Assembly (NCBI GenBank): GCA_021613535.1
Contig: CP075494.1
Span: 12,090,001-12,154,000 of the forward strand
DNA: 64,000 nt
Source of the DNA: Adineta vaga
Taxonomy: Eukaryota; Animalia; Rotifera
Direction: 5' to 3'
Program-made: the position numbers and the translations under genes
Notes under the pieces: model-generated
Databases searched by the model: none
The model's input: only the letters and a program-made list of their open reading frames with translations
Told to the model about the DNA's origin: nothing
Shown: positions 1 through 64,000 of the stretch, piece by piece
How the letters are laid out: every line of letters begins with the position of its first letter
Numbering within the stretch: the first letter of the stretch is position 1

Positions 1-13
1 TATTTCGCTTTAT

Positions 14-57
14 TTCTTCTTCTTCTTCTTCTCTCTCTCTCTTTCTTTCTTTCTTCA
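14..57. repeat. (TTC)n/(TC)n/(TTTC)n pyrimidine microsatellite
   Basis: Read directly. Similar tracts at 3133-3162, 4802-4820, 27590-27613 and 43028-43053. Confidence 0.8.
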
Positions 58-3000
58 TCGTTTTTTTCCTCTTTGTTTTGTATGTGTCTGCATTGTTCTA
101 TGAGATGAAATGATGATATGACAAAACAAGAAGATGATAATACTTGAACATCATAATGATGACATCCATAGAAAAGAAAGAATTTGACGTCTATGAATGA
201 AGATTTTTGAAATGTTATTTTCTTGTCAATATGACATGATCTTCGGAGAAACTCGATTTACATAATTATTAGATTTTTTTTTGCTCAATGATTAATGATG
301 ATGATAAATAGTATTCAAAGAAAGTAAGCGCGTCATTTACTAGTTTGTCATTCATGGAATTGAGTTGGAAAAATGACCGTAAATCGAATTGTTATTTTCT
401 TTGACATAGACAGTTTAATTGAAAGTTAAAAGAGAACTATTAACAGGAAATTTCATTGCTACTTGATTTCCGTTTTTATGATGGGAAGAATTTGACAGAA
501 CAGAAACATATTTGACTGATTTGGTTATATATTGTACCGGTTTTCGACTGTTACTTATCATTACTACATTCGTAAAATCTTTCGTAATCAACGTTTTATA
601 ATTGTAACGGTACGAAAAGAATAAAAATTTGTTATATGTGTCGCGATAGAATCATAAATATTCATTCGTACTTGAATACATGAGAGAACATTTTCAATGG
701 TTTGCAAAGTAGAATAGCAGTAACTATCTATCTTGGAACCATTGGTACAACAGGATTGTCTCACAAAGCCAAATGAGTCTTCAAGATTACCAAAGAATTA
801 ATCTACTGAAAATTAATATATCTTTATTTATTAGTGAAGAAAATCTAATTTCATTGTACACCAGTTAAATAGTTTATAGAATAGAGACTTATTGGTGGTG
901 AGATAGAAAAACGAGAAAATATTGACATCGCACTTGACTAAAACAGGCAGACAGGAATTTTTATCATTTATTTTATTCTTTATGTATGAATACACGCTTA
1001 CTAATCTAATTAATGAATGAAACAAATGTTAAAATTTCATAATCTACTGTCAATATTGTCAACAGTTCGTACGATATTAACCAAAATTTTGATCGAAATC
1101 GTGCAACAACATTCCCTCGTGTAATATCGAATGAGAACAGACGAATAGAGTTATAATTACTCTCCAAATCAATATATCTCTTTGCTAGAATGAAGACAAT
1201 AGAAATTGAAATATTATTTTACAAGAAAAATTATATTTTTTCTGTTCTATTAAACATTTATAGTGAATCTATTCAAAATAACTTTTCAGTTGTCTCTCTT
1301 ATTTATCCTTGAACCCGATATACTTGTAAAGCAAAAGAAATACGACTTTATAAACATACCACAAACGACGATATGTCAACTAACCAAATATACGTTATTC
1401 TTTTAATGATAGAAATTATTTGCGAAACAAATTCTTTCAATATTGCGTATGTTCTATAACCAAATGATCTTTTGATTGTCCACATGGGATTTTAGATAGT
1501 TTGACAGAGGAATAACTCATGTTATGTATGGAACAGTCTTTAAATGTACCAAAGCAAAGGAATCTGATAAATGAATGAGAAATCTTTAAAAAAGACGAAA
1601 GATTCGCCACCATTGTATGAATAAAAACCTTAGAGAAGAGTATGGAAGGGCAAGTCAATGTATCATTTACAAAAGAAGAAAAATAGTCGCATATAAACAG
1701 AATGATTACGACATTGATGAAGATAAATAATTAATGATCAAGATGGTTTCTCTATTTTCACAATTTCGACTTATAAAACATCGCTTGTAATTAATTTTGA
1801 TCTTCCGTTTGCTATCAAATGAAAATCCTGAGTAGCCTACTTGGTAATGATTCGAATGGAAAATGATCGTCATGTGCGTTATTCTTCTGGAATCAAAAGT
1901 CGAGATTGAGTAATATAATATCTGCAAGACGACTGTAGTCGTATCATATAGACACATACGTAATGCTAGCTTCTAGGACAGAAAGACTTAGTGTAGCTGA
2001 GACAGTAAGGTGTCGAAAAACTGTTTTTTCAAAGACTGTACAATCGTAGAGTAATGACAAGCAAAAGGCACATATTGATATCTAGAGATTCAATATCGAT
2101 CTTATCTATTCATTATATCTATTCATTCTGATATGAATAATTTGAATATGATCTTGAAAAGATGTGATGAAGTTTATAAAGATAACATCTTTATCAAGTA
2201 TTTCGAAGTATTCTCTTAGTTTCACATGAAATTATTGAACTGAATGCATAGCTTACTATATCGTTTATTTAGCAGTATATATATATTTGTTATTATATGT
2301 ACCATCGAGTATTTCCAGAAGGTTAACACGCACTTATTCCTTTCTCATGGTTAAACGAACAAAGATAGAACCTAGATCAGACAATCAGAAGGTAAAATCA
2401 TACATCTAATTCAGATAGATCTGGTGGATACCATCTATGAAATCATCATTTACATCATCTTGTATTTCACCTTTTTCGAACATTCTTATAGAATCTTCTT
2501 ATTCAAGGAGATATTATCATCAGATTAATATGTCTTTACAATGGAATATAAGGGACAAAGATTTTGTCAGCAATCTTCAAATGTGATATAATGCAAAGAA
2601 AACTGCATCTTATGATAAAGTTTAAGTTTCCGATAAAATAACAAATTGTAAATCTAATGGATCGTAACTGGTAAACGACTTATTATGACTGATCATGTTT
2701 TCTTGCCAAAAGATTGTCAACATTGATTAATATGTCGATTCAATCTCATCAGAATGTTGACGGTTGTTTACGATACAATAAATAACAGAAGAAATTTCAT
2801 TTTTGTTCATGTTTTCACGAAAGTAGATCAATAATACAATGCAATGACAATAGAACAAGAACTTTTGTTTATGAAACTAGAGATAGATCACAAGGAATGT
2901 CCAAGTTAGCATTATTTTGATACACATTGCTCTTTTCATTGTCTGACAATGGATCTTGATCTACTACTGTGTAGATGTTTGTTTGTGTAGAGTCAAAGAA

Positions 3001-4439
3001 GATGTCTTTCAGTAAATAGACAGTCACAATTAGTGAGATGATAATAAAAATGGAAAGCGTATGTATCGTAGGCGAGAGAGAACATGAGAAAATCCTATAG
3101 ACAGTCATCACCTGCAGAGAGTCTGTCATTCCTTTTTTCTTCTTCTTCTTCTTCTTCTTTCTCTGTTGAGTTATTGATCATCGAGAGATTAACGCGTCAA
3201 TAAGCGAACATTTTCATCAATACTATCTTATCCTTTAACACGTATATATCAGACCGAAGTAAGTGTAAGTAAAAACAAAATAGTCCAATCGTTATTGTCG
3301 ATCGATTGATGGCATTTTTAATGTAGTCGTACAGGAAAAAAAACAAGTCGTATTGATGATGACTTCCATTTTTTTTCTCGTATGTTTTCGAAGTAATATT
3401 AGTTTTATAAGTTGTCCAGTAAATAGAGAGAAGAAAAAACAAACAGATAAAATAACGAAAGAAAAAGAAAAAACTATGAAATGAGCAGAAAAAAAAAGAA
3501 GAAAGAACAACACTAAGTAGATAAGATTTAATATGTTTGTGATATTTGTAATGTGCACCTGTTCAACAATTTCAACTAGACTATATCTTTAATTTCACAT
3601 CATCACCATAACATTCATTTATCGATAGATAGAGAAAGAAAAAGAGGATGAGGTGATGAATCCACCAATTCTGACATCGATTCTTTTTCTGCGGTGTGTA
3701 CGTATGTTAGAATCAACTTGGTAATCATGCACTTTTCTTTTTTCTTGTGTACAAATACTAGCAAAACTACTACTGTAGATTTATTACGAGAAGGAAAATG
3801 ATAGATGCGGAGGATAAATCAGTAGAGACAATCTATAGCAAAGCAATACAATATTCTCCATTTTTTTTTCTCTTCTGTATTGCTTCATCTGTTGATCTAT
3901 ATATACGTATGTGCAAAAGAAAAGGAATTTCTCTCCATCAATTGCGACTGCTGGCATTTTATCAGCTTATATTATTGTTGATGTTGTTGTTGTCGTTGTT
4001 TGAGCCATTCGGGTATATAGCTCCTTTTTTTTCTCTTCCGATTTCTTCTGTTGACTGGCCGGCATTACTGCTGTGTTCCCACTAACGGTTATGACTGATC
4101 ATAAGCAGAAGAGAGAAAAAGAGGAAAGAAATTCTAGTTTGCTCTACCAATATCATATAGGAGAAATATATGTCGACTCATTAGGGATAGCTTTCCTTTT
4201 TCTTATTCTTCTAGTAGTATCTGTACAAGAGAGAGGGAGAAAAAAAAACTGATTTCTTTTCCTTGAGGTTTGTCCTCTTCTTGCGACATAAACTACCACC
4301 CACGCTGAAGATATTTCCGTATTCGGGGTACACAGCTTCTTGTATACATGCACACATACGTATATACGTTCGCATAACGCGCACGTCTATATACTCTTTT
4401 GTTGTTTTCTCATCATCTTAAGCTAGCGGAGCTCTTGCT

Positions 4440-4523
4440 CAGCAGCAAAAAATAGACCCTCGAAATAAACAACGACAACAGCAGCAGCAGCAGCAGCAAC
4501 AGTACAGAATCAGTCCTTGAGTT
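4440..4523 (+). other. Probable non-coding first exon of filamin (5' boundary approximate)
   Basis: GTGAGT donor at 4524, TATA-like CTATATA near 4387, and a pyrimidine-rich acceptor at 5960-5961 upstream of the filamin ATG. Confidence 0.4.
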
Positions 4524-6053
4524 GTGAGTATAAACAATTAAATATCGTAAAATTTTCTCTAAAATCAACATAAAGATCACAAATTACACTTCAATGTTTG
4601 TTACACTAACACTTCAGATTAGAAGAAAGAGAAGAGAAAAAAGACAATATATGATGACCTCATAATATACCGACAAAAAAACTAGTTATATATATATGTC
4701 AAGTATTTTTTTTGCGTGTACATTGATTATATTAATTATCGAATAAGAAATGTTTGCATTTTAAAATCGATATTATTTTATTTCTTCTTTTTTCTTCTTC
4801 ACTCTCTCTCTCTCTCTCTCTTACTCGCATTCGACATACAAAAGATTAGTGATGCCACTCATCGAATGCTCAGCACAATACTATGTCTTGAGTAAAGAAA
4901 AAGAAGAGAAGAGAAGAGAAGATCATCATCGATATGCTATCGTATGATGAAATGTCGCTCATTACATCTCTACCATCGAACTCTCACACTTGTGTAAATG
5001 TTCGCATAGTGAATGAGTAGGAAAAGAACGGTTCGAATAAATAAACGTTTTAGTTAAGTCATTCATTCATCTGACAATAAGATAATAATAATGAGGAATA
5101 AATATACTTCTCATCGTTCACAAATCTATACCATTTTCTTCTTCTCTCACCTCCATACGAATGAAACAAAAGGAGATGAATAAGTGAGTGAATACGTAAT
5201 AAAAAAGAAAATATAAGCAATTGATTGAGATTTTGATTTCTTTTATTGAAATGAAACCTTAGGAATTTTGTTATGCGGATGATTTGACAGTTCTTTGTAG
5301 TGGATAGAAAAAATATATACAGGCCATTTTGAGATGTAAGATGTAGTAGAATAATGGCAAAAATAACCATATTTTCCTCTTCTTTTATAGACCAGTTGAC
5401 ATTCATTCATCAGTATGTCTATCTGTTGTGGTTTAGTCTTTTCTTTCTTCGCCTTTTGCTTCTTCTTTCTTACTAATATCTTATATATCTGTTCGTTCTC
5501 TTTAAAGACAAGATGTCGCTTATTAAAGAACTGTTGATTTCATTGATCATTTTTACTCTTCGAAAAGATAACTTTATACAATTCATTAAGACATATATAA
5601 AATCGTCTATTTCCTCGTTCTTCTATTCATTCGATAACACACGGCCTTCAAATGAAAACTGCCGTGGCATTTTACATCTTTCGAATCTACACACGTTTCT
5701 CTCTTTTTTTTGTCTATGTTTCAAGTCAATCTCCTTTTGTTGTTATTTTTTTTTATCAAAATATTTCATCGCGTGCACATACACCACACATCTTACACAG
5801 GTGCCTCTCTTCTCTTTCATGTATATATTGACTGCTTCTTTAATAGCGGTTGGCGTTAGAGATTTATTCTGTTCTTTCTCATATATGAATACACATACAC
5901 ACATCATACTAATACAAACGATTTTTGAAAATTTTTTTTCTCCTATTCTTTCATTCACTAGGTGAATCACATTTACGATTATAACCACGAAAATTACCAC
6001 AGGTCGTTGTTGAAGAACAAGAAGAAAAGAGAAAAAGAAAGAGAGTGTCAACC

Positions 6054-9000
6054 ATGTACAATCAGTCGGCAAACGGCTATTCAGGTGGAGGCGGAGGAGG
6101 CGGACCTGGCTACCCCGAAAATCCTCAATATAACGACGAAGGTGAACCATTTGAAGACGACGAATTTGGACGTACCGAGGAAGGTAAATAAAACAAGATT
6201 TGTAATTTCATTTTGTTCTATTATGTTCTGTTCTGTTCTTATCTTAACTCTTCAAATTTTATGTATAGAATTTGCTGAAGATATGCAACGTGAATTAGCT
6301 GATGATGCACCATGGAAGAGAATTCAACAGAATACATTTACACGTTGGGCTAATGAGCATTTAAAACTCGTTAATCGTCATGTTGATGATTTACAAAATG
6401 AATTAGGCGATGGATTAAGTTTAATCGCTTTGATCGAAGTTTTATCACAAAAGAAAGTACCAAGATATAATAAACGAGTCAATTTTCGTTCACAAAAACT
6501 TGAGAATGTCTCAGTTGTGCTCGATTTTCTTGAAAATACCGAACGTATACGTCTTGTCAATATTGGTAAGTCACTGAAAAAAACAAGAAAAAAATAATAT
6601 TTATTTCAATTTTTGTCAAGTAGAATAGTACTTGAGATGAGTGTGTGAAAATTTACTATATCAGTTTTATTATTTATTCATGAAAAAAAAAGAAGAAATT
6701 CTTATGATTCTATAGCATTAATCGAAAAATAAGAGCGGGAGAGAGATATCGTCTTAGAAGGTAATCTTTAGGAAGGAGAAAACGAAAGTGGTTGAAATTT
6801 CATCGTCAAGATGGGAAGTTAAAAATGATTTTTGTTTATAATCTTTTGATAAGGAATTTTGCGGTTGAAATAATAAGATTAAATTAGCTGGTAGACTTTT
6901 TGATTTGTCTATTACAAAATATGTTAGGACACATGTTTGTTCGTATTGAAATTGAAAATGAAAATGTCCAGTTGGAATGAGAATGCAATAGAAGATAGTG
7001 TTGATCATTTGCATCGCATTTTACAGTTACCTCCTGGTGACACATTTCATAATCAGATCATTTACCAAACATAAAAAGATATTTATCTTCTCATCCTTAA
7101 AACAAAAGAAAACAGTTAGACTCGATCTTCCCATTCTGTTATCAATTAATACCGAATATCAATGAAGAAAAGAAAAACAAACGAAAGATTGATTGTAATT
7201 GTTTATTAAGATGCAACACATATTGTCGATGGAAAATTGAAACTTATTCTTGGCTTAATATGGACACTTATTTTACATTATTCAATTTCTTTACCTATGT
7301 GGGAATTTGAAACACCTGATGCACCTGGTTCAGGACGAGATGCAACACCGAAACAAAAACTAATGAATTGGATTCAAGAAAAATTACCACCAGAATTACC
7401 TATTTCAAATTTTACATCCGATTGGAATGATGGTCGTGCTATCGGAGCACTTGTTGATGCATGTGCACCAGGTATATATCTATTCGATCATTTCGTTATG
7501 GTCTTTTCGTTTTTAATTAATAGGACTCTATCCTGATTGGAATAAACGTGATCCACGTAATGCATTAGAAAATGCCAAAGAAGCAATGGACTTAGCTGAA
7601 CGTTGGTTAGGTATCCCACAATTGATTCAACCTCATGAGATGGTTAATCCAAAAGTTGATGAACAATCAATGATGACATACTTATCACAATATCCAAGTG
7701 CAAAATTGAAATCAGGAGCACCAATTCAACCAAAAACAAATTCAGCACGTGTTCGATGTTATGGCAAAGGTATCGAACCAAGTGGTAATCAAGTTGGTGC
7801 ACCAGCTAAATTTCATGTCGAAACATTTCAAGCAGGTCAAGGTAATGTCGAACCTATTGTTATCAATCCCAAAGGTCAACGAGAAAAAGTATGACAATTT
7901 TCTATATTGATATTTATGAAATCAAATCTATTGCTTATTGAATTTCTAGTGTGATGTGGAATTTCGTAATGATAAAAATCAAACTTATGATTGTACTTAT
8001 TATCCATCAATGGAAGGACAATATAAAGTATGTAAAGACAGATAAGACGAAAGAATTTCGTTTTTTTTTAATAGGTTATTGTTAAATATGGCGGACAAGA
8101 AGTACCGAGATCACCATTTTCACCATTTATTGAAGGAAAAGCTGGCGATGCAAATCAATGTCATGCACATGGACCAGGTCTTGAACCTAATGGAGTTATG
8201 GTTGATAAACCGACATGGTTTGAAATAGATGCTACAAGTTTGTACTATTAATTCTGAATTTATTTCAATAATAATCTCTTTCGAAAAATCAATAGATGCA
8301 GGTAATGGTCTTGCTGAAGTTGTTCTTGTTGATCCACGTGGTCGACAAGATGTTGTACCTGTATCTGTTAAACAAATTGGTCCAGGAAAATTTCGTTGTG
8401 AATATGTTCCACGTGAACCTGGTCTTCATTCAGTTAACATTTTCTTTGCTGGTCGTCCTATACCAAATAGTCCCTATGGGGTTAATGTTGCATCATGTAT
8501 GTATCAACATAAATATTTCTTATATAATCCGAATATTTTTCAACATGTGAGGAACATTAATGTATAGTGAGATACTGTCAACATCAACAAGATTTGCTCT
8601 ATATCATGAAGAATGAATTATGAATAGGGTTTGTTAGTAGGAGTATATTAGGAATGTTTTACTGAAAAAAAGTAATCGAATTGTTGATGGGATAGTAATA
8701 GGAGATGATTTGGAGAAGGATTATATTAAATGAATGATTCGTGTTTCTTCTAGCATCTGATGCAAAGAAATGTCGTGCCTATGGACGAGGTATTCAACCG
8801 CGAGGAGTTCGTACAGGTGATGTAGCCGAATTTCGTGTTATTACAAAAGATGCTGGCGAAGGTGCTATGAAAGCAACTGTTACTGGACCAGGTAGAATTC
8901 TTCTTTTTTGTCTTCTATTTTTTTTTCTATATTGTATATACTAGATGGTTCGGAAATACCTTGTCGTGTAACAAAGACCAATAGTACCACCTATGAATGT

Positions 9001-12000
9001 GGTTATGTACCAAATCGTGTTGGACCTCATACAGTCAATATTACTTATGGTGGCGCACATATCCCACGCAGTCCATTTCCTGTTATGGTTGGACCATATA
9101 AAGATTCACGTATTCGTGCATTTGGACCAGGTCTCGAAGGTGGTGTTGTTGGTTATCCAGCTGATTTCGTAGTCGAAACAAATGGAGAAACTGGTTCATT
9201 GGGTATGTATATTCATTCTCATACTTAATTTCTATTAATTTGATCATTTTCATAACTTATATTCAATAGGAGATATTAGTAAGTACTGAATACTCAATGT
9301 TTATATATCTATATTCCCGTCTTTTTTGAAAAGCATGACATTTTGTTTGATGTGATATATTTCTGTAATAACAAGAAACAAAACTATTTGTATTATTTTT
9401 TTCTTTTCAGGTTTCTCAATTGAAGGACCATCACAAGCACGTATTGAATGTAATGATAATGGTGATGGATCAGCTAATGTACGTTACTGGCCAACAATAC
9501 CGGGTGAATATGCAGTTCATATTCTTTGCAATGATGAAGACATCCCACTTTCACCATTTATGGCTTGGATTGAAGGACCAGGAAATTTCGATCCAACTAA
9601 GGTAGATATATTTTCCATTGTTCAATTTTCAAATTATATTTTGTTCGATTTTAGGTTAGAGCTTATGGTCCAGGCATCGAACCATCAGGACAACTTATTA
9701 ATAAGCCAACAGAATTTACTATTGACACTCAAAATGCAGGTGAAGCACCATTACGTGTGCAAGCTATTGATCAAGAATATCAACCAGTCGATGTTCAAGT
9801 TCGTAATAATGGAAATGGAACATACACTTGCCGATATACACCACGTAGTCCATTACGTCATTGCATTTTAGTGGATTATGGTGGTGTTGCTATACCAAAT
9901 AGTCCATTTCGAGTAAGCGTTTTGTTTTATTGTTGTAAAAATAGAAATAATAAAAATTCGAATATTTAGGTTTGGCCAACTGAACCATCGAATCCTTCGA
10001 AAGTTCGTGTATATGGTCCAGGTGTCGAACGTGGTGTTAAAATGCATACTCCAACGTATTTTATTGTCGATTGCAAAGAAGCTGGACCAGGTACAATAAA
10101 TAGATGGCACATTGAAAATATTCTCAATACCTTTTCATATTTTAGGCGATATATCTATTGCATTAACTGATACTAAAAATCAAGATGTACCCTTTACAAT
10201 TGATGATAATCAAGATGGAACATTTCGTATCGCATATACACCAAAATTACCAGGTGTTCATTGTATCAGTGTTTTATTTGGTGACAACGAAATTCCTGCA
10301 TCACCAATTAAAGTTAATGTTGAACCAAATATTGATGTCAGTAGAATACGCGTCGAAGGTCTTGAAACAAGTAAGTAGTTCTTCTTCCAAGTTTCTCTAG
10401 ATGTAGAATATAAAGAGAGCAAAAATATCAGTTTCATTACTATTTGTTCAATGTTTGTGTGCGCATTGATACCTCGAATCCTTATTGTTATTCTTTCTCT
10501 TTCTACACGCACTCTATCTCTCATCCATCCTAGTGCCTATTGTTGGACAGCCTGCCCAGGTAACATTGAATACACTAGCAGCCGGTCCATTACCGCCAAA
10601 TGCGGTTCATGCACGTATTACTGGACCATCGGGAAATACGCAGGAAGCAGTTGTCACACCCGCACCACAAGGATATAATCTTCGTTTTAATGTACCCGAA
10701 CCAGGGACATATGTCATTGAACCAGATGTATGTACATTACCTTTACGTCCTGTACAAGTAACAGCGATAGAACCACTTGATCCAAGTAAAGTTCGTGCCT
10801 ATGGACCAGGTCTTTCTCAAGGTACAGTTAATAAGCCAGCTGATTTTATTGTTGATACTCGTGGAGCTGGCAATGGACAATTGGGTGTCACAGTAGAAGG
10901 ACCATCAGAATCAAAAATTGATTATCAAGATAATAATGATGGTAGTTGTCGGGTGACTTATCATCCAACAGGTAGTGTCCTTTTTTTTGTTCACATCGTT
11001 TCGTAACTTATAAAAAAAATTAATTGTCTACAGTCGCTGGCAACTACAATATTAATATACTCTATGAAGGCAAACATATCCCAGGATCACCATTTCGTGC
11101 TGCTGTACGAGCCGATCTTGATGTACGAGCTATTCGCTGTTATGGACCAGGTCTCGATCCCCAGGGTGTGTACTACATGGATTCAACGGCAATATATCTA
11201 TATCTATATATATATACTCATTCATATCTAATCAATCGCATCGCATGCGCTATTATCTTTCCAATATCTCATCTCGCCTGCATGATCTACTGCTTTTTTT
11301 TCTTCGTGAAGTGTTCAAGTTTTTCTACTAAAATATATGATGATTACATTCATATCTTTAGTATGAATTTTTGTCTTCAAACAGATATATACAGACATAT
11401 CTGGTAGTGAATTGTGGTTTTTTCTATAATCAAAACGCATGTTGTTTCCATCTGATTGTAAGAATACATGAAATTGCATATTTTCATTCTTTGTTTTTAG
11501 GAGTATTTCTTGAAAGTCCAACAGAATTTACTGTCGATGCTAAATCAGTTACTGGTAGTGGTTCAGGACGTGTCGAATGTTTACTAACAGCACCAAGTGG
11601 TCGAGTCGTTCGATGTCCTGTAAGAAATATGGGCGATGGTACTTATCAAGTTCAATATGCACCCTACGAACAAGGTAATTTTTTCTTATTTAATCTGTAC
11701 TCGAATATGTTTTTCGTTGTGTTTTTAAAGGTCCACATCAACTCGAAGTTACTTATGAAAATATTCCTGTGCCGGGCAGTACATTTCGTATTAATGCCGT
11801 TCCAGGATGTGATCCATTACGTGTACGTGCTTATGGACCAGGTCTTGAACATGCAACAACAAATGAACCAGCAATATTTACTGTGGAAACTAAAGGCGCT
11901 GGTCAAGGCAGTCTTGGATTAGCAATTGAAGGACCATCCGAAGCGAAAATGGTTTGTAAAGATAATCAAGATGGTACTTGTATCATGGAATATTTACCAG

Positions 12001-15000
12001 TAAGATAAATAAAAGAAACTTCACATCTTTGATTCTCATGTAAAATGTTTCATTTTCCTTTAGACGAAAGCTGGTGTATATGATATAGCAATTAAATTTG
12101 CTGAACAACATATCCCAGGTAATAAGTTATTCTGCTATTTACACTAAAAGTATTTTAGTACCTCTATTGAATTAGCAACTACTGAATAGATTGAATTTTC
12201 TGATTTCTATTAAGTAGTTCTTTCCTCGATTTTTGAAGACTTGATAATTTTCATTGAATATGCTTGTGTGCATTCATATATGTGTATATATATATATATA
12301 ACAAAATTTAATCAGATATACAAGTGGATTGTAAATCATTTGAAATTGAAGTATATGCAATTTCAAGATTGTCCTTCATCATCTATTGAATTCTTTTGTT
12401 TCATTAGAGCAGAATTTATTTTATACTCTTGAAAGAACAAGATATGGCCTTTCTGTCTAATAAAATGAGCAATGACGGGAAAAGGTCATAACAAATATCT
12501 GTCAATAATTAGTTTTGTATTAAGTGCATCCGTATGATTAACTCGATTGATTTTGTTCTACAGGAGTAAATTGATTACTTTGGAAATTGAAAATTTTGGA
12601 AATAATATAAAATATGTTTTGATTCAATGTTTTTCTTTCAGGTTCACCTTATCGAGTTCATGTTCGTGATCGACTTGATGCCAATCGTGTCGATGTTAAA
12701 ATGAGTCAAACAATGCGTGCTAATGTTCTTCAAGAAATTTTAATTGATGGTCAATTAGCTGGTGCTGGTGTTCCATCAGTTGACGTATCCGATATTCATG
12801 GTATGTTCGTTTGTTTTGATGATTTATTTTTACAAAAGAAAAAACAGTGTGTAATCACATTGAATAGATCCACTGATCGAGAATAAATTCCATACCACCT
12901 TTATTTCTTTCTTTCGTACGAGCAAAATAGAAAAACAACATTAATTCAAGGGTAATGATCGAATTAAAAAGAGGATATATATAAAGTGGGTAATAAACAA
13001 CTAAACAAAATACAGACAAAATGTTCTGTTGAATCGAACTTGCATTGGATTGATCTTTTTTTCTCTTTCTTTTGTCTCTATACTGTTCAATAAACAATTC
13101 ATTTGAAAGAATATTTCTTTTATTTAGGTCGTCGTAAACCGGCAAATATTCGACCAAGAGGTGAAGGCATCTACGTTGCAGAATTTACTCCACAAATTGA
13201 AGGTCCACATCGTATTGATATTAATTGGAGTGATCAACCAATACTTCAAAGGTAGTTCAATATACATTCGATATAAATTTGATATAAATCTGCATATATT
13301 TTATACAGTCCATTTCACGTTCAAGTTCTTCCTCATTTTGAGCCGCATAAAGTTATTGTCGACGGACCGGGTATTCATAGTGGTATACCTGCATCATTGG
13401 AAACATACTTCCGTATTGACACACGTGAAGCTGGTTTTGAACATCCAGACGTTTTAATTAAAGTAAGAAATTATATTCATCCCTTAAAGAAAACACGTTG
13501 AGCCGATAATTGATCTATAATATTTTATTGAATAAAAAGACCACGCCTTTTCTAACAGTTATGATTATTGTGTCTTAAAATTATATGTATCCATTTTTTT
13601 CTCTTTCATTTAGAACCCTGAAGGTCTTCTTGTACCCTCGAAAATTGTTGATAATAAAGACGGAACATATCGAGTCACCTATAAACCAAATGATGTTGGT
13701 CGGTATTTAATTAATGTTAATTATGGTGGTGTTCCAATCAATAATTCTCCATTCAACGTAAAAGTGGAACCAATCGGCGATGCATCGAAATGCCATATTT
13801 CTGGTAAGAAAAGAAAATAGAATTTTGTTTTCGACAGAACTCTCATTATTCAATGAATATGCGTTTAGGCAATGGCACTAATCCGAATCTTCACGTTGGT
13901 GAAGAATATACGATCTCTGTCGATACACATGAAGCAGGTCCTGGTGCAGTAACATGTCGTATACGTTCAACACTTGGCAATGATCTTGATATTGATATTG
14001 TTGATAATGAAGATGGAACATTCAATCTCTTTTATACACCACACAATCCAGGCAATTATGTTATTAAAATTAAATTTGGTGGTCAAGATATTCCTGGCGG
14101 AGATTTTGTTGTCACAGTAAGTTTCATCATCAAAAAAGATTAGATTTTCTTTCTATTACTAACAATTCTACTCTTTCAAATCAAATTCAAACTACTAACA
14201 CCATTTAGCCTTTTCCATTGATGGTAGGCATGATGTAAATCGAAAAAATTTCCACGATTGCTATTCTGTTTGCAACAGAGAAAATGAAATGAAAAAAAAA
14301 TATATAAAAAGCTCGATTATACAGCTTTCCTTCTTCTTCTCATAGGGTGCCACGGAAGTCTGGGTATGATCAATATTCTCTCTGTCTCTCTTTCTCTTTT
14401 TCTCTCTTTTTGTCACCTATTTAAAATAAATCACTTTCTTCTTCTTCTCGAAAAATTATCAAGCCAAGTGTCACAATTCATGCTCATTTCTGGACATTCT
14501 TTCGAAATATATAGGATTTAATTCTCTACTTCTTCTTCTTCTTATGTCACTTATTATCGAAAGAAAAATATGGCTACAATCTCTTCACTAGTCTATTCTT
14601 CCATGGTAGTATGCTTCTTCTTCTTGCTCTCTTGCTACAAATTTTGCTTTCGATTTCTTTGACATTCAAATGATCTACTTCTTTTTTTCTAAAGGCTGGT
14701 GATGGCGATAAATATTATCGAGATACACAAATTACTGAAACAGTTACTTCACGTCATACAGCAAGTCAATATCGACCTGTGGATTTTCGTTTACCAGTTG
14801 GAGGTGGCCATTTTGGAGATATTAGTGGTATGTATCGACATTTTTCAACATGAAATCTAATCTGTAAACATAACGATGTGATAAAGTGTTATACTTTCAA
14901 ATAATTAAATAGGAATTTATCAGATATGAAAGAGAAAAAAAACACATCAATTATCTAGTTGTCGTTTCAATCATTTATATTATTCGTTCGATGCAAAAGG

Positions 15001-15390
15001 AAGATCATTGAATCGTTATTTTCAACTGTCAATCTAAAATGTATTACATTAGTTGAAACAACGAGATGAGATATCGTAATTTGAGTCATATTTACAACGA
15101 TTAGGATATCATTTGAATGGAATCAATTTTACATGTCAGACATTTCGATCTAGTTAATTCTTTACAAATAGTGCACATCAAGTCTAAGTAGTTATATCGA
15201 ACAATAAACGTCAGAACATTCTCTTTCTTGTCATTGAATCCATTTGAGTAAACTTGTTATGATAAATCGTCATAAAAAAGAACTTTTCGCTCTTTCTTTC
15301 TTTCTTTATTCGTTCCCTTTTTTTATACCTATACCATTTTACCTTATATGTGTATATTGATAAGAATGAATGAAAAGCATTTGTATACGA

Positions 15391-15426
<36 letters not shown>

Positions 15427-18400
15427 ATATGCTTCCGGTACTCGTCGTTCTGCACATAAACAGTACGAAAAAAAAAAGAAAGATACTAATAGAAAGCAAA
15501 GAAAAGAAAAAAAATGAATTGAGATCGAATTACATTCTATTGAACACTTGGTGAGATGAGGTAAACAGCTTGAACGAAAGCAATTGTTACACTTATTTGA
15601 TTGAGTTTTACATACATACTATACTGTTTCATTGAAAAAGACTAAAATGTATTCAGAAGGTATTAATTATTTAATGTAGAAAAAGAAAACAGTTTAACCA
15701 TGTTATTTTTCTGTTCTTTAGCATCAATTCGAACACCAACAGGACGAATTCATACACCACTTATTGAAGATAATCACGATGGAACTGTCTCAATTAAATA
15801 TCAACCATCAGAAATTGGTCTACATGAATTAGATGTTTATTATCAAGGTCAACCTATTGCTGGTTCACCATTTAAATTTCATGTTGATCAAGTTCAAACA
15901 GGTTATGTCACTGCATATGGACCTGGTCTTAGTCATGGTGTTTGTAATGAACCATGTAGTTTTCGTATTATTACAAAAGATGCTGGTTCTGGTGGTCTTT
16001 CAGTTGCAGTTGAAGGAAGTTCAAAAGCTGAAATTCAATGTAAAGATAATAAAGATGGTACATGCGATGTGACTTATTGGCCAGTAAGTAAAATTTCATT
16101 TGACTTTTTCATATTTGTTTTGTATGTTTTTTCTAGACTGCGCCAGGTGAATACACTATTACAGTTAAATTTGCTGATAAAAATATTGTTGGTTCACCAT
16201 TTACGGCTAAAATAACTGGTCCACCTTCATCAATGGATCAATATAAACGTTCTCAAGTTACTCTTGGTAATCAAAGTGAATTTAGTTTACGTGTTACTGA
16301 AATGGATATTCATGATTTACATGCAACTATACGTTCACCAAGTGGTTTTGAAGAACCATGTATATTAAAAAAATTAGCAAATGGAAGTTTGGGTATATCA
16401 TTCGTTCCTCGAGAGATTGGAGATCATTTAGTCAATGTTTATCGAGATGGTCAACATATTAAAAATAGTCCATTTCGTATTCATGTTGGTTCATCGGAAA
16501 TTGGCGATGCTAGTAAAGTTCGAGTATTTGGACGTGGTTTACAAGAAGGTAAAGAAAAAGGATAGAATTCAAAAGGAAATTGTATCGTATTATCTTAGGT
16601 TATGCATACCAAACAAATGACTTTACTGTTGTTACACGTGATGCCGGTAAATGAGAATCTTAGATTGAGAATCGTTTTTCTATATTTTCATTTTCTTTTT
16701 CTTCAGGTTACGGTGGTTTATCACTTTCAATTGAAGGTCCATCGAAAGCTGATATTGAATGTCATGATAATGAAGATGGTTCATGTCTTGTTACCTATAA
16801 ACCAACTGAACCTGGACTCTATATAGTCAATGTTAAATTTGCTGATAAACACGTACCAGGTTTGTACTCATTCTTCCTTGAAAAATTCTTTCATAATGGT
16901 TGATCAAATTACTCTGTTGTCATTTTATTATCGTCTATATTAAAAAAATTGATTTTGATTGATTCGTTTCGAATACATCAATAATCTAATTGTATAATTT
17001 CCCTCTTATTAATTTTTTCTAGGTAGTCCATTTACAGTTAATGTTGGCGGTCAAGGATCCAGTCGATTGAAAGAAAGTATTTTACGCGAACGTCGTGCTG
17101 TAGATGTAACACATATTGGTAGTCAATGCGAATTATCACTAAAGATTCCTGGTATGTATTGTATCTATTCTAGTTATTCTTTTTTTGTCATGGACTATGT
17201 GCTCTATAAACAACAAATGTCGGAGGAGGAAAATGACGAAAAGGAAAAGAATAAAATTGCCTGAATAGTTCTATCTGTTTGTCTGTCTATATATGTCTAA
17301 AACGTTTGTTATCAGTAGTTTCTTCAACGACATCGTTAACAATATTATCTTTGATGATGATGATGGTAGAATCCTTCTGATAGACGAGTTTTGTCAATTG
17401 ACATCAGCATAAAATATATGTAGGAGGAGTAGGATGACGACGACAACGATAGAAAAAGGAAACGTAGAAAAATTTTCTATGTATCATCAACTATCGTTTG
17501 TGGTGCGGATGATTAGGATAAATCTATGTTTATTTCGGTGTCCATGCTAAGACAACTGCGAGTGTTATCATAGGGGAGAAAAGAGAAATAGACACGTACA
17601 TATACATATATATCAACAAAAGAAGAAAACCACTAGATACCAGATAGTTGTTGCTCGAAGAAACAATGTATCCAGGGAATAATCTACAAACAAGCACAAG
17701 TGGTGAACGTCGTTCATCATATCAACATTATGCAATGTCACAAGTAAATAATGAAAAGCCTGTTGTACATCGTGAACAAGAAGAACAAGTACAATCATGG
17801 GGACACCCATCATCATCAGTATCATCCTATCAACCACAGAGTATTGATATGGAAAGAAATGTTTCTCATGGAAATCACTTGACTTCGAGTTCATCATCAC
17901 TATTTGATCGTCATAACACTGCTATCAATGAGAATACTAGCGGAATGGGTAATGCTAATTATCAACAACAACAACTATATTCAAATCAATATCAAAGTGT
18001 TGGACAAGCTGGACTACCACCTAAAGCAACACATGCACTTCGACAAAATCAGAATCAACACCAACATTATCAACAACAGCAACAACAGCAACAACAACAA
18101 CAACAACAACTTTCGAATACATCTTCCTCATATTCAAGAGTTAGTAATATGAGTAACGTTCAACAACAACAACAATCTGGATCTCACCATATTCATGAAG
18201 TACCCCATTTTCATGGATTTCGATTCCAAGCCCTACCAGGTTTCATTTTTGCGCTAGAGAAAAACGAATTTTAGATAAATATTTTAATAAACTTCTATGC
18301 AAACTAAATCTTCTGGTTTTAATTTCAGGCACGTCACCATTTGATATGAGCGCATATGTTACAAGTCCATCTGGCCATTTGGAAAATTGCGAGATTGTGT

Positions 18401-20487
18401 AAGTTTTGGTTTTTATTTTAAGATCTAAGAATCGAATCGTAGGGTTAGTGAGTCCAAAAGAAAAGCTTTTATACTTGTCATATTGTTACTTTCCTATCTG
18501 AATTTGATCGATGCCTCTGTTGATAACATTTACATACGAATTGTTATTCTCTAACCATTATAAACATTTTAACAAATTTAATTATGCTAAAAATGTCTTT
18601 TTGGTTTTTGTTTGTAGTGATCTCGATGACTGCAATTATTCAATTAAATTTATCCCAAAAGAAATGGGTGTTCATACAGTCAGTGTTAAACATAAGGATA
18701 TGCATATCCCAGGCAGTCCTTTTGGTAAATTAAATCGTTTTGTTTATATTTTATCTTCATATTGATAAAAATGTTTTCTATAGAATTCACTGTTGGTCCA
18801 ATTCAAGGTGGAGGTGCTCATAAAGTTCGTGCTAGTGGTAATGGTCTTGCTCGTGGAGAAGTTAATTCAACTAGTGAGAAATAATCGTTGTTTTTCAAAT
18901 AATAATCTACAACTAGTTGATCTCTTTTCCTAGATGAATTTAATATTTATACACGTGAAGCAGGCGCTGGTGGTCTCGCTATTGCAATTGAAGGACCAGC
19001 CAAAGCTGAAATTGACTTTTTCGATCGTAAAGATGGTTCATGCGGAGTCTCCTATGTATGTCCTGAACCAGGTGAATATCAAGTATCAATCAAATTCAAT
19101 GATGAACATATCCCAGATTCACCATTTAATGTTCTTATCGGTTCACCATTTGGTGATGCGAAAAAATTAACAATTCACAGTCTACAAACAAAAGGTCATG
19201 AAGTTAATCGACCATGTATGTTCACTGTTAATGTTAATGGTGCACGTGGAAGACTTGATGCTCGAGTAACAGCACCAAGCGGAGCTGAAGATACATGTAT
19301 TGTACAAGAAATGGGTGATGGTAGGAAAAAAATAAATACATTCTTTTCCTTCATGTTGAAAACATTTCTGTCTTCTTCTTCTGTGTAGAACATTATGCTA
19401 TTCGTTTTGTACCACGAGAAAATGGTGTTCATTGGGTACATGTTCGTTTTAATGGACGGGATATACCTGATTCACCATTTCGTGTCGTTGTTGGTCATGC
19501 TAATGCTGATCCTGGTCGAGTATTTGCATCAGGTTCTGGATTATATCAAGGAGAAACTGGTAATTAAAAGCGAACAAAATGAAAGAACATTCTAAAAAAT
19601 ATTTCATTTATTTCAGGTCATCCATGTGAATTTTTAATTGATACAATGAATGCAGGTGCTGGTGCATTAGCAGTGACTGTTGATGGACCATCTAAAGTTC
19701 AACTTGATTGTCGAGAAGTTGCTGAAGGTAAATAGCTATCGTTAGTTGAAAGATCAAGTTTCATATGCATTATTCATTATGAACAGGTTATCGTGTCAGT
19801 TTTACACCAACAGCACCCGGAGATTATCTTATTACGATCAAATTTGCTGGAATTAATATTGCTGGAAGTCCATTCAAATGTCTTGTCGGAGGTAGTTTCT
19901 TTTCTGATATGAATATTGAACAAATTCTATCGTTTTTTTTTAATAGGTGTTGGTTTCAATACCAATCGTGGTATTGGTTCATTAAGCACCTCCTCATCGT
20001 ATGTTCAACGCTCACAAGGTCATACAAAATATGATACTGTCGAACAATCATCATCTTTTGTCTCCAATTCACGAAATAATTATGCAGTTGTTGATGCAAG
20101 TCGTGTACGAGCACAAGGAGAAGGTTTATCAAGAGCCTATCGAAATGAAAAAGCATCATTTACCGTAGATACACGCGATAGTGGTAAGATATTAAAAAAA
20201 AAGAAAGCTTTGTTTGAAAATTTTCATATTGATTTTTGTTTTAAAAGGAAATGCTATGTTGATGGTAGGTGTCTTTGGTCCGAAATATCCATGTGAAGAA
20301 GTTTTTGTTAAACATATTGGAAATAATCAGTATAATGTTCAATATGTATGTTTTATCTTGGAGATTTTTCTTTGAAATTATATTTGATCTGTTTTAGACT
20401 GTTCGAGAAAAAGGTGAATATATGTTGGTTGTTAAATGGGGCGATCAACATATTCCAGGTTCTCCATGGCATATTGAAGTTGTTTAA
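6054..20487 (+). CDS. FLN: Filamin (cheerio/FLNA-like): two CH actin-binding domains, 22 Ig-like filamin repeats, two hinges; many exons
   Basis: ATG 6054 (MYNQSANG...) splices 6183/6269 into [18 protein letters not shown] and [17 protein letters not shown]. Recurrent VRAYGPGL / DNxDGT / HIPGSPF motifs, 22 repeats counted by hand. Ends GSPWHIEVV* at 20487. Confidence 0.98.
14209..14223 (+). other. Candidate 15-nt filamin hinge micro-exon (PFPLM)
   Basis: TACTAAC at 14193-14199, then TTTAG acceptor and ATG/GTAGGC donor. Phase 0-0, no stop. Confidence 0.4.
14346..14363 (+). other. Candidate 18-nt filamin hinge micro-exon (GATEVW)
   Basis: Pyrimidine tract + CATAG acceptor and TGG/GTATGA donor. 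GC-rich against the intron background. Phase 0-0, matching the flanking junctions at 14116 and 14695. Confidence 0.7.
15647..15659 (+). CDS. Candidate alternative first coding exon of a short FLN90-like filamin isoform ([12 protein letters not shown]...)
   Basis: AAA ATG TAT TCA GAA G/GTATTA. The 62-nt intron to the acceptor at 15721 is typical for this genome, and phase 1 matches. Confidence 0.6.
17666..18239 (+). CDS. Alternative first exon of the shortest filamin isoform; Q/N/S-rich low-complexity N-terminus
   Basis: 191-codon ORF inside a 1.18-kb intron, with in-frame TAG upstream at 17645. CCAG/GTTTCA donor at 18240 is phase 1, matching the acceptor at 18328. Confidence 0.8.
18071..18109 (+). 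repeat. CAA/CAG repeat encoding Q13
   Basis: Read directly from the sequence. Confidence 0.95.
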
Positions 20488-21467
20488 ACAAATAAATACA
20501 ATCGAACAAAAAAGAATTCTGAATGAAAAAAAAGAAATTCATCTTTTTATTTATATGCATATATGCTAGAGAATTTTTTTATATATTTTCTTCTTTTTTT
20601 TCTCATTACGAGTAGTTTTGTTATACTCTATTGTGTGTGCACGCATGCTCAAACTACTCATTTTGTCTTTTTTTTTATTAGTCAAGGTGCTATGATGTGT
20701 GAAATGAGTTAGAGAAGAACAACAAAATCAATCAGAAAAACTTCTCGTTTCTCTACATCTAATTGTTTGGTCATCCTTTTTCTAGTTGGTCGAAATTCTT
20801 TCTCTCTCTCTCACTCTTCTCTGTTTGTTTTTCTATTATAAAAATCATTTGTTCTATATATAGATTTGCAAGAAAAGACTAATACCTTTATCCCTCAAGA
20901 TTTGCTTTGTCCGTTTTGTGTTATTTCATGTTTTCTTTTTCATACGTATTTTTTTTCTATAAAAGAGATTTTTATGAAGAAGTCGAGAAATCTCTCTCGA
21001 GAAGACGAGCTTGTTTTTCTCAAGCACTACTCTCTCTCTCTCTGTTCGATCAATATTTCGATTGATTTATTTGACAGATATTTCTTCTCTTGAGTATATT
21101 TATTCCTTTGATGGCTGAATGCACTCATGGTAATCTTGAGGGAGAATTCACAAAATAAGACTAAACCTAGTGACTTATTATACTGATGAGAAATAAAATA
21201 GAAAAATCATTCTCAATGTAATAAAGGATGTTGCCGAAGTTTTTCTTTATCTTCCTATCTTATCTTTCTTCCGGCTTAGCATATTGACGAAGATTGAATT
21301 CCATGAGTTTTTCCAATTCTGTCATTTCTTGTTTTCTTCGAAGAGAAACCATAGAAAACTCAGAATGTTCACATTTATATTCCAGCTGCTCATCTTTCTC
21401 CTCTCTAATCATATATAACTATTCGTATTACTGTTGTTTCTCCAAGAATCTCTTCACTGATCTTCTA

Positions 21468-22214
21468 ATGCATTCATCACGAGTGTTTCAACGTTTAACC
21501 GAACGTTCTGATTCAATATCTCCAACATCTTCATGTCCATCTACACCACCTTCATCAAAAACATGGTCGGAACCACCACAGATTGATTTCTGTGTAATGA
21601 AGAATGAACATCGTGAAAAAGTCTTTGAACTTGTTCTGGACACTTTCTTTCGTGATGAACCATTAAATCATTGTCTAGCTTTTGATTTACCTACGGAACC
21701 AATTGAATTTGCTGAACTTGTTATAACAATTGCACTCGAGGATCAATGTTCATTTGTTGCTATTGATGTTCAAACACAAAAAATAATCGGTGTTATTCTC
21801 AATATTATCAAATCTCGTTCACAAAATTCCGATAGATTTCATGTAAATAATTTTCAATCGGAAAAATTACGTTTTATTTTGAATATTCTTCAATATGCTC
21901 ATGGTACAATTGATTTATTTGAACAAATGAATACAGATCGTTTATTACATATTGTCATAATTGCTATCGATGCCCATTATCGTGGTTTACGATTAACAGA
22001 AAAACTGATTCATGCGAGTTTAGAACGAGCTAAAACAGAATTACATCTTCATGGTGCTTTTTCTGAAGCAACAAGTCTTTATTCAGCTAAAGCTTTTCGT
22101 AAACAAGGTTTTCAAGTCTATAATGAAATCATTTACATAAAATATGATGCGATTCGTTTAGCTAATTTAGCTGGAGAACATGATCGTTGTCAATTGCTTG
22201 CTAAACAATTATAA
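21468..22214 (+). CDS. GNAT acetyltransferase, insect-type arylalkylamine/dopamine N-acetyltransferase-like; intronless
   Basis: FFRDEPLN, FVAID...IIGVILN, AIDAHYRGLRL (acetyl-CoA motif A), SEATSLYSAKAFRKQGF. Confidence 0.88.
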   Translation: MHSSRVFQRLTERSDSISPTSSCPSTPPSSKTWSEPPQIDFCVMKNEHREKVFELVLDTFFRDEPLNHCLAFDLPTEPIEFAELVITIALEDQCSFVAIDVQTQKIIGVILNIIKSRSQNSDRFHVNNFQSEKLRFILNILQYAHGTIDLFEQMNTDRLLHIVIIAIDAHYRGLRLTEKLIHASLERAKTELHLHGAFSEATSLYSAKAFRKQGFQVYNEIIYIKYDAIRLANLAGEHDRCQLLAKQL

Positions 22215-22493
22215 GTTTTTCTTTTCTGTTTATATATATATACATACAAAATGTATAAATGTATTGTCGATTTTTTTCGTTTTCTTCTGTTCTATACTAT
22301 TAAAATAAGAAAGTATACTCGCCCATAACGTCAGTTTCGGTTGAACGATTTACTCTTTTATTCTGTACGATAAAAGAAAAAAAGAAACGTATACACTGAT
22401 GTCGATGTATATACATGTAATATAAAAAAATTACAGAGGTAGTAAAAGAAAAATTTGTTTTCAGTTAGATGTTTACAAAATTATCGAATAGCA

Positions 22494-23291
22494 ATGGATA
22501 ATTCTCAACACATAATGCCTTTTAAAGAAAAAATTTTACATCTTGATACAGTTAATCAAAAAGAATTTCAACGTTTACGACGTATTGCATTTTGGTCATG
22601 TATTATTTCATTTGTGGTTGATATTGCACTTGGTTTAACAGCATTTATTAATTGTATACGTACAGAATCATTTGTTGGCTTTTCATATTCTGTACATACA
22701 TTTATGGATTCACTATGTACAAGTTTTGTTTCATGGCATTTACGAGGAATGACAATATCTGATAGTCAACGTCGTGATACATTAGCTTGTTGTGTTATTG
22801 GTGCTTTATTTATTGGATCATTTCTTGCTATTGAAAGTCGTGCTATACAAAGTATGATATCACCACCAACTGTACGACCAGATTTGACTGTAGTAATCTA
22901 TTCATTTATTCATATTATTGTCTTTACAATCTTATCAATTATTAAAATTCGTATTAGTAAACGAATTCGGTCGAAATCATTGAAATTTGATACATTAAAT
23001 TCTATTATTGGTATTATTATGGTTTTACCATTGATTGTTTGGGATCGTGTTGTATTTATTAACAAATTTACACATTTAGATGATCTTATTCAAGCATTAA
23101 TGGCATTATTTTTATTTCTTGCAGGTGGAAAATTAATCTTAGATTCACTAACAATAATGAATACAGAATATGCCCGTAAAATACGAGAAGAAAAATTGAA
23201 AAAAATGTTGAAAGAAAGTGATGATGATGATGATAATAATAATATAGTGATGGGCGGTATTAATGGTAATAATCATGTTATTGGCACATAA
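22494..23291 (+). CDS. TMEM163: TMEM163-like cation (Zn) diffusion facilitator, about 6 TM segments; intronless CDS
   Basis: RRIAFWSCIISFVVDIALG, HTFMD, RDTLACCVIGALF, SLKFDTLNS and HLDDLI match recalled TMEM163 blocks. Confidence 0.75.
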   Translation: MDNSQHIMPFKEKILHLDTVNQKEFQRLRRIAFWSCIISFVVDIALGLTAFINCIRTESFVGFSYSVHTFMDSLCTSFVSWHLRGMTISDSQRRDTLACCVIGALFIGSFLAIESRAIQSMISPPTVRPDLTVVIYSFIHIIVFTILSIIKIRISKRIRSKSLKFDTLNSIIGIIMVLPLIVWDRVVFINKFTHLDDLIQALMALFLFLAGGKLILDSLTIMNTEYARKIREEKLKKMLKESDDDDDNNNIVMGGINGNNHVIGT

Positions 23292-23937
23292 CAAATTGTT
23301 CTTGTTTGAAGTATTTAACTTCAGAATGAATTTTTTCAAGCGTACAAATAGATTGTCTTTCTTGTGCTTAAATAAATATTCATCTAGGTACTGATTAGAA
23401 CGTTTCCTTTTGTTTCATGTGAAAAAGAAAAAAACTAGTTTACTTTGTCATTTATTTATCTATCTATTCGCGAATAAACTCGCTAATCGAGATTATCTTT
23501 ATCTTTTATTTGTGCATGTTGCTATTGAAATTTTGAAAGATATAAATTAATTCTCCGAAGAGATATCTTTCATGATGAAATTTCATTCTAGCAAAGATAT
23601 GTAAAATAATCAAAGAAAACCTTTGATTTAGAATATCTTCATGATTATATTCGAAGAAAATACTAAGGTTTTATTTATTGAATAGAATAAAACCTACTCT
23701 AATCTTCGATCTAGTTTCGTACTTGAACAAAATATATATGAAATGAATGAAAAACTATAAGAAATAAACAAATCGTTATATAGTGGAGTCTCAAGATATT
23801 TAAATAGTTATAAATAATAACAATAGATGGCATTGAAGGATTGTTATCATTTTCGATTGGTCTCTTATTCGTTCGATTTTTAAAACAAACGAAACGAATC
23901 GAACATATAAAATAATATTTGTTTATATCTATATGAA

Positions 23938-26369
23938 ATGGAAAACGAAATTGATGAAGATGAATTAGCAGCAATACTTGCCGAAGATGATCAACAAGAA
24001 GAAATTGAAGAAATTCTACATGAACAATCAACATCAAATGTATCATTTGCTAAACAAGCAGATCGAATGACACCAGATCAATTGATTGAATTAACATACT
24101 CACTAGTAGATATATCACTACCAACAACAACAGCAACAACAACAGAAAAACTTTCGACGTATAAACTCTCGGATAAAGATATGGGAGAATTATTTGAAAG
24201 CAAGAAAACAAGCAAGTATGATCATAACTAAATATTTCTATTCCCAAATCTGTTCATAAATCCTATTACAAATATAACATTGGATCCGCCATGCATTGTA
24301 AATTTTCAGAATATTCACAAATACTTCTATTGACAAAGAATAATTCATTGAAGCAATCTATTTCTTTCAGTTCAACACAACCAACGAAAAAATCGATATC
24401 TTCTACGCTTTCAACAGGGTTAACAACTCAATCAACAATTACACCTTCGGTTTACATCGATCCAACAACTCATATTCGTATTGGTACATTGAATTACACA
24501 CCGGCAGAAATCAAAACGAAATTAACATCAACAAAATTTATACGTTTATCTGAAATCGACAAACAACCACCACCTATGCCTTCTGAATGGTGTACCATGG
24601 CTGTATTAGCTCATAAATCCGATGTTAAACAAGCAAGTAATGGTTCAACTTATAGTATTTGGCGTATAACAGATTTCAAAGTTACAATCAATATGTTTCT
24701 ATTTGGTGATGCACATCAATCATTATGGAAAACCACATTATCAAGTGTTATACTGATATATGACGGTGACACAAAAAAACCGGGTCAATTATCAATTAAA
24801 CATGAACGAAATCTTTGTAATCTTGGTTCAAATCCTGATTTAGGTCAATGTAAAGCGAAAACAAAATCCGGTGAGCAATGTAAAATCTTAATCGATCGAC
24901 ATTCCTGTGAATATTGTGTGACACATGCACATCAAATACATAAAAGTGGTCAACGAAACAATAATAACAATAATAATAACAAATTTAATGCAGGAAATAT
25001 GTCAAGAATGAATTTACAAAGTACTGGTTCATATGTACCACAAAAATTTGCTTCGATTGGTAGTGCTACCGGAGGTGGTGGATCGTCATGGTCAAGAAAT
25101 TCACCAAAAACAATGGTTAAGAAAACGAATGATTCGGCGAAAACAAATGGAAATGAACTTAATAATAAAGAAAAATCTATGCTTGTGATGTTAGGTATTG
25201 AAGATGATCCATTAGTATGTGTTCGAAGTCAAGATGCTAAAGGTTATTAAAGATATAAGCTGTGCTTCATATGATTTTTTTGTATTTCTTTTTGATTTTA
25301 GGTTTAAGTGATTCGATGGCTGATATTCGTGAACTCTATCATGCTAAACAAGCAGCGGGTAAACTTAAAAGAGTTACGTATGATGAAACAAAACATCGAG
25401 ATGAAGTGGATACTTCCAAACAAATACGATCGTATCCAATGCCGGCAGAAGAAACGCTACCATCTGAACAACAAAAACCAGATTTATCAAAAATTCTTCC
25501 TTTAAAACCAACGAATTCAACAGCTATTAGTAAGAAAAGTAAGTAATCGTTGACTAAAACTTTAGATATTAATTCATTCAATTGCGAAAATAAGTTTCTC
25601 AAGTTTAAATGAATCGATGTATTTGTATTTGATTTCTATTTTAGCATCTTTACCAAAACAATTTGTCGATTTAACGAAAACGGCCAGTTCTGACGCAATC
25701 AACAGTGCTAAACAACGTGCAATTGATATACTCAAACAACGTCTTGCTCAAAAACAAGTAGCACCAAACAAAGGTCAATCTTTAATTTCTGCTGATCTAA
25801 CATCTCCTTCATCTAAACGTTCAATTATTGATTCTGATACGAGTAATCTCTCACCAAAACGTTTAAAAGTATCGAATACGGATGATTCAATTGATTCCAA
25901 ACAACGTTTTACTGATATTATGAATATGAAATCATCACATGCTGATCTTTATAGTCAAATGACACTGGATGAAATCTTCGAACGTTATAAGAAAAAAGAA
26001 AATATTGAAGAGAAACTTCTTCAAGTTATGGAACGTGATATAAAAGTTGTTGTTTGTCGACAATGTCATTATACTTCCTATAAACAATCGGTATTATGTA
26101 AGCAAAAACAACATTATGTAAAAATTTGTGAAGTCAAGCAGAAATTTTTCGAATGTATCGAATGTCATAAACGTATCTTCACTTGGTCACAATATCCAGT
26201 GGAAAATTGTACAAATTGTCATAGTTTAAAAGGTTTTCGTCGTACAGCTTTGATTCGCGAACGACATGGTGCAAAATTTGATGATGAAATTCTAGTATTA
26301 CGTGGTGAAGAAGAAAAATTTCTTAATTCATTTGCTAGTTATGAAAAATTACCTTCTGTTATTGATTAA
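23938..26369 (+). CDS. MCM10: DNA replication factor MCM10 (4 exons)
   Basis: OB fold (WCTMAVL...YSIWRITD...FLFG), CCCH finger (LGQCKAKTKSGEQC...CEYCVTH), C-terminal Zn domain ending LRGEEEKFLNS. Introns near 24216-24370, 25243-25301 and 25539-25643. Confidence 0.95.
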
Positions 26370-26792
26370 ATTATGAAAATTTCTCCTTATCTATTCTTTA
26401 TATGATATAATCATATACATATATATCTCTATATGAAATTCTTTATCTGTTTAAGATCTCATCTCGAGAATAATTACTCGTTATTCGAACTTAAACAAAA
26501 GGAATTTCACTCATGATCAATACAATGTTTTTTATCCACTCAAAGTTGATAACGGTAAAGTGTTCTTAAGTGAAGTTCAACAGCAATCTTTTTCTATATT
26601 TGGAAAAAAAACAGAATTCAATTTTCCAAGCAGTAAGAATGAATTAATCATAGCATGAAATCTTATTCCTAGAATTTCGTTCATTATTCATTATCTCAAA
26701 TAAAAATCTCGTAATGATCTTATTTTTAGTTAAACCTTTTCTCAATTTATTAAAAAATATGAAAAAAAACCCTATCTTCAACAGATATATTC

Positions 26793-27388
26793 TCAATGAT
26801 AAACATACTTTGAATATGACAAATCATTGATACAGTTTGTTAGTAACAAAGTAATTAGAATTGTTAAGAGTGATGAACTGAAGATTTGTGCACGGTTACA
26901 TCCATCACTTGAACAAAGTGACATATAGCCTTGTAAACGAATTGTACCAGTCATGGATTGAAAACCTTTCAAACGAAAATTACCCGATGTTTCTAAAGAT
27001 TTAGTTGAATCCATAATATTATCTACCAAACAAGTACGATAATAAATAATCGTATTTAAATACGATGCATTTGCATTGCTATCAACACTCGTAACACGAC
27101 CGGTTATCTTCACACAAAATCGTGCCGGAAATGTTCCATTTTTACCTACAGATGTTGCCTAAATCAAGTATAGTATTCGTTTCTTTTTTATTTGAAAATA
27201 TCTACCTGACAATCCAATTGAATAGGATTAAGTAATGCTGAAAATGGATCTTGACATGCATCATTATTTGAGTCTGTAGTCATACATTTATAACACGATA
27301 AACCTTGACCGGATAATGGTCTAATAAGAATGCAAGATTGTAAGAGAATTCCGACAAAATATTTGTTAATATAATCATTTAATTGCAT
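26793..27388 (-). CDS. Ly6/uPAR three-finger (quiver/sleepless-like) GPI-anchored protein
   Basis: Signal peptide, LSCYKC...ACQDPF...FCVK...RTC...CSSDGCN, hydrophobic tail. Intron 27159-27205. Confidence 0.85.
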
Positions 27389-29488
27389 TGTATTAAAATA
27401 TAAACAAACAATAAATTTTTATTTCTGCTTTTCTGTTTCTTATTTAGTTGCTAATGATGATGTCATAGATAGTTGGGAAAAAGATAACAGAAGTTCTTTT
27501 GCTTTCTTTTTTAAAAAGGATAGACATTACTTTTTCTTGTTTCCCTTTTTTTTCTCTTCTTACTCAACGAATCATCAACATTTCTTTTCTTTTTTCTTCT
27601 TCTTCTTCTTCTTCTGTCTCATTTTTGACATGCATCCTTCAAGAATGAGATGTTCCCTCTCTCTCTCTTTTTTTTTATTTGTCATGTCGATGTTTGACTG
27701 TTGTTACTCCGATTTTTTTCCGACTGAGAATATCCTTTGCATCTCCTGCCATGAACAGCAATCATGTGGAAACGAAATCCACTCAATGATTATGATTATT
27801 AATTGAATGTTTGTCATCAAACGATGAATGAGATAATTTTTCACAATAAATTATGTATTTGTTATTCAGTAAATTTCTTTTGATACTTAGAAATTGAACA
27901 GAACATAGATGAAATGAAGAAACCATCCGATGAGAATAGTTGTTTTCGTTACAGATCAAAGATTATGTTTCTTTTCTTATTGAATGTAGAAAAGAATATA
28001 TCAAGACAAAGTATTCTTTCTACTCAACCACTTACTTTTTATAAGCAATTTTCGTTTCTATACTAATTGATTTTAAGCCTGACAGCTTTAATTCCGGAAC
28101 TGGTTAAAAGCAAACAATTTCCGTTTTTTTTTCTCACTTGTTTTTCTTTTCAATGGAATTTTATGTACAAAGAAAATGGTTTTCTTATTCATTGTGAATA
28201 TACAAAAAAAACAACAACCATAGATGTGTTTATATTTACGAAAGAAAAGTATCTCAATGAAAGATCTCATCTGACAGATTGAAACAGAATAGAAAATTTA
28301 TCATCTTTGAATACCTTCTCATGACATATGTTTTTTGACAGTTATCATATTTGTTTCTCACGACAGATCATAGAAATAACAGACATTGATTCTTCTCATC
28401 AAATATTGTTTTCTCAGTTAATATTATAGAAAAGAAAGAAATGACATAGATGACTTGACTAATCTTTTTTGAATGTAGGCCATTGTCGATAAACAAAGTT
28501 TAAGTAAATGATTAATATATATACGATCGATTGTTCACATTTTGAGAATGCGTATATTTTGATACGGAATCAAAAATTGTCTGGTAAATCACTTGAATCT
28601 AATTTAGTCGAAGTAAAACGATTGATTGATCATGTCGAGCCGAATTTCAATAGTTACAGCTTTTTCTTTTGACAATATATCAGATCATAACGGATTTTAT
28701 ATCATGCATAAGTCTCTGCGGAATAGTCACCAAACAGAAGGAATAAAACTATGATACTTAGATGGATGTATTGCATTGTACAAAATATTGATACTTTTAC
28801 GTTATGAACAGATTCAATAGTTGTAATCATACACATGATGAATATTTCGACATCATTATAGCCATTATAGGATTCAATAAGTACTGTTCTGAAAACTGAA
28901 TCGTATTAGATTGATGTACGAGAACAGTAAACTGATACCTAACATGTGCGAAATAATTATGTGGTGATGATACTACTATAAATAGTCATATGATTGGCTG
29001 TACATATAGTTAATGGATTCTAGTGATTCAGATTATCTTTCTTGGATGCATGTTAAAGTTTATCGACATCATTCATTCTAGACTTCTGTATAAGGAGATT
29101 TTCTAATTCGAACTGGTAGATTAAATTGTTGAGTTTCATAGAAAAACCTTTATCTGCAAACAAAAGAACATACATATGGTATATCAAAATGAAACTATTC
29201 AAAATCATTACATCTACTTCAAATTGTAACGTTCTAGAATAGAATGTCAGAAATTTAATGAATATATTTTAGTTATAAGATTTTTATCAATTATATTTTT
29301 ATCGCAATGTGATGTAAATCACTATTGATCGTGTCTGAAATCTTTCATGGTTATTCTTTCTTTTTGTTTCGTACACGTTTCATTAAAATTATAGATTAAT
29401 TATCAATCTGCTCTTTATAAAATACATATAATTCGAGATGAAGAAAAAGAACTGTAAAAATTGTTGTCATTCATTTCCATTCGATTGA

Positions 29489-30158
29489 TTATTTGATTTT
29501 TTTTCGTTTAAGTTCATTAAGAATTGTACTTGAAAGCATGTGAAAACATTCATTAAATGTATAGGCATTTTGTTCTTCACTAAAATCAATATCATTCAAT
29601 GTACCAAGAACAAGAACATAAGAACAAGCAATACGTAAGATTGAAAGACGACTTAATTTTGGTTGATCACCATACATTGGGATTACTTGTCGTAAGGCTT
29701 CAAATGCTGCAGTTAAATTATGTACACGTTCACGTTCACGTGCGTTCGCTTCTAAACGTTTATCATAACTTAAACGTGGACGTTTTGATGTTATATTTCG
29801 ATCAGTCATGGTCGTTTCTTCATCACCACTGAGAATTCCATCGTCTTCATCAGGAAGATTTACATATGAGAGATTTGATGTTTCATCATCGATCGATGTT
29901 ATGATTGATTCATCAATTTGATTTGAACATGAATTATTCGTTGATAGATTAATGACAGAAGATTCACTTGGTATCTTAATGGTTTTTGATGGATGTGCTG
30001 ATTTTCGCGACCTTTTTACTCGATTTGAATTCGTAATCGTATTTGTATTGATATCAACATGATTACTATCAATTTCACTTGGTTCGAGTTTCATCATTTC
30101 CCTACATAATGGAATAACAGAATAGAAAAGTAAAAAATTTTTCAACTTACTCTGCCAT
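29489..30158 (-). CDS. ATOH8: bHLH transcription factor, ATOH8/Net family
   Basis: RLEANARERERVHNLTAAFEALRQVIP...KLSRLSILRIACSYVLVLGTLNDIDFS. An 8-nt first exon (30158-30151) splices to 30101. Confidence 0.85.
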
Positions 30159-31201
30159 CGTTTTTATCACATCAATATTGTACACTTAAAAAAAAGAAAG
30201 TATAAATCGTATGCGTGTATGTATGTCTAAACAGCTTGTTTTATAACACATATATTTCTTCTACTACATCCGTATGGCCGGCTGTTGCTGCTGCTGCTGC
30301 TGTTGTTACTGCTATTATTTCTTCCATTTTCTCTCTCTCTCGCTTTTGCCACCTAACACGCATATATACAACAGCCGTCATCATTGACTAGTCTATTCGC
30401 ATGATGATTGCCTGCAACACATGTTCACTGTAGAAGAGAGAAACACAAGCAGACGGCGTAAGAATACTGATGCGATGGGGAATGTATTACACACATGTGA
30501 GAAGAGAGAAAACGTTTCCATTCGATACTTTCCTCCGTTTCCTTTTCTTCTTCGAACGATTTACATTTGTTCTTCGTCTCCTTCTTCTTATAGTGCTTTT
30601 TTTTGTTCTATTCGTATGGTGTCACGTCATTACTAGGCATCCGTATTGATAATCTAATAAAAAAAAAGAGAAAAAAAGAATGTTGACAGCTCACAGGTGC
30701 GAAAGTTAGTAATAGCCAGATGTATCCTACTCTCATAAAATGAATAGAAAAATTCTATTTATAACAAGTTTTTTGTCACTACAATACCGTAGTAATCTTT
30801 GACACAAACACTTACTTGATCTAATATAAGAATATTGATTTGTTATTGAACATTGAGCTCGAAGATGCTAGAATAAGAAATATAGGAAAGATGCAGAGTG
30901 AACTGCAAAAACAAGCTGTTATATTGATCAATCAAGGTTTCAAGTTATTTAGCTAACAAAACAAAAAAACTCCATTGAGAAATGAAAGAAAATACTTGCG
31001 GATGTCGACTAGAAGTTCAACGATACTTTATGAAAAAAAAGATTAATTATTGCATTTCTATATACATGCATTAATAAAACAAGAGAAATATTTGAATATT
31101 AGCTAGAGTACAGATTTACTTAGTTTTCACACCCCTAAAAAACAATAAATATTAACAATATTCATCACGTCAATCAAGAACATTGTAGGCGTAAATAGAT
31201 A

Positions 31202-31678
31202 ATGGAAATTAATCGTCCCACATGTACGAGAAGTGGTTGTAGTTTTTTGTTGGAATACGGAAAACTCTAAGCTTTGTTTTAGTAAAACAAAATTGGACGA
31301 CGAGTATCTTACGAGAAGAAGTTGCAACATTCAATACATTGGGTAAAAAAGAAAATATCTTTATTAAGATAAATCAGTTGTCTTAGTTGCAAAAGTATCT
31401 CTATAATTTCGTCACAGGTCATCGGCAATCTCCTATTTATATACTGAATACAGAAACGCAACATGAATATCAAAATCCATTTATAAAATTAATTGAACAA
31501 AATCGATATGGTCGCTTTGCTTCTACACCTGATCGAACACCACCAAATGGAATCTGTTAGTTCTTATATGCTAGACTTTTCTTTTATCTTCTATTAAAAA
31601 TCTTTTTATTTTGTAGTACCTACATGCAATGCAAAAACTTATCCAGATATCATTCCACGTTTTCATTTACTTAAATAA
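31202..31678 (+). CDS. Uncharacterised 93-aa protein, 4 exons, not in the ORF track
   Basis: Exons 31202-31223, 31283-31342, 31418-31555 and 31617-31678. Three GT-AG introns (59, 75, 61 nt), all phase 1, join into one open frame. AATAAA at 31723. Confidence 0.75.
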
Positions 31679-31815
31679 CTATTTTAAAATTTATTATGTA
31701 TTCTTTCTTTTATTTTCTAAATAATAAAGAAAAAGTAAGAAGACAATTTTGATGAAAATAATTATATTGTCCCTAGAATAAGAGAATCGCTTATAAAGCG
31801 CTTGATTACAGGTTA

Positions 31816-33144
31816 TTATAACATCACAGTTTGAATACTGCGATTACTACCAACACTCAATGGTCGTTGAATAAGCTGACCATTGGATAACTGTTGTATA
31901 AGTTGATTTGGTATTTGTGTTGAACAACCGATACCTGAATTTGAAGATAAAACAAATCTGGGCTGACAATTCATTGATGTTTGTTCGTTTTGAATTATAT
32001 TAGATTGTTGAATGCCAGAATCTCTGGATGCATAACCCTAAAATAATCGAAAATAGTCAATGAATGTTGGTGTTTATATAACATAGAAGAAATTAGTGGA
32101 CGTACTATTTGCACTTGTTCTGTATAGACTTGTGCTGGTGGATAAATATCTTGAACATATTCCGTTATCTGATATTGCGGTTGTTCAGCAACGGCAGGTG
32201 CTTGTACTGGATATGGTATAATAATAGGTGGTAACGATGCCGGTGTACAACTACGTGATCGACAGCAATGTCGGCGACGGCGACGATATTTTATACGTAT
32301 TGGTTCTTCGATAATACGTTCTACGACACGACAAGATGAAGATGCATAGTTTTGCTAAGTGACATAGATATCATTTATTTTTCAAAATGATAATTTAGTT
32401 TTTTATAGTACATACTTGTTGCGTATTATATTGACATTGTTGTTGTGCTTGCATCGGAACTGCTACTGGTACTGGTACTGGCACTGGAACAGGTACTTGT
32501 TCACGTATACACATTGGCTGTGGTAACATCATACGTTGTGAACATGGCATTTGCATTTGCATTGGCATTGAAGCAGGTGCAGGGCATGGGTAAGGAACTG
32601 GAACTGGAAATGGACATTGAACAGGAACTGGTACAGGGCAAGGACGATCAACTGGAACACGAACTTCAACATGTACTGGATACGGACGATCTACAGGAAA
32701 TGGTACGGGAACTGATACCGGACATGGGCGATCAACTGGCACTGGATATGGTTCAGGATAGGGCATTGGTACGGGAACGTGCACAGCACACGGACGATCA
32801 ACCGGAACCGGAACTGGTTGTGGAAAAGGAACTGCACAAGGACGATCGACAGGTACTGGATATGGTTGAGGACATGGTACTGAGACAGGAACAGGTACTG
32901 CGCATGGACGGTCAACTGGATAGGGTACCGGCTGAGGAACGGGAACATTGACTGGTGTTGGCATAATTACAGGTTGAATTGTATTTTGTATGGGAACATC
33001 AACAGTTTGAATAAAATTTTGTACGTAAGGTTGTGGCACTGGTATAGGATTAGCATAAGGTTGAGGAACGGGTACATCGTATGGTATCATCATCGGTGGT
33101 GAGCATAATCCCGATGAAGATGAGTTAAATCCACCAGCAAACAT
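31816..33144 (-). CDS. Pro/Val/Cys-rich articulin-like (VPV, PVDRPC) repeat protein, 399 aa, no signal peptide
   Basis: Exons 33144-32416, 32354-32106 and 32037-31816, all phase 0. Six PVDRP(C/Y) units embedded in VPVP strings. Confidence 0.85.
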
Positions 33145-34014
33145 ACTGATATCTTATCAACAAATAATGTTAATGGTAGTGAGACAAAACTACTTTACGT
33201 AATAGTAAAATAGAACCTTCATACGTCAACCTTGTTTAATAAGTATATGAATGAAAACAAAAACAAAACTAAGATTGTTTGTAAATATTATCTTCAATTT
33301 ACACTTGATTTAAATTAATAGTTAATAAACGAGAAAAAAGTATGGACTGATACAAGAAGATGTTCTTCTTATAGAATTTATTTCTGTTCTTCGAATATAA
33401 TGTAAGTATGAGAAGAAGACGACTAATGAAAGATATCGAATAAGGAAAGAAGAAAAAGGAGGAATTGATTCGCTTCAACGATTTGCTACTTATACGTACA
33501 CAAAATTGTAAAATTATTGTAATGAATATTTGATTGTTGTTCAACGAAATTTTCTTACAGATACTGGTGACAATTTAATTCAATCGTTACTTTCCTATTC
33601 TATTCTATCCAATAATTTATTTGATCATAATAACGATGTTCATAATCGAACAAAATTTCCTTCTTTGATCAATCAATTGTCGATATTGATGAATTATTGT
33701 TCGTTATTTTAGAAGAAAAAGGAACCTTCAAAGAAGGCTACAATCAGTTAAAACATGCTGAAGGTTTTTCTGTTCTTCTTTTTTTCAAGTTCGAACACAT
33801 CTATTCACATTTTCTCTCTCATATTCATGCGTAACGGCGGTGATTATCAAGACTAGACAGACACGTTACTACAGTATCTTTTATTTACATTCGAACAAAA
33901 TATGTTTACATGAACAAAAGACCTGAGAGAAAAATAATAGAAACCTAAATGAATTGTTTTTGTTTTTTTTTAACACCGGATCATTTTCTTTCGTTTTGTT
34001 TTCTTCGATTGTCT

Positions 34015-36041
34015 TTAACATTTATGTGTTTTATCACGTTGAACATTATAAACATAATAAATCATATGTTTATTATCCCAAGCAAATAATTTACCTTCAT
34101 AGGGATTATAAGTTAATTGTACTAGGAATTGAAAGGGAACAGCAAAACGAATTTTTGTTGTTGTAAATGCTACTTTCGAATAGATATCATAGACAACATC
34201 GATATAAGATTGTTGTTTATTGTAATATTGTACACCATAAAAGACACCATAGGCAATAAAAGCTTGACTTAAACTTGATGGATTATAGGGTAATATCCAT
34301 GTTTGCTGTGTATCTAATGTATCAGGATTGATATTAGCTGCAATGAAGTTTTTTGTTATTTGATCACGATATAATATCCATAGACCATTTTCATCTATTG
34401 AGAAATCATACCAACTTGATTGTGGTGTATTATAAAGTGGTTCACGGCTTGCAGGTATTTCGGTTGATTGAGTTTCACTTTCGGAAATCAAATCAAAACG
34501 TATAATAGTATTCTTATTTTCAACATTATATATAAAACTTCCTTGATAAACGATATGATTGACACCTGAATAAGGATATGGTAATGTAATGATTCGATTG
34601 GGTTTATTTTGAGTTAGATCGTTTTCACTATTATATTCGTATAATTGATTACCGATGACATGACGTGTAATATAGACTTTTTGAGCACCATTTGCTGTAC
34701 GAGGCATAGGATCTTTAAACCAAGCACCAAATGTATAATTATCTTGTTTAAGAAGGACCGGTGTACCAATAAATGAAAAGATGCAACCTAAATAGATAAA
34801 GAAATAGTTCTCGGATTGCGTATTAAAGTTTGGTCAGATGAAATATTTACGTTGAGCACGACGAAGAGTAGCTAATTGATTTTGATGAAATAGAAAGATA
34901 AAAATGAAATATGATAATAGTTCAAATTCTTACCGTCACGTTTAGATGATTCTAAAATTGAAGAAAAAGAAACATTTTATATAAGGAATAGAAGATAGAG
35001 AGTAGAGTAGTAGATAGACACCTTGATTTGGATCCGATATTGATGAAAAAGGTAGAGATGGGGAGAGTGCAGATGTTGAAGGACAAGTACAAACACCCTA
35101 TGAAAATATCAAGTTCATAGAAATCTAAGTTTTCGGAAAAATCAAACCTACAGGAATACCTTGTGGACCGATCTCACCACGTGGACCTGGAAAACCAATA
35201 CGTCCTGGTGGACCTGGCGGACCTAAAACAAAAGCATAATTTCATATAAAATTTTAACATTCAAATAAATTGTCTACCAGCTGGACCTTGAATTGCTTCA
35301 CCTGGATCGCCTTTTGGTCCCTGTGGACCTGTTGGCCCGTGAAGACCCATGGGACCAGGTAGACCTATTCAATGAATATATCATCCAATAGTAGTATATT
35401 TCTAAAAGTTTTATTTTACCTGTCGGTCCCGGTGGTCCTATTTGACCAGATAGTCCAGGTAATCCTGGGTAACCACGTTCACCACGTTCTCCTTTAGGTC
35501 CACGCAATTCTATAAAGATGAGGATAGTCGTATATAGAATCAGATACTCTATATCAATTACCTTCATTTTCTGTAACCAATTTTTTACAATGATCTACTG
35601 ACTTGACACAGAATGTTGACATTGCCAGTGGCTATAAAGAGACAAGTTATTAAAAAATGATTCATATTCATTTTGTTTTTTCTTCTCTCTTACCGGTACT
35701 TTGAAATAAATCGATCCAAGAAGTGAATCTATATCTTCTGTGTCTTCTGGTTGATGTCTATTGAGTAATTTGGATTTGATACGTGCATGTCTCGATCGAC
35801 GATTTAATGCATCATAATTATTTATTCCTGCTGAAATAATAATTTGTGTTGATTCTAATTCTGTTAATCGTTGATTAAGATTTGCTAATTGATTTCGATC
35901 AATTCGAATCGTACGCGAATAATAAACAAATGAAAGACCCCATAATATCGTTAAACTAGCAAGTAAGAAATATAGAACCATAATATGAAGACGATTCGAT
36001 CCCGCATAATGAATTGTATGAATAACTTTGGATGATTTCAT
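34015..36041 (-). CDS. Gliomedin/colmedin-like type II membrane collagen with olfactomedin domain
   Basis: N-terminal TM, RRSR furin site, Gly-X-Y exons at 35150-35510, OLF domain (GAWFKDP, DFSIDENGLWILY, LTYNPYEGKLFAWD). Confidence 0.92.
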
Positions 36042-37084
36042 ATTAAATAAATCTAAAATAAAACATAAACTCTACCTAATACTCAAAAAATTATTCGAAA
36101 TATTCTCTTCTTTTTCTTCTGTCCGTTCATTCATCATTTTATTTAGTAAAACTAAATTGTATCTGATCTGTAAACTAGTTTGCAATTAAAGCATAAAATG
36201 AAAGAAAAAAAAAACGAATATGAAGGTTGACATTCTCTCACTTCGTACAATGTCTAACACATTCTTCTTCTTTTTTTTCTGTACCGCAAACCCTCCAGCG
36301 AACATCTCCTCCAATAAGTACTTTTTCATATGTTGATGATAATATATGACGAAAAAAAAAAGTGCGAGCAAAAAATGAATACACCATATACATATATTAT
36401 AATGCAAATAAAAATAATTACTACATAGGAATATATATATATATGTATCGAGTAGAAGGATCAATAACAAAAGACAATGAAAAGTAGACGAATTAATATG
36501 ACAATCGTAGTTATACCTGAGAAAATAAATGATAACGATTAAAAGAATTTTCTGATTAGAGAGAAAAAAAGTAAACGAAATCATTAATCATACAATTATT
36601 CTCTTTGATCCAAATGTCAAATATGATAAATATCTACGATTTCCAAATCTATTGTTAATTTTTTCAAATATTTAAATCTTATAACCATTTAATTGTCCAT
36701 GAATATTAATCAATGACAAAAAGCAAAAGAAAAATCCGAATGTATAGTTTCGCTTGTTTTATTCGTTGTGCATATTAACTATCTATACATTTCTATTCGC
36801 TTTTTTTTACCATTGACAATTAGCATAGATGAAAAGATAGATGACAGCGAATTTGCGTGTTATATCATCGCCATCAGCATCGATCAATTTAGTTCTCGGA
36901 CATCATAGTCAGAAGAAAACAGACTTCTAATTTCGAGGAAAATATCTTTAATGGAAAAAAACACAACTGTTACTGAATAGTTTTCGATTAACAAAAACTA
37001 TCGTTTGTATTAGAAGAGATTATTTCTAGAATGTTTTATTTTATTTATCGAATGTTAAAATGAAATTTTTACATAAATACAAGA

Positions 37085-38569
37085 TTAAAAATTGGATAGA
37101 AATCCACTGTCGTCCGTAGTATTTGTTCGTGATGATTGTTGACGATATTGAATTTTTGGTGATGGTGGAAGTGGTTCATCTAATCCAACAATTCGTTTAA
37201 GCATTGCTTGTAATGATGATCGGCGTTTATCTAACATATATAATGTATGATTACTATTTTTCAATGAACTAACCGGTTGATAAATAGATAGTTCGTCGAA
37301 TTCATTGACGATGGATGTTGATGTTGATATACGATTGGTTGTATTACTATGAAGAGAAAACGAAGGATTTGATAAAACAGATGTTCTCTCAGTTATTTGT
37401 GGACTTTGAATTGTTTTTGAACGTTCACGAACAAATCCATTCTTTTCTGCATCTTTCGCCTCTTTCCATTGTTTAAAAACATTGTCCGCACGTCGTTGAC
37501 GTAATTTTTGTGCACGTAAACTAAGACGAGATTGTTCACGATTTAATGCTTGTGTATAATATGTTTTTAAACAATGTAACTGATAATTTTGTTTTGCCCA
37601 TTCTTGACGAGTTAAATATCCTCGTTTATACGATTCTAATAAATCTTTGTAACGTTGATGATAATATTCTAATGTGTAGATATTCTGAGAGATGCTTTCA
37701 CTTTCTTCTTGTTTATCAAGCATTTCACGAAACGTTTGTTCTTGTGCTTGACAAGCATCTCTCGTAAGAAGATCGATGGATAACGAATTCGGAGATGAAT
37801 AACGATGAATTTCAAAACCATGACGACTGTTTACATAACGAATTGTATTTGTTATTGTAGTTGATGATGAATGACTTTCATTTTCATCAATTCGTCGAAA
37901 ATTTTGATGTTCTGTTTCAGATTTTAATTTAATTTTATTAACATTCGTTGACAATGGCTAAATAAAATATAAAGTAAAATAATCTAGTTCGATATACTTT
38001 GAACTCATTTTTTTAATGTTTGATTGTACTTTCTGTTTGTACGAGGTAAAGAAATCGCATAAGGTGTTTTTCATATGAAAAAAAAAATAATTCATTATGA
38101 CTATATTCAATATTTTAGTCTTATTTTGCTTATTTGTACAATAAATAGACTGTTCTAAGCCTTCAAAATCAAGTTCACATGATGACATATACTTTTCTTT
38201 TCTTTTTATATATTACTTTACCATTGTTATCAGTTGTTCGTTATTGAATGATTTGACAGATGTATTCATCGATTTTTCCTTTTGTCTATTCAATCGTATT
38301 AATTTACAATCGTAATTCGATGGATTCAACTTATTTATATGAGCTGCACGTGATACAGTCAGTCGATCATAAACTGGATTGGCTAAAACAGAGAGAAAAC
38401 GAAATAGATTATTTGTTGAGAAACAAAATCTTTCTGAATTTTACCAATAATTCGCATCATTTGAATTGGATTATCTAAGACAGGATGTGGACGACTAAAG
38501 TAGAAAATATAAGTGAAAATTTGTTGAAAAATAATTTGGAAAATACCTGGTCACGACTTCAGTATTCAT
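37085..38569 (-). CDS. Uncharacterised 368-aa coiled-coil protein, possibly microtubule- or cilia-associated
   Basis: Exons 38569-38547, 38494-38445, 38382-38222 and 37957-37085 join in frame. Contains NPVYDRLT and ADNVFKQWKEAK motifs. Confidence 0.7.
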
Positions 38570-39171
38570 GAGGTTAGGTTGTTAATAATTAATTATCAGA
38601 ATGAAATAAGGATTGTCCGATGTGTATTGACAATGGAGTATAGATTGTACACGGAGAGAAAATTTCTATGTATTTCTTGTAAATGAAAGTAGGTAGTGAA
38701 TAATATTGATTGAATGAAGTTTATGCAATGCATTTTTTTTCTTTCTTCTTTTATATATGATTAACATATTGATATGTTACTACCATCATTAAACCAGACA
38801 GTAAGAAACCTAAGGAAATCAATTTTCACTGTCGAAAATCACGATATTGTAGAGAAATTGAAGAAAATCAAAAATACAAAAATTTTTGTTTCTTATTGAT
38901 TAAATATATTGAAAATAGAATTCGTTTTTGAGTTCATTTATCCTGTGCGTATGTGTACTATTTCTGACAAGGTTATCTCGACTCGACAATCGAATATTCT
39001 TTTGAACTCTCCGATTCAATGGATTGAGATGATTTTATACAACAATCAAAGATTTTCTTCCGTCAAACAAAGAAAACAAAATGCACACACATATACAAGA
39101 AAAAAAGCAGAGAAATTTAAATAATATTTGAAATCGAATACACAGATATAGATGAATATCATAGACAAAAT

Positions 39172-42100
39172 TTATACAACAACTTCATAGATAAGTTTCT
39201 TTCCATTATGAAGTCTTGTTGGTGTTGAAAAGCCACTTTCTTCTTCGGATGATGAAATTCGTTCATGTACTGGAATATTTACATGATGATCTCTTTCTCG
39301 TGCTAATGAATAAGCCGATAGAATGATTTTATTTGTTGACATTCTTCCATTGACCAAATATTCTCCATCCGAACGTTCATAGAAATCTGAGCCTGATAAA
39401 GCTTGTGAAGCCACTGAATCTGAATTAGTCGATGTTGTCGATGGCATACCAGAATCTAGACAAATTGAATTTGGCTTTTGTTGAAGAGAATAAACACCTG
39501 TATGTTCATCATTATAACATAAATTTCGAGACGGATAATATAAACATGAATTGGTTTCATTCACACGAACTGATGAATTGTTATTACAATTATCTGAAGT
39601 TGTTTTTAATGTATCTGTTGAACCATGTTTAGTTTTAACTCGTCGTCTTTGTCGATGTACACAAACGAACAGAGCAATCAATCCCAAAACAATGCATAAA
39701 CCAAATACACTTCCAGTTAAAATTAAAATTAATTCCGATGAATCATTAATGAATTGACTCGTTGTTGGAACAGTAACATATTTCGAACAAATATCTGTTT
39801 GATTCATTAGACATAATTTTAAACGTAGACCCATCGATGCAATTTGTAGTTTCAAACCATCTTTTAATGATTCAATTGAATGTAGTGATATACAAGGTGG
39901 AATTTCTTCTGTATTATAATGTTGAATACATAATTGATCAAGTGAAATGATCGATGATCGTAATGAACTTAATTGAAAACGTATTCGTCGACTATCAGTA
40001 GTAAAATAAGCTTGTTGAATATGAGGAAATTCTTCGAATTGAATAGGAGATTGTTTTGTTGTAATAATTAGATTTGAAGAGTAATCACTAAAACCAATGT
40101 CATTTTTTGAACGAATTTTTATTGTATATTGAGTATTTTCATTCAAATCATCGAAACGTAATTTATGTAAATGTGTCTCTTTTTCATGAGCAGTATTATT
40201 ATTGAGAGTAATATGAAAGATTTGTTCGGAACCACCATCATAACCAGCTTGCCAAGTTAAGATAAATGAAGAATGAGTAATATTTATTGCTTGTAAATGA
40301 GTAGGAGAATCAGGCAAACCAGGTCGTTGAAAATCAATGGTAAATTCATATTGACCAAACATATTCTTTGCAATACAACGATATTGACCCAATGTTGATG
40401 AATAGGATGGTGGTACTAACATAAAACAACGAAAATAATCCAATTAAAATATGACTATATTCAACTTACAATGTAATTCTGATAATGTCGTTGTACTATT
40501 CACTTGATTTTCTCTAATAAATGAATTTAATCTTTGATTAGATGGATCAAACCAAATAATCTCTGCTTTTGGATAAGCATCAACAATACATTCAGTTTTA
40601 ATATCATAATTTTCAACAACTGCTAGTTTTTTATATGAATTCAATATAAATGGTGCATCTAAATGAAAGAAATCTAATAAAATCTAAATCTATTTCATTG
40701 TCTATCGAACTTACATTGTACCCGAACATCCGTTGATGCAATTGATATTCCATCATATTGATTACTAAAAGTTGTATTTAATGAATTTCTCACTTCACAT
40801 ATATATTTTCCTGCATGTGATCGATCGATTTTCTCAATAATATATTCGGTGAATTTATCTTTTGTACATGCTTGAGTGATTAATTCTTGATCATTAAATA
40901 ACCAACGAATTTGTTCACACCAAGGATTCGCATCAATAGAACATTTCAAAATCAATTTTTCACCTTGATTTAATGTTATATTTTCCATCATAGATAATCT
41001 TGGTTTATCTAATTAAATAAGAATGTTGCTTTTTTTATTATATGAATTTACAAACGTATATATGTTTTCTTACAAAGAATATTAACATCAAGATTGACTT
41101 CCGTTTGTCCAATTGTATTCTTTGCGCGACATGCTAATTTTTCAATTCCCTGAAAATTGATTCGTAATTGTTCTTGATTTTCTCCTATGATGAACAAAAC
41201 AAACAAAGAAGATAATGATTTAGTTTATCATCAACTAATCAATCATATAAAATCTTATCTAACTAAATGCGAGACAATTGAATTCTCACCTAAAATTAAT
41301 TGATCATTCTTAAACCATTCAATATTTGAGTTAATGGGTGGATTCGATGAAACTCGACAATGAATTCTTTCAAAAGTATTTTCAACAATTGTTAATACAT
41401 TCGTTAAAAGTTCTTTTTCTTTGAAAGAAAATGTGATGATTGGTTTAACTAAAATATCAAATGATAGTTTTATCTTTTTCTTTCTTTGAAGTGAATTAGA
41501 AACATACATAATATATCAAGTTTAACTTCCATATTTGTTTCTTCAATACTCGCTTCATTTGATACTTGACAACGAAGGATATGATTATGATCAGCAGGTG
41601 TTAGTAAAAGTGTTAACATCGATGAACTTGAAAAGAGTATGGAATCTGTTTGATTGCCGATTGAACTAACAAAAGAAGAAGAAGAAATACATTCGTTGTT
41701 TTCTTTTCATAAAGAAAGAAAGAAAGAAAGACAAACCTTTGAATAAGTTTATCATTTTTATACCATTCAAATATTGGATTTGGATAAACACGTTCACTCG
41801 TACAATTAAATGATACTAATGTACCAGCAAGAACAGGTAATGATGTTGATGATGTTAAACGAAGACGAGATGGTGGTACTAAACGATCAGAAACAATCAA
41901 TTATTTGTTATTATTTTCAGAAATACATTCTCATATTCATATCATTCTTTTCTATTTTTGTTGATCTAATCAAAGAATACATATATCATTACTCATGTTG
42001 GAATGATAGATTCTTCACTTCTTCTTCTTCTTCTTCTACGGAGGTATAGATGACGGTTATATGATCTAAGTTATGTTTATTGGATATAATATCTTAAAAG

Positions 42101-42771
42101 ACTTGCGCAATCTTGAGAGGGTTATCTATTGCTCGGCTAATTGATAGATGGAAAAGAATCAATTCAATGTCGCTACTGATCCGAAGATGTCTTCTTCGTT
42201 GTCTTTTTTATCTATCTCATTTTTCAATAATTATTTCTTTTATAATCGATTGTAGGACTGTTCCATCGAATGATTCTATGCAGCAGATGTTTGCTTTGAT
42301 TTATTTCAAAGAGGAAATAAATGGTGTTAAATGAACACGAACTATTCGATGATTTCAACTGAATCACAAACAATCGATTTTCAACATACCAATAACATTA
42401 AGTTGAAAATGATTTTCTTCTTTAGCTGTAAAATTCTGACATTTGTAAAGTCCAGCTGATTCTAATTGAATGTTAATTATTGTCAATTGATATGTATTTA
42501 TATTCACTTGATTTATAGAATATTTTTTAGGATTATTTGAAATTGAATTAACACCGATAACTTGAGTATCATCTTTATACCAAAGAATAATATTATCCGA
42601 TTGATTATTAAGAGATAACAGAGATGAGATTGAATTTGTGAAACTTCTTGACTTAATCGAATCAAAATGACATGTAATAGTTACATTGACATTCTCTCGA
42701 ACTTTAATTATTTGAATCGATGATAAAATTGAAGTAATATGTAGAAAAAGACAAAAGAGATAGAAGAACAT
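39172..42771 (-). CDS. Ig-superfamily adhesion receptor (5 Ig + FN3 + TM), nephrin/sidestep/echinoid-like
   Basis: Signal peptide, five C...W...YxC Ig domains, FN3 (LTWQAGYDGGSEQIF), TM segment, cytoplasmic tail ending IYEVVV. Confidence 0.9.
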
Positions 42772-45700
42772 CTAAAAATAAATGATTGAGAATTAGATAT
42801 GTATACATTACTAGCTTTCATTCAGCGAAGATATTTATGTGTACAGTTAGCAAATGTTATTATACGGAACCTTTTACTTTCTTATGTGTTTGTATGTATG
42901 TACATGTCGGACAACTACCAATGATGACCATTGAATAAAGAATGAGAGAAAAGAGGAAAGAAGAGAGGAGAGACAGAGAGAGAGAGAAGGAATAGAGATA
43001 TACCTTTTGTGTCATTTCTCAATAGCGAAGAAGAAGAAGAAGAAGAAGAAGAAAGGGATTGTCCATTTGTTCCACTAGGAACACAAAATACATTGAAGTT
43101 CATTGAAATAAATGAGTCGCACATTCTCGACGTGACCACATCGAATATCTTCGTCTTTTATTTTAACAATGATTTATATCCTGTACACAAAACACAATGA
43201 TTATATTTAACAGAATCTCAACGTGATTTTTTTTAACATGTTAGGGTTAATTACCTACCGATAGGATGTATTAATCTTCTGTAGCGATCATCTTCTTATT
43301 ATTAAAAAAAACTAGAATCATAATGATACTCTTACACAATATTAAATATGCATGACTTATTCAGTTAGATGTATTCGATTTCAAAAGACGATAAAAGACT
43401 ACTCACGATTATCAAATTTCATATTTTGTCAGCATAAATGAGAAGAAAAAAAAGAAAACTTGATTATTCTTTTCAGATAACAATGTATGAACATATTCTA
43501 TCCAATATGTATACTTATATAGAAATGTTTTAACGGAAGATATCCTAGGGCAACTTGACGTAAGAAGGTCAAACTTCTAATTGATTATTCTTCATTGTTA
43601 TGTTTACCTCGAGTATGATAAACGGAAGTAATTTTTCATTTGTACAAGTCACATAAACGCATCTTTTAGCGCAATATACTCTCTTGTATATGTGCATGTA
43701 GTTAATTGAATAGTACTCAGTGAATTGTTTAACGAACGTGAGGTTGACTTTAACTAGTTATGAATAAGAAATATGAGTCGTTATTGATATTGTCCATTGA
43801 ATGTTAGAAAGATGATCATCTTCTATGAATAAGCACGACTCATGGAAGTCTTACAAAATCAAAATTAATTTTCAATGATGACTGTATTGAAACCTCAATG
43901 TGAAAATGTACGTATTAAAAAGAAAACGAATGGTCATGATGAAACCTTAGTTACGTTATAAATTAATTGAATATGTAATATATAGATAAAGAAGGAGACT
44001 TCCGTTCCTTGTTGAGAAAGATAAGTAGGAGTAAGATTAATTATAGCATACCTGTATTATTGAATGAAATGACGATATGTACGTATATGAACACTTTCTT
44101 TTTTCTTGCGCTCTTTCTCTATTCTAATGAATGTCATCGGAATTTTTCTCTCCCATTTACCAGCAATGAGACGATGTGAACAAATTAAGGTATGTATGCG
44201 CGTCTAATGTATAGTTTAGTCTTTTCTCTTCTTCTCTCTCACTCATTTCTTCTTCTTTCAATTTCATTAGAGGCAACCAAGTGTATAAGACGCGACATAT
44301 TTATACGTATATGTTCAAGTGTTCAAACTTCAAATGATTGGAACTAATATACGAATGAATAACAACAGCAACAACAACAACAACTTAAAATATTGTTTTG
44401 TTGTCGGATAATATCTCTTTCGGTTTCTTTTTCTTGAATGTGATTAGTAAAGATAAAACAAAACAAAATGACATCATTATTTATCAATGACTAAAGAGAA
44501 AGGTGTTTTGTCATCTTTAGAGATTAAGACATGATGTTCACTGTTGAGACGATCTTAATTGTCAATAGATGATCCATATGTGTATCAAAGAATGATGATT
44601 TCTTTTTTCTTCTTTTTTGATTTGAAAAGAATCGTGGTTGAAAGCACTAAATGATGCCTTAAGGATGACTGTCAAGATATTCGTCGTCATTTTACTATTA
44701 ACCTCCGGTGTTTTATTGTATGATATATATATATATATATAAACATGTATACCCGAAGAAGATTATCAACAGTTGAAAGCATTCTATTCAATTTCTATGG
44801 TCGCACGCACAAGTTCAATCGGCTTTTCTTACATATATAGACAGGTGATAAACTTGTTATATGTATCTATCTAGTAGTCGTGGATTAAACTTCACGTTCT
44901 CTTGAATTAATCAAGCAGAAAACTTCGTTTTCTTTTTCTTTTCCTTTTTGGTTTTGTAATCGATTGATGATTGTGTATGAGATGTTTTATTTATCAAATA
45001 AGGGTCGTCTTCTTTCATTCAAAACAAATTAAACTCATCTGCATATGTCGACATAGATACATTGAAAATCATCCGTACTCAACATTGGATAAATGTCGTT
45101 CGTGTCCTCACAAAAGAGTCAGTTGTATTGTCATTTAACCATCGAACGTTCGACAAAGATGTGGTGTGTACTGAACGTGTATTGATTCAATGTGACATAC
45201 ACACGCGATCAATTAAATTGAGAATAATTGCAATTTATCACAAATATTCTTTCGATATCTATTTCATAGAATCATTTGTTCAACTTAACAAACTATATAA
45301 GAGATATTAAATACAAAAATATTCATCATAATCGAAAAAAGAAGAAATAAAATATCTTTCCTTTCAATGTATGATGTAATAGTTAGACATATAGCGTGAT
45401 CAATTGTTTTATAAGTACCTGTCGTCATTTGATCAGCTGAGATGTAAAACTAATTGCAACAACTATTAACTATAATTCTCTAAAATATTGAGAATTGTAA
45501 ATTGACAATATAAGCCATCATATTGACGATGATTGTATGACAAATTTCATGTATTTCATTGAAATTTGTTTCCTTGATATAATGTTTCTAAGAATCATTT
45601 TTTGTTTCATAGAAAATTTTGACCTTAAAACACGAACAAGTGATTTAATATGAAAGACAATTCACTTGTCCTATTCGAACAAATAAGCATACAATATATG

Positions 45701-46770
45701 ATAAATAAATCGATTTCTGGATGAATAATTCAATTATTTTTAATAGAATTATTCTAGTTGATATACACAATAGACAAATATTTACATTGAAAATATGTAA
45801 AGAAGCATCAATCATAGTTAAAATATTGTTTTGCTTTTTTTTGAAGATTTTCTTCCGAACTATTCTCTACTCCTAGATCCTCTTTCTTCTTGTTCTTTTG
45901 TTATTATAAAAATAATTATTAACAACAACATCTTGTGTTATCTGATCACTTTGTCGAAATACTTCTCTCTTTCTTAAGTTTTATTTTGAGATCGAATGAA
46001 AAAAAGCATCTAGTAATCGTTTGTTTATGTTCAAATATAAGATTAGATTTTAACAAGTGAATGGTATCGTATTTTTGGACGAAAAAATCTTCTTCAAATG
46101 TATTACGAATACTTGATGATGCAAAGGTAACATATAAGAGTGACATCTGTGAGAATTTGGAAGCATAGATTTATTTATATTTGATTCGAGAAATAAATAA
46201 ACATCATTGAGAGATAGATAAATGAAAAAACGTAAAGTTTTACTTTATTTATTTATAAAAGAAAGATTTAATTTGTTGATGAATCATCGGCTGAAATATA
46301 AAATTTGATTTGATTGTACTGTGATTTACAAAACGTTCGTTCGTTCGTTATTATAATGAATATTATTAGTGATCTTAGTTCAGCACGTTCTGTAAGTAAA
46401 GAAAAACAGATTAATCTATTGAATATAGTTTTAAAGAGATGCAAATGTTTTTCGAGACTCTTTGATGTGACATCAGAAAAAAATTCTTTATCTATTATCG
46501 TAATAAACTAGGGGGAATACGAAGAAATCATAGTCAGACTTTTTCCTTCGTCTTCTTTGTCTCGATTTACTTGCAGGAAATATAAGCTTAGTTTTTCTTT
46601 TCATCTTGCATAGTTAAATAAATGCAAGAATGACCTACTGTAGCTCATAATGCAAATCAAATATATCTAGAACTATTCCTTTTACTCAAACCACATGGAA
46701 AGTCATGAATAGAAATTGTCATGAGAGATAACTTGCTTTCTCTTCCAATCTATTCGACATATCAAAATCA

Positions 46771-49700
46771 ATGAATCGACAGTTATTCATCGAAGTTTTT
46801 CGACATATTTCATATAGAATCGATCAATTAAAAATCTTTCTCTCTCATGATGCTTATTTCAAGGTATTTATTTCGAGAGAAAAAAAGTGAAAATCAATTT
46901 CAGTTGTTTTTCTTTTGTTTTATAAATCTAAATGAATATTTTGATACTTAGGTGGAGAATGTTCGTGTCATAGATCGCTTTAATAATCGTCAACATATCA
47001 TTGGTAACACTTCTTCATTTATCTCTTTTTTTTTTATAAAGTACTCTTTCATTTTCAAGGTACAATCTTTTTAACTTCAACACATTTGTTATTCAATGAT
47101 CCTGAAGGCAAACGTGAAACTTGGGTTATTATTATTAGATAGAAAACATCGACAAGAGATGAACTTGATTTGTTTTTTTCTTCTCTTGTCTATTATAGAT
47201 TCTTCATTCATTGATATTATCTGCAGATAAATTGCCAACTACACAACAAGGATGTCCATTACGTATACGAACGAAACATTTCTTTTCAATTGAATTTATT
47301 ATACCAAAAGAACGTGATTGTACTGATCTTCATGCCACATTAAATCAATTAAAAGCAGGTAAATATTTTCTTTAAACAAATATTATTCTTCAATTTATTT
47401 TTGAACTTAGAATCGTATGAAAAACTCTATTGTTTTCTTTATCAAGCACCGAATTATCTGGAAAAAATTTGGGATCCATTTCTTTTAACAACGGAATATA
47501 TGAGAATGGGTGTACCCAATCGTGAATGGAAAATTGAAGATAGTAATAGTAATTTTGAGATGTGCGATACATATCCACCATTATTTTACGTACCAACATC
47601 AACTACAAAAGCATTGTTGGTTGCCAGTTCAAAATTTCGAAGTCGAGGACGATTACCTGTACTTACTTATCTTCATTTGAACGGAGTAAATGAATAGGAT
47701 TAATTGATTGATTTCTATTAATAGAATGTCTGCTTTCTCTTAATGATAGGCATCAATAACACGTTGTTCACAACCATTATCTGGTTTCAAACAACGATGT
47801 TTAGAAGATGAACAACTTCTTCAATGTATATTGAAAACAAATCCTCAATCATCAACAATGTATATTATCGATACGCGACCACGTGTAAGTCGATATCTCT
47901 TTTAAAGATATTGAATAGTCTTTTTCTTGTCATAAAAATAGATCAATGCTGTTGCTAATCGTGCAGCTGGTAAAGGTTATGAAAATGAAGATCATTATTC
48001 GAATATACAATTTAAATTTTGTCCAATTGAAAATATTCATGTTATGCGTGGTAGTTTACAAAAATTACTCGAAAGTAAATTCGTATATTGTCAATATTAA
48101 ATAAATCATTTTGTGAAAATAAATTTAGCTTGTGAATTAAAAAATCCGTCGATGAATCAATATTTGAATGCTCTAGATAATTCTTCATGGTTGCAACATA
48201 TCAAAGCTGTTTTAGATGCTGCTATATTTATTGCTCGAGTATGAAAATGATTAAAAATCATTTCTTCATTGTTTTCTTCTCATCTAGGCAATTGAAGTTG
48301 AAAAGAAAAATGTTCTTGTTCATTGTTCAGATGGTTGGGATCGAACTGCTCAATGTTGTTCATTATCTTCCTTACTTCTTTGTCCATATTATCGATCAAT
48401 ACATGGATTCCGAGTATGTTGAAATCTTCAGTATTGTTTCAAGACATGATAGTTTTTTCTTGTCTTAGATGTTAATTGAAAAAGAATGGCTTTCATTTGG
48501 ACATAAATTTTCCGATCGATGTGGTCATACACGAATGGTAGATAGTAAAGAACAATCGCCAGTTTTTCAACAATTTATAGAAGCTGTTTGGCAAATAAGT
48601 CAAATTTATCCAACAGCATTCGAATTCAATGAACGTTTTCTTATATCATTACATGATCATTCTCATTCGTGTCAATATGGGAATTTTATTGGAAATTGTG
48701 AAAAAGATCGACTTGATCTACGGTTAGATTAATAATTTTTCCTTGGAAAAAGTTCGTCATCTATTTTGTTCATCTTGCTTTTTTAGTGTTAAAGATCGAA
48801 CATATTCTTATTGGAATTATATCTTACAAAATGTGAATGATTTTAAAAATCCATTATTTCGTCCACAATCAGCTTATGCATGTGAAGTTCTTCTGCCAAC
48901 AATCAATACTCAAACTTTAAAGTAATCGATCGATGAAAAGGTGAACTTTTTCAATGAGAAAAAGTCTATTTTAGATTATGGTTAAATATGTATCATCGAT
49001 TTGATAGTACACTATTACCAAAAGAAAATATACCTAATACATTAACACATCTTGTTGATCATACAGCAGCATTGAATGATCATGCACGATTATTAGAAAA
49101 AGTAAATAATTTTAGTTTATATTTGAACATTTTTTGTAATGTTTTCTCGTAGCGTATTCGTGAATTTCATTCGGCACTTGAAGATGGAACGATATCCGAT
49201 GAAGATATTCGTAAATTAGTCAATCATCACAATGGCTCAAGTGACAATGAACTTCCTCAAACAACAACTACGGATGCTAAACTTCCATTATCATCATCAG
49301 ATGTGGAAAGTGGAATTAGTAGTGATCAGTCGCCTAATGGACGACCATCATCATCATCAGCTACATTCGTTCTTCAACATCAATCAAGTGCAGATATCAT
49401 TGAAATTCCAACAATCGAACGTATTGCATTTGAACTGAATTCTATTGCATTAGATTGGCGTTCATATCAAGCACCATTTCATTGCACTTGCGCATTACCA
49501 TTTGATTCTGCTCAACGAAAAGTATGTCATTCATTGTATGAATAATTAATGCATTTTTCTTTCATCAATCTTAGTATACTTGTTGGCGCTGTGGAGAAAA
49601 CTTTTGTATACGTTGTATTGAACATGGAGTTCGTTTACCTGGCCTTTACAGTAATAGTTTAGCACCAGTATGTAAAACATGTGCACATTCAATAAAATCA

Positions 49701-49802
49701 ACATTATCAACAATCGAATGTTCGCCATCTATTCCTTCGAATGAACAAACCTTTTCCGCAATGAAATCATCTCTCGTGATCAATGATGAAAACAAAATTT
49801 AA
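46771..49802 (+). CDS. MTMR6: Myotubularin-related phosphoinositide phosphatase, MTMR6/7/8 class, with C-terminal FYVE-like finger (first exon uncertain)
   Basis: PH-GRAM from [10 protein letters not shown] (46952), [23 protein letters not shown], intact [36 protein letters not shown]...PVCKTC. Stop at 49800-49802. Confidence 0.93.
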
Positions 49803-50418
49803 TATGCCGGTGATTTATTTGTCTATGAATAATTGTAATTATGTCAGATTTCATATTCAATTCTATTATATTTATCTTCTAAATTTCTGTGCCATGAATT
49901 TTAAACTAATGAATTATTCTTTTTCTTGGTCTTCTATTTTACAGTGATTTTTTTTGTTGGTTGTTTTTTCTCTTCTTTGATTGAATAATGCCATGATAAA
50001 AAGAAATAGAAATTCAAATTATTAGATATTCTTAAGAGCTAACCTTTGCATTAATAATACTAAGAGAAAATATGTCTCTATGTTGAAAAACTTCGAATAT
50101 TTCTATGTGAGGAATGAAAGACAAGGTCTACTTTACGATATATCGTTCAATGTGAATCAATATTCAATGCATATTTACCGTAACAACTACTGTACCAATG
50201 AACTAGTTCATGGACTTCTTCTTCATTTAAGGAAATGATTGAAATGAATAGTTTAGTTCGACTATTAATTGATTTTTTTCTTTGATATCATGAAGATTCT
50301 TTAAATGAAACATTTGCTCTAGTTGCAATTCGTATATATTTAGTTGACTAAGAAAACCTCGTGCCATTATAAAGAAACGAAGAACAAATGAAAATAAAAT
50401 AAAATATGATGTCAATTT

Positions 50419-52295
50419 TTAATATATATCTTCAACTTTCGAATCAGATGTATTGTCATGAGGTGTCTGTCGGAATGATGCAGGTGTTGATGCTTTCGAT
50501 TGCGAAGTTTTGACGGGTTCAAAAGTTGCAATAGGAGTTGATGTTCGACGACCTGGTGAAAGTACTCGTTCTTGTCGATGTATGGGTGTTGTTGATGAAT
50601 GTAATATATCATTTAATTGTTCAATATTGGATGTTGCCCCAACATTATATTCATTTAAAACACGCATTAAGTCAGCACTAGGTGGTGGTAAATCTTCAAT
50701 ACGATCAACAATACGTACATCGCCATCATTATGTTGTCTATGGTAATCAGTATATTGATGTGGATCAACACGAAAGACACCTTCCTCAATAACTCGACGA
50801 ACCGTATAAGCTTTTAATGGTTCATATTCGATAATAACATTACGTGTCGGTGGAACTGGTGGTAATGGTGTAACTTTTTGTAGAAGAATAGGTCGTTTTA
50901 CTTTTTTATAAGGTAACCATTTTTCGAATATAACTGTGCGAGGTTTAGGTGGAGGAGTTGGTAAACGTTCGATGATAATTTGACGAGGTTGCGGTGGTGG
51001 CGGTGGTACAGGTTTATCAATGATACAAGGTCTAATAATGATAAGAATATGAACAAGAAAAAGACAAAGAAGAAAAAAACACAATTGTATTAATTTACTC
51101 GGTCGGTGGTGGTGGAGTTGGTGGACGTTCACGAATAGTTAATGGTGGTGGCGTACGTGCTTCAGGTTTTTTTTCACGAATAAGTAATGGCTAAAAAGGA
51201 AAAAAGGGAGAGAGAGAGAGGAAAACAGTGATTGAAAATAGAAATAAAATGGTATCTGTACTGATTCAGGTGGATTGGGTGGTAATTGTTTCTCGCGAAT
51301 GATGATAGGTGCTGGTGGTGGAGGTGTGGGAGGTTGTAAATAACGAATACGAATTTCTTTTTTATAGACAACGTTTTGTGAATTTGGTTTGACGACTTTG
51401 ACAGGTGGATTGTCAAGTGAATTAATTTGATGTAGATAATGTTCAGCTGATACAGTTGGATCATTTGTTGTCGTATCATAACGAGGAATTGGTGGAGGTG
51501 GTGGAGTTCGTCGTGGAGACATTCCTTGTTGAGTCATATCGTCAGGTGATTGAATTTTAGATGCTTGGCGATTTATAACAGGCGGTGGTGGTGGAGGATG
51601 TTGAACGTAAGAAAGTGGTCGAGCCGATGTAATTGCGGATGCTGATTGTGTGATTAGCGGTTGAGAATGAGGAGAATATTTAGTAAAGGCAGAAGAATGA
51701 CCAGGTTGTTTTTCTTGTGTGGTATTGAAGAGATATTCACTGGGATCTAAACCAAACTCTGCAAGGATTTTACCAATATCAGCACGTTCGGACGTTGTTT
51801 TTATTGCTGTCGTTGCTGTTGTTGTTGTTGTATTTTCGTCGTTCGATGAATCTTTATTGTGATTTTGTGACCTGAAGCGAAACGGACATGAGAGAAAAAA
51901 AGAGGCAAATAGTAAAAAAAAACACAAATGATAGTGTTTGTTTGTGGTTTTTATACGTTAATATAGGTAAAAAACAAATATTGGTGATAATGATCAACAA
52001 AGCTGAAATCAATGTAGCGGAACTCGAAGTGGTAGAATAACTCTAATGAAGAGCATACAGAATCAATGTATTACTTCCGGAATGGTTTATTAAATAGAAT
52101 CTTAGTCATAAATTTCATTGTATAAATTATATTTTTATAACTAAAGATAGATAAATGGAAACTTTCCAAAAGGAAATGAATAATAAGATAAAATGTCTTC
52201 TAAAGATTAAACAATGTATCATCGGGGATATTTCTTGTTAGAATAAAACGATATCTATTTCCTAATAATGAATATTCTAAAACTTACGTGGCCAT
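50419..52295 (-). CDS. Uncharacterised Pro-rich protein with PPP-IIIRE/IIIER repeats
   Basis: Exons 52295-52288, 51871-51262, 51190-about 51099 and 51031-50419 join in frame. No signal peptide or TM segment. Confidence 0.85.
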
Positions 52296-52904
52296 ATTGT
52301 TTCAATTGCAAGTACGTTAATGTTCAAGAGAATATTTCTTTTTGATTGCTACACATATATTTTGTAAGTAAAGTATAACAAAATCGAAGTTCAAGTACGT
52401 TCTTTTATATACATAACGATCTTTTTACAAGCAATTGTGAAATAAAATAAAAATCACGCAAGCAAACTATTGATGCATAACCAAAAATGTTTTACGAACT
52501 CAAATGATAAAGCAAAACGAATATACAATATAGAGTAAAAAAAAATGTGTACTATAATGTTCACAGTGCTCAATCATCACTTCTCTTCTTTTCTTTCGAT
52601 TGCATTTGACCTTCATGAATTACCAAAAAGAAACCTCGTAGTTGCGTCAGTTTATATTCTTTCGATCTGAACAAGCGAATCATCGATTTTTTTTGATGAA
52701 TGATTATATGTATAACAACGGATTTAAGAATAATGATCTGTTTCAAATTTAGTTCCATAGAAAATGAAATTATTATTGAACAAGATTCTACAAGTGATAT
52801 TATGTTAACAACCAATGGGAAGATAGTTATTCATGTTAAATGAAATACTAGTATAAGAAGAAAAAAAACATATGATGATGTCTGTACTGTTTTTTGTTGT
52901 TGAT

Positions 52905-53492
52905 TTAATCTTCTTCTTTTCTAACAAAGAATTGTTGAACAACTTTCATGATATCTTGAATCGAAATATTTTTAATGAGCTTTTTCAAGTCTTCGATGAT
53001 TTTCTTGACAAATTCTCGAATATTTCGAAAATATCGAAAATCACCATCGAAACTATTTGAATTTTCATGTTCTTCAATAATTTCATCGATATCAATTGTA
53101 GTTGTTCTAGGAGTCATTGTAGATTTTCCCTAAAAATGAAGATAGAGGTTTCGATTTTGCCGTTTTTTCATGGATCTACTTTTCGGGATCGTGTTGTTGT
53201 AATTACACGTCTTGTAGGAAATGTAAAAGTTGTACGACGAGTAGTCGTCGTCGTTGTAGTAGTTGTATCAATTTCATCCTCATCTTCATTATCTTCACTA
53301 TCAACGTCAATCACTGGTACTTCATCATCGTAACCTTGCAAAATCAATTGTGGACGTTTTGATGATGTTGTCTAGAATGAAACACAGAATATTTCTTTGA
53401 AAGAAAAATTTGAATAGAATGTTGCTTACCGATGGTGCTGATTGTATCATGCAAATGACAGCAAAAATAGCGACGATGATTATTAACTTCAT
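52905..53492 (-). CDS. Secreted 159-aa protein: signal peptide, acidic tract, Thr-rich segment, amphipathic C-terminal helix
   Basis: Exons 53492-53430, 53371-53180 and 53129-52905, all phase 0. Starts MKLIIIVAIFAVICMIQS. Confidence 0.85.
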
Positions 53493-53550
53493 GATCTTCT
53501 ATTTGATCTTGTTAGAATTTGTCTGATAGGAGAAATAGTTTTCTTGTGTA

Positions 53551-53557
53551 TTTATAT
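53551..53557 (-). promoter_or_regulatory. Probable TATA box of the secreted-protein gene
   Basis: ATATAAA on the minus strand about 60 nt upstream of the ATG at 53492. Confidence 0.45.
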
Positions 53558-54325
53558 GGTACTTTGGCAAGTTAGTAATATGTTTATGTTATCTACTTCT
53601 TATATTGTCGAGATATCGAAGTAGACGAGTGACATATGATTATTAGCGTTCTAGGAAAGTTGTTAACAATCTATATCTTTCTTTTGCGCAGTTAGTAAAA
53701 AGAATCGATTATTCATCGTAGAATGTCGACTATTCTTAGAAGATTTATTTCCATTGTTTATTTTGTATTTTGTATTTTATGATATATGAGAAAAATTACA
53801 TAACGAATAGAATTACTACTTCGAATACATATATACTCCGGCTTGTAGAGTAAAGATCATTGACATATGACATAAAGAATTGGATTGTAATCCACCAGAT
53901 TAATTGTATTACATAGCATGGATGATTACTGATACAATAGAGTCGTACTAAAATGAATCAAAAGTCAATGTACCAAATAATAAGTATTGTATTATCTCCA
54001 CAGAGATTTCATCGAATATTAGGAAAAATAAATACATTTATTCTTATATAATTCTTGAGAATCATTCACCGGGATAAATCTATGTTCTCTGATACATGAA
54101 TTTCATCAGTGGATTTATATTGAAATTCATTTTCATGAATTATATGTCTTCATGAAAAAGTGACATCTGCATTCTCATGTTTATCTTCTCTAGACACCAA
54201 TCAGGACAAGAGCTATTGACATTAATTCATTTTTCCATCACAATCAACAAAAACAAAACAAAAAAGAAGAAACAACGTGATTCAATTCATTTCGATAGAA
54301 TTCTCAGTCAAAAGATTTCTTCAAC

Positions 54326-55139
54326 ATGTTTCTTATTCCAATTGTATTGATGATGATGTTCTTATCGTCATCAGTCGTTTTTTGTGGTGATGAATTTGAA
54401 GATTATCGTTGTAAATGTGTATGTCCATCACTAACTGTTCTACAAGATCCATCTGTTAATGAAACTGATCGTCGCATTTATGTTGATGTTGTTCCACCTG
54501 ATAAATGTACATGTCAACTTGTCGTCTTTCGTTCAATTGAAGCTTCAAAAGATTTTAAAGAGAAATTTTGTCCGAGGTAAATGAATTCATATTTTCTTCA
54601 TAAATGAAAACAACTTCTATTTCTTCGTTTTTAGATGTGTTTGCAATTATGAAGTACGAAATACGACAACCATGAAGGTTAGTTTGAACACATTCGATTT
54701 AGATATAATTAAGCTTATTGGAATTGTTTATTTAGGTTGTAGTCATTATAATTATGGTTGCAATATCATTATTATTTATTTATATGTCATTTTTACTTTG
54801 TCTTGATCCAATTATGAATCAAAATAAAGCACCACCTACAACAAATATTACACGTCAAGCAAGAAATTATGAAAGACAAATCAATGAAGATGCTAATATT
54901 GATAATCCAACACAAGAATGTGTATTTAGTGAAGCTGCTGCAAGTGGACCACAAAATAGTCGACAACGTTCATCTACAGTATTGAATTTAGTAACACAAG
55001 AACAATCAAAATGGAGAAAAAATGTAAGATCTGCGAAAAATATTCTTTTATCAACAAACAAACAAATATTTCTTTGATTTTCTTCTAGGTACAACAACAA
55101 CGTCAATCAGTCTATAATAAACATGAACTACTTAATTGA
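54326..55139 (+). CDS. TMEM9: TMEM9/TMEM9B family protein (V-ATPase/CLC regulator), 4 exons
   Basis: EDYRCKCVCPS, FCPRCVCNYEVRNTTTMKV, FLLCLDP, VLNLV...QSKWRKNVQQQRQSVYNKHELLN. Confidence 0.95.
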
Positions 55140-55418
55140 TCTTTTTTTTCGTATGTGTGTTTTCTGTCATTCCGTATATTTCATTTATTCGATTATTTTA
55201 TTGCAAAGAAAAAAACAAATAAATTGTGTAATAGACACATGTGATTGGTAATCAAAAGACTTGAGTACGGATATATGCAATTAATTTTTATGTCAAAATA
55301 AGTACTTCTCATCTTTAATCAGATCATTTCCTGGAATCCTATTCAATAAGAAAGGAGTTGAATTTAACAATATTGACTAGTTTATTTATAAAAGAAAAAA
55401 ACACAAGCCCCGAAATAA

Positions 55419-55691
55419 TCAATTGATTTTTTTCTGTCGTCTTTGAGTTGCATAGAATTGTTTTCGTTGATAAGTAGGATCATCTTCAGCATCTGTTAAT
55501 TTTATACATTGACTTAATATATAAGCAATAACAATTGCACAAAATGTCATAAAACCAAATAAAATATACCAGGTTCTTTCATCGAACTCAATTGGTACAA
55601 CAGATTGAAATGTTAAAACAAGATGTTTTTGTACAGTTACATATGGTCGAGTTAAGAATCCAAGTAAGGCATTGAGAACACGAAATATCAT
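55419..55691 (-). CDS. Small 90-aa single-pass membrane protein of unknown function
   Basis: ATG-initiated ORF with coding-like codon use, one TM segment (FDERTWYILFGFMTFCAIVIAYILS) and a charged tail. Confidence 0.75.
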   Translation of the reverse strand: MIFRVLNALLGFLTRPYVTVQKHLVLTFQSVVPIEFDERTWYILFGFMTFCAIVIAYILSQCIKLTDAEDDPTYQRKQFYATQRRQKKIN

Positions 55692-55802
55692 AGAGATAGA
55701 TAATCTAGAAAAAATACAAACTTATATATTTCTTCTAATCAAGTAATTATTTCATTTTAATATGAATGTCTATATTGATTATTGAGAAAGAAAGAAAAGT
55801 GA

Positions 55803-58338
55803 TTACATTAAATGTTTAAAATTCGAATCAAGAGATGTTGAAATCGTTGTTGGTGGTGGAGAGAAATTATTGGTTTCACGTGCTGATTTTAAAGTTTCGA
55901 GTTCTTGTAATAATTGACGATGTTTTATTTCAAGTTGCTTTTGACGGAAGTTATTTAAAACTTCTAATTCTTCACGTTCTTCAGCTAAATAAAGAAGAAT
56001 TCATATTTCAATTAACAAATTCAATAGATTCTCTGTATTAAGAAGAATTCTTACCAACAAAGACATTTTCTGTTGTTGAATGTTCTTCTTTAAGTTCTGC
56101 AACATGATCAAAAATGAGGCCATCAACTTTTAAATCAATCAAAGATTTCGATACATCTTTATTACCTAAAATAATATCACGCGACTTTCAACGCAAATTT
56201 TCTGTTTCTTTTGCATTCATCTTACTCGCTTCATCTCCCCAAATGAATAATAATTTTCCATTTTCTTTAACATGTTTAACAAAATCTTTATCTGAGAGAA
56301 TATCAAGTGCAGGTGCAGCTAAACCAGATAAATGTTCAGCAACAATAAAACATAATCCAATATTAATTGACCATGTTCGTACATCCAAAAACTGTGTCCA
56401 ATCACCTTTATCGCCTTGTGTTAGAAATAAAACAGGAAATAAAGTTTGTTTACGTCGAAGCATCGATGCACAATCAGGATCAAAAGTTGATAGAACAATA
56501 ACACGTTTGCCCGCTAAATTAAAGAAGAAATTCGAAATCTGTTTTCTACAAATAACTTCTATTTACCATGAGCGATTAAACACCGGAGTATGCAATCGAT
56601 GTATTCATTTCTTTCGAAATAATAGTTTTGTTCACTTCCACCATGTCGATATTCCATAGCATATTTGATTTCCACATTAAAACCAAGATGTGGATCAAGT
56701 TGTTCGAATAATTCTTGTAATGTTGGAAATAATGATCGAAAATTTTTTTGACCTGTTTGATCATCTTCTTCAATGTCTTCTTCAACTTTACTAACATCTG
56801 TTTCACTAGCATGATGAATTTTTAACGATTGTAATTGTGGTAAAGTTAAATCTTTAACTGGAACGACAAATAATTCTGCTTGTTGAACTTTACGTTTCAA
56901 TGTTATTGCAACTTGAAAATCATGAAAAACAACAGGTACTTTATCTTTGGATAGTTGAACATCGAATTCAACGAAATCAAAACCAAGTTGATATGCACCT
57001 TTAAATGAAGCTAAAGTATTTTCACTAACGAATTTTGTTTGAACAGGTCGTGTAGTGGATGGCATTGATGACGACGCATTAGATACATTAAGTGATGGAT
57101 CACTTGAACGATGACGAAGTGGATCAGTTGAAGAATGTTTCGATGAATTATGTTCAGCATTTGTTTTACCTTGAAAAATAATTTTGAATTAGCATGTATA
57201 AATCAATCTATTTCTTACCTAAACCTCGATGTCCAACATTAACTGGTCTTCGACCTTCACGCCAATATTTCGATTGTGTTACAAGAAATTTTTGTGCAAT
57301 ACCTTCTAATGGTGTGATGAGTAGAACATCAATTTTAATTTGGCCAATTCTAAACAATTGAAAACAAAACCTTTAATATCTGTTTATTCGAAGGCAAAAC
57401 TACGAACGGATTATGTTTCAATCCAATAATTGGTACAAAACGATTGAGATGTTTATTATCACTTAATTCTAAATTTGAATGTACTGGTAAAACATATGCA
57501 AATCCGATATGTTTTCTTAATGGTGTTGTTTCGTCAACAAGATAGAAATCGATATGGTAAGCAAGATTTTCTGGTTCATATGTTTGAATTTTAACAATGA
57601 TATAATCATCTTTTCCAATAACTGCACCATAATCACTTTGAATATTTGTTTCACAACCTGATAAACGTAATAATGCTGATTGTATGAAAACTTTCGATGT
57701 TGGTGTAAGTTGTTGATTGGAAGAGTCTGGTGACATTTCATCATTCTCTTGTTGATAAGTCAAATCAATTGGCGAGACTTTTAATGAGATCGTTTTATCA
57801 CGTAATTTCGTTGACCAAATATGAAGAGCATTGGAATGAAAACGTAATTGAATTTCTGATTGACCTGTTAACCAGCCAATATCAGTTCGATGTATACCTT
57901 TATAACAACCGAATATTGCGGGAAATTCTTCTGGTTGTTGATTATCCGGAATATCGGTTGTTTCAATTGGATCAAAAGTTAATTGTCGTGCTGCTTTAAA
58001 TGTTTCCCCTTGAACACAAGAGATCTCTTTTTATATATTTACCTTTAATCATTAGAAAACTTACATTTCTTAACAATTAAATTCATATCATCGTCCATAC
58101 GTACAATTTGACCAATAACATATCGATATGCAATTTTATCGGTTCCATGAATTTTGATATTTGTTGACCAGACTTCTCCATCGTCAGTTCGATCAATACG
58201 ATTTAATGGTATGCAGCGATTTGGTAACCATTCACCTAATTGTTCACATGAACCAGTGACAAGAACACTATCAGATGGATTTAATTTTTCTTTAACTAAT
58301 ACACGAAATTCCACATCGTAGACAACGCGACGAATCAT
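55803..58338 (-). CDS. GPCPD1: Glycerophosphocholine phosphodiesterase GPCPD1/GDE5 (CBM20 + GDPD)
   Basis: CBM20 (VTGSCEQLGEW), VGHRG, ENTLASF, FVEFDVQLSKDKVPVVFHD, GFNVEIKY, STFDPD, VDGLIFD. Stop at 55803. Confidence 0.95.
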
Positions 58339-59022
58339 TGGTAATGTGTTTTGTTTTTTTCAAACAAAGTAGCAAGTAAAAGAATTCAAGAAAATATTGA
58401 ACGTTAATGAGAAAGTAAAAATAATTTTTCTTGAAACATCAAATTTATTCATAAAAATAAAGAGTAATCATAACATATAAAGAATTCGTTTTGTTCTTTA
58501 ATAGATAAATATACATTTGTAAATGAGACAATAGAAAACTTTGCTATGGTTCATATGAACACATTCGCGGCGTGATCGACTCGTGATTCATTGAATACAT
58601 CTTAAAGGACAGAATAGAATGAATAACATGTATCCAGTGATTTCTCTTCATATATATTTACATAGTCTAGATGTCAGACATGATCAGTAAGAAAAAATTA
58701 TTACAACGTCAAACGACAAAAACGTTTTTCAATAAACAGATGAATTATGGAATCAAAATCATTTTCTCCTCAGAGTATCTCATGTAAATAATAATAATAA
58801 TAATAATAATTAATATATACCCTTCTCTAAGACTGAATAGAGACATATAAGGACAGATTTAATCTTTCAAGAAATGATTCTTTCATTCGTTCGAGTATAT
58901 TTATTTACTGATTTCTTGGTTCTTCAACGAACCAAAACAATCATAATCAATATTTACAGATGTCGTATAAAGTATAATCTAAGTACCAACATATTTGATA
59001 GTAAAAAAAGAACATATTGATT

Positions 59023-59778
59023 TCAATGCAAATCTCTTTGATTTCCCGGACAAGTATTTTCCAATTCATCTAATGTTTCAAATGTTTGTCCACACCAAAT
59101 ACAATAGAAATGTTTCTCTCGTAAATATTCAGTTAATGTTTTCAATTGTAATTCCATCCTGAATTGATCTGTTCTATCATCTTCATCTTCTTCATCATCA
59201 TCATCATTATCTTCTATTCGATCTTGTTTATTCGAATTTTTCCACAAGATATTCTCTTCAAGATTGAATTTTTCTCGATCAAGTCTTTCACATATTGACT
59301 GACATTTTGCAATATCACTTTGCAGACGTTTGAAATGATATTTTTGTTTTAAATGATCTTGATATGTTGATTGAATTTGTTGATTAAATTTCGTTTTAAT
59401 TTCTTCTTTGACACGAACTTTTTCTTGTTTAGCATTTTGTTCGCCAAGGCCAGAACGAGATGAATGCATTTGTATTGGAATCGGTTCAATTAAACCATTC
59501 GATTGACTAATACCTAATTTTGTGCCTTCTTTATAACCCATTTTTTTTAATAATTGAAAACCTTTATTATCACTTGTGATGGCAGTGGATAGACCTTGTT
59601 CACGCTGTTCGATTTCAATTAATTTATGAGATTTTTGGGTGGGAACAGGTACAGGTAGAGGTGGAACACGACGACGAGGATTTAATAGTTGAGGAGCAGA
59701 TACTTGAGCTGCAGCAGCGAGAATTTTTTCCGACATATAATCATCTTCATCATCGTCATCGTGAACACGTTTCGACAT
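59023..59778 (-). CDS. GPATCH11: G-patch domain protein 11 (CCDC75); intronless
   Basis: EDDYMS, G-patch NKGFQLLKKMGYKEGTKLG...SGLG, C-terminal YLREKHFYCIWCG...CPG...H. Confidence 0.95.
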   Translation of the reverse strand: MSKRVHDDDDEDDYMSEKILAAAAQVSAPQLLNPRRRVPPLPVPVPTQKSHKLIEIEQREQGLSTAITSDNKGFQLLKKMGYKEGTKLGISQSNGLIEPIPIQMHSSRSGLGEQNAKQEKVRVKEEIKTKFNQQIQSTYQDHLKQKYHFKRLQSDIAKCQSICERLDREKFNLEENILWKNSNKQDRIEDNDDDDEEDEDDRTDQFRMELQLKTLTEYLREKHFYCIWCGQTFETLDELENTCPGNQRDLH

Positions 59779-60015
59779 TTTATTCACGATTAAAGACAAC
59801 ACTAGACTAGACTAGACTTGTGAATGATTTTTTTTTTGTAATTTCAATCAAATTTGTCATTGATCATTATTACAACCAGTGTATATGCAAAACTAAAATA
59901 CTTCAGATGGCGCTACTATTTCCTAGTTTTCTATATATATAATGGAAGATGAAAGTCGAAATTCAATCAATGACTTTTTATTTAGCTAAATACAGGAAAG
60001 ATTTTTCAAGATATT

Positions 60016-62037
60016 TCATCGACAATCTATGACATTTGTTGGATAGTCACACAGTTGCGTACGAAAATTGAATATAGTCATTTCTGGACATTCACCTTTC
60101 GATCTGAAAAAGATGTTTAATAAACTATTATAATCAAAACTTTCTTGACATCACTTACCTTTGTTGACAATCAATAAATCGTCGGCAATTGCCTGGATAA
60201 CGAATTCTCACTGGATGCGGTGTTATTCTTAAACATGGATCAACTAATAAACGATTCCAAAAGAGAGACATACAAGGAAGCGAGATATATATATTCAATC
60301 TACGAACCACATATGTTATTTTTATCTGATATAAATTGAAATGCACATTGACATGCACCATCTCGACATTCCGCATTTTCAATACATTCAGCAGTTGTTT
60401 GTTCGCAAACAGCACCTGGATCTCCACGACATTTATGTTCGAATGAATAATATCGATAGTTGACTTGACATGAACATACCGATGTCATCATTGTTTTATT
60501 ACACATCAAATTAGCTAAACAATCGATGTCACTCTGACATGACGCATCATATTCACCACCTATACGAAATAAACGAATTGAATAGGAAATAAAATGATCT
60601 ACTCACGACATTGTTTTCGTTCCGAATCATAATGATATAATGTTTGACAATGGCAACGTCGTGTACGATCTTCCATACCTGAACAAAGCATATATCGTTG
60701 ACAATCAGTATCTTTCGTACAGATTGCATCGATATCACCGACTAGATAGAATAAAAATAATTTATCAATGAAAATCTTTAAGATGTACTTACTGCATTGA
60801 TTATTAACTAAAGTATAATTGATAGCACATCGACAAATGCCTGATGATGATATTCGTTTTTGGTAGCATGTAAATGGTCGTTTACAATCATTATTATTCA
60901 TACAGGATTCACCATATTGTGCAACTAGAAGTACAAAATATGAATAATTTGATGTAGTCTAACATAATTATCATCTCTTACCACCATCAATGGCAATGAT
61001 ATTCGTCTTAGAAACGTCTCGATGAAGAACTAATGATCGACCTATACAATAATTGATCGAAATATGTAAACAATGCTTGTAAGCATAACATGGCACTACC
61101 TTGAAATACCCATAGTAGAAAAAATATCAAAACGAGTAAACTAATCAGAATAAGAATATAGATGAGTAGCAGACAACTGAGTAAACGTCGTTCTTTTGAT
61201 ACTCGTTTGAAACGATGTCGTAATCTACAAGAAATAAAATCTTCATCGATGAGATAAAGCTGTATAGAATCAGAATAATTACCTATGAAATTGTTCTGAT
61301 ATCGATATATTAGAATCAGATGATGAGAGGATTGTTTTAGTGTCATCATCATCATCATCATTATTATTCTTATTCTTATCATCATTGAATAATCGATCAT
61401 TAATATATGGTGTTGATTGTGTCTCAAGTTTTTCTGTAGTTGGCTGTGTAATAACATTCTCAACTTCGATAGTTAAGATTGGATCTGTTTCTATTGCTTT
61501 ATCACAATATTCAATCGATTCAAGTTTGGATTCTATTTGTTGTTTCTTTTCACCTTCAACCATACTTATATCATATTCATGATGTAATTCAAATTGTGGT
61601 GGTGGTAAATCTACTTGAATACTTTGATCTATTTGTTCAATATCTATGTTAAAAAAGTTTCTTCCATTTGACTCTGTTCCAACACATTTATCGTCGAAAT
61701 GATCATGTACAATTCGAGTCTTTGCTTTTTGTGATAATTGTTTAACAAAGGATGACTGTCGAAGATCTGTTTTACTGAATCGATCTGATTCAACAGTGAA
61801 AATGGACATCGTTTCATGATTCGACTTCATTTTTGGTTTAATTTGTTGCTGATTTTGTATATATGGGCATTGATCACCAAGGTATGCATCACGTGCGTCA
61901 CACCATCGTTTCAAAGCTGCATCAGACATACGAGGAATATGTAAAGCAGGAAAATTATTGTGACTGATACGATCGGATGGAAGTTGAACTTTCGATTTAC
62001 GATGTAAACTATTGTTAGTTAAACTTACGTTATCCAT
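60016..62037 (-). CDS. Type II membrane protein with Cys-rich EB-like modules and a C-terminal peritrophin-A/CBM14-like domain (start uncertain)
   Basis: Low-complexity N-terminus, TM LLSCLLLIYILILISLLVLIFFLLWVF, four GxxCxxxxDC...CxC modules, and terminal YPGNCRRFIDC...CPEMTIFNFRTQLCDYPTNVIDC. Confidence 0.8.
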
Positions 62038-62375
62038 ATTGGGAAAAGAACTCAAAAAAAACAATAGAACAAATAATATCGAGAAATATTTCAAAATACA
62101 ACTTTTCAGACAGATGATGTTGAAGGTTGTCTTCATTATACTACTCTAATGTTATCTATTTTTTCTTTTTGCAGACATTTCAACTTGAAAATATTGAATT
62201 ACACCCATACAGCTGAGTTCTTCTGTCCTTCATAATCATCACTATTCTTCTTCTTCTTCTTCTTTTCGAATAAATATCTTGTAAATGGAAGTTTTTATTG
62301 AAGAAATGAATTGATATACAAGAAGAAAAAAAACATTCGAATTATATTCTAATCTTAAAGATTGCGATTATCTTA

Positions 62376-64000
62376 TTAACCATATAGATGTCCGATGAAC
62401 AATAATAATATTAAATAAATATTATTATTCATTAGTTTCATTGAAGATGATGATAAACTTGCTAAAATTTTTCCTGATGACGGTGATGGTGATATTGTTG
62501 TTGAAATCCATGCTGGATTTTCATAATTAAATGCTGGATGATTAATCATCGATTTTGACATACCTGATTCATAATTACCACAATGACCATTTAAGATCGG
62601 TTGAGCAGGTATTCCTCGTCTAAACAAATAGAAATTATATCAACTGATCAACTCGAATACAAACCGTAATAAACGACATCGATGAACATCCTGTGTAGAA
62701 AAAAGATTCAATGAGAAATGAAGATATGAATTTATTTAAAAGTTTTACCAATCGAAACTGAGCATCTTCTGAATTATTGACACTTGCTGAACTCCATAAT
62801 CGTTCAGCGACTGCAGATGCTTTTGGCCAAAATCGTGATAATAAATTTGTTCCATCAACAAATTCACCCCAAAGACAAGCTTCTCCGCCAAGAATACGTT
62901 CTTTTGCTTCTTTTGATCCTACAAAAGATTCCTTATCATACTAATTCTCCTTTCAAATCTCCTACCTGAAAATTGTCGCAATGGTTCTACTTCATAATAT
63001 TTAAAAAATTCCAAATTCATCACTGATGCATCTGTATTATATTTTCCATAATTGATATAATTCAAATACCAAGGACTAGATAATATAACATTATAACCTT
63101 CATTGGCTGCTCTATTTAAATATGATGCCCATGAATCAAATTCAATATTATCACTTGAATCTTTCCAAACTTGAATAATTGTATCTGGTGGTAACTGAAT
63201 GAATCATCAATAAGAATTTACAAGAAAAATAAAATGAATGTTATACTTCAACTTTTTCATCCCAAACATCTTGCCAAACAATAGGTTTTACACTAATATT
63301 TCTTGTAATATCAAGAATACGATCAGCATAATATTTATGAAGACTTTTGGTACTTAAAATATTATTATCAACCATCCATTGACGAATATTTGGATTGGAA
63401 AGCCTTGAGAAGAAGATGTTTAAACAATCTTTGAAAAGAAAATAACTTAACTTACCAACACTTATCGTAAACTTCATCCATACCTTATGAAAGTAAAAAC
63501 AAACATTCTTTTCTTATTTATTGAACACGAAATTTCTTTCTTTTTCTTTCTTTTTTGTTTGACATACCAAGATGAATGTAATTCGAAGGAAATCGTTCTT
63601 TGACTTCTCGAAGAAGAGCATCCATTGTTGAATAAACTCGTGGCTCACTTGGATTGAAGATTTCCATTTGACCTTGAATTGAATATATTGCTTGATATGG
63701 TTTACCATGTGTCCAACAGACAGTAATCAATTCAGGCATTGATTTACTCCATGAGAATGTATGACCAGGTGTATCAATCTAATGTATCGAAGAGAAAATA
63801 TTCAAAAGAAAAGTTCACTTATGATTTTACTTCAGGAATGACACGAATACCACGTAATCGAGCATGTTCAATAACGTCAGCAACATCCGCTGGAGTATAG
63901 ACATGATCAGGAGAAAAGGCACCCTAAAATAATGAAAATATTTGAAGAAAGAAGAATAGTCTTACTCTTACCACTCGTGAAAGATTTGGAAATGTTTTAC
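62376..64000 (-). CDS. Beta-hexosaminidase (GH20, HEXA/HEXB-like), 5' part outside the window
   Basis: [73 protein letters not shown]. Confidence 0.95.

What the first reader, a model, noticed from the sequence alone, without database searches (positions are those of the whole stretch)
31816..33144. Intracellular Cys-bearing articulin-like protein: candidate building block of the rotifer intracytoplasmic lamina
Seen: 399 aa with no signal peptide. The core is VPVP strings broken by six DR acid-base dyads (PVDRPC x5, PVDRPY x1), followed by RVVERIIEEPIRIKYRRRRRHCCRSRSC and a Q-rich tail. Known: VPV modules with acid-base dyads define articulins/epiplastins, the membrane-skeleton proteins of euglenids and alveolates. 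Rotifers have a skeletal lamina inside their syncytial epidermis, described biochemically as disulfide-linked keratin-like proteins of roughly 40-50 kDa, whose genes I do not know to be identified. Similar insect repeats occur mostly in secreted cuticle proteins. Inference: an animal epiplast-like skeleton cross-linked through the periodic Cys.
Basis: partly seen in the sequence, partly recalled or inferred. Interest (0 to 1): 0.8.

Follow-up and report, generated by a model that had tools for sequence, protein, structure and literature searches.

The report
Bdelloid-only Pro/Val-rich cytoplasmic protein gene
This is a real, spliced and transcribed rotifer gene for a 399-residue proline/valine-rich protein with no secretion signal. 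It belongs to a small family found only in bdelloid rotifers, and its proposed role in the rotifer's intracellular skin skeleton remains an untested guess that the indirect evidence weakens slightly.

Summary
A three-exon minus-strand gene (33144..31816) encodes 399 aa (44 kDa, 21% Pro, 15% Val, 18 Cys). It has six PVDRP[C/Y] modules, a polybasic-Cys cluster and a Q-rich tail. Intron 1 is confirmed by a spliced RNA contig.

No signal peptide is present. Stop codons lie just upstream of the ATG, the second genomic copy from the old genome duplication (ohnologue) and the orthologues start at the same Met, and no conserved coding block lies upstream.

The genome (6 contigs, 101 Mb) looks like Adineta vaga. 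The family has two copies here (C5 and its syntenic ohnologue on C2). Across 1.84 billion representative proteins, it was found only in bdelloids (Adineta, Rotaria, Didymodactylos).

"Articulin-like" holds only as a likeness in composition:
- charged residues are 10% against 35±6% for epiplastins
- dyads are 12-20 residues apart
- there is no Pfam match
- AlphaFold gives a low-confidence model with no secondary structure

The periodic DR/Cys pattern comes from a tandem duplication private to this copy. Orthologues have 0-2 such modules and 0.9-6.9% Cys. RNA contigs are fragmentary and shallow.

Best reading: a bdelloid-restricted, disordered cytoplasmic scaffold or structural protein. A role in the intracytoplasmic lamina is possible (about 15%) but untested. 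Another gene elsewhere in the genome looks a better candidate.

The parts
31816..33144 (-). Whole coding span of the gene (3 exons, 399 aa plus stop)
   Evidence: Translations; spliced RNA contigs
32416..33144 (-). Exon 1 (243 aa): N-terminal conserved block, PVDRP modules and PV/Q-rich run
   Evidence: dN/dS against the ohnologue is 0.18.
32920..33093 (-). Conserved N-terminal family motif (MMxPYDVPVPQPY..QNxIQxVDxPIQNTIQPVxxPTPV)
   Evidence: alignment A3. This is the only part that keeps similarity to orthologues after SEG masking.
32632..32925 (-). Six PVDRP[C/Y] modules spaced 14-22 aa apart
   Evidence: The DNA pattern search found this array at only 3 loci in the genome.
32722..32946 (-). 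Tandem duplication (114-nt unit, 2.0 copies, 72% match) that expanded the modules in this copy
   Evidence: The ohnologue and orthologues lack the extra about 22 and about 75 aa.
32355..32415 (-). Intron 1 (61 nt, GT..AG)
   Evidence: Joint 32354/32416 in RNA contig X1 record 1
32106..32354 (-). Exon 2 (83 aa): the family's most conserved domain
   Evidence: Alignment A2, 70% mean column identity. Its profile finds only bdelloid proteins.
32247..32330 (-). Acidic EEPIxIK motif followed by a polybasic-Cys cluster (RRRRRHCCRSRSC)
   Evidence: The motif E-E-P-I-x-I-K/R, then RRR..R, is conserved in A2.
32112..32168 (-). ITEYVQDIYPPAQVYTEQV motif, nearly invariant across bdelloids
32038..32105 (-). 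Intron 2 (68 nt, GTACGT..TTTTAG), inferred
   Evidence: Sequence. RNA contig X4 record 18 begins its match exactly at 32037.
31816..32037 (-). Exon 3 (73 aa plus stop): Q/S/N-rich tail
   Evidence: Alignable with the ohnologue and orthologues.
31751..31815 (-). 3' UTR (at least this far)
   Evidence: RNA contig X4 record 18 covers 31751-32037
33455..33504 (-). Only conserved block between the ATG and the upstream gene (about 81% identical to the ohnologue, no ATG). Probably promoter or 5' UTR, not a coding exon.

Best explanation
The gene is one of two duplicate copies (ohnologues) of a family restricted to bdelloid rotifers. It encodes a cytoplasmic, intrinsically disordered protein rich in Pro, Val and Gln.

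Shown:
- it is transcribed and spliced
- it is under purifying selection
- it lacks a signal peptide or TM segment
- it has conserved short motifs at the N-terminus and in exon 2: an acidic EEPIYIK motif, a polybasic-Cys cluster, PLPPIIIP, and ITEYVQDIYPPAQVYTEQV
- this copy alone expanded a PVDRPC module by tandem duplication

Inferred: the protein acts as an intracellular scaffold or structural element. Its extended PV tracts would self-associate. Its polybasic-Cys cluster would dock it to acidic membrane or partner surfaces, possibly after Cys acylation or disulfide formation. The Q-rich tail would add multivalent contacts. Which cell structure it serves is unknown. The intracytoplasmic lamina is one possibility among several.
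For: - Gene model and splicing.
- No signal peptide or TM segment.
- N-terminus: in-frame stops lie directly 5' of the ATG. The start Met is shared by the ohnologue and by independently predicted Adineta steineri and Rotaria models. No conserved coding block lies upstream.
- Hydrophobicity: all bdelloid members have an N-terminal maximum of 1.62 or less, against about 3.0 for the secreted arthropod look-alikes.
- Purifying selection: dN/dS against the ohnologue is 0.18, 0.44 and 0.58 for exons 1, 2 and 3.
- Range: a whole-library HMMER profile of exon 2 finds 14 representatives, and every named one is a bdelloid. There are two copies in the genome, with conserved synteny next to an olfactomedin-like gene.
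- Structure: the AF2 model has pLDDT 53.7 and no secondary structure. No Pfam domain is found.
Against: - There are no localisation, proteomic or tissue data.
- The 5' end of the mRNA was not covered by any RNA contig, so an unconserved upstream exon is not strictly excluded.
- The poly-Arg cluster and Q-rich tail fit a nuclear or condensate protein equally well.
- Low RNA contig depth is unusual for a bulk structural protein.
Confidence: 0.5

Rival explanations
1. The protein is a building block of the intracytoplasmic lamina of the syncytial epidermis, an epiplast-like sheet cross-linked through its Cys residues.
For: - No signal peptide.
- Predicted mass 44 kDa with 18 Cys.
- PV-rich tracts as in membrane-skeleton articulins. 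The polybasic-Cys cluster could bind the inner membrane leaflet.
- The genome holds further no-signal-peptide P/V/C-rich genes, so an intracellular structure made of such proteins is plausible.
- In the library searched, no paper names a lamina gene.
Against: - The family is undetectable outside Bdelloidea, although the lamina is common to all Syndermata and the biochemical description comes from Brachionus.
- The periodic Cys/DR modules are private to this copy. The Didymodactylos member has 0.9% Cys.
- RNA contigs are fragmentary at depth 2-5, while another PV/Cys gene reaches 32 in the same run.
- Published epiplastin criteria are not met.
Confidence: 0.15
2. It is a nuclear or ribonucleoprotein-condensate protein. 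The poly-Arg stretch would act as a nuclear or nucleolar targeting signal, and the Q-rich and PV-rich low-complexity regions would drive phase separation or co-activator-type interactions.
For: - Conserved RRRR(H/R)xRR cluster.
- Q/N/S-rich tail.
- Predicted disorder.
- Modest transcript level.
- No signal peptide.
Against: - No RNA- or DNA-binding domain.
- The very high Pro/Val content and conserved hydrophobic PLPPIIIPIP segment are more typical of structural proteins.
- There is no direct evidence.
Confidence: 0.2
3. It is a secreted matrix protein related to arthropod PVDRPYPV cuticle-type (CPLCP-like) proteins. Its signal peptide would be encoded by a missed 5' exon, or it would be exported unconventionally into the eggshell, glycocalyx or jaws.
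For: - Composition-adjusted BLASTP without masking still gives E=1e-11 to 1e-18 to arthropod proteins with PVDRPYPV repeats. One of these is named a cuticular protein.
- The CPLCP family is proven cuticular (PMC5395146).
- An AG lies directly before the ATG, and the 5' end has no read support.
Against: - Similarity to arthropod proteins vanishes with SEG masking (E>0.1).
- No conserved coding block lies upstream, and in-frame stops precede the ATG.
- No bdelloid member has a hydrophobic N-terminus, whether from the ohnologue locus or from the listed database models of several species.
- The AG before the ATG is not conserved in the ohnologue.
Confidence: 0.1

Closest known systems
Articulins / epiplastins of euglenids and alveolates (Marrs & Bouck 1992, PMC2289617; Goodenough et al. 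2018, PMC6212826)
   Same: - Intracellular, with no signal peptide.
- Val-rich medial region with VPV strings and acid-base dyads.
- Near absence of Gly, Ser and Thr in that region.
- Head/medial/tail layout.
   Different: - Charged residues are 10% against 35±6%.
- Ile is 1% against 9%.
- Dyads are DR only (epiplastins favour E and K) and lie 12-20 residues apart.
- Pro is 33%.
- There is no 12-residue periodicity.
- There is no IMCp or other Pfam match.
- No beta-strand is predicted.
- Homology is not detectable.
Insect CPLCP-type low-complexity proline-rich cuticular proteins and other arthropod PVDRPYPV-repeat proteins
   Same: - The same short motif (PVDRP followed by Y/C-P-V) inside PV-rich tracts.
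- Cornman & Willis had already noted that CPLCPs resemble articulins (cited in PMC8062583).
   Different: - The arthropod proteins carry clear signal peptides and are extracellular cuticle components.
- They lack the bdelloid N-terminal and exon-2 motifs.
- The similarity does not survive low-complexity masking.
Amniote cornified-envelope and keratin-associated proteins (SPRR, KPRP, loricrin, KAPs), by analogy only
   Same: Small, disordered Pro/Cys/Gln-rich proteins without signal peptides that are deposited and cross-linked under the plasma membrane. This comparison rests on my own knowledge. The name 'keratinocyte proline-rich protein-like' appears only as an automatic label on an insect hit.
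   Different: - There is no sequence relationship.
- Those genes are amniote-specific.
- This protein has only one Lys, so classical transglutaminase Gln-Lys cross-linking would be limited.
Second bdelloid PVDRPVP family (G000 C3:12.42 Mb and C6:2.67 Mb; Rotaria and Adineta 'unnamed protein product')
   Same: Bdelloid-only among the named hits, no signal peptide, PVDRP repeats, and an ohnologous pair.
   Different: - Different unique domains: an N-terminal MDR[IV]xNKTxxxxxRFGExxER helix-like head and a GYAPDYYIAERRQ motif.
- Single-exon genes.
- One copy ends in a CCPPPCCPSPCC array.

Membership tests
Epiplastin / articulin | Match to Pfam IMCp (the model Goodenough et al. used for their first search) | tested here: not met
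   No Pfam family at E<=1 for any exon; criterion from PMC6212826
Epiplastin / articulin | Medial domain with about 35±6% charged residues, E>D and K>R | tested here: not met
   10.2% charged in core aa 60-236; K 0%, E 1.7%
Epiplastin / articulin | Numerous acid-base dyads separated by short strings and flanked by V/I | tested here: not met
   Seven dyads in 177 aa; strings of 12-20 and 46 residues; flanked by V on one side and P on the other
Epiplastin / articulin | V about 25% and I about 9%; G, A, S and T nearly excluded from the medial domain | tested here: inconclusive
   V 23.2%, G 0%, S 2.3% and T 0.6% fit. I 1.1% and A 4.0% do not.
Epiplastin / articulin | [quoted passage not shown] | tested here: inconclusive
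   AF2 with 10 sequences: pLDDT 53.7 and no secondary-structure elements. The result is coil only, from a low-confidence model.
Epiplastin / articulin | 12-residue VPVPV-type periodic repeats (articulin sensu stricto) | tested here: not met
   Module spacing is 22, 16, 22, 14 and 14 aa. TRF finds only a 114-nt duplication. The repeat definition is from the abstract of PMC2289617 and my own knowledge.
Epiplastin / articulin | Localises to a sub-plasmalemmal membrane skeleton | not testable with these tools
   Needs immuno-EM or proteomics
Insect CPLCP cuticular proteins | Secreted (N-terminal signal peptide) | tested here: not met
   Maximum 10-aa hydropathy in the first 35 aa is 0.94 here, against 2.8-3.1 in the arthropod hits that have a signal peptide (P0008, P0013, P0016, P0029; P0009 has none in its first 35 aa)
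Insect CPLCP cuticular proteins | Three conserved CPLCP sequence motifs (as stated in PMC8062583) | not tested
   The motif definitions were not available in the texts read. Similarity to arthropod hits disappears after SEG masking.
Rotifer lamina 'keratin-like' proteins (Bender & Kleinow 1988) | About 39-47 kDa, disulfide-linked (figures from my own knowledge; only the citation was verified) | tested here: inconclusive
   Predicted 44.2 kDa with 18 Cys. However, Cys content is not conserved in the family, at 0.9-6.9%.
Rotifer lamina 'keratin-like' proteins (Bender & Kleinow 1988) | Present in Brachionus and other Syndermata, which all possess the lamina | tested here: not met
   The exon-2 profile run against 1.84 billion representatives gave 14 hits, and all named ones are bdelloids. 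Fast-evolving low-complexity relatives could escape detection.
Rotifer lamina 'keratin-like' proteins (Bender & Kleinow 1988) | Physically located in the lamina | not testable with these tools
   Needs integument proteomics or immuno-EM

The most novel reading that the evidence does not exclude
Bdelloid rotifers may build their intracellular 'cuticle' (the intracytoplasmic lamina) from a set of lineage-specific, signal-peptide-less Pro/Val/Cys-rich disordered proteins. The set would include this family, the PVDRPVP family on C3/C6, and the Gly-head/Cys-Pro-core gene on C6:11.11 Mb. That would be a skeleton convergent with protist epiplasts and the amniote cornified envelope, and would give the first gene identities for a structure that defines Syndermata.
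Probability: 0.15. Interest if true: 0.8.

Novelty: new variant of a known kind. Interest (0 to 1): 0.35.

Why it matters
In the literature I could search, the intracytoplasmic lamina is described only by ultrastructure, although it is the character that defines Syndermata. I also know of one 1988 biochemical study. No gene is assigned to it.

This report gives a verified gene model and the family's range (bdelloids only). It also gives a short list of three no-signal-peptide Pro/Val/Cys-rich gene families that can be tested directly by integument proteomics or immuno-EM.

The report also corrects the appealing 'animal articulin' reading. The likeness is one of composition, and the periodic Cys motif is a recent expansion in this copy only.

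Tried and rejected
- Pfam on all three exons, on the A. steineri orthologue, on two insect hits, on family 2 and on the C6 gene gave no family.
- The ESM Atlas feature search with the A. steineri relative gave best scores of 0.75-0.80, at chance level.
- AlphaFold on exon 1 with 10 homologues gave no fold, so no fold search was run.
- The word-based search with the N-terminal 75 aa of P0005 gave only two bdelloid proteins from 10 candidates. This is too insensitive to prove absence.
- An upstream signal-peptide exon was looked for and rejected. The only conserved upstream block (33455-33504) has no ATG. The open frame over it starts with TTG and is not conserved in the ohnologue.
- A fusion with the upstream olfactomedin-like gene was rejected. 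That gene ends with a conserved stop in both ohnologues, and its 3' UTR contig stops at 33866.
- The weak hit at C5:16.42 Mb (L004) is a simple-sequence tract, not a paralogue.
- Literature searches for lamina or lorica genes found none.
Only exon-wise references were used.

Full report
**1. What is there**

On the minus strand, a three-exon gene runs from the ATG at 33144 to the stop at 31816. The exons are 33144..32416 (243 aa), 32354..32106 (83 aa) and 32037..31816 (73 aa plus stop). All junctions are phase 0 with GT..AG introns of 61 and 68 nt.

Public RNA contigs confirm intron 1. One 451-nt contig joins 32354 to 32416. Another contig ends its match exactly at 32037 and runs into the 3' UTR to 31751.

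The product is 399 aa and 44.2 kDa, with 21% Pro, 15% Val, 11% Gln, 18 Cys and one Lys. It has six DR dyads, all in PVDRP[C/Y] (five C, one Y). No residue shuffle out of 20,000 produced even two PVDRP.

Composition and mass were computed on the joined translation inside a script.

**2. Organism and copies**

The window is C5:12,090,001-12,154,000 of a 100.8-Mb genome in six contigs. The only true relatives of the protein are bdelloid rotifer proteins. The genome is therefore a bdelloid, and by my own knowledge its size and six chromosomes fit Adineta vaga.

The conserved exon-2 domain occurs at exactly two loci, this one and C2:5.596 Mb. The C2 copy has the same olfactomedin-like gene upstream, so the two are ohnologues from the old genome duplication.

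dN/dS between them is 0.18 (exon 1), 0.44 (exon 2) and 0.58 (exon 3). Both copies are therefore under purifying selection.

**3. Is it really without a signal peptide?**

- The first 40 residues have no hydrophobic core (maximum 12-aa hydropathy 0.70), and there is no TM-like stretch anywhere.
- Two stop codons lie in frame immediately upstream of the ATG.
- The ohnologue starts at the same Met. So do the independently predicted Adineta steineri and Rotaria models (MFGGGY.., MFGCGF.., MLGCGF..).
- Between the ATG and the end of the upstream gene, the two ohnologues share only one conserved block, 33455-33504 (about 81% identity). It has no ATG, so it looks like promoter or 5' UTR rather than a coding exon.
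- In contrast, arthropod proteins with similar repeats have N-terminal hydropathy maxima of about 3.0, against at most 1.62 for every bdelloid member listed.

The remaining gap is that no RNA contig covered 32908-33144 or the 5' UTR. An unconserved upstream exon is unlikely but not formally excluded. An AG sits directly before the ATG. It could be a spliced-leader acceptor, which is my own suggestion and untested. It is not conserved in the ohnologue.

**4. Family and range**

The word-based search with exon 1 returned two kinds of hit. The first kind is bdelloid proteins that share the whole architecture. The second is many arthropod PV-rich secreted proteins with VPVDRPYPV repeats, one of them named 'cuticular protein'.

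With SEG masking, the arthropod similarity disappears (E>0.1), while the bdelloid similarity remains through the non-repetitive N-terminus.

A profile of exon 2 from six bdelloid sequences (A2) was run by HMMER against 1.84 billion representative proteins. It found only 14. Every one that carries a name is from Rotaria, Adineta steineri or Didymodactylos carnosus, which are three different bdelloid genera. No monogonont, seisonid or acanthocephalan protein appeared.

The conserved signature of the family is:
- MMxPYDVPVPQPY..QNxxQxVDxPIQNTIQPVxxPTPV
- one or two PV(D/E)RP(C/Y) modules
- (I/V)REQVGVPVPVPVPV
- (E/D)EP(I/V)xI(K/R) followed by an Arg cluster that usually carries Cys
- PLPPIIIPIP
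- ITEYVQDIYPPAQVYTEQV
- a Q-rich tail

**5. The periodic DR/Cys pattern is private to this copy**

Tandem Repeats Finder detects a 114-nt unit in two copies at 32722-32946. In the alignment, the window protein has about 22 and about 75 extra residues that all other members lack.

Orthologues have 0-2 D/E-RP modules, and their Cys content ranges from 0.9% to 6.9%.

**6. Comparison with articulins and epiplastins**

Goodenough et al. (PMC6212826) define epiplastin medial domains as follows:
- dense acid-base dyads separated by short strings
- V 25±7%, I 9±4%
- charged residues 35±6%, with E and K preferred
- G, A, S and T nearly excluded
- beta-strand/coil prediction

They also searched with Pfam IMCp. 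They found epiplastin-like proteins in insects but in no other animals.

The core here (aa 60-236) compares as follows:

| Feature | Epiplastin criterion | This core |
|---|---|---|
| V | 25±7% | 23% (fits) |
| G, S, T | nearly excluded | 0%, 2.3%, 0.6% (fits) |
| I | 9±4% | 1.1% |
| Charged residues | 35±6% | 10.2% |
| K | preferred base | none |
| Dyad spacing | short strings | 12-20 residues |
| P | variable | 33% |

No Pfam model matches, and AlphaFold gives a low-confidence model with no secondary structure.

The resemblance is therefore one of composition. The protein should not be filed as an articulin or epiplastin.

The insect CPLCP family was already noted to resemble articulins (PMC8062583), and it is a proven, hard-to-extract cuticle component (PMC5395146). 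The bdelloid family differs from it by lacking a signal peptide.

**7. The lamina hypothesis**

In the library I could search, the lamina appears only as an ultrastructural term. The 1988 Bender & Kleinow paper appears only as a citation. The 39/47-kDa 'keratin-like' figures are from my own memory.

Consistent with the hypothesis:
- no signal peptide
- 44 kDa
- many Cys in this copy
- a polybasic-Cys cluster that could hold the protein at the inner face of a membrane

Against the hypothesis:
- The family was not detected outside bdelloids, although the lamina is shared by all Syndermata.
- There are only two genes.
- Cys content is not conserved.
- RNA contigs are short and shallow, at depth 2-5 and similar to neighbouring genes. 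The tool warns that this depth is a poor measure of expression, so it counts only weakly.

In the same RNA run, a 560-nt contig at depth 32 only brushes the window. It maps uniquely to C6:11.11 Mb. The gene there has no hydrophobic N-terminus and a Gly/Ser/Phe-rich head with GGFGGG-type loops. Its core is Cys-Pro/Pro-Val-rich (PVPVPQPCPVPVP, repeated CCPPPPM), and it has a Gly-rich tail. By composition it is much more 'keratin/loricrin-like' and looks a stronger candidate for a disulfide-linked lamina.

A further bdelloid-only family without a signal peptide carries PVDRPVP repeats on C3 and C6. One copy ends in CCPPPCCPSPCC.

The genome thus encodes several intracellular Pro/Val/Cys-rich proteins. 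This makes an intracellular structure built from such proteins plausible. It does not single out the window gene.

**8. Verdict**

The gene is real, expressed, conserved within Bdelloidea and uncharacterised.

- Best-supported reading (confidence about 0.5): a cytoplasmic, disordered scaffold or structural protein. Conserved short motifs would mediate docking and assembly, with a copy-specific expansion of the PVDRPC module.
- Specific lamina role: about 0.15.
- Nuclear or condensate protein: about 0.2.
- Secreted matrix protein with a missed leader: about 0.1.

The decisive experiments are integument proteomics, immuno-EM or in situ hybridisation, and full-length cDNA. Two other first-stage notes on 'articulin-like' VPV genes in this genome (s1-482907, s1-490073) were seen but not checked.

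Noticed in passing
L016 (G000:C6:11109485-11112514), + strand, first ORF 325-1269 and later exons to about 2280: Multi-exon gene without a hydrophobic N-terminus. It has a Gly/Ser/Phe-rich head (GGFGGG loops), a Cys-Pro/Pro-Val core (PVPVPQPCPVPVP, repeated CCPPPPM) and a Gly-rich tail. Its RNA contig depth is 32, against 4.5 for the window gene in the same run. By composition it is a more keratin/loricrin-like candidate for the intracytoplasmic lamina. No Pfam match.
   Followed up: partly
L005:1164-2153 (-) = G000 C3:12.42 Mb; L012:985-1992 (+) = G000 C6:2.67 Mb: Second family, bdelloid-only among its named hits, of single-exon genes (330 and 336 aa) without a signal peptide. They have an MDR[IV]xNKT..RFGE..ER head, a GYAPDYYIAERRQ motif and PVDRPVP repeats. 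The C3 copy ends in a CCPPPCCPSPCC array. There are 53 relatives, and all named ones are Adineta or Rotaria.
   Followed up: partly
window 34015-34707 and beyond (-): Olfactomedin-like gene immediately upstream, 85% identical at the DNA level to the gene upstream of the C2 ohnologue (conserved synteny). It is transcribed, and its 3' UTR contig reaches 33866.
   Followed up: partly
window 31288-31950 (+): Convergent plus-strand transcript with GT..AG introns at 31342-31416 and 31556-31616. Its RNA contig runs on to 31950 and so overlaps the last 135 nt of the coding region of the minus-strand gene. This reflects either overlapping 3' ends or a merged contig.
   Followed up: no
window 33455-33504: A block of about 50 nt, conserved at about 81% with the ohnologue, lies about 330 nt upstream of the ATG in otherwise unalignable AT-rich DNA. 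It is a candidate promoter or 5' UTR element.
   Followed up: partly
window 33145-33151: The sequence ATATCAG lies directly before the start codon, with one base between the AG and the ATG. It could be a spliced-leader trans-splice acceptor. It is not conserved in the ohnologue and is not covered by reads.
   Followed up: no
window 33278-33411: One RNA contig (run X3, depth 6.8) lies in the presumed 5' flank and then continues for 255 letters unlike the window beyond 33332. Its origin is unexplained.
   Followed up: no
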